Program-made: the position numbers and the translations under genes
Shown: positions 1-64,000 of the stretch, piece by piece
Numbering within the stretch: position 1 is the first letter of the stretch
How the letters are laid out: each line of letters opens with the position of its first letter
The notes under the pieces: generated by a model
Told to the model about the DNA's origin: nothing
Seen by the model: only the letters and a program-made list of their open reading frames with translations
Databases searched by the model: none
DNA from: Calcarisporiella thermophila CBS 279.70
Taxonomy: Eukaryota; Fungi; Calcarisporiellomycota
Direction: 5' to 3'
DNA length: 64,000 nucleotides
NCBI RefSeq assembly: GCF_041956535.1
Contig: NW_027192208.1
Span: forward strand, 78,761 to 142,760

Positions 1-263
1 CGCGAGGGACTGCCTATGTAGTGTATGAGGACATCTTTGATGCAAAGAATGCCTGTGAACATCTTCAGGGCTTTAATATCATGGGCAGATATCTTGTTGT
101 ACTCTATTACCAGCCAACAAAATCGACCAAGAAGGTCAATCTATTAAAGAAGGAAGAGCAGATACAAGAGCTGAAGGCGTATGTACAGATGAATCTTGGT
201 GATAATTTTTTCAACTCTAATCCGCTTTTATTTTGTAGGAAATATGGCATTGGAGACGACTAA
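1..263 (+). CDS. SF3B6: U2 snRNP branch-site protein p14 (SF3B6/SF3B14), 3' part; runs off the window start
   Basis: RRM segment [37 protein letters not shown]. Intron GTATGT..TAG at ~179-238, then last exon KYGIGDD*. Confidence 0.9.
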
Positions 264-638
264 AATTTTAAGAATTATTATATTCAACTCTAAAAGATGC
301 GAATTTTTATACTCGCTTTCTTCCCACATTTTCACTCTCTTTCCCGTCGCTTTTTCTTTTTTTCAAAGCTTTTAATACATTTCACCTATTTTCGCTATTT
401 GTCAAATATTTTGCTTTGTTTTTATCCCTGATAATAAACTGATCCTGTACATTAATCATGGTTTTAAAGATTGTCTCGGCTTTTAAGGTACATTTGAAAG
501 TCAGCAGAAATTTTTCATAAGCATCAGTTTTCAGTTCTCGAATCCCATTTTCTAATAACTCACGTTTAAAGTAAACCTACCTTGCCATCCTTATGACATC
601 TGTTCATTCTCAACTATTCTTGTAATTTTTATGCTACT

Positions 639-2237
639 ATGCTTGAGGTAGAGCCCATGCCGTCCTCCTCAATGGAAGATTCTGCCAATTCTCCCCCTGT
701 TTCCTCTTCACCTCCCTCTACATCTGCTATCACAACTACTCCCCCCTCCGAACTTCTCTCTCCGCTCCCCCACCTCTTCGCCATAGAAACCACGCCCAGC
801 GAGGCCTCCTCTTCTCTCCCGCCCTCGCCTTACTCTGAAACCAGCTTTCACCCCCCTCCGGGAGAGAATGTTATAGATAAAAATGAAGAGAACACCATCA
901 GAGAAACCTATAACTTTTTTGCGGAACAAATGCCGCGAGATCTAGGGATTGAAGAGCTGTATTCGCTAGTAGATCGGTATTGCATCTTAACAATTTCACT
1001 TAATTTTATTCTATTCCTTCACTTATGTTGATTTAATGATTTTCTGCCTTCTGTGTAGCTATGGATTTGTGGAAAGTAGCAATGCCCCATTAAAACCTAA
1101 AATTGTGGAGAAGGAAACTGAGCGCGGTAAGAAATGGGAACGCATGACTATTAGGCGACAGAATCAAGAACATGCACATGAGTTTCACTTTACCCCAAAG
1201 GTATTGTACGCTTTCCCTCTCCACGCTCTGATTGCATCCTAATCAATATGCCATTCATATAGTTCATTTCCAGAGTGTACAAAGGCATTCCGGACTGTTG
1301 GCGCGCCGATGCATGGCATTTCATGTTAACGAATGGTGTATTGTCTAGCAGGAAGAAATCCGCACCAGTTACTCCCGAGTATTATCTTGAATTATTACAA
1401 CTTTCATCCACGCATGAGCACCAAATCGACCTGGATATCCCTAGAACAATGCAAGATCATATGTTGTTTAGGACGCGCTATGGGCCTGGGTAAATCCTCT
1501 GACTTAGTTAGAATTTATCGGAACCTGTTGATTGACTTTTGTATGCGCACTATCTTAGCCAGCGAAATTTATTCAATATCCTGAGAGCTTTCTCAAACGT
1601 GGATCCCGAAGTAGGCTACTGCCAGGGAATGTCCTCTGTCGTCTCAACCCTTCTTCTTTATTTTATCGAGGAGGACGCATTTGCAATGCTTGTTCATCTC
1701 TTTCGACAGTTTAACCTCCGCTTCCTTTTCCTCCCTGGATTTCCGATGCTCCTGGAATCATTCTATCTGCTAGAACAGCTACTCAAGGTGCACGCCTCCC
1801 GCGTTGCGCGACGGATGCAGGAGCTTACCATATCCAGTAGCTCCTATGCCACACGCTGGCTCATCACGCTATTCACAGCAAATGTGGTGGATCATCAAAC
1901 GCAAATGCGCGTGTGGGATATCTTCATGTTAAACGGTAAGGACTATTAGGCAATAATCGTGGTTTATTTAGACACCAGAGCTCTAAATGATCACATGCTT
2001 GGCTCCCTTTTTTAAGGCTTTGATGTTCTCCTCTTCGTTTCTGTTGGCCTGCTTAAAACACTGGAGCCTCGGCTCCTGCAAATGGATTTTGACGAAGTCA
2101 TGTCCTTGCTGAATTCTCGGATAGACGTCGCTGACGATGATAGGCTGATCGGGTGGGTTAAGCGACGATATACAGGCGCAGATACACCGCGGCTGTTAGA
2201 GCGGTTACGAAATGAATATCAAAAGACGCAAAGCTGA
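639..2237 (+). CDS. Rab GTPase-activating protein, TBC domain (TBC1D10/EVI5/Gyp5-like), multi-exon
   Basis: YKGIPDCWRADAW, IDLDIPRT (IxxDxxR arginine finger), GYCQGM (YxQ), YATRWLITLF, RVWDIF. GT-AG introns join the listed ORFs; stop TGA at 2235-2237. Confidence 0.88.
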
Positions 2238-2762
2238 TACTAGGTTGTATTTTAGAGAGACATTTTACCTTGGACGATCTTGTTTTGTTCTATCTCTTGC
2301 CAATTTTTTTTAACAATAATAATCTCCCAATCTTCTGCATTTTTAACTCTCCTCGCTGTAGTTTTCCTTACGATGACCCACTTTTAAATACATGATTGGT
2401 AAAATAAAATGAAGCATGGCCAAGGGGCAGTATGCATTGATAGGTGCATATCCCAAACGGGCAGCAAGGTACCGCTTAGAGTGCCTCATTTTCACACTCT
2501 GTACCACAAACTCTTCCCAATGATAGAGATCGTCTCTTTCAACCACTAGACTGGCTTTGCAATCCTGAAGAAAGATACCCACCCTTTCGGACATATACTC
2601 TGCGTTCTAAAGTTGCTAATGGGGAAAAGGATTTAAACTTATTTAATGTAAGATGGATAAAAAAAATACAACAGCAAGAATAAGTTATGAAATAGAGCGT
2701 TTTCCCGAATATATTTTGTATTATTACATTAAGACGAGATATACAACAATATGATACAATTT

Positions 2763-4748
2763 CTAACCCCTAAATTCCTCCAAGACTGCAATGACTCGCT
2801 GCAACAAAACCACTGCGTGAGGCATTCTCACGATGCGGCACTTCTCCAACACACGCACCAATCTGATCATGTATCCAAGCTCTTCCTGGATCACAATGGG
2901 ATCCTCCGAGTTGGCATTCTGCTTCTTGTTCTTGGCTAGGGCCCGGAACACGCGAAGCGCTAATTCGAAAGGGGCGAGGTGCACCCATGCTTCGCACAGA
3001 TCCCTCTCCACCACCCCACGTTCCCACAACGTCAATATTCGTATCGCCGCCTCCTTGCAAACGGTTTCGGCGTGTACCCGGAATCCGTCCTGCCACCGTT
3101 TTCCTTTGCCCTCCAAAACGCCAATGTAGATTTGAATAATTTCTGGCCAAAACACCATCTCCTGCCCGATCAAACTGCGAATTGCAATCAGAGAGAGGCC
3201 CTTTGCCTCCAGCACGTCGATTTTCAGCTCGTCCGGCCGACTGTCGTGATGCTGTCGAAAGCGTTTCTCGATTTCGAGCATTCTTGCCTCGATGCTCTGC
3301 TGAGATTTCTGGGTCTTGCAATTGGAGTGCTTGTCGGTGTGGCCATCGAGTGCTAAACGAGCAAGATAGCGGGTGGTGCGGAGAGCATAGATGCGGGCAC
3401 TTAGATAGAGCAGGCCATCTATGCCTTCATGAGGATACGGCCCCGGCCATATGCTCTCACCCCACTCGCCGATTCCAATGTAGCATCTTTTCCCGATGCC
3501 CCCGCGTTTTCCGCAGAGCAAACTCTTTGTCTCGTAAACAAGGGAAACCCCTAGGATCGCTCTTTTGAGCGACTCGTCCACATTCTGGTAGGAGGTGTGT
3601 TGTGAGAGCAGAATGTGCGAATGCTCAACGGCCAATTCCAGGAGGTCGAAGCGCTCTGAGTAGTTAATCGTAGAGACATACACGCAAAGCAGAGCGAGAA
3701 CCGTGACGAATGAAGGTTGGTCGAATCTATCCTCCTGTAGCGAAGCAATCAACATACACGCATGAGCGAACGAAAATTTTCCAGGAAGGAGGAAGGATTT
3801 ATAATCCTCCAAGTGTATTTACCAATAGTTTTCTTGTTCTCTCATAGGTGAATCGTGCAATGGTCGGGAGGTCGCGATCCGCCGCAAACCGATGCTGCAT
3901 AAATACGTGTGCAGACGCCCAGGACAATATTGCCCACTTGAGTAGTGGATCCATCGTGTCTTCGTAGTAGCTCTTTAGAAACTGTCGGGGGTTTGGATCG
4001 AGGTATAACGGGAAGCAAGTCAGAAAGGTGTGAAATAGTTCACTGAGAGTTGAATGCAAGGAGGTGATAAGCATGGTATTAGTGCGGGCGACGATGGAGC
4101 GTGGATGACCGTCGTGACCGGGAGTGACACGGGCAAGAAAAGAGTATTGATGTGCAAACGTTGCTGAGATTCCCTTTTTATCCTTGAACTTGTAGTTGAT
4201 ACCATAATTACCGGAGCGAAATGACAATTCAAAGTCCAAGCTCATCTCCATCAGCCGTAGCAGATCCCCTATTTGCCGGAACACCAGATAAAATTCTTTC
4301 TGCCTTCCGGTCATCATGATCCATTCGGCTCTCCCATCTACAATTCTCCCCATAATTCCCTTGGCATCATCGTGATCGCTCTCATCGGCTTTCTGGTAAG
4401 CTAGCGGCAAAATGGTCTCTGTGAAATGTTTCCATTTGTCTTCCAATTCGGTCGTCCGTCGACTCATTTGCCCCACTAAGTGGCCCACTGAATTTACAAA
4501 GTCTGGTAGACTCATCTGTGATGTGCGATAGGTGCATGGCATGGATGCTTTGATACATCGAGAACAAGAGGGAAGCTCCATCGAACAAAATGCCTACAAT
4601 ATTAATAGCCAAGCACCTAATTACAATTTTTGTTGACATCAGATCCAGCCAATCTTTTACAAATACATGCCTTTCGATTGCGACAGCGCTCGCAAGCATT
4701 GATGGCCAGCTTTTGCGAAACACAGGGGGTTGATGATGAATTAGTCAT
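2763..4748 (-). CDS. Zn(II)2Cys6 fungal transcription factor (paralog 1), 3 exons: 4748-4671, 4593-3823, 3734-2763
   Basis: Spliced cluster CERCRNRK|AFCSMELPSCSRCIKASMPC fits C-x2-C-x6-C-x6-C-x2-C-x6-C. Intron 1 is GC-AG (4670-4594); intron 2 is GT-AG (3822-3735). Confidence 0.85.
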
Positions 4749-5525
4749 GGTAGAGCTTGTATAGGCAGGAGGATAAATTCATGTGGTTATTTAATCTACG
4801 GGTAACTTTCATAAATAAAAGTGAACACTCGTCAACCTAGGAACGCTTTTCCTTCGAACCTATCTTAATCCTTCTAGAAGCCCCATCAAATTTAAATTTA
4901 ACGGCTCCAGGATTTTAAACACGGACTGCTAGACGCTGGCCCGAGTGCCGAAGCAAAAGATGGAGAAGAAAGAGGCCCAGTAGATGTGCCTCGCTTGGCC
5001 ACTTCATGCTCCCAAAGGCCCTTTGTTCTACGGACTTGCGGCGGAGTCGCAGGGAACCACACTCGGAAATTAATAAAACCCGAGCTCCTTCAATATACTA
5101 CATACCCACACCAATGCCGGCACCACAACTCTAGACTCTGTAGCAAAAAAGGTCTTATGCAAACGCATATGAGTTGGATATTTCAAATGCTTTGCTTCTG
5201 AAACCAATATCAGGATGATGAGCATTGTTATTGATGAGTAGAGCGGAAGCGAGTTTCCCGCCAGTGTGCTTTTTGAAAATTAGAAATAAGAATAGCTGTG
5301 TAAATAAGACGATGTGGAAAGAGGTGAACATAGGTAAGGAGAACAGGAAAAAAGTGGAATGTGGAATGACATGAAATGAAGATACAGTAGATGCAAACAC
5401 TGATATGAATATGCTAATAAGTGACAATCTTTCTGTACTATGGTTTGCTGCAATAACAAGTCGCTTCAGTGCGAACTAAACGCCTTGATGCACTCCTGCC
5501 CAATGCTGGAATCAACCCCCTATGG

Positions 5526-6158
5526 CTAGGAGGATGAGGAATTCATCAGGCCCCCTAGTTGGCCGATGAAGAACTCCTCCGTCGAGCTGCTTTCGTCTCC
5601 CAGCAACGATCGACGCAGTTCAAATAATGCTTCGTCGGTGGCATCGCCACTGACATGTAACGCCGGCTCGGCAACAGCAACGCTCGTTGGTAGAAGTCCC
5701 CGTCGCTCTCTTCGAATGTCTCGCTCTAGTGCATCGAGGAAAAGTCGGTCGTGCGGTACAGAATACCAATAGTACACCCGCTGCCGTTTGAGGGTGCGAA
5801 TACACTGATGCTGGTGTAGGAATTCCAATAACGGCGATCTCGTTTCTTCGAGGACTGCATCCCTTTCAACCCGCAGTTGCCGCAGATCCGCGATGACCCC
5901 CTCCTCGAAGCGCTTCTGAAATGTGACTGGCCTACCGAAACATGCGAATCGCGAGTAAAGCGCACGCAAGATATCGGTGGTCGTGATGTGGAAGATGCTG
6001 TGCCAACAAACGCATGTGATGGTATCTCCTGTGGGAAGAGCAAGGCTGTTGTGGATTGGGGAAGTGGAGCTTGAAGTGATGGGGGCAGTGGCCAGAAAGT
6101 AACGGAGGGTAGATATGTGAGACAGCCGTTGATCCAGGGGCAACTGCGCAATGTTCAT
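5526..6158 (-). CDS. STE-domain (Ste12-like) transcription factor, 210 aa, intronless, no C2H2 fingers seen
   Basis: LRYFLATAP, ITCVCW, ITTTDILRAL, FGRPV..QKRFEEG, CIRTLKRQRVYYWYSVPHDRLFLDALERD are STE domain signatures. ATG at 6158. Confidence 0.88.
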   Translation of the reverse strand: MNIAQLPLDQRLSHISTLRYFLATAPITSSSTSPIHNSLALPTGDTITCVCWHSIFHITTTDILRALYSRFACFGRPVTFQKRFEEGVIADLRQLRVERDAVLEETRSPLLEFLHQHQCIRTLKRQRVYYWYSVPHDRLFLDALERDIRRERRGLLPTSVAVAEPALHVSGDATDEALFELRRSLLGDESSSTEEFFIGQLGGLMNSSSS

Positions 6159-6786
6159 TATACGACTAAGGAATGATAGGAATGAGAATGGGAAGGGTGA
6201 GAGAACGGAGGACGATGGATCACAAGGGCTAGAGGGAAGGCGTATGCTAAACACAGCAGGCGGTTCTGCTAGGAGGGGACGGCGGGAAGAAAGGGAATTA
6301 CGAGAGTAGTTTAAGAATTAGAGACCGAGAATAGGGGAAAGGCTTTGCCTTTCTTTAGAGTGCGCACGCACCATTGTCCGCTAGCGTAATACTGCCAGCC
6401 AGGCCGTACACTCTTTTAGGCGTGTTTCAGTGGGCTTCCCCTCCTTTGCCACCAAGGCCTGAATACCACGCTTCCGGGCAGAGCTGGCCGAGATTTTTGA
6501 TCCCTCGCCCCCTCCAATCCAATCCGGCCCTGCAAGGCTTTGCAGTGCGGTTCCACGGAGTTGGTTTAAGGCTTCCGAATAGGATGGCTACAGTTTTACA
6601 GTATGGGGGATTGAGGTCATGGATTCAATTCAGGACTGAATTAAATTCTGGCCAATCGCGCTGCGAGCATTTTGATCTCTTGGTTCTTGGAAGATAGCTA
6701 TAGAGGAATGGACGCCTTGTTTTGTTCTTTTCTTTCCATTAGTTCGCCATCATTTTCCTATTCGCCCTAAATTTCCAATTTTTGCA

Positions 6787-9645
6787 ATGGCGGCACAAGG
6801 AACCAGTGCGGAGGCTCCAGGTTTGTGATGCTCTGCTTTTTCTCTATCTGTGTCGCTTATCTCTCTGCCTTTCCTTCCATTAGCTCTTAATTTGACGCCG
6901 CGACAGATCCACTATTTAAAGAAGGAGCTTCTCACCATACAACTCCAGAAGGAGATCCAGCAACTCCCTACGCTGCCCTCGTTAAAGTCGCTGCAATCCG
7001 CAAAGGATTCTCCTCTCCCTCTTCTCCAGTTCGTGTACTCGCATTTCGTCGTCACATTTCCCTTCCTCACCGATGCCGAGAATGACTTTTGGGCAAAAAT
7101 GGACATATTTATGGGGGAAATCAACAAGCGCCACCTGAGTACAACCTCAGAGAGAGAAGAAATGACAAAGCGACGAAAAATGATGCTGAAAGCAGAGAAG
7201 AGCCTTGTTCTGTTATTTAACGCGGCCATTAGAACGCCGGCGCAGGAAGAGTCGATACGCCCGCTAGATTTGATTGAGATTGGTGACGAATTGAATGGGG
7301 CTATGTTCCCTGGCGAGCTCGGAGATGCTGGCGCTGAAACCCTCGAAAAGTCACGGCAAGGTAATGTAGTCAATGGCCTGGACATCAATGTGAGCGGTGT
7401 GCGGGAAATATACGTGAAGCGAACGGTGAGAGAACATCCTCACGCTGAGTTCCTAATCACCACGCGATTTGTTCCCGATAACCAGAAACCAGGCGATCCC
7501 GAGGTGGACTTGAACGCGTCGGCCCTCCCTCAGCCGAGCGAGCAATGTCAGGAGGTGGTGGTCGCTCGACGATTCGGTCAGTTCCGCGCCCTTCATGAAG
7601 CCCTCAAGCGTGAATATCCCACCGTTATTCTTCCCGCTCTGCCTCCAAAATCTCGCGAATATGCAGAACGACGTCCAGGACACTTTTACCGAGAGCGGGA
7701 TCGTCTCTCCCTGCGATACTTCTTGCGCCGGCTCTCCGCCATTGAACGCGTCGCACGGTCCTCCACATTCATCCACTTTTTGACGGAGCACCCTTTGCGT
7801 CTGACCGAGGCGGAGCGTGAGGATGCCGAGCGCCGCGTAGAGATGGACCTCGCAAGGGTCAGGGAGGAGCAGCTTTTTCAACAGGAGCTCGATAAACGCA
7901 TTCGCGACCTCAGCGAACAGCTGGATACCTTGAAACGCGAAATTTTGCAGCCGGGAGGACTCTCCAACTTCTTCCAAACCGTCCGGGGGACCCCGCAGCT
8001 GCGTAACCTTCCCCCCGGTTACCAAAAGGCATTTGAGTGGGGACGCATTAGCTTTGCGTCCACATTGCATTCGTTATTTGTCACCTCTGATGGAGCCGCA
8101 GAGAACCAGGCCATTCTCAAGCGGACGCATGGGCTAGTGCCTTATCGCGCGATCGGAGCTCTCCTGAGAATATCGAACCCGCTTTCGATGATGAAGGGGG
8201 TCTTGGATTTGCTCTTGGCACAGCCTTTTGGGCAGAAAAGTTTGTTTCAGCGGTATGCTTTCCCCCTTTTTTTTGTCCTGTCAACACTCCTGTATTGGAA
8301 TGAAGGATCCTAATCCCTCTTTCATGGTAGAATCGTGTTGGCCAATCTCAATGAGGAGACGCGCGAGATGCAGAAAGATATCGACGTCCTTGAGGCGCGC
8401 ATCAACGATGTCTCGCTCTGCCTTAAAATTCGCAATGCTGCTTCAAAATTGACGGGCACGGGTGAGGAGGTGAGGGGGGCGGAGCGCATCATTGCCATTC
8501 TACAGAACGAGGATATCGAGCCCCGGCTCACTGCTCAGCATGTTCTGCGCTTTGGAATGGCTCCCTCCAACCCCGAGGAGGAGAAGACGAGGAAGAGGCA
8601 GCTTCGCTGGATGCACCAGCTGTGGGTGCTGTACATCCGGAAGCGCGACCAGGAGCAGCTCATGCAGCTGGTGTTCCAGGGCATCACGGGGGAGCTTATT
8701 CGCGACCTTTTTGCCATCTTCTACCGCCCGCTGGCCCAGATCTACAAGTCGGCGAATATCAGCGATTTCCTGGTGGACGTGTCCAAGTTCATCGAGGATT
8801 TGATCCGATACTTGGACAGCATCGACATGGCCGAGACCGTGGACACCGTGCAGCCGCTCATTGAGCTGATCGAGCGGCACGAGCAGACCTTCTACTCGTT
8901 TATCCACGCGGTGCACCGGCAGGATCGCGAGATGCTCTTCGACCGCCTCATCAAGTGGATGGAGTGCATTTTGACCTTCTTGCGCGAGGGCCTAACGCAC
9001 CCGCTGGACTTGAACGAGCTGATCGGTAAGCTGTCGGTGGAGGAGCGCGAGGCGCTGAGGCAGGAGGCGGAGGCGCTCTGTGAGCATCATGTGCGCCGCA
9101 AACGCTATCACCTTGAGAAGATGCGCCGCCGCGTTGCCGGTGAGGACTCGAGCATGGCAGCGGTTCTGGGCAAGGAGCAGATGGTGACTGCGGTGAGTGG
9201 GGGCAGAGTCCAAGGCTTCGTCGACGATTTGGAGGAGATGGAGTTTGTGGACGACGAGACCAGCGAGGAGAGCTGGAGCGAGGGGAGCGGCTGGAGCGAA
9301 GAGGAGTCTTGGGACATTGGGGACGGACTGAGCGACACGGACGAGACTAGCGATGCGTCGGAAGAGGCGGAGGAGATGCAGAAGGACGTCGGTGGAGGAT
9401 TGAAGGCAGAGGCGGAAGACGCAAAAGGAAAGCGACCCCACCGGGTTAGCGCGGATGGACTGGTGCCCCCCGGCGGTCCACTCGCCATCGAAGTTGAGCG
9501 GAGACGTAGGCGCCGTGAGCGCTTGCGACTGAATAAGGCGGCCAAGCGTGCTAAGGAGCAGCTTCTTCGGAAGCCCGACCTGCGCGTACTTCCACAACTG
9601 GTTCCCGGGTTCGTTGCAAGGGTGGTGGAGGCCCTTCCCCGTTGA
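6787..9645 (+). CDS. PX-associated + PX + DUF3818 protein (yeast Ypr097w/Lec1-like), 3 exons
   Basis: LTPRQIHYLKKELL, FPFL..FW, PX motif VARRFGQFRALHEALKREYP..LPPK, RERDRLSLRYFLR, LLAQPFGQKSLFQR. Short first exon from ATG 6787. Confidence 0.85.
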
Positions 9646-10242
9646 GTTTAGACCTTAGACCAAGGATACATATGCGTGTATATATACATATCTTTCCTCT
9701 ACTACTCTTATTTATTCGATATACTCTATACTCGAACCTATAATGATTCTTTCTTGATGATTTGATTTGCCATATATATATATTTTTTTTTACCGGATTT
9801 ACTACATTCAATTACACATTTCGTCTTTATTACATTCAAATGTCATCTCCATCTCGAACTCTGCTGGAGTTCTACCTATGACCTCTCTCCAACTTTGTCA
9901 ATAACCTCCACGCTTTCGAATTGAAATCACTTGTTTAATAAAATTGCCTAATCGCAGGGCCTCTGTTTGGCGCTCTTCAACCCATTAGGGGTTTCCATTG
10001 ACTGTATCTCAAAGGAATCAAGGCAATGCTCGGCTTCCCTTCTAAAAGAAGCCTTCATATTCCAGCCACAAAGCGATCCCGGCGATCTCGAGGGAGAGAA
10101 ATACTGACATGGTTGCCTTCTTGTTGATAGCATGACTGCTGTAGTTCCTTGTCGTCTCCATTGGTTCTCGACACTGACTTCTCGATGCCGTTATTTTGAC
10201 TAAAACTGGATCTCCACCATGGTCACTTAAATTGGCCTGGGG

Positions 10243-12251
10243 TTAGGTTAACGATTCGTTTGATGAGAGCAATATCCGAAGACGCTCCACTCTCCTCTGC
10301 AGCTTCTCGTGTAAAGGAAGCCGTTGGGGCACCTGCTCGTAAACCGCCTTCACCACTTTCTCGAACCGCTTACGTGCCTCGGTGGTTTCGCCCATCTTGT
10401 GGCGCGGGTCGAGGACGAAATCCAACACATCCATGGCCGCTAGAAGAGAAGCCCCCGACTTGGTAAGCCCGCAGCGCGAGCCCCAGCCAAGCCGCGTAGT
10501 GATGAGATCGATGATTCGATACGCTGCCGGTATGCACATTGCCCCCGGGATCTTCTTCCCGTCCTCGAGCGGGTTCTCGGCAAAAAAAAGGCGGATGGCG
10601 GGGAGGCAAAACTCGATGCAGCTGCCAAGAACATCCAGCTCCAGAAAGATGGCCAGCTTGGTACTTTCAGGCGCCTCCTCGTCCTCCTTCAAAGATCCTA
10701 CTCGTAAAGCCGGTGGCCTTTTGTTGACAAGTTCCCTCAGCTCGCGCTCCGCTTCACTGGCCAGCTCATACACGTCCACGCCTTTCGCTCGCCTCATGAT
10801 CAAGCAGCGTAGAATGTTGTACAGCCATCCCCGCTGCACCGCGCACTCCACCCGCAGCGACTCCAAGGGGGTTTCGTGCGGAAGGGGGCGCGGGCGGCTC
10901 TCTTCGCGAAATTCTCCGGGAAGCGTGTCGGGCGATTTCATCAGCATGAAATGCTCATGCTCCACCAGCAGCACCATCCATGCAGCGCGCCGGAACGCTT
11001 CCTCCGAGTGCGTATCGTTCCGAGAATCTGAGCGGGAGTAGGCCAACAAATTGATATGCTGCCGGGCCAAAAAGATGTAGAACGGGTATCCTTTCTCCAT
11101 GCGAGAGCGGGTATAAAGCAAGCAGAGGCCCATGACGGAATTCAGGCTTGGCCTATCGAATATTTCCTCCTAATAGCATTCGGGGTATTGAGCGAGAGGT
11201 GCCAGTCAGCCACAAGGAAAATAGCAAGAGAGGGAGAGGGAGAGAGAGTTACTTACAAGCAATTGCTTTGCAGACTCATCCGCCTGTCTTGCAATCACCC
11301 CTCTATAACAAGGCGCGACTTTCTCGTGCTCGGTGTGTGCATGATACACGGTCCACGCCAGGGCGGCCGCCTGCACGAATGGGTCCAGTTTTCCCGTCCA
11401 AAAGTGGAGCATAAATTCGGTCTCATTGCAGAGGTAGCCGACCATGTAGTGACACTGCAGGAAGGTGGCAAGGAGGTCGGCCGTCTCGTTCGTCAGGTCG
11501 TAGGGTGTTTGGGGCTGAGAAGGGGGAGGGCAAGTCTGAAGGAGCTGGCGATAGAACGCCAAGCGGTGGGTTGCGGTATACCAGTTGTAGATGAGCTGCG
11601 GCGAGGAGCGAGGCCGCGAGGCCCCGTTGTTTTCCCGCGGACTTGGGGAGGATTCGGGAGACTCGGCGGGGTCCTGCAAGGTAATGGATCTAAGCTGGTC
11701 CACCAGCTCACCCACAGACCCAGAGCGCACCCATATGCTCCATCCACTTTCGGTTCGTTTCACATGCCATCCCTCCGGGACCTTAATCAGTGCTTCTCCA
11801 CTGCCAAGTGTCGGCATCCGCATCGACCAGAGCGGTACCCGCGCGATCAGCTCCTGCTCAAGCACACGGAGCCGTCTGCGCACTTGCCCAATGTTGTGCT
11901 GAAAGTACCACAGGACGAATTTGGCCTCCTCATTCAGGGTTGGGTAGGTGCATGCTGCCGACGTCTTAAGACAATTGCGGCAGGAGGGACGGAGCATGTC
12001 ACAATGTAGCTGTTTTCGTGGTATATAATGTTAGCATCAGAAGGAGAGAGCCGCCATCTCCATGGCCTAGCCCATGTCAGGCGGGGGAGAAAGACCAACA
12101 TGCTTACCTTGGCTTCCCGGCAGCGAATGCATAATCGCATCCGGGAAAACGGCGAGATGCCTCTGGCGTTTTTGCCACGGCCGGGCTTTGTGGGCACTAG
12201 ACTCCAGCAAACTTCCATGGGGAGAGGGGGGAGGAATGCAAACTCGAGCAT
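10243..12251 (-). CDS. Zn(II)2Cys6 fungal transcription factor (paralog 2), 3 exons; start at 12251 or 12218
   Basis: CIRCREAK|LHCDMLRPSCRNCLKTSAAC. Introns at 12107-12010 and 11256-11170, both GT-AG; the second junction gives KQLL|EEIFDRPS. Confidence 0.85.
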
Positions 12252-12602
12252 CTATTTTAAGGGACATCCCGTCCAAGCCACCTCTTTTAATTAAGCTTAT
12301 GTGACAAGTTTCCCAGAACATGATTAAAGGAGACACACGACCAGAACAGAGGAGAAGGAGAGGAGAGCAGGCGATTAAGCTCGGCTCCTCGTGCGCAGAG
12401 CTTCCTAGGGAAGGCACACCGATGCACACGCTGCAAAGATCCTTCTCCTGAACCTTGCACGAATATGGACTGGCGCGCCAATCCATGAGGAAACCTTCTC
12501 GCCCTGCCCCACTTCTCTCCTTTAGGGTTCACAAAATTCGGCCTTTTCTTACGCAACCCGCAGAACCCAAACGCGCGCGCTCCTGCTGCACCTCCCTTCG
12601 GG

Positions 12603-12912
12603 TCAGAACGCCATCATCCCGGCCACCACCACCGCCAGTGCGCCCACGGCCGTCGAGGCGTACATTTCGCCCGCAGCGTTCATCTTCTCGCTCGCATCAC
12701 TGGAGCCGTGCGCAGTCTTGGGCTCTCGCGGCCCTGCGCGGGAGTAAGCTCGCTCTTGTGCTGCCGGCATGGGGGGAGGCATTTGACGTCAGCAAGGCCG
12801 CATTGTGCATGATCTTGCGATGCTGATCATATGGGGAGATCTTAGTGCCTGAGGCGACGCATATGAGCCAACAGGCGAGGGCGAGCACGAAGAGCTGGTA
12901 TCGCTGTTTCAT
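12603..12912 (-). CDS. Small secreted, probably GPI-anchored protein (73 aa); needs an 88-nt GC-AG intron (12848-12761) or a 1-nt frameshift
   Basis: Signal peptide MKQRYQLFVLALACWLICVASA|QE, then a hydrophilic stretch and C-terminal ..MNAAGEMYASTAVGALAVVVAGMMAF*. Branch-like GCTGAC precedes the CAG acceptor. Confidence 0.6.
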
Positions 12913-13488
12913 GGCCAAGTCAAACACCACCAGTCTATGAAAGCAAAAGCGACGTATCGAGGGCTGTCTGCAGTGGAGAGCGATGTTATGGAAGGGAATT
13001 TCGAATGTGACTAGGAATTCATGTCTGGTCCACTGGTGCAACTTATTCTGTTTGTTTTTGGAATCGAGCCGTTAGTGGCTAAATCGGATCAAATGAAAAT
13101 CCTCTACCCTACTAAGGATGTCAAATAAAAGCTTATTCATTCTCTCGAGAATCTTAAAATTGCAGTGCAGAGGGAAAAAAAAAAGAGAGTATTAAGAGAC
13201 AAAAAGGAAAAGAAAGGAAAGGAAAGCCAAGGGGAAAAGGAATGGAAAAGCGAATAAATAGGATCCAAATGATGAAATAAGGTATTCATTTAATAATGAG
13301 GTAGGTACTTTAAAAACATTCAAGAGCCATTATAGCGTATGTATATATGTATATATAGAGAAAGAGAGGGTTTTCTAGACAACACTATTCACTTAATAAG
13401 CATCACTCAAATGCACAAAAAAAAAATAAAATAAAATAGAATAGAAAGATAGGAAAACATCTAAATGGAGTTGAACAAGAAAAAGAAA

Positions 13489-16400
13489 TTACTTTTTGTC
13501 CGCCCACTGTCTAAACTCCTCCTCGCCTTCGAAATACATCTCCTCCTTATTATTCATCGCCAGCGGAGCGGGCCAGAGGTGACTTTTATCGTCCTCCGCT
13601 CCCCGCTCCTTTTTGGCTCCACCGGTCTCATGGCTATCCACCACAGGCTTGGGTTTTTCCTGCCCATGGTTGACGTCGCTCTGCAGCTTGGCGACCACGC
13701 CCGCCGCTTTCTCCTCGGGCTGATCCTTAGGCTGTGGGTGACTATCGTCCTCATCGTGGTCGTCGGCGAAGTGAACGGTGAGCCGCGACTTGGGCTTGGG
13801 CTTCTCCGTCTTCTGCTCTACCTTGTATTCCTCGTGGCCCTCATGCCCCTCCATTCCTCCCATGGAATGGTGCATGGGGTCACTCTCCAAGTGGCGCTCC
13901 CACGGATCCGGATGCGTGTCGGGACTCATTAGGGCAGAGTCTCCCTCCTCATCCTCGTCCTCATCCTCATCCGCCTCGCCACCATAGGCATCCGACACGA
14001 AGTAGTCCTCCACAAACTGCGACACCGTCGCCTGCTTCTTGATTCGGAGCTGCATGGATCGCCTATCCAGCTCCAAGTTCTCCTTCTCCGCCCGAAGGTC
14101 CGCAATCATGAGCTCGAGCTCCGCCTTCTCTTCTTCCGTCTGCTCGGCCTCTCTCCGCGCGGTGTCCCGCTCGCGCTCGATACGAGCAAGGTTCGCCTCG
14201 GACTCTTTCACGCGCTGCTCGAGGAAACGCATCTCCCGCTCCAAGCGCTGAACGGTGTCCTCAGCGGCCTTTTTGGCGCCCTCTGCCGAATCCAGTTCGT
14301 CCTCAAGTTGGCGCACCTTCTTCTCCAGGTCGCCTCGCTCAGTCTCCATCTCCTGCTTGCGCTGGTCGAGACCTTGCCTGAGGTGCTGAACAGTAGCTTC
14401 GTGCTCTTGGAGCAATCGGCGCGCCTCATCCAGCTCCCGCTCCAGAGTAATCCGCTCCTCCTCACTCTCGTCCCGCTCCCGGTCGGCATTCTCCTTCGCC
14501 CACTCTAATTCACGCGCTTTCTTGACGAGCTCCTGCTCGAGCTCTCGCACATGCAGCTCCATCTCCTGCAGTTTTTCGGAGCGGTCTCGCGAATCTTGCT
14601 CCACCGCCTCGCGGGCCCATTGCACCTCCTTGGCCTTTTCCTCCACCTCGCGCTCCAACTCGCTTACTCGCGCCTCCAGCCCCTTGATCCGCTCCTCCTG
14701 CGTCTGGGCCGCCTCTTCGCGCTCCAACTCCATATCCCGGCTCTTTCGCTCCAACTTCTCCTCTAGCTCGCTGACCAGGTGCTCCAGCTCCTCCACGCGC
14801 TCGAGCGCCAACCGCCGCGCCTCCTCCAGCCGGCTCATCTCTTTCTCATTCTCCTCCATGATTCTACCCTTCTCGGACATGGCACGCTCCAAATCAGCGA
14901 TAACGCCCCGAAGCTGCCGGCTTTCCACCGTGAGATCTTCATGACGTTGGCGAGTAGAGATGTGCTCAGCGAGACGGGCCTCAAACTGCCTCTTGAGCTC
15001 TTGGAGCTCGGCAGAATGCTTTTGCTCCAGAGCGGCCAGATCGTCCTGCGCCGCAAGATCACTGTCGGAAATCGCACGATGGAACGAGTCGATCTCGGTC
15101 TCAAGCTCCTCAAAGTTTCGCTTAAGGATATCCCGTAGCCTCTCCGAGGAGGCTTTAAGGGCGGCAGCGTCGCTCTTCCGGACGAGCCCCGAGCGCTTCT
15201 CAAGTCCATCGTCATTCAGTGCGGGGGAGGAAATGGAGACCGGGGAGGTGGTTATGGGGGAGTTTGGCTGTGCATTGGCAAGCAGCATCTGGTGGACAGC
15301 CTCCAGCCTCTCCACCACGTTTCCGCTACCATTCATGCCACTCTCGGATCCCGAATAGGACTGGACGCCACTGTCCGGTCGACTGCCCCTCAACTCCTCG
15401 CCCAGATTCCCTCCACGCGATCTCGGCTTCTCTAGCGCCACCTCCATCATCGATAATTTATCCTGCACCTGGTGCTCGATGCGGCGCTTATCCTCTAATT
15501 CCTGGAGCCGGCCGCGGAATTCGAGGGCGGTGGCGTGGAGGAGGCGTTCAAGGCGGGCAATCTGATCGACGAGAGGCGTCGCCTTGTTCGCCATGTCTTC
15601 CGCTTGCTGCTGGGAGTTGGCCAAGTACTCACAGGCTTCCTTGAGCGACGGCACGGAATCAAGCACACCCTCTTGGACCGCCTTGACAAGCTTCTCGTCC
15701 ACCGCGATCGGTTCCTTTCTAACGGGTGCCGCGTCCTTAGTGCGTGCGCTCTCTTCCGAGGTCTCGCGCGGAGGCGTGCCTTGTCGCTGCTTCTCGAGAT
15801 GTTCCCGCTCTTGCTCTCGGTGGTGCTCCATCTCCGCATCTCGGAGACGTTCCAGCAGCTTTTTATTGGCTTCGTCGAGCTTTCGCATCCCGACGTTCAT
15901 AATGCCTGCGGTGTGCTCCAGATACTTCCGCTGCACCTCGACTAGGCGAGCATTGGCATGCCAAAGCTCAGTGGCAATCCCGCGCAAGCGAGTGTTGATT
16001 TCGTCGATTTCTTGCTCTGCTTGCGCTGCTGCCTGTTTGTACGACTTTTTCGATTGGCCTGCATGCATCTGGAGGATGGACTGGGCGCTGTGGAGGGAGC
16101 GGGTCTCGCGGGACTGGGATTCGGTGAGGTCAGCAATACGCTGCTGAAGATGCCGGATTTCCTATGGTTCAAATAAGCCAGAGATCGGGTTCATCAGCAG
16201 AACTTCGGGCGATCTTGTCGCTGAATGATTCATTACCTTTTTATACTCTTCAACGTCCGTCATGACGCCGAATTCTCTTGACTCGATCACGGCGCGACTG
16301 ATCAGTTGATGGACAATGCGGGGGTCCATGGAGGCATTGGCTTGACCGGGCGTCATTATTCCTCCGATTCTCACCTTTCCGTCAGGGGAAGATTGCTGTG

Positions 16401-17901
16401 AACCATGCTGCGTTGGATGGGAAGGGGCGGGGTTGTGTGCCTGCGATGCTATATACTTGTGGTCACCCGAGGTGTGTTTGTCGGGCAAGTGCGGCGGAGG
16501 GGATGACGGCATAAAAGTATTCGATCGAGAACCCTCGTTGAGGTTAGAGGTGCGCTCACTTGGGAAGGTATATTGGGTAGGGGGTGGTGAAGTGGGCGGA
16601 CTCATCATGATTGCGCTGCCCGCCGTATTCCGTGCAGAACCAGGCGCCGACGGGGGGCTTATCGGTCGATCGCCCGTCATTGCGGAGGTCGGAGCCCTAC
16701 CTCCGGTTGCCAAATCGCTCGTACGTAGGTTGGTATTCACTCCTTTATTCACTTCCTCGGTTTGCCAGCCAGACCCTGGCTCTCTCTCGCCCCATCGGGC
16801 AGGTTGCGGCTGCTGGAGGGGTTGTGGTAGAGGTTGTTGCGGCGGGCGCTCGTAGGCCGAAGTTGAGCTCGAAGAGCTTGCCCACGATGCAGAGGAGGGC
16901 TGGCCCGATGGCTGTTGTCCCGGTGGGTCACCGCCATCTGAGTCGCGCGGGTTGTTGTCCCTGCGCGAGTCCTGGAACGCCGATGAGACAACGCTCATGA
17001 GCGAGGGCTGATCGGGAAAGTCGGCATAGGCAAGATGCAGCGGGCCATTGCCTGCAGCGCCAGCAGGTTTGTTGTACTCGCCAGCCAGCTGACGAGCACC
17101 CTGCTCCGCTCCCGGTTGAGGCGGTAGCCCATTTAGGGCGTTGGATCTTGGGATATCTCCGGTATACAGGGGGTGGCCCGGCGGGGGCGGCGAAATTCCC
17201 CTCTGGCCGCCCACGCCGAACACCACGTCTCTATCTCTTCCACGCGCTTCTTCGTCGCCTACGCTACGATAGGGATTCCGGTAACGCTCGCGTTCCCCGG
17301 TGATCTCGCGGCCGAATTCTCCTTGGGTGGGCGATCCCATAGCGCCGCCATCGTATCTCAGGGTTCCTGAGCGGCCGGGCGGTGATATGGAACGCTGTGC
17401 GGCGCTCGAAAAGCCATCTCCGCGGTCGTAGCCAATTCCGGCATTGCCACCCGAGGGAGGGGAGAGAGATCGCTGGGCGGCAGAGAAATTCCCATTATAT
17501 TTCTCGTAGCCAGCACCGCCCTTGCCAGGCGGGGAGAAGGAGCGCTGCGCGGCAGTTCCCCTCTCAGGACTCGCGCCGGTCCTCTCTCTCCAGCCTCCGT
17601 GTTCACCGGCCATCATTCCTGCTCCGTTGGTTGGGCTGTGAGGGGGCACCGCATCTGAGTTTCCCCGCTCTTGCGAGGCGGCCCGTTTGGTGCCGTCAGA
17701 ATCGCCGGAGGAACGGTTCTCATTTCGTTTATCCGCGGCACGGCGCAGGGAGTCGCTCCGCTGGGGAAGCCATGCGAGCTTGTGGGCGGGCTTGCGCTCT
17801 TCATTATAATTGTTGTTGTTATTATTGTTGTTGTTGTTGGGGCTGCGGGCCCAGCGGTCATCACCGCTAGAGGATGGGGAGATTGAATACTGCGATGACA
17901 T
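13489..17901 (-). CDS. Uds1 (up-regulated during septation) domain protein with disordered N-terminus and long coiled coil, 2 exons
   Basis: HQLISRAVIESREFGVM..VEEYKK|EIRHLQQRI...ELW..RL.EVQRKYLEHTAGIM matches the Uds1 pattern. Intron at ~16236-16162; E/K/R-rich heptads follow. Confidence 0.75.
17809..17838 (-). repeat. (AAC/AAT)n coding microsatellite, poly-Asn
   Basis: About 10 consecutive Asn codons near the N-terminus of the Uds1 protein. Confidence 0.85.
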
Positions 17902-18617
17902 TGTATGCGGTAATCGATAGGGCAATTAGAGGGAATGCATTGAATGGTCTATGCACGGGGCCGGATGTTTATTATTTTGGTTACTAATGGTCGGGGATGA
18001 CAGCTAGAAGGGGAGGAGGGGGGGGGGGAGCTGCAAGAAGAGGATCTCAGAGGGATGAGGCTGTCAATGTAAGGGGGTGTGGGAAAGGGGAGATTGGCAC
18101 GGGGGGATTGTTTGGGGGGATGCGGATGGGTATGAGCCAAGTGTCTCGACGAGGCGAGAGAACAGGGAATAGCGTGGAAGGCGAAATAAAAATAACAAAT
18201 AAAAAACCAACTGCTTCACAACCGACCGACACCACAAAAGCGGAAAAAATCTCTGACTTTTTTTTCATCTACACCCGTTTGCAGCCTTGGCCTGTCATTC
18301 GTCGGCCGGCTGCGAGGCTTTGATTTTTGGAGGCTAATCGTTGCCATTTCCATTTCTAAGCATGTTTACATGCTCTTTATTCTCCAATCTCCAAACACCC
18401 CCTCTCCCAGCCCAGTAGCAAATATAAGGCAACATTACACTATAGACAGATGCATCGGCGTGCACAAGATCACATGTACTGAAATGGATGAACATAGAAG
18501 AACACAGCATTAAAGAGGAATGGTTCACAGTAATAAAACACTAAGAAAAACAAGGGATGGGTGTGCATGGAATCGGGAGTATCGCAAAACCGCAGGGACT
18601 TGAGATATAGGCGCCCT

Positions 18618-20985
18618 TCATCGTGGCACGTCCTCGGCGGCCTCTAGTGTCTTCACCCGCAGGATTTTCCCCACGCACTTCACCCGCCCCTCCCGGAACA
18701 AAACCGATGCGCCCTCACGCAAGTGTTCCGGTGCATGAGCAAACCGGAATCGAACTACTCCCCGCTCCCCCGTGCGCAAACCCTCTGATTGACAGGGGGA
18801 TGAGCCGCGAGGAGAGGAGGGGGCTGGAGAGGCTGAGGCAAGCCGGGGGGAAGAGTGGTCGGCGGAGGAAGAGGAGGATGAGGCCGAGACCGAGGAAGAA
18901 GCAGAAAGCGCGCGGATATGGCACGACTTGGATCTTTCGGGAATGCCAGCCAGGGTCTGCGCATGGGCAGGACCTGGGGCAGCAGCGGACAGAGTGGTCG
19001 GACTGGCGGGGGCAACCGTTCGGGGAGATGGCAGCGATGCGGGCGCTAACGAGGGCGAATTCGGGCCCGGCACTTGCACGTGCACGACCCTGGCCACTTG
19101 GCGCACCGAGCCGCAGTGAATCATCCCATGATATCCCTGCTGAAGAGCGGCGGGGTGATAGAGAACCAGGATCTCTGCATCAAACTCCATACAGCAAGCT
19201 GGACGCTCCAACAAGACCATCCCTTTGCGTAATCGCCATCGTGTCAGATCGATATCGCCTTCGGCCTCGCTTTCGAGGGCTAGAGTGCCCGCCTGGCCAC
19301 AGTGGATGTACGGGACTGGGATGCGATTTCGGTGGATGGACTTGACGACCACCGGGAGAAATAGGCCGTTGGAGTCTGGGCCAAGGTAGTAGGTGCGCTC
19401 ATGGGTCGGGCCGCGGACATTGATTCTGCCCGCGCGAAGTGTTCCACCCACCACGGTCCCCACATCTGGAATGCAGAGAAGATTGGCAAGCCAAAAGAAT
19501 AAAAGCCATGAGCAAACCAGCCGAGGGGCTTAAGGAAACTCGACCTTACCGAGCAAAGAGTAGACTTCTTCGATGTGGAATTCCACCGAATCCTCTAGCA
19601 TCTTCTTGTGATTTCTGGCCGGGATCGGGAGGAGATTGAACATCTTCTGCAGCAAATTCACGTTTTCGCCCGTGACACTGGAAGTTAAGAAGATTGGAAT
19701 GACTCTAAAAAATAAATCGAAAAAAATGTTAATTATATGCCGCGGTGGAGAAGCGCCGAGAGTATTCATTACCGAGAATGAGAGAAATTGGTCACGGCAA
19801 CCACCAGGTCGTCTTCACTCTGCACAATCATCGGCACCTTTCGACTTCCTGGCGCTTTAAGCAGCCTCAGGAGAGATTCAATCGTGCGCCGCAATTGGTC
19901 ACGCGTGGCGATGTCGATCTTGGTAATCACCACGAAAACCGGAACATTGAGCAGAACCGTGATGGCAAGGTGTTCACGGGTCATCTCGCCCACGCCTCCC
20001 GTCGATGCAGCCACCACTAGACAAGCATAATCTGGACACCGCCCGCTGAGCCCTGCAATGGTTGTCTTCAAATAGCGCGAATGCCCACAGGTGTCGAGAA
20101 AGGTGATGATCTTGGACGAGATTTCACAGATCTGCTCCCATGTCGACACGTTGGTGGTTGCATAGTTGATGAGCTCGCCCGCACTGTTGTAGCCGATGAT
20201 CTCGTGTACGATCGAAGAGGTGCGCCCAGTCTCTATCTCATGGCGGTGACGAAGCGTGTGGAGGCGGGATCGGCCGCGCCCATTGTCAGTGACGCCGTGG
20301 GCCAGAAATCCCAACAGCGTGGATTTTCCCGCATCGTGGCCCCCAACGATCGCCACTTTGATCTCCAAAAGCTGCCTGTCTTCCGTCAGCCGCTTCCGCA
20401 CCAGCGCCTCCACCACTCGATATCCTGGAGTTGCCACCGGCTTCGTCCCGTCTCCAACTCCGATCGGTGCACAGGATTTCGGGGCCGATGAACCCTCACT
20501 CTGACTGCCTGCAACAGGAACCTCGCGCACCACCGAGACGTCTGCGTTGAGCATATCGGCCATCCGCCTTAAAGTGTTGAGCGAAGCATCCATATCGGAC
20601 GGACTTAGACCGATCATGGTGCCGTCGTCAGAAATACCGATCTCGTACATGGCCTCGCCTCCTCCTTCCGACAATCTAGGTAGAACAACACATCATAAGC
20701 ACAGGGTAGGAACAGCGGAGATAAAGGCGCTGCTACTATACCTCCACTTCAGCTGCGTGACGAGGTGCTCAAACTTGTCCTGCTGGGGATCAACAAGCTG
20801 GAGCTGTGTAAAATTAGAATTGAGATTGTAATAAAATGTTAAATTTCTCGGTCAATTATCCGGAAAAAACTAGCAGGAAATCGAAGAGGTCAAAGTGGTA
20901 CCTTGTACTCAATGTTGCCTTCTCCATCGCACTCAGGGGGGAGTGAGGCGGTATGGTTATCCCAGGGAGAAGGCGTCCGTGACAT
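18618..20985 (-). CDS. Translational GTPase of the GTPBP1/GTPBP2 family, 5 exons
   Basis: LPPECDGEGNIEYK, HLVTQLKWRLSEGGGEAMYEIG, G1 GGHDAGKST, DNGRGRSR..RHRHEIETGRTSS, G3 DTCGH, G4 TKID. Confidence 0.92.
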
Positions 20986-21524
20986 TGTATAAACTTCTAA
21001 CAGGAATCCAAACGGAAGAATTTTACGAATTCAAATTCTTCAAGCTCATTCAGTGAGAATCTATCCGGTAACGCCAATCCATGGACGAGCAGAACGCGAA
21101 AAGGAAATGAGAACAAGGTATGTGAAAAAAACCGTCGATTTTTAATGCAGAAAAATTGCCATCTTTTTCCCTAGTTTTTCAATGACCTCCAATGAGTCGA
21201 ACATGAGAACAGTCACGTAGGGTGGGTTAGGTTAGATCCAACGAGAGCAAACATCATTCGTATCCCTAAGGGAGCCAGGTTTCAGCTGATCTTTCTCATC
21301 TCAAAGAGACAGTTCAACCTGCTCTCATTTTGTTATCCATCTACAATTTCCCCCGCGATCTACTAAATACATCAGGCGAGAATAGGATAAACTAGAAGCA
21401 GCCGAAGAAAATTGAACACTTTTGTCTCTGGTGATTTTTTTTAATCTTCCATCCTCCCCCTCCTGCTTCATCGAATCTCTCGCATCTTCCACTGTTTCCT
21501 CCTTTCATCTTTAAAATCGCAATA

Positions 21525-22788
21525 ATGACAGCCACCAATGGCGAGAAGGCACATTCTTCCGCCACCTCAACAAGCTCAACGGCCTCCAATGTTCGTAACC
21601 GTGAGCATAAGCAAACCGACCGGAGTTACACTGCAGAGCAGGAAACTATGGTTCGACGGGTCCGTGCCTGCAAACATACAGAGTACTATGAGATCCTGGG
21701 TGTAGAACGGACAGCAAGCGATGCAGAGATTAAAAAGGCTTATAGAAAAGTAAATATAAGCAGTCTCTTAACTTGGATGAACTATTATTCAATGTTATCT
21801 GTTACCCACTAGCTGGCGCTCCAAATGCACCCGGATAAAAACAGCGCACCTGGAGCAGATGAGGCATTCAAAAGTAAGCTTACCAATGTATGGCGTGATG
21901 AACATTAATCGCTTCATCCATGATTTTATCCGTTTTATTTAGTGATCAGCAAAGCCTTCCAGGTCTTAAGTGATGCGCAAAAGCGTGAAATCTTTGATAA
22001 ATATAGCACAGATCCGGATAAACGTCATACGGGCATGTCTGGCTTCGCCCATCAGCGCGGAAATGGCTTTGCATCATTCGAGGATGAAATCACACCAGAG
22101 GAATTGTTCAACATGTTCTTTGGAGGAGATTTCGCATCAGCAGGTGAGTTTTGGAGATGTGTGGTTTAACTATGTTATACTATAGTTCCTTTCAATTTTT
22201 CCCATCACTACCCTCCTGAGAAATATTGCTGATTTTTTTTCTCGTTAATCCTCAGGTTTTCATTCAGCAACTTTTGTCGGCCCGGGCATTGGTGTAAGAC
22301 GATTCTACACTCGTGGTGACCCAGCTGCGAGAGCAAGGGCTCATGCCCAAGGACAGCAGCCTGCCTCTTCCTGGATGGCCTTTGCCCAACTTCTTCCTCT
22401 TCTAGTCCTTCTCCTCTTCTCGATTCTCTCCAATTTCCTTTCGTCAGCACCTGCCGAACCCCCATTCTCTTTGAACCCCACTTCACATCATTCTTCAGCC
22501 CGCCTGACCGCCGACCACAATATCCAGTACTTTGTCAATCCTGAGACGTTTACGCCTCAGTTTGTGAATCATCCACGTAAACTGCGTGATCTTGAGCGGA
22601 ATGTGGAGATTGTATACTTGCAGCAACTAAATCACAACTGCCGACTAGAACAGACTGAGAAGAAGAGGAGAATTATGAATGCTCGAGGCTGGGGCATCCT
22701 CTATGATAAAGAGGAAGTGGATCGTGCTGAAAATATGCCTATGCCGAATTGCGACAAGTTGAGTAAGCTGCCGTATCGGTATTATTAA
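21525..22788 (+). CDS. HLJ1: ER-membrane DnaJ co-chaperone (HLJ1/DNAJB12-like; J domain, TM segment, DUF1977)
   Basis: YYEILGV..EIKKAYRK|LALQMHPDKN.APGADEAFK, PEELFNMFFGG, TM FAQLLPLLVLLLFSIL, LERNVE..L..NC...CDKL. Confidence 0.88.
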
Positions 22789-24194
22789 ATTTTTCCACCG
22801 CTTATAAAATGGTCTTTCTTCTTTTTTGTTGAATATAATATTATTCATCTGCGCAAACAAAGATAAACCTTTTGGCTCGCTTTAACAAAAAAAACAGATT
22901 TCTCTGTTATATCTAAGGATTTTTTAAAGCGTCTTTTAATATCTTCTCCTTATTTTTTTTTTCTCTTTGAGGACTGTATTTGATGATTTTTTATACATTT
23001 TTATTTTTTATTCTTTATTTTTTTAATACATGTGACTGTCTGTTTTATAGATTCATATTTTTATCACGAACACCCAGCTGTTCAAATTTTATGATCTAAC
23101 ATTGAACCAATGGCGACAACCACTCTACCTAAAATTACTAGGAAATTAACCGCAAAAAACTCGAGCAAGGTCGTGTAGGCACTATTAGTGAAACAGCTAT
23201 ATTTAACGAACAACCCCTAGCAGCAATAGGAGGGCGTTTTAAAGAGGATACCGCACGAAATGCTCTCCAACGGTAGCTGGCCTTGCCTATACCGCGTAGA
23301 TACATTGATGATGGATATGCTCACAGATAGGGGGTTTTGTTTGGTGATATCCCATAAAAAATTTTATTTCCTTTGACTACTTAGTAGAGTGGTCCATCTA
23401 ACTCGCAGGCTTTTTAAGCTAGTACATCCACAACATTTTCGACTAATTAAAGTAATATCAAGTTGTCTCTATTATGAACATATAAAAATCCATGTGGAGA
23501 GCATCTAAACTATACTATATTGAAGCTTCTATAGTGAATATTTCATTGGGCGTTTCTATTTCAAATCCATTCAATATATTGGAACCATAAGCCAAAAAAA
23601 CCCTGATAAAGTTTCAGGCCAAATACGCCTGTAAACAATATCTATCGTTTAGCTTTTCCTGACGCTTCAGTCAGAGAAAATGATTTGGAGGGGGGAGGAT
23701 AGATCTTGCTAGGTTCATTAAATCTAAATAAATACGCAAGTGCTCGCCCAAATGTATTTCCATACTGGACCATTCTATCCGCCAGCTGCGCTCACTTCTC
23801 CAGTTAAAGGCTTGAGTGATAAGAATTCCCAGCGTCCGGAAGAATATCCACAGTTGCACTGGCTCTGTAAGCCAACCTTTAGAACCTCATCAAGCAAGCT
23901 GACCGTCTTTAAAACACGATCATTGAAAATATTAAGTAATGAAACTTTTTATCACATTCGCCATTTTAAACGTTTTGCACTGACATTTTGTAGGGATAGA
24001 ATTAACAGTTCTTGCTACTCTCGTATCTCTGAGTTGGGCAAGAGAAAAAGAATCTTGAATCCTCTCTATACGAAATCATGCTAAATTAAAAAATCCGTGA
24101 TCGGACTGGGGATTTCTTCGCTTTCGATAGTCCGCCCCTTTCGCGTAGCTCTTCTCCTTAGAACACCCCATATCAATCCATATTCACACGCATT

Positions 24195-25538
24195 ATGCTT
24201 CCCAATCTCCTCGGTTTTTCTTCGCCCGCCACCATTGATATTACTCTGACCGGCGAGGAGCACCGCAAACAAGTGGAGGTCAAAGTTGGGAAAGATCGAC
24301 GCGATCGCTTTCCACTCTACCTCGATGGTGAGTCGGTGGTGGGAAAGGCTACCGTTCGCATAAGGGATGGAAAAAAACTGGAGCATATGGGCATTAAGAT
24401 CGAATTCATTGGCAGTATTGGTGAGTATTCTCGTCGGATGAACCACAGAATATACACGATCCGATTTTAATTAATCGAGGGATGTAACATTCTCCTAGAG
24501 ATGTTTTATGATCGAGGCACCCATTACGAATTCACCTCGCTCTCCCAGGAATTAGCAGCACCAGGAGAGATGCGCCAGAACACGACGTTTGATTTCGCTT
24601 TTAAAAATGTGGAAAAACCTTATGAGAGTTATTTCGGCATCAACGTTAAATTGAGGTAACTTTACATCTTACATTACCTTCTTCTCTTTCAATATTACTG
24701 TTCCTATGGTTATCGCCATTAACTTGGAAATAATGACCTGTTAATATCTAGATATTTTGTACGTGTAACAATCGCACGTCGACTAGCCGAAATAGTGAGC
24801 GAAAAAGATATCTGGGTATTCTCATATCGTCCTGTGCCTGAGGCAATTAACTCCTCAATAAAAATGGAGGTGGGAATCGAAGACGCATTGCATATCGAGT
24901 TTGAATATAATAAATCAAGGTAACTGCTCTATAATCAAGTCAGACTTTTCCCCTCCTCTATTGACACACAGGGTTAATGGATATTTCAAAAAGATATCAT
25001 TTGAAGGATGTGATCGTGGGCAAGATTTATTTCTTGTTAGTTCGGATAAAAATCAAACACATGGAGTTATCCATAATTCGGCGAGAGACCACTGGATCAG
25101 GTATAATGGAAACATCCAACTGCTATTAACAACCATGATATTGACGACCTTGCGATCATTTTATTAGCACCAAACCAGTACAATGAGAGCGAAACAATTA
25201 CGAAATTCGAAATCATGGACGGGGCACCAGTTAGAGGTAGGCCGGCTTATATCCTCCTAATTCCTCTGGAGTCATGAGTTGCATTCTCTGCATATCTTTG
25301 TCCATTCATAGGTGAGACGATTCCCATTCGCCTCTTCCTTGGAGGCTATGAGTTGACGCCCACATTCCGCGATGTGAACAAAAAATTCTCAGCGCGTTAC
25401 TACTTGAATCTCGTGCTAGTCGATGAAGAGAATAGGCGATATTTCAAGCAGCAAGAGATCACCGTGTATCGTCGACGCGTTGATGATGGCCTGCCACCGG
25501 AAGAGGGAGGAGAAAGGGAAGGCCAAGAAGAGGAGTAG
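24195..25538 (+). CDS. VPS26: Retromer subunit Vps26, 6 exons
   Basis: GKKLEHMGIKIEFIGSIE, FKNVEKPYESYFGINVKLRY, IKMEVGIEDALHIEFEYNKS, FEIMDGAPVRGETIPIRLFL, RRYFKQQEIT. Confidence 0.95.
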
Positions 25539-27109
25539 TGGAATAGGTGCGACACTAGCCTTCTAGCATTTTTTATAGATTCGTGAGTGTGAATAACTGA
25601 CATCCCTTCTAGTATATTGGCCTCTTTCCCTCCTTCCGTTGCAAATTGAACCATTGGGAGATACTTTCCTTCTCTACGTGCATTTCTTTATTCTCCACCT
25701 TTTTCCTATTCCTATCTGTAGCTGATAATCAAGATCCATTCTATATTGTTAATATGAGCACAATTTTCTCTAGAAGTGCAAAATTTTCTCCAAGGTTAAT
25801 ACAAGAGTGCAGACTTGTGTGGGTAAAATGGATTGATCTGTCAATATATGCAGTGTAACATCAGAAAAAAGGGGCACACTTTATGGACTTCCAATTTGCA
25901 TTTCCCAATTCCAGGAAATTAAAATCTAGTTTCTAGTTAATAAAGCGGGAGCATAGGGTGAAATAGACTATACCCTCGTGAGGACTTGAAACTTTCGGTT
26001 TCGACCTTCTTTCTGGGCTACATATACAAGTTTTGAAAGAGCAGGTTAATGGGTATCCGCGAATTGTAGCAAATATGAAGAGCTCTCAGCTTTCACTATG
26101 CTATGTGGTTAAACGAGATCTTACAGATTACAATACTAGTCCAACTACCTAATCTCCCCACTATTAAAAAATAAAAACATATCTCGAGTTTGTAAACTTC
26201 GCTTTACTACTACTAGGTTTCGTCAGGTTAATTCATTGTATATTTGATTTGCAAATTTGAACGAACCAACCCTTCTTCTAGAAATCTTGTATTTAAAGTC
26301 TGATATCTATCGTTAGACATTGACTGGATTATATTTTGATCAGTGTTGTTAAAAGTTAAACTGGACACGCTGTCACTAGCAATGAGAGAATACCACAAAA
26401 TAATTTGCTTCGAGTGTATTTTCACTATTCCTAAAATACAATTATCATGAATAAATCAGGTGAGAAGATGGGTGAGAAGTGCGGAAACATTGCATAGAAG
26501 ACGAAATGAAGATTTTGTGGATTGGTGATACGCCAACCAACATGCATTGTCTCCTTGTTTTCCGGATTTCCAGATGGCTATCTCTAACGTATTCGGAATA
26601 AATGTACATACAAAACGATACACAAGTAGGTTGCAACAGGTATTCCTAAACAGCATTATATCTCAGTGCTAAGTGACATTGGTTCAAATTCAGACATTCA
26701 TGTCTGGAAGGGCCGTGGAGAAAAGCCCACTTCTCGTTGAAGCTGTATGGCGATTGATAACAACGCAGAGCTGAAGTCGATTTGGGCGTTAATATAAGTT
26801 TATTTTGTAAGGGATAAAATTAATATGGGCAACAAGAGCCAACTGCCCAAACCCAGCTTGGGACCAAATTCTCTGCCGTCGTAGGGTACCATGACCGGCT
26901 ACGCCACATTTCATCTTATGGTTCAGAGTCGCGAACGCGTTCCTCAGCAAAACAACCCGCCTTTGATTGATGAGTTATCCATTGCTTCGCGTTTTTTGCA
27001 TCTGATCTCCACCCCATCAGCTAGCCTTACCTATTCCTATCTTATCCCTTTTCATCATCACCACAAAATTCTTGATTTTCGTGCATATAGCGTATAGATT
27101 CTATTCTTT

Positions 27110-30100
27110 ATGACAGAGCAACAAGAGGAAGACTTCTCCTCTCTTTCCATTCCCGATCGGATCCAACATAAAGTGAGTAAAGAGCAGCGAATTGTTGGCG
27201 GTGATGTTAGGCAAGCGACTCTCTGTGTACTGATTGCATACTTTTTCTATCATCATGTTTAGGTATGGAAAGCAAGAGTGAGCGCTTATGATGAGCTTAC
27301 AAAATACTTCCGCACTGCCGACCCGGCAAACGAGCGCGAGTTTACGCAGTATGAGCCTTATCTCAAAAAGATCGTTACCGATTCCAACGCGGTTGCACAA
27401 GAGAATGGCCTCTCTGCCATTTTAAGCTATGTCGAAAATGCTCCACGTCCGGAGCGCTCACGAGATGCTGTAGTGCCTACACTTGTGGAAAAATGCCTTG
27501 GATCTTCCCGGGCAGGTACACGGAATAAGGCGGTAGAGATCTTGCTTATGTATATAGAGGTTGATGTTGCAGATCCTGTTGTGGTGAGTTCGTCACAAAT
27601 GACATTTTTGAATTCAAGATGGTTAATGTGAACTCCATCCCTAGGCTGAGGTACTGCAGGGAACCAGTGCAAAATTGCCCAAGCTAGTCGCTCAGGCAGT
27701 AGCGGCCCTTCGTGAGATTGTAAAGTAAGTTTTCTCGCATTGTCTTTTTCCGACTTTTGAAATGGCATTGACTTTCTATTCTTTAGATCTTTCGGTATCA
27801 AAGTCCTCGATCCTAAACCAATCCTAAAATCACTTTCCAAACTCTTCGCCCACACGGACAAAAACGTGCGTGCGGAAGCTACACAGCTCACAATTGAGCT
27901 CTACAGATGGCTGGGTGCACAGGCTATTAATGCCTACCTCGGAGATCTTAAACCAGTACAAGTAAAGGAACTAAATGAGGCATTCGAAAAAATCCCAGAA
28001 GAAAAACCAGTGCCAGGGCGGATATTAAGATCGCAACAAGCGGCGGCTGCTGAGGCGGTTGCAGAAGAAGGTGCGCTTAGACCCGATTTTCTTAGAATCT
28101 AATGAATGCTAATTTTCTTCTGAATAGGAGTTGGAGAAGAAGTGCAGGAAGAGGCAATTGATCCATATGATTTAGTAGAAGCCGTAGACATTTCCACAAA
28201 AATACCCAAAGATTTTTACGAACAACTGGTAAGGAGTAAAAAGGGATCCGAGCATTCAAAAAAAAAAAAGCCAACTCACCCCGTATCATTCCTATTCAGG
28301 CAAGTTCTAAATGGAAAGACCGTAAAGAAGCACTCGAAAACCTTTTACCCACATGCAAGACACCCAAGATTTCGAATGGAAATTACAGCGAATTGATTTC
28401 TGCATTAGCAAAGGTAACATCGCTAAATAGCAGTTACTCGGATAGGAGAAAAGTCTAATCTTGTTTTATAATATATAGAGGATATCCGATGCAAACATTC
28501 TAGTCGTTACGTTATCTGCCAATTGCATTGAAGGTATAGCTTTGGGATTGAGAAATAATTTTGGACAATACAAGTCAATGGTAACTATCCTCGGCCGTTA
28601 TTACGAGAGTTATATGTTCTCTGACTCTAGCGCATTCATTGTGATTAGGTGGTTGGACCAATGGTTGAAAAGCTCAAGGAGCGGAAGACAAATGTAGTGG
28701 AAGCCCTGGCAAACGCTCTGAATGCAACCTTCTCTTCGGTAAACTCTGAATATTTGCCCCGCTACTTGGGAAACCTTCTAACTCTACATTCCTTGATAAT
28801 TGACCGCTTTGATGACAGGTTCCTTTTAGCGATATAGTGGACGATATCATTGCCGCGTCAGCACATAAAAACCCGCAGGTTCGCAGTGAGACCATCAAAC
28901 TCTTGATCAGCCGCCTTAAAAACATACGTGAGCCACCGGGTCGTGACGATATGAAACGAACTACCGAAATGCTTACCAAGTGCCTGGAGGACAAAGAGTC
29001 TTCAGTGCGAGATGCAGCGGCAGAAGGGTTGGGCACCATGATGAAGATTGTAGGTGAACGCGCTATGGCTCCCTATCTCGAGCAAGTAGATAAGATCTCC
29101 GAAGGAAAAATACGAGAATTTTGGGAAAAGGCTGAGGTCAAGGCTAAGCCCGCGGTTGCAAGGAAAGCACCAGCGCCTGCTCCCGCCTCCTCAGCTGCAG
29201 CTAATAGATCCGCACCAGTTTCAAAACCAGTTACGTTCGATTATCGCGATTCGCCTCTCCTCAACTAATGCTCATCAATTTTCTTGTTTTTAGAAACCAA
29301 AACCCACCCTTTCCTCACAGGCTGCTGTGGCGAAGGAGAAGGAGAATGCTCCTCCATCTCCTGTGCCACCGAAACCTAAAGCAATGTCGAAACCGGCTGT
29401 CAAACCTCGAGTGGCGGTATGGATAAATTGAATTTATATTAAATGCGAGACTATTAACTTCATTCGTCCATATATAGCCCCCAGCAGCCAAGAAACCAGC
29501 GGCCAAGCCAGCAGCTGCACCCACTGCTGCCGCGAAAAAACCGCCCCCTGGCAAGCCAAAGGATGACGAGCCATTACGTTTTAAATTTAGTCCAGAGAGT
29601 GCGGAAGAGCGAGCGACGGAATATTTTCCTGCAGATGCATGGGAGGATTTGTCACAGAGCGTGTGGAAAGCTAGACTTGCTGGTAAGTTACTTTTTATTC
29701 TGCTGTTAGAATTATACAGACCATATCTTTATGTTTTTTTTTAATTTAGCCATGGAGTCCATCTACAGTCATCTTGAGCAGCTTCCCGAAAATGGCATCG
29801 AGGCAGAGATTGTCATCCGGTGCTTATCCAAGAAACCGGGCTTCAAAGAGACCAATTTCCAGGTTTTGTCCAAAGTGTTCGCGACGCTGCAGCTGGTTGC
29901 AGAGAAATCCACTTCCTTCAATCGTGCTTGTGCTTCACTGGCCGTTCCAGGTGAAGATAGAATTTTTTTAGTTTAGCCCAAAACATGCTCTTGAGTTAAT
30001 GCTTTATATTTTCAAATAGGCTTGTGTGACAAGTTGGGTGATATCAAACTGAAGAAGGTGGCTGGAGATTGTCTCATCACCTTTGCTGAAAAGACCTCGC

Positions 30101-33100
30101 TCCAGTTCGTGCTCTCCCAGGTGTATGAGCCATTGAAAAAGCAAAAGTCCCCCAAAGTTATCGCAGATTCTCTCCTCTGGATTCAGAATGCCCTCTTGGA
30201 CTTTGGCATTGCAGGCTTGCAGGTGCGCGATTTGATCGAGTTTCTAACGTTGCAACTCCAGAGTTCAAATGCATCCGTGCGTACCAATGCGGTGAGTACC
30301 CTGGGCGTTCTACGGCGGTTTATCGGGCCTGAAATCAAATCCTTTGTCACCGATGTGAATCCTACTCTCCTCGCAACCATCGAAGCTGAGTTTGAGAAAG
30401 TCGGTGGAATGGAACCTCCTCAACCGACTCGAGTCAGCGTAAGTGACCTTTCATTTGGACCGCGTTGGCGCACTGGAGTTGATCTCTTATAATTACCCGA
30501 ATTTATTAAAATACTAGACTGAATTAGCAGCTCCTACGGCCGCTGCTGCAGGCGGCGCTAATGGTGCTGGCGGCGGGGCGGCAACAGACCCATTGGATGA
30601 TCTCTTCCCACGAGTGGATATCGGCTCGCAGCTGAATTCGAAACTAGTGGAGGAATGCAATGATGCCAACTGGAAAATACGAAAGGCAGGACTGGAAAAT
30701 GTAATCGCGATCCTGGAAGGGGCCAATAAAAGAATCAAGCCAAATTTGGGTGAATATATTTTCTTATTTGATATACACAGGATCATGCATTGACACTGTA
30801 GTCTCCACAGGTGACTTTGCACCGTGTCTCAAAGCGCGCCTCAATGATAGCAATAAGGTGCTTCAGCTTATGGCTCTTGAAATATGCAGCACCATCGCAG
30901 CAGCCATGGGTAAGCCGTTCGAAAAATATGTGAAAACGTTTGCGCTACCAGTCACGGCATGCCTCTCGGATAACAAGGCAAACGTTCGTGGCACCGCCAT
31001 CTCCACTCTCGAGAGCATGTACAGCGTGTGCGGACTTGATCAACTCATAGGTGTGTTTACAACAAGTCTGGCCAATGAGAGTCCCCTTCTGCGGAAAGAG
31101 CTGCTCACCTGGCTCGCAGAGCGACTACAGGAAATACAAGACAAGGGCGGAAAGCTACCCGACCTGACCCCGATGGTGCAAGTGATGTTCCAATGCCTCC
31201 AAGATCGAACCGGTGATGTGCGCAAGGGTGCGCAAGCCTGTCTACCATTTGTAGTCATGAGTGCGGGATACGACTATGTAATGAGGAGCACATCCAACCT
31301 CAAGGGCGCCTCCAAACAGACTATCATGCCGTTTTTAGAAGCGGTGCGACATCTTGGTGGGACTTCTGCACCATCTTCCAGTAGCGCGCCTTCGAGACCA
31401 AAAGCAGCTGAACCAGCAAGGCGGCCTGCATCTTCAGTTTCTCCTGGCTCTTCGTCAGAGGAAGCATCCCTTCCTCCGCCACCTCCCCCTTCAATGCAGC
31501 AACCCCCGCCAGGGCCGCGATCGAAACTCCTAGCTCCTAAACGAGGTGGCCGGGGGATCCCTGCTCCATCAGCACGTCCAGTTTCCACGCTTTCAAGTAC
31601 GAGTGAATCGGAGGAAAGTGAGCCTACGTTGGCCACAGCTCCAACACGGCAACTCCGTCCCCCTGGAAGATTTGGCTCTGCACTTGGACATACTTCGGGT
31701 ATGACAAGACCATCCTTTGCAGACCGCGCCCCCGCTACCTCTGAAAGCGATCAGCCAGCGCCTCCGTCTCGCCTACAGCCCTCCGCCAGCCGCCTTCGCC
31801 GCCCTCGTCCGGTCCAACCCCAAGATAACGAATCGGAGGGTTTCGCATCGGAATCGACCGGATTTTCTGAAGAAATTCTCTCTGAATCCGCTGCCTCCAC
31901 GACAACCCCCTCCGTATCGAATGCTGAGCCAATGCACCGTGTGCAACAGTGGGTCGGCCAGCTTGAGCAGCGCCGCGAGTTCATGATGGATTATATCCTT
32001 GCCTATATCGCGAGCCCAGATATTGCCAAGAGCATTGAGGTTCTTAAGCAACTCGACACCATGTTCCAGAGCAACCCACACCAGGTGCTTCCCTACGCAG
32101 AGCCCGTGCTTGACCGTATCACAAACCAGGTGCGCTTCGCATTCACCCAGCTCGACCCCACTCGGCCTAGCATCACTCGCCTTGCCAAGCATTTGGTGAA
32201 TGCACTGGTGCTCTTCTTCTCGAGCAAAGAGTTGGTGCTTGCGCTCTCGGAAGAAGATCTGCAAAACGTACTGTTGGAGTTGGCGCAGCGAGTGCTCGAC
32301 AAGAAGCGATTGAGTCAGTTGGACTGCGGTAATCAACTGATGAAGGCCTTGAATGTTACACTGGTAAAAGTTCTCGACAAGTCCGATAAAAACAAATGCC
32401 TCCGGTGAGTATCCCCCTCCCTTTTCTTCACTTTTATCTAAATGACTATGCTTTTATGTTATTTGAAAAAAAAAATACTAATTCACTTTCTATTTTTTTT
32501 TCCTTTAGGGCACTCGTCACACTCAGTATCAAATGCTGCCATCCACCCAATGGTCATTCCATGCCAAAGGACTCTCCCGAGGCCGAGCTCACTGAGCTCT
32601 TGCTCAAATGTGTCTGGAAGTTGACGCGCAATATGTCCGAATACATAGCAACGGATCAGCTCAAGGTGAACGAGATGCTTCGTGACCTTAACGACCTCTT
32701 CATTGCCATTTCTCCAAACGAGTGGAAGCAACGTAATGTCGAGAAAGGCTCGCCCGACGAGCTCTTGATGCGTACATTCAAGTCCATTGTTTCGGAGCTC
32801 GTCACGACGCTCGAGGACAAGGTGTACGATCATCTGGATCTAATCCATGATCCCCGGCGCAGTTATATCTATGGATACCTGCACCATACTCTTCAAACGA
32901 TTCGCAAGAAGAAGGTGGCAGCAGCAACCTCTGGTATGTCTGCAGCCCTACGAAACGAGCCACACTCATCTAGCGCACCGAAATCAACAGAGCCCTTGAC
33001 CGTGCATACTCAGAGTTCAACGAGCATCTCCCGGCCCACCTCTGCACGCTCATTTGGATCCGACGCTAGACCCTTAACACCCTCCTCCAACGGCTCCGAC

Positions 33101-33982
33101 GTCCTCGCTGGTCCGAGCTCATTGTCTCTCCACGCTGAACGCACACAAGGGGAACCGACAGAATATCCCTCATCCACCGATAGGAGGGAGGAGCCCATAC
33201 CGCAGGCCCTCAACTCGCCAACTACTTCCTACTCCTCCACTTCGTCAGCAGCAGACAGTGCCACCCTTAACCGAATGCTCACCAATATCAGCAACAAGCT
33301 TTGCTCGGGACACAATACAGACCCGGGCATCTATGAGCTCTACCGCTTCATGAAGCAATACCCTCACATGGAGCCGCATGTCAATGCCATCCTCGGGCGC
33401 ACCACACAGACCTTCAAAAGAATGGTAATCCATCAGCTGGAGTTGATGGAGCAGCGAATTGCCCGTGGCGAGGTGTTTGAAATCGAGGGGAGTGGTGGGG
33501 AAGAAGGAGAGGACTTGACGGGCGAGGATAGTGCTGGCCAGCAAGCAGACGACGAACGGCCTCCTTCAGGCGGAAGTAAGAGACCTAGCTCCTTTGGAAC
33601 CGGGCGCGTGCCCGATGAGGAGATTGACCAGCGCCGAAGGTTAGAAAGATTGCAGAAAGTGTTTGGGTACCAGCCGAAATCCGAAGCCCCCTCTTCAGAG
33701 ACGAGACCGCTCTCGGGCGAGGTTGAGCAGGGAGAGGAGCGTTCCACTGGAGCTGGGGCTGGCTCTGTGCGAGACTCCCATTCGACACGACCCTATAGCG
33801 GGGAGGGCAACTACATCTACAATCTAAAGGAGCGGCTAGGTGTGCTGAAATCTAGCAATTCCACCCTGGCCGCCGGCGCCTCCGCCGCCGCTGTTGCCCA
33901 TTCCTCGGACTCTTCCTCTACTAGTGGCAGCTTGAATTTAATGTCAAATATACCGCCTTCATCGGAAGCAAATGAACAATAG
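27110..33982 (+). CDS. STU2: XMAP215/Dis1-family microtubule polymerase (Stu2/Alp14/CKAP5), many exons
   Basis: TOG-initial Trp motifs HK|VWKARVSAY, SKWKDRKE, SVWKARL, NWKIRK; KLKERKTNV, KLGDIKLK; C-terminal LLKCVWKL. Confidence 0.93.
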
Positions 33983-35047
33983 TTTTATACTTATTTTTCC
34001 TCCTTATTGTTAATTTTTTTCCTTTCTCTGTGTATGCGTTTATAGCGTGGTCTTTTTTCCCTTTTTGTATCTCGCTATGGTTATACATGCTCTTTATACT
34101 AGGCAGTGCTATTTTTCTACCTCTCTAGTAGTTTCAAAATCCTATCCTGTCCTATCCTCCACTCCCTCTATTCTCAATAATATTTCACACCCTCCCCTCA
34201 TATGAATACTTTGCTATATTTCTATTTTTCATGACAAATATACTAATACACTCTGATCTTTTTTATTCACTTTGGCTGTAAGTAGTTCCATTCAGCTAGC
34301 TCTTTCCTTAAATGAATCCTCTCTGACCATCTATAGGATCAGAGCGTAGAATGTAACATAATATTGCCCTGACTCTTTCAATCCGATGCTCATTCGTCGG
34401 CGTCCAAAGAAGGGTCGGATCCTCACTTCCTATCTGCACGAAACGATTTTCATTCTTCATTCGAAATAAAGGGTAAGTGAAATAGATTTTCCGGTGATTA
34501 GCTCTCCTTGTAGCTCTCTTGCTTCTCTCGTCCAAGTGAAAGCATCCGCCTGCCAAAAATGAACTAGAGGCCCTAAAATTGAACGTTATTGCGTGGAAAT
34601 TCGCATCTTTAATTATCAGACGAAGAGATTATTATGAAGAATAGTAACAAGTAAATGATCAAGCAAACAAAAATCAAAAACATTCTTCTTTAGTAAATGC
34701 AAAAGGAAGAGAAAGAAGAAACAGTATAGAGAAGAGATTCGAAGAATAAGAATAGCGTATATTCAAACACAAGGTGGCCCCGTCCAACGCGGTGAAAACA
34801 AAATACAGGATAGGAAGAAAAGCGAGAGAGGGAAAAAAACCATATTGTTCCAAAGCTTGCTGAGAAAATGTCGATAAAGAAGGGGGGAAAAAATCACACA
34901 TATACTGTATATAGATATATATAGATATATATCATGGCTAGGTGAGTAAAAAGGAAAATGGATGAGGATAGGAGTGGCTACATTACACTTTCAGGCACAT
35001 TATAACAAGAGATATACTAGGAGTAACAACATGAGTGCTGCGAGGCT

Positions 35048-36859
35048 TTACAAAATGGTGCATGAATTGCCGCGATCGCGGTGGTGGAATCCGTGGTGGA
35101 GGAAATGGTGGGCATGGCCCTCCGCATCGTCTTCATCCGTGGAGGGGCGCCGATGCCAAGTGTAGTAGCTCTTCACGCTGAGAATGGGGGCAGTCCGCTG
35201 CGCTTCGAGCACGGCAGACAGGGTAATGGAACGACAGTCGTAGACTTCGATGCTGACCCGACGGCGTTTTGCAGTCGAGGAGGAACGAGGAGAGGGAGGC
35301 ACCTCGGATGGCGCAAGGGAAGTAGTAGGGGTTAGAGGAGGCGGTAAGCATTGCCCAAGCAGCGCCCCAGCCGACTGCAGAACCGAGTCTGTCAGCGAGG
35401 CGCAATTGTCCAACTCTATTGCCGTTAGCGTATCGCGGCATCCTCGTAGCACACTGGCTACACCCTCGTCAGTGATATTCTCACAATAACTCAAACAGAG
35501 ACGTGACAAGCGACGTAATCCCGCGAACGCTTGCAGAGTTCGATCTGTGATTTCGATACAGTTTTCGAGGTCGAGAGAGTGGATATTAGGGCATCGTAGC
35601 GCCAGGAAGGTGAACCCTTCATCGGTAAGCGCACGGCACTCGGCAAGCTCCAGGCGCTCCAGATTGGGGCAGTGTAGAGCAAGTTGTCGCAGTGCATGGT
35701 CTGTGATACGACAACCGGAGAGGTTTAGGTGAACGAGCTTGGGACATTGCTTTGCAAGCGCTTCAATCCCTCTGTCCTGCACATGGGTGCTTGCGAGTGA
35801 TATAAAGCGAAGTTCCGGTGGCGCACAAAAATTCTCCAGCATCATCTCGTCCGTGATGGTGATACAACCATCCAGACGGAGCCACCTTAGTCGTGAGCAG
35901 CCCCGCAGCACGGCTTCGACGCCACGGGAACTGATTCCTCGGCACCATGCGAGATTCAGCCGCTCGAGACGCGGACATGAGGCTGCAATCGTGAAAAGCG
36001 TGTAGTTATTTATATTGTTAAGACCAGACACATCAAGCACAAGTAAATCGCGTAGGTGACGAAGGAGATAAGCGATGCTGGCGGCAGAGGGAGAGCGGCA
36101 TCCAGATAAATGAAGGATTTGAATGTTACCACAACATTCAGCGAGTGTTCGTAGGGCATGCGACTGAAGCTGTACACAACCCCTATTAATTAACAAGAGT
36201 AAGAGAATAAAAGTTAAATATTTGAATTTCAGAAAGTAGGCCAGCTAGGCTTACCTGAAATTGGCAACTCTAAGGAAGCCGCCTGCGGCCACCCCCAACA
36301 TTAATAGCTGCTCAGCAGGGATAGTTTTGTAAAATGGGGTGGCGTCAATGTGAGACCATAGGGCACCATTATATGCTAAATCTCTCCATGAACGGCAAAC
36401 CTAAACGAGAGGTAAAAATGATTGGAACCGGTGGGAATGAAGCGAAAAGCTGTCTTGCATTCAACTTACCCTTGCTGCTTTCATCAGGTTGGGCACGTTA
36501 AGATAGCGGAATATCTTCACCCGAAGTTCGAGTGGAAGTTGTTCAAATCCGATGCCAGGACACGCGGCAAATGGTTCAAGTCCCGTGGGAAAGAGCGATG
36601 AGATAGCTGCCGTCTGTACCTCCAAATTACATAATTGATTTGAGAATTGCAATTGCGGCTGTTGACCCTGGAGAACTAAATGACAAAATGGGTTAGAGCA
36701 ATGAAATTATAGACGCAGTACCACTTGACACGCTGAGTCACATTTACCCTTTTGTTCGGTCAGTGGGTTGAGAGCAGAACGTCGAGCTGCGTAATTATGA
36801 ACCGCAGCCGGCGTCTCTATTAGGGTCGTTGTGGTGAGGATGGGGGACTGCACCAACAT
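35048..36859 (-). CDS. F-box/LRR protein, FBXL2/FBXL20-like, ending in CaaX (CTIL)
   Basis: F-box LPLELRVKIFRYL..L..AARVCRSW; many AMN1-type LRRs (LxxLNLxxCxxITD); last residues CTIL*. Confidence 0.88.
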
Positions 36860-39195
36860 GGTTTGGGAAAGAAACGATATGGTTGGCGTGAGAGAAAGAG
36901 GCAAATATTAAGGAGAAGAAGTATAAAAAAATCGTCCAATTTCCTTTTTTCAGCAAAAATGGGAGACAAAAAAACTAGCAAGCAGGTCGCAGGAAGGGGG
37001 AGAAATGGCCATTAGACAGACGTCAACAATGATGAGGATGTTTCAAATACTATGAACCACTTTTCGCTCTAATATAAAATTGGAGAGAAGAGAGGATATG
37101 CAAAAGATGGAAATGCATAAAAAAATTATATGAAGTCACACTGTTCAACTCAGCTGACCTCTTATTCACAAAAAAAAAACCTCGATTTTCCAACCAAGTG
37201 CGCTTTTCCTGAAACTCCCATATAATTCCGCGCGAAAGCAATTGTTTAATAATAAGCACGCAATATGGATGCTTACCAATTCATCACCCCCACCACACTA
37301 GGCTATGCTCCTACTCTGATCCCACTCTCAAACTCGACTATTTTAGTGGCATTCGAGCGATTATTCTCTTATACTTCGGTCCGAGCTAGTAGTGGGTCTT
37401 TTCTAGTGGATTTATTCCTATTAAGTCAACCTAGTCTTCAAATTATGGCCTGAAACAATTTCTGACGTCTATGTGTTACATCATAGTGAACGCGACGATT
37501 AATCGGACTTTAAACCTACCTATTACCAGAACTATGTCAATCAAAAATATTATTAGTATATTTGGTGAGATAATGGAGAATAGAGTATATAAAGACCAAT
37601 CACATCAAACTACCTTGATTACAAAGCACTATATGCTAGTAGAGAGAGAAGATAAATTTTGATGATTTATGTGAGGAGTCTTGATAATAAAATATTGGTA
37701 CGAACTGTAGGTTGCCATCTAATATGCCACTTAAGAGCCTGCTGGCTAGAAACAAGAGAACTACTATTACAGACATATTTGTCTAAAAAATTTAGATTTG
37801 ATGCAATAGAAATTATCCATAAACACACTTGTTGTATATAACTAATCAATGCGAAAAGTCTAAGAGTCACAAAAGATTCAACAAATAATTGCACTTAAAA
37901 CAAAAAAAATTCTGATGTGTAATGCAGAGGCCACAAGATCTCTGAGGCTGTTGGAATTTCACGGTTATAATATTTATATTTACTGTATATTACTGGATTG
38001 CAGCACGTTCAATTTTCATCTACGTAAAATCATTTTGATCTACCACAATTTTTCTTAATATATCCACTATACAGCTTCATCTTAAACTCTATATCAAGGG
38101 TTAGATGTGAAGTTATAGTAAAAATTGAACAAGTACTACTTTCATAACTTAAATATTAAAGTGGATATATATCACCTTACCAGCATATTGTTCTGCTGCC
38201 TTAAATTAGTGAATTCTTAATACCTAGAGTCAGCACACTTTGATTCAATAGACCATGAAATGCTAGCATTGATTGAGATATGTGATGTAGCGTTAGAAGT
38301 GACCCAAATGCAATCGTAATAATGATAATAGAAAGTTTTGACTCGTGTATTTTTATTTAAAGCTGTGATTTACACTTTATAGGGATGGATGTAACGGTTT
38401 CTCAAACTTTTTTTTTATATTGGAATGACTGACATACTGTATACGTTAATTTGAGTGCTAACTAGCGTTGCTACTCCCGTCCATTTATACAATCTCTCAG
38501 TAGCAGACTGTTTTAGAATGTAGCCAAACTAAGACAGTGTCTATGCGAGATAAAATTCATTTGGAAACCATGAAAAAACCCCATTAATCCTTTGAGGCGA
38601 TAAACATGTGTAGATCACTGATGTATTAGCTTGATCAGGGACAAAATCGCTAGCAATATTTCACTATAAACATCGTCATCTTATTGAGGTTATTCACGCT
38701 CGCTTATTTAAATAGGTGATATTTATGATTAAAAACATTGTCGTGTTTATAAATACTATATATGTGCAGATGTATCGCTCGGCAAGTTTAAAGCACAAAA
38801 CTTATTCCTATATGTTCAGCATTATATAATTATACAATTCTTCAAACAATATATAATGAACATTATAAAGTGTATAGATTGTTTCCAGTGATTAAATTGA
38901 ATCAAAAAGTGATTAAATTTCTAAATTGTGAATTCTCTGTGGCATTCAACAAAAAGGTTCAAAAGCATTTTAGTTGTAACTTAAGATAGGAAAACAAACC
39001 CCAGATAAAGGTCTGTTGTTCTATAATTTAATGTCAACCTCCTGGTGATTATTATTTGATGATCAAGATTCCTGATCCATTATTAAAATAAAATTATATT
39101 TTAGAATAAAAAAAAAAGAAAAGAGCGAAACAAATATAGCAAATAGCCAGCTCTACAATTAGAAATTAAAATGGCAATGATAGTAAATGAAATAA

Positions 39196-41065
39196 CTATA
39201 TTTTCTTTCCGTAAAGTTTATTAAGAAATCGAAAAATTTGCCGATGTAATGGTTTGGCCTTTTTATGCTTGACGCAATTGAGCTTGAGCATATTAATATT
39301 ATTAAGATTGGTTGCAGTACCAGGATGCTCTGATCCCAATACCTTCTCTCGTATTGAGAGCGCCCGTTGATACAGAGGCTCAGCCTGGTCATCTTTTCCC
39401 TGACTTTCGTAGAGTGCGGCTAGGTTGTTGAGGGTGGTTGCAGTAGAAGAATGCCCATCCCCATGCAACAGTTCATTTATTTCGAGTGAGAGCTCTGCAA
39501 GCTTCTCTGTATCAATAATTATCCCATTTTCCTTCAGATACATAGCCATGCGATTTAGTAGGCTGCATAAGCTCTCGGACAATGATGGGATTAAATACGG
39601 GTCATTAATTAAGTCAACTAAATAATGAACGTGTGAAATGTATGGTTGTATTATCGAATGTGCGCTAGGATCATAGTAACCATAAGACTTAGCTTTCTGT
39701 GTCTTTTGATCAATTGCATATGCTATTTTTTTGGCCCAGCTTAATTTGTGTTATCTCTCTATTGCATCATAGATAACCTTTTGAACAAGTCGATGGATTT
39801 TTACCGCTGCAAATAACTTTTCGGTGTCTTTCTCGTTCATTTTACTGGGTATTAAGGAAATAAAGGAGAATTTGTTTAGTATCGATATCGCAGTTTGCAC
39901 TTGCTCTCTTTCATCTTCATCTTTCAGTTCATTTGTTTCTGTAATGTTTAGATTCGGGTCGGCTTCAAGGAGAATATGGTAGTGGTCAAAGAGCTGAATA
40001 GAAATTTCATCAGGATAGAGAAACGCACATGCCTCGAGTAATTTAATAGCAGTAGGATTGATGTTTTGAATACGCTTCAGTGAAATGGCCCAAACTGTTT
40101 CAACTGAGTAGCTGTACTTGTTTGCGATATCCTTATCATGGAATGAAAATATACTTTTCCTGTATTTTTGTAGTCTCTTAAGATAGCCTTGATAAGTAGA
40201 GGTGGTTGCTTCCATATATGCACGTGCAAGATCTAACGCAAGTGGCATATAATCAAGTTCAGATATCACTTTACGAACGTATTGAAAATGCAAGTCTTGC
40301 CGATCAATTGATCCCAACTCTTTCTGTAAGAGTAAAGCAAGGGCTTCTTCTTCAGTCATCTTGCCGATTTCTATTATCGTTGCTTTCCAAGGAGGAATAT
40401 ACTCTCGTGAAGTCATTATGATATCACCACCTTTCCGAGACAATCTATCAAATATATCCTCAGCCACCTTCTCCTCTACATTATCCAAGAGGAGCAACCA
40501 GTTCGTATTTTCTTCCAACCAACATTGAACCCAGCTGAAAATGGTTTCTTCTGCATTATCATTCTCCAACAGAGTAGTCTCAATACCCAAATTTATTGCC
40601 AGATACCGAAAGGAGTCTGCTACCATTACCCAGCTATCAGCTTTTAGCCAGAACACGAAATCATATGCTTTATGGCGAAAATAACAATATCTGAGCATCA
40701 GTTGTGTCTTGCCCATTCCCCCAAAACCTTTGAGCACGATAATTGCGCATCCGCTCGTCGAATTCTTCTCATTAAACGACTTCAGCATTTTATCGAAAAT
40801 ATTTGGTCGTTCAATAAAATTCTCATTTTCCACCGGAACACCAAACAAAAAATTCTTGCTTCATTATAATACCCGGAATTTTTGTTTGATAACCTGGATC
40901 CACCTAGTTTAAAGATGAGCCGCTTAAGGCACACAAGTAAATTATTATCCAATGTCTCATCATACCCATACTAAAATTCCTGCAATTGACATTGAAAACC
41001 CCAGCATTAGCAAATCCTCCCCCATCTGCCTGCACTTTTCCGAAGATAGTGGATGATTGCGACAT
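39196..41065 (-). pseudogene. NLR-like NB-ARC + TPR gene, disrupted by a frameshift near 40860 and TAA at 39751-39753
   Basis: P-loop GFGGMGKTQL, VFWL, Walker B WLLLLDNV, IIMTSR, LDYMPLALDLA, IHRLVQ. The frame reads through the TAA into TPRs (TATTLNNLAALYESQGK..AEPLYQRALSIREKVLGSEHP). First exon 41065-40966. Confidence 0.85.
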
Positions 41066-43286
41066 GACGTTATTAAAAAAATTAAACTTTGATAATTTCA
41101 ATATTCTTTTAACTACTGGCTTATTGTAGCTCTGTATCATCCACAATGCATCCTGAAGAGTACTTGGATCGTTGAAACTAGCCTCAACTGGTCTTACGAC
41201 TATTAGGCTTTTTCTGTTCTAATTAAAAAATTGCCGCAGTCTAACACAATCCAATAGGCTGAGCTTATTAGGCAAGTAAATATAATATATTGAATAATCC
41301 CGACTTCAGCTCTGCTGTATATTCATTGTTAAGCAATTTAACTATTATATAACACGTAGGGCTATTTGGATCCAAGAATAAAGATATCAATAAATCACTA
41401 CATCAACAAATATTGCATTCACGGATAGTCTCGATTTTCATAACTCAATGGTTGTAATCAACACTCCATCATGAAATTCGTATGCATTTATGATAGAGAG
41501 ATGTGGCAGTAACCATTTCCATATATCACTCACCAAAACTTGAGCTGAGCTTCCAAGTTTCATGATTTGAATGAATGAATAAGGTATATCTATATATAAA
41601 AGAATTGGGGGAAAATACGAAAACTAGGCAAAGAAAATGTTTAGAAAACCCTTTGGTTCAAACCTACTACTATTACTATTACTTTTGGATGTTTAATTCG
41701 AATTGTAAAAAAACAGGATAAGATAGCATTCGAAAAATAACACATTTTATTTAATTATATATTAATCTCCCCAGCTTGTTGATATCTACTCAAATAGTCT
41801 ATTAAACCTAAATCTACGGTATGCTCTCGCAATTAGTAGGTAGGGAGAAAGGGGAATCTCGCCAAGTTGATCTCGAAGTTACATTTTCACTTTTCACACG
41901 ATTGAAATAAATTACCATTAATATGTTCATTGGTATATGAAATATTGTATATTCGATTAAGATACCATCACCTTGCGACTTATTGAAACAAACATTTTAT
42001 AAATTAATGGTATTTATTTTATTTGAGGTGGAAAATCCCTTGAAATTCGTGACTCATCAACGATGCATCCATTAATACTCTGCTAGTATTCTCTCTCGAG
42101 TTAGTGTTGCTACACCAATATTGAGCACATCAGGTCAACTTTTCATAAAAGCAATTATTCTGCTCAATAGCTAAAGCTTGCTACCTCACCGCGTCGCTTG
42201 GTATGTTCGACGATCCAAAATTTCAAAGTAGCACACACAAATGGACCCTTGTGATCAACAGAGAGTAAAATAATATTTTGCATCAGATCGAACTCCTCCA
42301 TCATGGCGGAGCCGAGGCATATGCTCGTGAGCTCCTGTTAAGCATATTGTTGCCTAGAGCCGCTCTGAGCCACCACAGCCAGGCGCTTGGTTGAAACGAA
42401 AATGAGTTTCGATCTATTGCAGAGTGAAAAATCGAAAACGTGGTCTTGCCAAGAGCCTGTGAAAATCGCCTAAATGATCCAAGTTAATATGGATAGTCTC
42501 TTTGATGGATTAAGTTGTTTTCGGGAATCCCCGTAGTCATTGAGGGTTTCATTTGGAATTTTTCCTCCAGTATCACTCCATTAAGCTCGTTGACAAGGTT
42601 AATAGGAATACTCCACTTACAGATGATTTTGGCTTGGCTACATGCCAGATTGCACAGGATAGGGCAGAGTCCCGCCACTTTTTTTCTTGTCCTCTTCTTG
42701 GAACTAAGCTCACAGTAGAATTTCTATGGAGGAAAACTCATCATTTGATCGCCACTACCCTATTTAGAGTTTGCTAAGCCCCGCATCACATTGGTTCATG
42801 CTAGCTAAGCGCCCCCCACTGGCCAAATCGAGACAATCTTCAGGTTCCTTCAAGGGTTACGGATTTTTGCCGTCAACCGCCTCAATGGAGTTAAGATGGC
42901 AGAAGTGAAAGAGAATCTCTGAAGAAAATTCCATCCTTTCATCCAGAGTTATCTCGCTTTTACTTGCATGCAGGTTAGCTTTCTCTCGCTTTAAAATGGT
43001 AAAAAAGACAGTTCACCGGAGAGTCATTATTCTATATTCTACGGGCAAAAGAATCCAATCCGAATCATTGTCCCACGATGACACCATGCAGGCCTAGCAA
43101 ACCTATCATGCCAAGATGATTTCCTAAGTGTTTTTTCCTAAGAAATTTCCTCTTTGTCCGAAATGGGTCGGTCCAAGACTTTTTTAATAACTCACCAATT
43201 CGGAGTGAATATCGGCTAATGCCATCTTATAAAAGCGGGGCCAGCAACCATCGGGTCCAATCAACACAAAACCTACTACAATATAC

Positions 43287-44169
43287 ATGAAAGATACACG
43301 TCCTCTCGACATGGAATCCGAGCCGGAAGGTCCTCTGCAGCCAGCAGCCACCCAACAGGAGTCCAAGGTGGATCATTCGTGGAAATGGAAGACTCCTTTA
43401 TATCTAATGGTGAATCTCGGCCTTACCGTCGGTGCTCCTTTGGGGCTTTATTATGGACTTAAGGTAAGCTTCATCTTATGCCATTGAGAATCACCCGAAA
43501 TTGAAGTTCTCTTTTTTTTTTTCATCATCAAAGAATAAAGTAGGCAATACCTACGCACTGTTGATTGGATCCGTCCCCGCTCTACTCATGGTGATAATTG
43601 ATATCATTCGTAAACGTCGTTTGAATGCCTTTGGCGCAGTCGTGCTCTTTGGGTTTCTGGTCAGCGCGATCTTCGCTGTGGTGACGGGCGATGCTCGTGT
43701 TCTTCTTGTCCGCGAATCGTTTGGACTTGTTGTTGTTGGAATTGCTTTCATTTTTACCCTTCTTCCTTTTCGTTGGCGTGGTACCCGATTTCGCCCTCTA
43801 TCTCATCATTTTGGGAAAGAAATGATCGATGTCCCCAATTTTGAAGGAACTGGACGTAATATGCTTGATTTAATGTGGGATGAATCGAAGAACTACCGCC
43901 GAACCCAACGGATTAATACTGGGATGTGGGGGATCGGGCTTGTCTGCGAGTTTGTTGTCAAGCTGGTGATAGCCTATGTGCTTCCGATCGACACCGCTGT
44001 CTATGTGTCCAACATCGTCAATATTGCATTTCAAGTCGCCCTCATAGCCCTGAACGTGCTCATTTCCATCATAATGGATAAAAAAACGCGCAGAGAAATT
44101 GCACAATATTTCGAGCGGCGACATGAGCAAGAGCGTGAGCAGATTCAGATTGAGGAACATACCGCGTAG
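43287..44169 (+). CDS. Multi-pass membrane protein resembling the bacterial VC0807 family, 2 exons
   Basis: About 6 TM segments. Motifs PLGLYYGLK, R.RRL...G, TGDARVLLVRES, RPL..HFG, W..S..YRR..R..T.MWGIGL. Intron GTAAGC..AAG at 43464-43532. Confidence 0.75.
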
Positions 44170-44849
44170 GGAAGATAAGTGACTAGATGCATCCATATAG
44201 AATTTATTCTACCATTCCTCCCCCCTCTTACCTTCCCCCTCCCCCCTCCCCCCTCTACCCTTCATTCTGCAATTATTTATCATTCCGCACTTAATCCAAG
44301 ATACCAGTGATTTATTTGATTCTATATTGTATGTAATATTGGTTGGAAAGGATATTCAGTAATAATACAAGTGTTTAAATTTTATCTCTAAAAGGGGAAA
44401 CCTATAGAAGATTGAATGGGTACAGTGCCACCCATCCTTTATACACTTACCACCGGCACATATTATCCCAGAAGAGGAGCGATCCATAGCTCGCACAGCT
44501 AACACACTCTCAGATAATGTCTGCTACAATAAGTTGTTTTGGTTATTAAAGTTCTCAATGGCCAAAGTGGCTAGACTCAGTGTTGGCATATGACAGATAA
44601 TTTTTTTTATCTCATTCCAGCGTTCTGTATGCTCTATAATTCAACTAAGGACCCCTTCTTTCATCTGCAAATGGCCTCTTGGGAGGAGCAGGGTTAAAGG
44701 ATCTTTACAGAGCACACTGCACTTATTCAGCCAGCACAAGCGTATGCTTGGATGTAGACCAAATGATTTTTAGGATTAACTTGATTTATAGTAGATATAA
44801 AGTAATGGATGAGAAGAGGGACGCCAGTAATCACATAGCCCAATCGATA

Positions 44850-45830
44850 TAAGAGCGGTGAAAAGACACACAGCCCCTAGATATTATCCCCAAACCATAC
44901 CATCTTACACCGCAAGCCATCCCGCGGGATCAGTCCAAGGTTAAAAATATAGAACATGTCCTCCAGTATATAGGGGAGTGAACCTAGCCCTGACTGTCAG
45001 TGCTCATTTAAGCCTTCTATGAACCTCTAGTCGATTTCGTTTTATGGCAGAGTGTATTGCATGATATTGATTTGTTCGCCATCATGCTTGCCTAACCCAA
45101 TGATGGAATTTGCAACCCTTTTATCACTTGTTATTTCCTCCCTCTCTCTCCAACGCCTATGACAATTTTGATCTGATTCGAAAGCGCCGTGTGAACGTTG
45201 CGCTCATTATATACCTGACCAGCACACCTTTTACCCTCGTGACAGACGATTCAAGTATGCTATTTATCCGCGAATAATTCGGCACAATTACGATGGATTA
45301 TCATTTGGATGAGCCAGAAAGCCGGCTTCGTCCGCTATGCCATTTCTTGACCCATATGGATGAAAGTGATCTCTCATTCTAATATTCAAAGTTCGAGTCG
45401 AAACGTGCTCACCTTATTTGCGATATGTACCGAAAGCGTATCGCAAAACTTAGCTAGGCATTTCTGCTAAGCATGGAAGTGGGCTTATCGTCGAGTTTGT
45501 TATCAGACTGATGTCTGTCTTAGTCATCCCTATTGATACCGACGTCTCTACATCAGATAGAGTCAACAGCTCTATTTTTCGGGTGCTGCTACTAGAGCTT
45601 CATGTTTCTGATGCTAGCTGCTGCGAGAAGAATATCGCTCAGAGGAGTTTCCCTCCATTTCGAGCGCCACAGAGAGCAGTAGGAGCAAGAGAATAAGTAG
45701 GTTTAGGTAAAAGATCTGGGTGCGCCAAGATTACGTAGCGAATAGAGGAGGAAACATGGGTAGATAATTCATTATACCCTCTCCTTCTCCCTGCTTCATT
45801 TATATATCATTTCTTCTAAACCCAAGATAC
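44850..45830 (+). pseudogene. Decayed tandem duplicate of the 43287-44169 membrane-protein gene
   Basis: Collinear matches: gtccaaggt; gtgaacctagccctgactgtcagtgctc vs gtgaatctcggccttaccgtcggtgctc; DLIRKRRVN..LVTDDSSMLFIRE*FG vs DIIRKRRLN..VVTGDARVLLVRESFG; IPIDTDV vs LPIDTAV; shared 3' ccaagatac. Many stops and indels. Confidence 0.8.
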
Positions 45831-46770
45831 TAACATCCCGTATAAAGCTCCAGCGTAAGCAATACTGGATGGAATGCATGCTAATATATCCGCAAAATAA
45901 GTGGCCGAACCCTATTGCTGGGGAAAGAGGGGGGAGGAGAGGAAGGCGGATGCGACAGAGGCAATGCCATAAATAACCATCCGCCCGCTATGAATCACCA
46001 TCGCGCCAACGCTGGTGACGTAAGAGGCGAGGGCGAGCGCAGGAGTTTCTATTTTTCCATTGCGTCGATCGGAGAGGCTTTTGAAGCACAGCTTCCGACG
46101 TGGTACACTGTGCAGCCCGGATCGAAGCAGTATCGAGAAGTTCTCGGAGAAAGCGGGAAGCCCAGCCATGTGGGCAAAACTCTAAACACAAACGCTTGTT
46201 CATTGCGTCGCCTTGATCCGCCATGGCCTAAGAGCTGGAGCCCCAGGGGACAGGAGCGTGAGCCATGCTGCTTTAAGGTTTAGGGTTAGGTTTGCCAGAT
46301 AAGCTTCCGTCCTTCTGTTCTCACCACGCAGTCGCCGTGACTCCTCTCGAGTAAGAACCCGCTTGCGCGAGCCGTGGCCCCGGCCGTGCTCCCGCTCCCC
46401 AGCGGCGGTTGCTAACGAGCCCAACACTAATCCCTGCCGCAGGAGCGATCAGGGCTGAGCCGGCCCATGCTGTGAGGCCCGGGGCCGCACCAGCTGCATC
46501 TGTGCTCGCGCCGTGATAATCTGCTTGTCCTATAGCGGTCGGGAGGTTAACTCCATAAGGAAGCCGCGTGGGACAAGACACCAGGAGTAGGGAGCCATCC
46601 AAAAGTCTATTTCGCACCCCCCTATAAGGCACTCACCACCACTCGCGTGTATTGAACTCTTTATTTCGCCTCATTCCTTGCATTTGCTCTCCTCTTGCTC
46701 CCCCTCCCCGCTCGCCCTTGCTGCCTTCTCTCGCCGGCCCCCCTCCATTGCCCTCCCGCCATCCCCATTC

Positions 46771-48858
46771 ATGAGCCTCCTCGAAATGGCTCGACGCGAT
46801 CGAATTGCGCTGCCAACCCAAAGAGCGAGTGCACTCCGTGATCCCGCCCCATGCATGCCAACCATGCCATTAAAAATGACGGCCGCAGCCGCGGCCTCCC
46901 ATGCTGCGAATGTTCCGCCGAGTATCGTAGACGCGCAAATCTCCGAAGCCGAAAGCCTCATGCACTCTACGCATGCGCTAAGTGCCTGCCAGCGCTGTAA
47001 GCGAAGAAAGGTATGTGCATTCTCTGGCATTGGATTGACATTGCGGCCCATTCTCAACGGCTCATCCATGCTCCCCTAGAATCGGTGCACCATGGAGCTG
47101 CCGTCGTGCTTCCGATGTCGAAAGTCGGGCGACCCGTGCGTCTATCCCGAAGAGCCGTACGACATGGAGGAATTCGTTCAAACCTTCATGCAGCGCATTT
47201 CGCAGACCGCGCGTCGCATGCGCGAGCTCGAGTCCAAGCTTGCCGCCACCAGCCCGAGAATCAGCCAGATTCAAAGCCTGCTGGTGCTACATCAATTTGC
47301 GCTCCAGCATCACTGGAGACTGATCCCGCTCGCCAATGGCCTCCGCATCCACACCAACCTACGCAGCGTGGCGGACCTGTTCCGCTTTATAGAGCACCAG
47401 CTGATGCGCTTTGGCTTCTCGGGCGAGCGGCTGTTTTGTAACATGCCACGGCGCTATATGGCGGCGGGGCGTCTCTCCCAAACATACCTGCGCCACTATG
47501 GGAACCTGTCCACGCAGCTAACGCGCAAGCAGCGGCTCGCCAAGCTGGACCTGGCCCACCTCGTCTCGTCCTATAAATCCGCGCTGGACTCGTTCATCTA
47601 CACCTTTGACGACTGCTCCATCTTCTACCAATCGGTCGATCGCGCGGCATTCATCGACGACTACCGCTCGGGCAGGATGGACCCTTTGCTGAAGTGGTCG
47701 GTGTGGATGTGGATGGCCCATCACGTCTATTTCCAACACCCGAACTCGGATCCAAGCTACTTATTCTTGGCCGACATCGCGCATGAAAAGACGGTGGAGC
47801 TGATGGTAACTGCCCGCCTTTGAGGCCTTGCTTTTTCCACGACTAGCTCTCACACCCGCTTTCCGCCCCTGTAGAGAGAGCGCTTCGACATGCCCTCCCT
47901 GGCCACGGTCATGGCCCACGTATTTCTGTTTCTGGCGAACATGTACGAGGGCAAGGACACCGATCACATCAATCTAGCCATCCAACACCTGGAGATTTTG
48001 CGCGTCAAGTACGAGAACCCCTCCAACTCCCACATAGATGCGCGCAGCCTGGAGACATTTCGACGGGTTGCGTGGGCGGTGTACCTGGTTCATCGCATCA
48101 AAACTCTTTTTTTATTCGGCCCAGGCCGTAATGATATCCCCGTGGACACCATCCCACTCGTCCCAGAGCCTAGGCGCATGCCCCATGAGGCTCTCGAAAT
48201 CGATGCCTATGTATCCTTCATCACCAACACGATGCAAATGACCGGCATGCTTCTTTCAGAGATGCGACTACGATCCGGATACCCCTCCGAAGAGGAGTTC
48301 GCCGCGAAAATGGAACGCAAATTAAAGGATTGCTTTGCCCAACTCCCATCCTACATCACTCAACCGCGCTCCAACGTCCGCTTTGCCGCGAGGTCATTAT
48401 CGGAATACGAGATGGCGCTGTGCCAAGTGTACTTCCCACTGCTTCCTCCCTTGACAAGCTCTCCATCCCAGGTTCCCTCCATCTCCCCCAGGAGCCCTCC
48501 GGCCCCAGCCCCGATCCAACAGCGGGCTCTGGACCTGTGCTCGCAGGCGACTCGTCGTTCTCTCGCGACGATCAAAGGCCTCTTACAACACAAATGTTAC
48601 TGCCAGATGTACGGCCTCTTCCCTCATCTGAAAATGGCTTTTCTGGTGCAGAGCCGCGTATTTTTCCTGTCGACATCTCCGGTGGAGCGCGTCAAAGCCA
48701 TCGAGAGCCTTCACCTCTGTTTGAGTTTAATTCGCACTTGCGCTTCATGCTTGCGAGTGCCTGCGGGGAAAAGCCTATTGCAACAGGTGGAGGAGTTTTT
48801 CGTAGAGCATCTCTCGGACCATCCCGTGTGCGAAGAAAGAATGAACCTGGAGTCCTGA
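46771..48858 (+). CDS. Zn(II)2Cys6 fungal transcription factor (paralog 3), 3 exons; exact start uncertain
   Basis: CQRCKRRK|NRCTMELPSCFRCRKSGDPC. Introns at 47011-47079 and 47806-47874; the second junction gives VELM|RERFDMPS. Confidence 0.85.
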
Positions 48859-50841
48859 GCACCCCTACATCCATATACCTTTTGACCCCTCAGTGGTAAA
48901 AATAGCTTTTTATTTTCTCCACCATGTATAGATTTTTTTACCTTTGTTTTTTTTCTCCTTTTGTCTTCTTCACATTGTATCAGTTGCTTTAATTGCCAAG
49001 TGTATTTTATATTTATTCTATTGACACATCATTTACATTCATAAATCACTTTGAAATAAAACCCGGCGCTGTCCACCTACTGTGACGGCCCTATGGCTCG
49101 ACGTGCGCTTGAAAAAGGAGATGGGTGAGGATGCTAACCTCTCCTAGCCCCATGCTCTATCCGAGGCGACAATGGTCGTTCCTGCCGTTTTTTGTGTGAT
49201 CGTGGCTAAGTCTTTTGCTATTTTTTGCACTTTAGCGCACTCCACACATGACTCCGAGAGCCAGGGCTCCTGGCGAACGGCTCTGCCTACCCCCCTTCGG
49301 CTAAATCCCGGATCCAGCCAGGAAAAGTCAACCCGGAGCAGACGGAATACAAAGCATGTTATTCACTAATTGCACCTGCCAAGACGGGGAGCAGAATGCC
49401 ACAGCCTCTGAGATGCAGCCCTTGTTAGAGAGTTCAAAACTGGCACCCCAGAGCTGGATCCCCGATGCTGGTTCTTGCTGTGAGGTTAAATATTTATTCT
49501 AACCTAACACGGTTCTCCACAACAAGCGATTGGCCTAGGGGAGGGGTCTTAGCTGGCCCAACCATGATGTAAGAAAGTCTGTATCCCATAGCCAGTGTGG
49601 CTCACTGAGAGCCCCCTTACTCCACACATGCGCAGACGCGTTTCTCCATATGCAGGGTTGAAGCGGCTGCTGACTCATCCTCTTGACATCTTAACACAAG
49701 AACCTTGATGGCTGTGCACTTGTTATTATTAACATGCTTCATAAATGGCAAGCTGACGGCAGAGTTCAGGATTGGCCGAAGCGAAAACTCAGATGGCCAT
49801 GCGAACGAGGGGTTTGATCCGGCCCATATCGGCGGCAGCGTATGGTTGAGCACGAGATTTGAGTCAAGCTTTCAGCAATCCCGCTCAGCCAAAGGCCGTT
49901 AGCATCATCGCCCCGACAATCTCGCCCCATTCCGCGGCGGATGGAAGGGGGGCGGAAGACGTCTGTGTTTCAATTAGAGTTGATTATGCAATAGTGAATC
50001 GCTTCTCGTCGATTAGATTTCGCAACACTGGAGCGAAAGCGCTCCCATGCCAACCCCGCCTGGATCGTGACGTCCCGAGAGGAGGCTTCTGTAGTCATGG
50101 CCCAGACGCAAAGGCTCATTTTAACCTGGCTCCGCTGACGGCTTCTATTCTCGGAGACCGTCTTCCCCATCCGATTTATGGTTTAATCTAAGCATTTCGC
50201 GCTTGAATTGGTGAGTACTCAGCACTTATCAAGGCAAAATGTGCCCTCTCCAGCCAGCTCTCACAGCATGGTAGATGCTTTATTCGAAGCATTTTTTAAT
50301 GCCCTTTGAAAGCCGACTGTATTTAAGATTTGCACTAGCATGTATTTCAGTAGGGATTCATCCGTATCCCTTTGCAAACTTATCTAGTCTCTGTAAAAAA
50401 AAATCTACGACGGCAAAAGATTCAGTTAATATCCCGCTGGAAAGAGTATCCCCATGCTGGTTTGTAGAACAGGGCCAGCTTCTATGAAGGACCTCTTTAT
50501 ATGAATTTAGGCTTGAATGAAACCATGAGCTGAGACCCTTGGTAGTTACTATCACTATCCGTGTGGTAAATGTTGTCAACTTTTTGGCGCACCAATACTC
50601 CGAGTATCGTATTTACGCTAAAGACTCTACGATGACCTTTAGCTTGCTTTAAAGGACGCTCATTTCTGGGCAAATACGCTTCACTGGTCTCATAAATTAG
50701 GTGGCAACTTATTAAACCGAGGCCTAATGGCTCAGGTATATCAATTTTATTTGCCTTGCACTTAGCAGTCACTCTAACCCACTCGTGAGCTGCTGTTCTT
50801 GTAAGCTTGCAAGTGGAGAGCAGAGATTAGCGAGCCTGAAA

Positions 50842-52211
50842 ATGTCCCATTTCACAGAATCATCCTTGGTCGAGAAGCTCAATATGCTGAATGATACCCA
50901 GCAATGTATCGGAGTGGTATCACACTGTGAGTAACTCCATCTCATTCTCGTTCCAATTAAGATCTTACGGCAAAACTCTTCTGATCAATAGGGATGGTCT
51001 TTCATCGGAGGAACGCTAAAGACTGTGTTCGGATTTGGGAGCAAGAATTGAGGAAGGGTGTGTGATATCTTGCTGAAAATATCAATCGGGTGTGACCTAA
51101 TCCTAACTAAATGGCTATCTCGTTTTAGTTTCCCCCGCCAAAAAACTCTCTTTTGTATATCTGTGTAATGATGTTTGCCAAATATCACGAAAGAAGGGCA
51201 CCGAGTTTTTGGATGCCTTTCGAGATGTACGCATTGGGTTTCATTGTTTTGCGTTAATGGGATGTATTTTTTTTTTTCTTATGTTATATTTCCGTTAATT
51301 AGGTATTGCCAAGGGCTCTGGAACACGCTTACCGTAAAAACCCACCCGACGTCCAAAAGAAAATAGTTCGTGTCCTGGATGTGTGGAAAGAGAGGCAAGT
51401 GTATCCTGAGGAATTTGTGGAAGCATTGATAGCACGACTTGGGCAAAATAGCAAAAGAGGTTAGATTTTTATTCACAAAACTTAAGGGTCTATGGGTAAA
51501 TAGGTTAATTTTTCTATTATCTAGAGGAAAAGGTCGAAAAGCCCGGTCCTCAACTTGTTCCACAGCCTAAATCACAGGAAAATTCACAAGAAAGCAAAAA
51601 GAGAAGCCGCAGAGAGGTATTTCCTTATCCCTTGGTGTGTCAGAATGGATTGTAATATTCACTTTCCCCTCCTACAGTCCGAACTTTTCACTGTTCTATC
51701 GGAGCTGGAGGAGTCCGATTCGCAAATTGACAAAGTATATAAACAGACGGAGCAGATATGCTCTGCACTAGCCTCCTCGTTTAAAGCCAATAAAGAAGCC
51801 AATGGTAATACAGGCCTGAAGATACCTTGCTTTTGCTACGGAATTCAATAATTAACCTCTCTCGGTTTAGAACTGGGTCAGGATCCAGGCCGCTTTGAGC
51901 CCTTCCTCTTGAATCTTAAGCAACATCTCGAAGGGCAGATCGACAAACGTTCTCAGTTCAGGGAATCCCTTGCATCCCTTGCCAACGAGCAGTCGGACCA
52001 TATTACCCGTGACCGGGCGAAACTCTATCGGCTAGTCGATCTAATCCAAGATATACGCCATTTGAAGAGGGAATATGACAAGCGGTTACCCCAGTATAGT
52101 AGTAGGGGCCAAGTGGAAGCACCCCCTCCTACGTCGAGAAAGATCTCTGATCCAAGAGCCCATGACGGGGGAAAAAAGGTACAGCCTAGGCCACCCGAGA
52201 GAGGAAAGTAG
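50842..52211 (+). CDS. RTT103: RNA Pol II CTD-interacting domain (CID) protein, Rtt103/RPRD1-like; mostly missed by the ORF track because of short exons
   Basis: Spliced: MSHFTESSLVEKLNMLNDTQQCIGVVSH|WMVFHRRNAKDCVRIWEQELRK|VSPAKKLSFVYLCNDVCQISRKKG..RVLDVWKERQVY. Confidence 0.82.
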
Positions 52212-53592
52212 GAAAACGGTCGCCACCAACCGTGTCGTTTGCAGTCACTGACTGGAAAGCTACCACTTTGGGCCTGCATACCCTCCACTCTCCCGCACCA
52301 TTCATGGCCCATTCTAGGAGTCGAAAAAGAGAGATCCTATCTCGAGGGTGATCCCAATTTATTGTCATGGTCTATGTACAAGCGATAACTGTTTTTTAAA
52401 ATTATTAGCTGCGATTTCTTTCCTTCCTGCTTCTTTTTTTTTGCTTCTACTTTAGTTCTCTGAAGTTTGGTTTAGTTGATATGGATGTGAATGTGAATGC
52501 GAGTGTAAATACATTTATCTATTCTAGTCTATGAATTTATTATTTTTCGTTGCGGAGAAGAACGACGAATTCAAGCATGCAAGTTCTACATGAACGGGAG
52601 GAATAAAAATGGCTAGACTTGAGGAGGAATCCTCTGGGAGGAAGCGACTATTGTAGGCTTTTTCGTAAATCCCACCTTTACAGGAAATATCTCCACATTC
52701 TGAATGGTTATTTGCCACTGCTGTACTCTTTTATTATTTGCGTACATTCTATCTAAATCGTTCAATTGAGTAGTATACAGGCTCCACCAGCCCAATATGT
52801 CCTTTCAAAATCGGGGCTGCAGGACAAACTGCTCGAAAACCGGCTACGTTTTCTATTTTTTACGCCTCCCTGTAGTTTTTAAAAACCCCAATTTAATATA
52901 TTGAAAGGACGGATGGAGGAGGATAGAGTTAAAACATTGCGGTGCACGAAAATAAAATGAATGTTAGATGCTCCGCATTCTCACAGGAGAACAATACAAA
53001 TCTGGTCAATGTAACGTAATCAAGTAGTCAAGTAAAATATAGTTATGGATTTAGGATTGATTAATCTAAATCCGTTTGACCTTCAGTGTCCGTAACGGAC
53101 CATAGAGAGGAGTAGGGAGGGTTAATGTCAGTGAGCAATACTCGAATGAAATATTCAGTCGCAATGCTATATTCACACAAACTTCTACTACGGTTGAAAG
53201 AGTACTATCCGCCAACGGCGGAGAAATCAATCCTGGTTATTAACAACATTTTCAAGTTAGTAGCAAGTCCTTAGTTTTATAAAAATAAATTTAGATCTCA
53301 ATTTCATTGCATTTTCTCTCAAAATTTTAACACCGTATTTTTCTTAGTAGGCAAGGAATCAATATCCCTCGTAGCCATTTTGGGTTGTACCATTTTTTTT
53401 TTCTTTTCAACGTTTGTAATATGCCCCGAAAAATAGCTGTTGTTGGGAAATAAAATAGAATAGTGTGTTCATGGCAAAAATGGTAAATAAAAAGTCGCGT
53501 TGGGATATAGTACAATATAGGAATGTGACGAAAATAATTAAAAGAATCTAAATGAACTTGGAGCTAAAAAAAAAAAACAATTAAAAATCCAG

Positions 53593-55436
53593 CTATCTCT
53601 TCGCCACTCCACACTTTTGGCAGTACACCTTCCCGAGCCTTTCTCTAAAATTCCCATCGACAATCACCTCTTCACACGCACAGCAAACAAAATGTTCCGG
53701 ATGCCACTTTTTACCTAGAGCAGTAATGGCTCGACCCTCAATCGGCATACGACACTTCTCACACACATAACCAAGGTGCATGCGGAAATGTCGCTCGCAA
53801 TAAGGCAGGTTTTGGCGCACAAAAAATCGACCATCCTCAAACGGCTCGAAACAGTCCTAGAAGGTTATACAAACATGAAGCCAAGACTACGACATTGTTA
53901 ATAAAAAAATCCCTACTCACCATACAGACAAAGCATTTCTTGTGCCATTGCCCTCCTATTGCTTGCACATAATCCTCCGTTATCATGATGTTGCAGCGCC
54001 GGCAACGCACTGCAAACTTCTTTGTATGGCATTTTTCGCAGTATGGATGCCCTTCATGGACCATAAACCCTCCAGACTCAAAGGGTGAGCCACATTCTCT
54101 GCAAAAGAAGTGACCAGGATGGTAGGTTTTGCCGAGAGCAGTGAGGCATTGCTGAAAGTTAAAAGGAGAAAAAGTCAACTGCTATTATCAACGCATTCAT
54201 ACAGAAGCGCCCAGCGTTACTTACATCCTCAATCGGCGTCTTGCAGTATTCACATCTCGGACTAAACAGCTCGTGATAATCGACATGACAATAGGGATAC
54301 CCATCTCGTTCATAGTAAGCAATGTGCTCCAGGGATTGTCCACAGTGTTTGCATATGAAATGGTCGGGGTGCCAGCTCTTTCCAAGTGCTGTCACGACGA
54401 TTCCCCGAATATGTTCGCCGCAGCCAGCACATTTCAGGCCGGCAGCTGATAGAGTGCTTGCGATAGGCCGCTTTTCGGCTTCCGCGTCACCCGCAGAGTC
54501 ACCGAAAGAAATGGTGGGGATAGGCCCAACAGATATACTTGGGATAGAGGTCGGTGCTGCATTATCTCCAACGGATATGGATGGTATGGGTGGTTGCGTC
54601 TCGTTTGATTCCATTTGTGCGACTGATGGATATTTCATTGCCGCATTCTTTGCCTGAGGCGTGGTCCATTGCTCGGTCGATTTGTTATCATTGGCGGCCC
54701 CAGCAAACACAGTGCGAGGAGTAGGAGGCAGCCCTTTTTCTGTCGGATCCTCTCTTTTATTGCTGCTTGTGCTAGGGCTGGCCAGAGTCAGATTTGCAAG
54801 CGAAGGCAGGGTGATGTCATTCATTAAGTCATCGATACTTCGATAAGCGCCCCGATCCTCACTTCGGTTTGGTGGCGGTCCTTGTGATTTTGATGGTAGC
54901 TGCCGAGAGACCTGCTCTTTGGGCGGTGATTGTGTGTTTGTAGTGTTCGAGTGTGGTGGCGGCACCGGATGTCGAGCTTGAGAATCGGCAGCGCCAGATT
55001 GCGAAGGGGTTGCTGACGGCATGGGATATTGCCTGCTCTCGCCTGGATCTCTCTCCCCTGCGCTGTACGATAATGATCTTCCCATACCAGTCCCACTGCC
55101 TTGACCCTGCATATCTCCACGAATTATGGGTGGAAATCCTCGCAAGGAACTTGGCTTAGGAGGGGTAGGCAATGGACGGCGACTAGATGGATCAGGATCG
55201 GGGCGCTTGGGTTGGCCATGCGTTGGTGGGCGGGGGCCGGTGAGACTATTACGGTGTGCACGTGGAAGAGGTGCCGTTGTTGAGGAGGAATCTGAGGATT
55301 TTTGTTGTTTGGAAGAGATCGACTTGAGATAGCGATCTAAAAATAAAAAGCGAGTTAGCGCGTTGGGGGGTCCAGGGATCCAAATGGTAGCAAAGAAATC
55401 GTGGTTACCAAGTTCTTCTCTTGTCATGTAGGACAT
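53593..55436 (-). CDS. Paxillin-like protein with four LIM domains
   Basis: CAGC..ALGKSWHPDHFIC, ALGKTYHPGHFFC, AIGGQWHKKCFVC, ALGKKWHPEHFVC; Pro/Ser-rich N-terminus. Confidence 0.9.
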
Positions 55437-56244
55437 TCTGCCAAAATAATTATGTATTCTGCTCTGTTCTGCGGGTAGATTAGTAGAGCTTCCTTGGAGT
55501 TGAAATAGAAACTGAGCGCGTCAATCTTGTAAAATCGACGGAACTATTTATAAACTCGCTTGGACAGCTCCGAATTTACCAAGAAAATTTACCAAGTCGA
55601 TCCCCGCCCATAATTCGAGTGCAGAACGCAAAGCAAATAGGCAAGCCAGGTATCTACGAAGTGGGTGCTGAGATATCAAATGCTTTTACTTGGTACCCTC
55701 TAGTTGATTTATTGTTTTCTTCTGTCCGTCATCTTTAATTGGGGCAGAAATATATTATTATGAGAAACCAAAGAGTGACTTTATTTCACTATGATTATCA
55801 AGATGTACAACCCAATTAGTTGCCAATGATACCAATTCTTTTCTATAGACTCAACCACTATCTGATACTATGATCAGCGGAACCTGCGTTTTCTCCTGGT
55901 TAGTTTATGCCAACGGATATCTGGAGAGTAAGAAACATAGAAAATATACCTTGTGTATACTCAAAACAATTGTGCAAATAAGAAATCAAAGGTAAAAAGG
56001 CATTCACCTTTCAATATTGGGCGTGAAGTTTTAACTCATTTCACACATCACTCCAAATATTTATTCAACACTATATTATTTTTCTGGGTGTTTAAACTTT
56101 AAATATTATTGTAAATGTAGCTATTGAGCTAAAGAAAACAATTAAAATACACACTGCTCTTTATAAAAGTATCTAAGAGACGAAAAGAACAGAGGTTCAA
56201 ATCCTGAGGTAAAGTCCACACATGCTAGATTCAAGTTTTAACAT

Positions 56245-56493
56245 CTAGTCTGCGATCCCCTGCTTACATTTGACCCTGCCATTGATCTGAGCACAGCATG
56301 CTTCATATTTCTTTACCGAATCCCCCCAATCTTTGGTCCGGCACACATTTCCGTACATAGAGCCTTCAGCCGGAATACAGCAACTTCCATCGTAGTCGGG
56401 CTTAAAGCAAGAGCAAAGGCCGATATCTTTCGCGTAAGCCGGAGCAATAATGGCGACCATCATTAGTAAGAAAAAGACACTTCTAACGGACAT
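56245..56493 (-). CDS. Small secreted cysteine-rich protein (82 aa, 8 Cys), effector/toxin-like
   Basis: Signal peptide MSVRSVFFLLMMVAIIAPAYA|KD; mature part C-x-C-x8-CC-x11-C-x14-CC-x8-C; TATA box upstream. Confidence 0.82.
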   Translation of the reverse strand: MSVRSVFFLLMMVAIIAPAYAKDIGLCSCFKPDYDGSCCIPAEGSMYGNVCRTKDWGDSVKKYEACCAQINGRVKCKQGIAD

Positions 56494-56578
56494 GATGTTC
56501 TTTCTGAATATATCTTGATCTGAGACAGGGTCTGGTGCGATTTTTGTTGCAAAGCTGAGGAGTATCCTCCTAAGGCGA

Positions 56579-56590
56579 CTTTTATAAAAG
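56579..56590 (-). promoter_or_regulatory. Putative TATA box of the small secreted protein gene
   Basis: TATAAAAG within the palindrome CTTTTATAAAAG, about 90 nt upstream of ATG 56493. Confidence 0.45.
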
Positions 56591-57471
56591 GAGCCTATAA
56601 AGTTTATTGTAAAAATAGATTTACATTTCCACTTGAACCGCATAAGCCTGCTGCGCCTCTCTAAGTTCGATCAAGTTAATTTTGGACCGCGGAAGGGCTG
56701 ACTCAGAGGGAATGTACATATATATACTTGCTTAAGACAACTTATCTTGGATAAACGAATTTCAGCATTGGAGAGATCCAAGTGAAGCATAGAACGGCCT
56801 TTTACAGATTATTTTACTACTCCTCATTTTAGGCTTACCCAAAGTTGTAAAATATGCGGTGGGACAGGAAGTCCTTGGCAGCGGCCAGATCATACCATCT
56901 TAACCCTCCATATTCTCACCCCATAAATCGTCACGCTTTGCATGGTCATACTTCTGCATCGTTATATCAGGAGTAAAATTGGAAGAATAAAGGCTTTCTT
57001 CTCCAAATACCTGTCTTTAAGGAAGCTAGAATAAGGGCTTTCAATGCCCAAGCTGCGTGGTAGCAAGAGAGCAGGACGTGGGATTCGGTGAACATTGTCT
57101 AAGATCGAGAAACCTCTTTTAGTGAGGTCTGTATTATATGTTGATTGTAACAATATGTTTGCAATATCCGCCAACAGGGAGGGAGTCTGTAAAAATTCTT
57201 TAAAAATTTGAAAATGATCAATGGAACGCCAACTGTTAATGCCATGATATGCAAGGAGACGAAATTTATTGAACTTCTGGCAGGGATGTCAGCTTGTTCG
57301 GAAAAACTTTCAGAAAACGTAGAAATTATATCCGTATCATCCTATTGACCGGACTTCATTTGCTTCAAAAGAAAGGTACTAGTCATATAAATAATGGAAG
57401 GCGCCACGATAGAGTTGGCCCAAAAAAGAACTCAGCCTGTTAAATATACATTACGATAAATACTGTTACAA

Positions 57472-59009
57472 TTATTGCTCATCCGCTTTCTCCTCAAAGA
57501 ACTCCACAAGGGCCTGGCCGAATCGTATCATGGCCTGCTCCAGATCCTCATCAGATGCATATGTGAAACTAGCTCTGAAGAAAGGAGCTTGGTCCCAGTC
57601 GAGGAAATTCTCTGCTGAACATTGACTGCCAGGTACTAGCAATATCTTTCGCTTAATGCAGAGCTCAAAGAGAGCCTCCATCGAGAACTGCTCACGGCCC
57701 GGTGGTGGCGTGATTTTGATCCACATGAACATACCGCCCAAGGGTTCGGTAAAGCTGGCATATTTTGCGGGGACATGTTTCTTTGCTGCCGAATAAAGGA
57801 CATTGCGTTTCTTCTCGTAATACACTCGGATCTTCTCCAAGTGTCTCGTCCATCCCTCTTGACCCCATACTTTTGACAGTAGCTGTGACATGATGGCCTG
57901 TGAAAAGCCAGACGGCTGTTGCGTGCTCACCTCATTGCTGTATGAATAGATGGTATTGATTTGAGAGTTGCTGGTTATCCACCCCAGACGGGATCCTGGG
58001 GCTATCACTTTGGAGAAGGAATCAAGCCGGATGACGCGGCCGTCTGTATCGAGCGACAGTATGGTGGGCATTAATTTGAAGGGCTCCGTTTGAGGAGTCT
58101 CAGAAGAGGAGTACTGGAGGTAATAGTACGGATCGTCTTCTATAATGATAAGGTTGTAGCGCTGGCAGATAGAATAGATTTTTTTGCGACGAGCAAGAGA
58201 CATGGTTGCCCCTGTAGGGTTTTGCCCTGTTGGAATCTTCAGAGAAACGTTAGCTTTCGATCTTTTCCCAGACGACGTCTTCGATGGCTATGGCCAAACT
58301 TTTTTTTTTTACTTTACCAAATAGATAACTCGCGGTTTTTTCTCATTTTCTGGCCAAGTGCTCAATGTTTCTTCTAGTTTCTCCGGTATCATACCCTCCA
58401 CATCCATCTCGATGCCCCGCATCTTCATACCCAGGGCAAACACCGTTTCCAGCACGGATGGATAGGTCCATTCATCCGCAATCAACACATCTCCCTCCTG
58501 GCATAACATCCTGACTGCTTTCTCAAATCCGTCTGTATTCCCTGCCGAGATAGACACCTGCCAGTCATCATAGGGTGGGGAATAGAAATCAGCAACGTGC
58601 TGGCGTAAGAAGGAGATAAGTTTAGGAGAACCGAATCCTAGGCCGTACTGTAGATCATCAGCAAGGCAAGTGATGGCTTCGGAGGTCGGGTCGGAAGGCA
58701 CAAGTACAGTCTGTTTGGAAGCGCTCGAACCGACGGGGATGTGGGGGGACGCGACTTCGGCGGCGATATTAAGAAAAGGGAAACTGGATGGGCTTGGAAG
58801 CCCTGGAGAGAATGGGTGCGTTTAATCTTATGCGATTGGGATAACCGTGACTTCTAGACTGTGTACTTACCTCCGCCGAGAGAGATCATTTCTGGCACTT
58901 TAACATACTTGAGCAGCGACTTTAGAGGACTGGGCATCCGCCGCTTTGCTTCCGCGCTCAAAAAAGGAGTATAGTCTTGGATGATGATTTTTTCAGCACG
59001 ACTTCCCAT
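57472..59009 (-). CDS. ARO8: PLP-dependent class I aminotransferase (aromatic amino acid / 2-aminoadipate; ARO8/AADAT-like), 3 exons
   Basis: PSPLKSL..MISLGG|GLP.P..FP, LQYG, PTGQNPTG, IIIEDDPYYYL, PLP lysine motif DSFSKVIAPGSRLG, GGMFMW. Confidence 0.9.
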
Positions 59010-60984
59010 GGTAACGACTTCCTTTTTTTTTCTTTATGGAGTGAAAGGAGGAGGGTGAGAACCATATCCTCCATGCAAAAAGTCTCACTCCTTTTAAACC
59101 CACCAGCGTTTGATGAAATGTCAAAACGCCTCCTCGAATTTTATTCCATTTACACTCAACCGCGTACAACAGTTCCATAAGATTAGCAAAAATTGATGGA
59201 GCCATTTCCCACGGTCAACTCAGTCTCTTTGTTGAATCATCTTGCCTCATAGCAAAGGAAACCCGTCACTTATGCATCGAATTTCATATTCGAGCAACGG
59301 AATCCATCTGAATCATGGTTGCATCATTCTTACTCAGATGATCTTCGTTTATTTTTATTTCCTCTCCAGTTAACCCTTGTTGACAGGAATTCGACCCTTG
59401 GTCTTATGAACCTTTCTGAACACCTAGATTATCTAAGCCAATGAGATGTCCGTATTTCGAAATATGGAGGGCCTTTTGATTTCGTAAGGGGAACACTAAT
59501 TTTAATTTCCAAGAGCTCAGTGTTCAAGTGCTCAAGCGCTCAGTTGAAGAAACCCAGTAATCAAATCCTATTTAAAGCTTGTCCCCCACCGAGGTTTAGC
59601 CAATGTAGTCGTCTACTTGATATCACACAAGATGGGTTTGAACTTTGCAAACTAAATGGCGGCTTTCTATTGACTCTTTATTAAATAAAATATGATGCTT
59701 TCTGTAATCGCCTGGTGATTTCCCCCCCTCCCCTATAATTTGCTCAGTTTAGTCAATACATTTTCGGCATCCGCAAACCACGGCATGCCACTCGTAAAGG
59801 CCAGACGATGCAGAAAGCTTGAAAAGGGTAAACCAACGACATGCAAGTGTAAGTGGGGTTGGGAGTTGAAGGGAGGGCGATGGAATCCCATCCTGAACCG
59901 TCAAAAGTATTATTAGCATTGAATATCTGAATAGGCAGACTTAGTAGAAGAAAATGGAATACCGAGAATTCTCTGGAGAATAACCATGCTTTGTGAGGAG
60001 TTCCTTTCCGTGCTGGATCATTGATTTCACTAATATGGTGTACAATGTACATGGCGTTTGAACGCTTACTTGGTACCCAAATGCAAACACCAAAATCAAA
60101 CTTACACAGTGTTGTATCTTCCGAAGTTAAATCTTTAATCGTTCCTATTGACCATTTCATCAGCAGAAGCATTATTGATAAATACAGGACAGCTTATCAC
60201 CATAGTGCTTTCGTGGGATTACAAGTAGATGCAATTTTCCATGAGGGGCTATGTCATGGAATGCGATAAAATCTTTGTTCTGTCAATAAATTCTGTCAAG
60301 CTTAAAATTGGCTGGAATTAATGCAAAGGGTCGATTGATTACCTCCCACGCAATACGAAATCCGGTCTCGGGACGGACATCACAGAAAATGCAAGGCTTG
60401 ACTGTCATGAGCGACTATATAATGAGTGGAGAAGTATTGATCGGTATATGGGATTCCTAAACAATCATTGTATAAATTGTAGAGTCGCTCGCAACCAGCG
60501 GGACCTCTTTGAGGCTGAGCTCTAGAGGTGCTCATGATTTGGAAGAATGACCGCTGAGCCACACTTCAATTTTTCAACAGTCTAGGAATATTCCGCTCGA
60601 CAATATAAACGTAGCCGTTAAACTTTCCTATCAAACTCATCGTTATCTGGCGATGTCACGAATTTGAGCATGATCACAATGGATCATGCAATATTCGCAA
60701 GATCTCCCCAAATTTGCGTCCACCAAGTATACTTCAGAACTTTCCTTTTCTATTAGGGTGACCGCCCGATTGACATATGCACGTGGACTGCATGCCCAAT
60801 AACGATACTTTAATAGTTACAGTGGCGACAGTGCTGTGCATAAGTTGATTCACGGGCTCATTCAGCTGCTATGCATAAAACATAGACTGAGATCCCTGCA
60901 CTTATCGCTAAGTGAGCGCTTAAGGATCGAATCGAATGTGCTATTGCGTTTTCGCGTGCTACCTTTAACAAGGAGATTAACCAG

Positions 60985-61915
60985 TCTTGAGTCGATGTAT
61001 CAATGTTAAAAAAAAAAAAAGAAAGATGATTATTCTAGAAGAAAACTATGGTTGTCTCTGTCAATATTTAACTAAGAACTAAATATCTATAGGGTAGAGG
61101 GATAATGCCGAGGCCAAATGGCTTTGGCACAGTGACTATGAAACCAAAAAGGCTCTGAAAAAAGTAGGGGAGTGAAGCAGACTCGCATAAGGATCGTCGT
61201 GGCGGTCTGCGGAAAACTATATCAGAGCATATTTCCTTACACTCTTCACTTCTTAAAAAATGTCTTTCCCCAACACTTTGTTCGTACTCTTGAATCACGC
61301 CTTGTGTGCGTTCGTGAGAATGCTAAGGGGTTCCCAAGTTGATCCGGAGTCGTGATATGCAGCTAATTTGATAAGATACTTGATTCTATGGACTCCGATT
61401 GTTCCCTTATTAAGAATGTGCTCGACTATGTATTCAAGTGTTTGTGTTAAGATTGGTTCATCTAAATAGAGCATCGTCAGCAACGTCTGACTTTCCAGGT
61501 TGATGCAAATTGTCAAAGTCGTACTCTTGAACAAGCCTTATCCAGCTATCTGGACGTGTTGTTAAAGAAGGCTGAGTATATAAAAAAGTACAATGGAGTA
61601 ATCTGTGTTAATGTTGAAATGATTACCCTCGCGAGAGACATACCAAGAGCGAAGAGTGTGTGTTGTGGCCAAAAGTTTCTTTTCGTGTGCGGCATAGTTT
61701 GCTTAGCTGGAGATCACTTGCGGGATTATGCAATATGTTGGAGAATATTGTTCCTGGCTGATTGAGTCAGTATGGGGTGTCTGGGTAACCTTTTTGTAGA
61801 TAACAAAATTTGTAACCGAAGTCGATGTAGCAATCTTCCAAAAAAATGAAAGAGAATTTATTCCAAAAGAAAGCTATGGTTTTTCTTGTAAATACTAATC
61901 TAAGAAATACAAATT
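60985..61915 (-). mobile_element. Degenerate Ty3/gypsy chromovirus relic (chromodomain, PPT, LTR remnants)
   Basis: EYIVEHIL...YLIKLAAYHDSGSTWEPLSILTNA../IQEYE is a chromodomain. Purine tract AAGAAGTGAAGAG followed by TGTAAG at 61241; ~100-bp imperfect direct repeats at ~60985-61085 and ~61811-61915. Confidence 0.65.
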
Positions 61916-62260
61916 TATAATATAAATGACTCTGCTTTGCTTCTTAGAAATACGATGATTTTTACTCTGCTTTCGCGCTCTCTCTTTTGATTCCGAAGAA
62001 GATATGCTCTCACTCGCGAGCTCTTCGGTCAATTCTTCAAAAATGGGGGCGTGTTCTGAAGCTATGTAACAAAAGCGGTCGCTAAAGTTTCCTGCCAGTT
62101 TGATTTCTACGAGCATTGCTTATGAGATTGAAGTGAGGTGGTTTTGCATCTGCAGGTTAATATCCCAGAGAGGCTTAAGCCAATAGTGGCAGAGAGTATC
62201 AGGGGCGATGTCGCGATTGTGTTCTACGAATTTCGTGACTGATGCAATAAGCTCATCGGC

Positions 62261-62650
62261 CTATCGTGTGACCAGCTTGTCGCCATTTTGCACAATTATG
62301 CATTATTCAATGTGGTTGTTCTTGCAGACAGTCGTCGCGGTTTCAGTTTGAACAATAATGATTTTACCAGGTTCACGGTTGCGCATATTAAAGGCATTAA
62401 ACGGTATCGACTCTTCTGGACCATGCACCACTGAATCACAGACGGGACGTCGATTCCATTACTATTGCGTGATATATTGAATGCGTATTTGGACCAGAGG
62501 ATAGAGGATCGACCACCTTTTAAGGCCCATATTGAGTCCATTCTGTCAATCAATCTAGACAAAGCAGAATCCTATTGGAGGCCTGCATTTAATAGAGGGA
62601 CCGTACTAAACAACCTAAATACGCTGATACCCAAGATGTGCGGCAATTAA
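62261..62650 (+). pseudogene. NRPS condensation-domain fragment with a stop inside the HHxxxDG motif
   Basis: One frame reads DQLVAILH..LADSRRGFSL..FTRFTV..RYRLFWTMHH*ITDGTSIPLLLRDILNAY..RPPFKAHIESI..AESYWR; TGA at 62432-62434. Confidence 0.78.
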
Positions 62651-63345
62651 GCTCTCTTAATTATTTATTGAAAATCGAGTATATCGAACATTAATACAGT
62701 ATATTTATACAGTTTCTCTAACATTTACAGATTATATTTCTGATTCTTATTCCAATAGGTTTATTTTATTCCAATATAATTATCTCTAAGAAAAATATAT
62801 AAACCTATCTTTAAAATCCTAAATGTGAAAATACGATCCGATGCTTCGATCACCCTTGAAACTTAATATCATTATACAATTCCTGCTGTTTATTCCTAGC
62901 AATTCTTTGCTTGAGCCAAGCGTATGCGACGACCTAATTGAAATGAGCAGGGCAAAATCGGCAGGCTACACATTTTGGTGATGGGAACCACGGATTGAAT
63001 GAAATGAGCAGGTAATAGTAAACGGAAAAATAGGATCACTCCAAATCAATATTACCATTAATTGGAATCTCAGCCGATTTTTTTTACAAGGATTCGGACG
63101 GTGTAGGTATTTGAAAGATTCAAGGTCAATTGGACTCAAGTTATTCCTGATATTAAAGAGTGGCCTCAAGGTGATTTCGAAGTAAACCGAGTTAAATTAG
63201 ACATTAAAATGGATTAAAATGGAAAATATTCTACAAGAAACTCAATAATGAAGAAGCATGGCACACCAAAGAAATTAAAAAAGGCACACAACACAACACT
63301 AAAACACAACCGTAACAGTATCCACCTTACAATTTGCTATGTCAT

Positions 63346-64000
63346 TTAACGTAATATAGCGGCCCGTCTTTTCCGCTTCTCCAGTAGAGTTGCACCATCC
63401 ATATTCAAATGGAAATCGGTTGGTTTATGTTGAGCCTGGTGCTGCTTCATTTGGTGGCGTACCGCCATATGTTGTCGCTGCCGCTCTTGTCCTGCATTCC
63501 TCTCGTTATAATTGTTTGACTTGGGAGCATTTTGCGGAAGAACAAGATTAAACTTGCCAACATTCTGGGGCGGTTGCACACGAATAATACGCTGTTGCCT
63601 AACATCGGCACCCCCGTTATTTGCTCGGGGCGGGAGAGGTAGGACGAAGTTATCGGCAGCTGTCTGCTCGACCTCTTCCCTGTTTTCCTTCTCTTCTGCG
63701 ATCGCCATTTCTTCTCTTCTATCCTGAAGTCGCTCCACCATTCCTCTCTCTTCCTCCATGAGTTGAACTGTATAGCACACATCAAATACCTCCTTCAATG
63801 CCGCCACTCCAGGTGACAGCACTGGCTCTTCCTCCATATTCGCGTTCTTAAATTCACCTTCCGTTGATTTCCCTGATTCCATTCGAGCTTCTGTCGAAGA
63901 AATACTACTACCAACGCCTGAGTCTTCCTCTTTCTCTCGCACAATAGCTTCAGCTGGGGCCATTCGCTTGTCGCGGAGGAACTCAGATCTCACCCAAGGA
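63346..64000 (-). CDS. 3' part of an unidentified E/Q-rich protein; frame open to the window edge
   Basis: Open frame of more than 215 aa with coding-like composition and a basic C-terminus (KRKRR). No family recognised. Confidence 0.45.
   Translation of the reverse strand, partial: PWVRSEFLRDKRMAPAEAIVREKEEDSGVGSSISSTEARMESGKSTEGEFKNANMEEEPVLSPGVAALKEVFDVCYTVQLMEEERGMVERLQDRREEMAIAEEKENREEVEQTAADNFVLPLPPRANNGGADVRQQRIIRVQPPQNVGKFNLVLPQNAPKSNNYNERNAGQERQRQHMAVRHQMKQHQAQHKPTDFHLNMDGATLLEKRKRRAAILR

Follow-up and report, generated by a model that had tools for sequence, protein, structure and literature searches.

Amyloid signalling by NLR proteins is documented in Ascomycota, has been proposed in Basidiomycota, and is found in multicellular bacteria. 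Within the fungi, one of the described systems closest to the genes treated here is NWD2/HET-S of Podospora anserina (PMC4344463), which likewise combines an NLR lacking an effector domain but bearing one short N-terminal motif with a matching motif at the terminus of a separate executioner protein, and whose motifs likewise show an h-x-h-G-N turn, alternate small and hydrophobic residues, and contain much N and G but little P. It differs in that its receptor is of the NACHT-WD40 instead of the NB-ARC-TPR type, its effector is a HeLo protein instead of a C14 caspase or patatin, and its effector motif is repeated (R1+R2) instead of single; furthermore, the genes described below are not adjacent, and their motif has no detectable sequence relationship to HET-s. 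In bacteria, BASS motifs pair with NLR-like proteins, and their effectors include a CHAT metacaspase (bioRxiv 10.1101/2020.01.06.895854). Our genes are reminiscent of this arrangement in their NB-ARC-TPR receptor architecture and in a caspase-fold effector that bears, at its C terminus, a motif about 25 residues long. The nearest relatives of the caspase outside the fungi are bacterial and likewise end in G/N-rich tails (P0014 and P0016). In contrast to BASS, the host is a eukaryote, the motif occupies an exon of its own, the caspases belong to Peptidase_C14 and not to the CHAT type, and receptor and effector do not form a gene pair. A third parallel is offered by basidiomycete NLR motifs (PMC9815663), where dozens of NLRs per genome also carry one N-terminal motif and few effectors are encoded elsewhere, including described cases of non-adjacent NLR and effector, although the phylum and the motif sequence are different and the effectors there are of an MLKL/HeLo-like type. 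The same survey deals with Ascomycota and Basidiomycota; caspases and Mucoromycota-grade fungi are not mentioned in it. Our literature search likewise retrieved no case in Mucoromycota-grade fungi, no fungal system in which the templated effector is a caspase, and nothing on the NLRs of Calcarisporiella thermophila.

The window, a 64,000-nucleotide stretch of the C. thermophila genome, contains an NB-ARC gene on its minus strand that the initial annotation took for a working amyloid-signalling NLR of an early-diverging fungus. The host is indeed such a fungus, a member of the Calcarisporiellomycota. Our reading, to which we assign a probability of roughly 0.6, is that the window holds a pseudogenised NB-ARC NLR, and that intact members of its family carry out amyloid signalling to caspases and a patatin with an inflammasome-like output.

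A first exon common to the NB-ARC genes

The first exon claimed for the window gene (40966-41065, minus strand) was confirmed with exactly the stated limits: a run of 33 sense codons starts with the ATG at 41065, and a single G and the donor GTATGA come after it. The ensuing intron 1 (40904-40965, minus strand) measures 62 nt, runs from GTATGA to CTAG in phase 1, and agrees in position and phase with its counterparts in the paralogs. As had also been claimed, there is no N-terminal effector domain, in that no Pfam domain was detected 5' of NB-ARC; for this purpose the exons were searched separately, and the frames across candidate splices were enumerated by script.

A search of the 28-Mb genome with the NB-ARC ORF of the window gave 34 matches. 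At least 14 of these paralogous NB-ARC NLR genes possess a homologous first exon, seen as a Met-initiated short ORF about 200 bases upstream, and the phase-1 donor G/GTAxGx (the slash marking the exon end) is common to all of these exons (14 paralogs compared). Both the homology of the exon and the sharing of its intron are shown here. The idea that the motif is packaged as its own exon, put forward for the window gene, thus extends to the N-terminal exons of many paralogous NLRs. In intact members, this exon comprises 25-34 codons and encodes a G/N/V-rich motif with a consensus near M-x-S-Q-T-S-x-x-x-G-N-V-H-A-E-x-G-A-x-I-N-x-G-N, followed by the phase-1 intron, NB-ARC, and TPR or other repeats, without an effector domain. 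The annotated paralog proteins P0042, P0043, P0049, P0166, P0167, and P0170 start with the motif exon and are spliced as the DNA predicted, the splice support in the paralogs being that of public gene models. With regard to composition, N (2.9x), G (2.4x), and V (2.2x) are enriched in the motif, and L (0.15x), P (0.18x), K (0.28x), and also E are depleted; this N/G/V-type bias agrees with the one described for amyloid motifs in fungi and for BASS (bioRxiv 10.1101/2020.01.06.895854).

In the window copy, the G-N turn of the motif has become G-V and its His has become Gln, and it is the most divergent copy in the NLR family. Against a leave-one-out profile of the paralog first exons, it scored 19.2 bits (E 3.5e-4 among 8,866 six-frame pieces), while the top unrelated piece in the same search reached 9 bits and the other paralogs scored 35-56 bits in the full model. 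Since the window exon scores well above unrelated pieces, it is a true family member despite its divergence and, by the same profile score, not a chance ORF.

Caspases and a patatin with the same motif

The NLR-only profile A1, run against the whole genome in six frames, gave 19 matches at E<0.03, and every one of these was an NLR first exon, the first exon of a patatin gene, or the last 45 residues of the proteins P0001 and P0002 (E 0.017 and 0.020, respectively). P0001 and P0002 (351 aa and 365 aa) are, by domain and relatives, bacterial-type caspases of Peptidase_C14 (4e-16 and 6e-12; 59.8 and 46.1 bits vs a cut-off of 21.4), with the dyad motifs SGHG and NCC[FY]AGG, and in both the motif tail follows a linker that is acidic or rich in Pro. 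The similarity between NLRs and caspases is individually weak (15-17 bits). In a leave-one-out search, the caspase tails scored 17 bits, and the top unrelated piece stood at 9 bits; the tails align to the NLR leaders across the whole motif, the S-Q prefix included. In the reciprocal search, with a profile built from the two tails, the eight highest-ranking distinct matches other than the tails themselves were NLR and patatin first exons. The tails contain a single motif copy and a short G-x-h-H-F-G segment, and not two pseudo-repeats behind a HeLo domain; all effectors have one motif copy each, without a doubled repeat.

The patatin-like phospholipase P0163 (383 aa; L053:6918-8364, i.e. G000:C16, about 694.9-696.4 kb) possesses the motif exon and phase-1 donor exactly as the NLRs do, and its annotated protein starts with this exon, spliced as predicted. 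This suggests exon shuffling and a second type of effector, with the motif at the N terminus. Low GC and GC3 were noted in the NLR paralogs and in the patatin gene relative to neighbouring housekeeping genes. A third caspase paralog (L055:1492-2544, i.e. G000:C39:19131-20138) contains a TGA in frame; its tail, G/N-rich but divergent, perhaps also bears the motif. The paralog adjoins a Tc1/mariner-type transposase ORF. A second genome-wide search with an enlarged profile found no further motif carriers. Receptor and effector genes do not lie side by side: the neighbours of the caspase genes are housekeeping genes and encode a kinase, Hid1, XPD, an ALO oxidase, and a methyltransferase, and the nearest NLR lies about 9.5 kb off and has a different leader.

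Hence, the same short motif stands at the N terminus of NLRs and at a terminus of separate effectors, which is the generic arrangement of amyloid signalling. As the motif is common to receptors and separate effectors, the core of the earlier idea of an amyloid-signalling NLR holds for the family, where motif sharing and composition speak for it, but not for the locus, whose copy is inactivated. In place of the effectors anticipated by the initial annotation, two C14 caspase C termini and one patatin N terminus bear the motif; HeLo, SesB, and gasdermin carriers and a doubled copy did not turn up.

Relatives of these components occur in other organisms. The same motif heads the NLR P0082 of Jimgerdemannia flammicorona, and in a 655-base environmental contig (L064:329-655; ENA ERZ27252350 k141_1837255) the motif exon is followed by an intron in phase 1 that starts with GTATGT and then by an NB-ARC leader, so that the architecture is present in at least one other fungus. 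Caspase homologs of Endogonales (Jimgerdemannia and Endogone) retain G/N-rich tails of similar length; a profile of these tails matched, weakly, only one C. thermophila NLR exon (E 0.026). Profile A2, searched against 1.8 billion representatives, gave single-stretch matches to C. thermophila proteins and one environmental fragment; multi-stretch A2 matches were QT-x-DGGY repeat proteins, which we judged spurious. The closest bacterial caspase homolog, P0014, is encoded in a Blastocatellia MAG (GCA_035249305.1, L066:5296-13156), between a kinase-ankyrin gene and a gene for a 1,004-aa TIR/WD40 protein. This cluster is possibly a prokaryotic counterpart of the system; by eye, no tail motif shared within it was seen.

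From the distribution and composition of the motif, we infer an amyloid fold, templating, and caspase activation in the intact family, by the following route. Ligand-driven oligomerisation of an intact NLR would gather the N-terminal motifs, which could then adopt a cross-beta (beta-arch) nucleus; this nucleus would template the matching motif on the caspase tail or the patatin leader, and the caspase or patatin would become activated through induced polymerisation, with an inflammasome-like output. The proposed scheme is reminiscent of the animal inflammasome (NLR - ASC - caspase-1), in which a polymer seeded by NLR oligomerisation likewise propagates itself, gathers a caspase, and thereby activates it. 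The likeness is one of analogy only, as the animal polymer consists of death-fold domains (PYD, CARD) and not of a short cross-beta motif, and no gasdermin was found in the C. thermophila genome. A wider proposal, which we put forward tentatively and at somewhat less than even odds, is that Calcarisporiella and Endogonales run an inflammasome-like pathway in which a short cross-beta motif, nucleated by an NB-ARC NLR, recruits a bacterial-type C14 caspase and switches it on, with a patatin lipase acted on alongside. No earlier case of amyloid signalling coupled to a caspase would then be known from a eukaryote; the motif would have spread between receptor and effector genes by phase-1 exon shuffling, and the window gene would be dead, at most releasing free motif peptide.

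Among the alternatives, the one that fares best is that the motif acts as a non-amyloid homotypic or docking peptide, for instance as a beta-strand tag for an adaptor or chaperone, or as a recognition or regulatory segment of the caspase, and does not undergo templated polymerisation. The shortness and low complexity of the similarity would suit such a peptide, as would the lack of a match to known amyloid families and of a doubled repeat. We nevertheless regard this as unlikely, because the extreme-terminal position after flexible linkers, the relation of one receptor family to few effectors, and a composition rich in N, G, and V and poor in P, L, and K together form the signature of amyloid motifs (PMC9815663; bioRxiv 10.1101/2020.01.06.895854), and no adaptor is known. 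A complex prediction with two copies of P0042:1-45 and P0001:296-351 yielded a score of 0.01, which weighs neither for nor against binding.

Resemblance to HET-s

In its specific form, the initial annotation had the window gene encode a single HET-s-type (HRAM) R0 motif on a working NLR, which would template a cell-death effector of the HeLo, SesB, or gasdermin type. The absence of an effector domain, the short N-terminal exon, and the alternation of hydrophobic and small residues are all compatible with this proposal, and the HET-s R2 string quoted in its favour is genuine HET-s. However, the gapless register in which the window peptide had been aligned to R2 exists but has a BLOSUM62 score of -13; the best ungapped register scores +3, with a shuffle p of about 0.4, so that by this comparison the likeness of the window peptide to HET-s stays at the level of chance. 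The 21-residue HET-s register has Asn at position 1, hydrophobic core residues at 3, 6, 14, and 16, and Gly-Asn at 17 and 18; in the window copy, N1 and N18 are missing. Agreement at positions 6, 14, 16, 17, and 18 of the register is seen in several paralogs, some also with N at position 1, and the paralogs of the L019 group resemble R2 beyond shuffled sequences (score 30, p about 0.0007 before correction for 18 tests), while the h-x-h-G-N turn is common to many family members.

Profile searches gave no link to the known motif families. In Pfam at E up to 10, neither the window exon nor 18 family members matched HET-s, NACHT_sigma, Ses_B, or RHIM, and profiles A1 and A2 searched against PDB hit no HET-s, sigma, SesB, RHIM, or HELLF entry even though HET-s is in the library. 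Since likeness to R2 is confined to few paralogs, the turn is shared, and no profile connects the families, the HRAM-likeness is to be taken as a resemblance and not as demonstrated membership. The expected partners likewise failed to appear. The genome encodes a single HeLo protein (388 aa, minus strand, L065:3678-4844, i.e. G000:C38:7175-7831; PF14479, 180 bits), which has no NLR-type motif at its C-terminal end, and a search of the genome for gasdermin (PF04598) and the HeLo-like N domain PF17111 found neither. Nor is there an effector adjoining the window gene, as the motif profile run over the whole window gave nothing above 9.8 bits. Upstream of the NLR, at 43287-44169 on the plus strand, lies a two-ORF membrane-protein-like gene, which includes a 222-aa part without a Pfam match and does not carry the motif. 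As the gene is in addition broken in three ways, the proposal of a working HRAM receptor is largely refuted for the window locus, and we consider it very improbable overall.

The decayed window copy and the receptor family

The window gene is recognizable as a NB-ARC STAND NTPase (NLR) from an NB-ARC domain over the Pfam cut-off followed by repeats, yet its coding sequence is interrupted. The NB-ARC ORF (39754-40848, minus strand) includes a winged-helix/DUF7779 part and ends at a stop at 39751-39753; it matches PF00931 with 1.4e-8 (34.8 bits vs a cut-off of 23.5) and PF25000 (DUF7779) with 1.1e-6, and shares 57% identity with the nearest intact paralog.

A first lesion separates exon 1 from this ORF. 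The sole acceptor of the family type, CTAG, starts exon 2 at 40903, and the frame that the conserved splice imposes on the exon 2 leader (40853-40903, minus strand) is one base off that of NB-ARC, which in turn is closed by TAA TGA at 40866-40861. The claimed splice of exon 1 to the NB-ARC exon consequently fails, as frame enumeration found no AG acceptor that joins the conserved donor in frame. The likeliest site of a 1-nt frameshift is a T6 run (40847-40852, minus strand), where one extra T would give a continuous frame, and which could be a homopolymer assembly error. Second, the TAA at 39751-39753 (minus strand) is a premature nonsense codon in non-repetitive sequence within a colinear conserved stretch; the frame resumes beyond it, and tblastn with P0042 reads through it. 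Third, the linker and remnant TPR array (39196-39750, minus strand) hold about 2.5 repeats, with one unit deleted and the last one degenerate, and end at a TAG. Although the TPR ORF at 39582-39196 still matches Pfam TPR_12 with 3.1e-23 (82 bits), the alignment of P0042 ends at its residue 635 of 1,099, whereas paralogs reach about 1,100 aa, amounting to a loss of about 460 TPR residues.

Judged by its frameshift before NB-ARC, its nonsense codon, and its collapsed TPR array, the window gene is a pseudogene and not the working NLR that had been claimed, and most likely it no longer signals. That the gene is nonetheless intact and functional, the frameshift and TAA being assembly errors or a GTGTGC donor at 40934 rescuing the frame, and the short TPR array serving as a minimal sensor, is highly unlikely: exon 1, its ATG, and its donor are intact, the shift falls in a homopolymer, and one alternative GT-AG pair does give an open frame, but from a non-conserved donor, while three independent defects, among them a nonsense codon outside repetitive sequence and the missing TPR residues, the most divergent motif of the family, and the position of the locus in an AT-rich, gene-poor island all oppose it. 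The island around the NLR relic (36900-43200) is poor in ORFs and has a GC of 0.36 compared to 0.47 window-wide.

Within the pseudogenised-NLR reading favoured here, the window gene is most likely a dead receptor of the proposed network. The locus itself is an ordinary decayed paralog, and its value lies in documenting turnover among the receptors. Caspase activation has so far been associated with the death-fold polymers of animals. If the motif polymerises, the family would provide short, readily testable peptides and would tie the amyloid route of fungi and bacteria to the activation of caspases.
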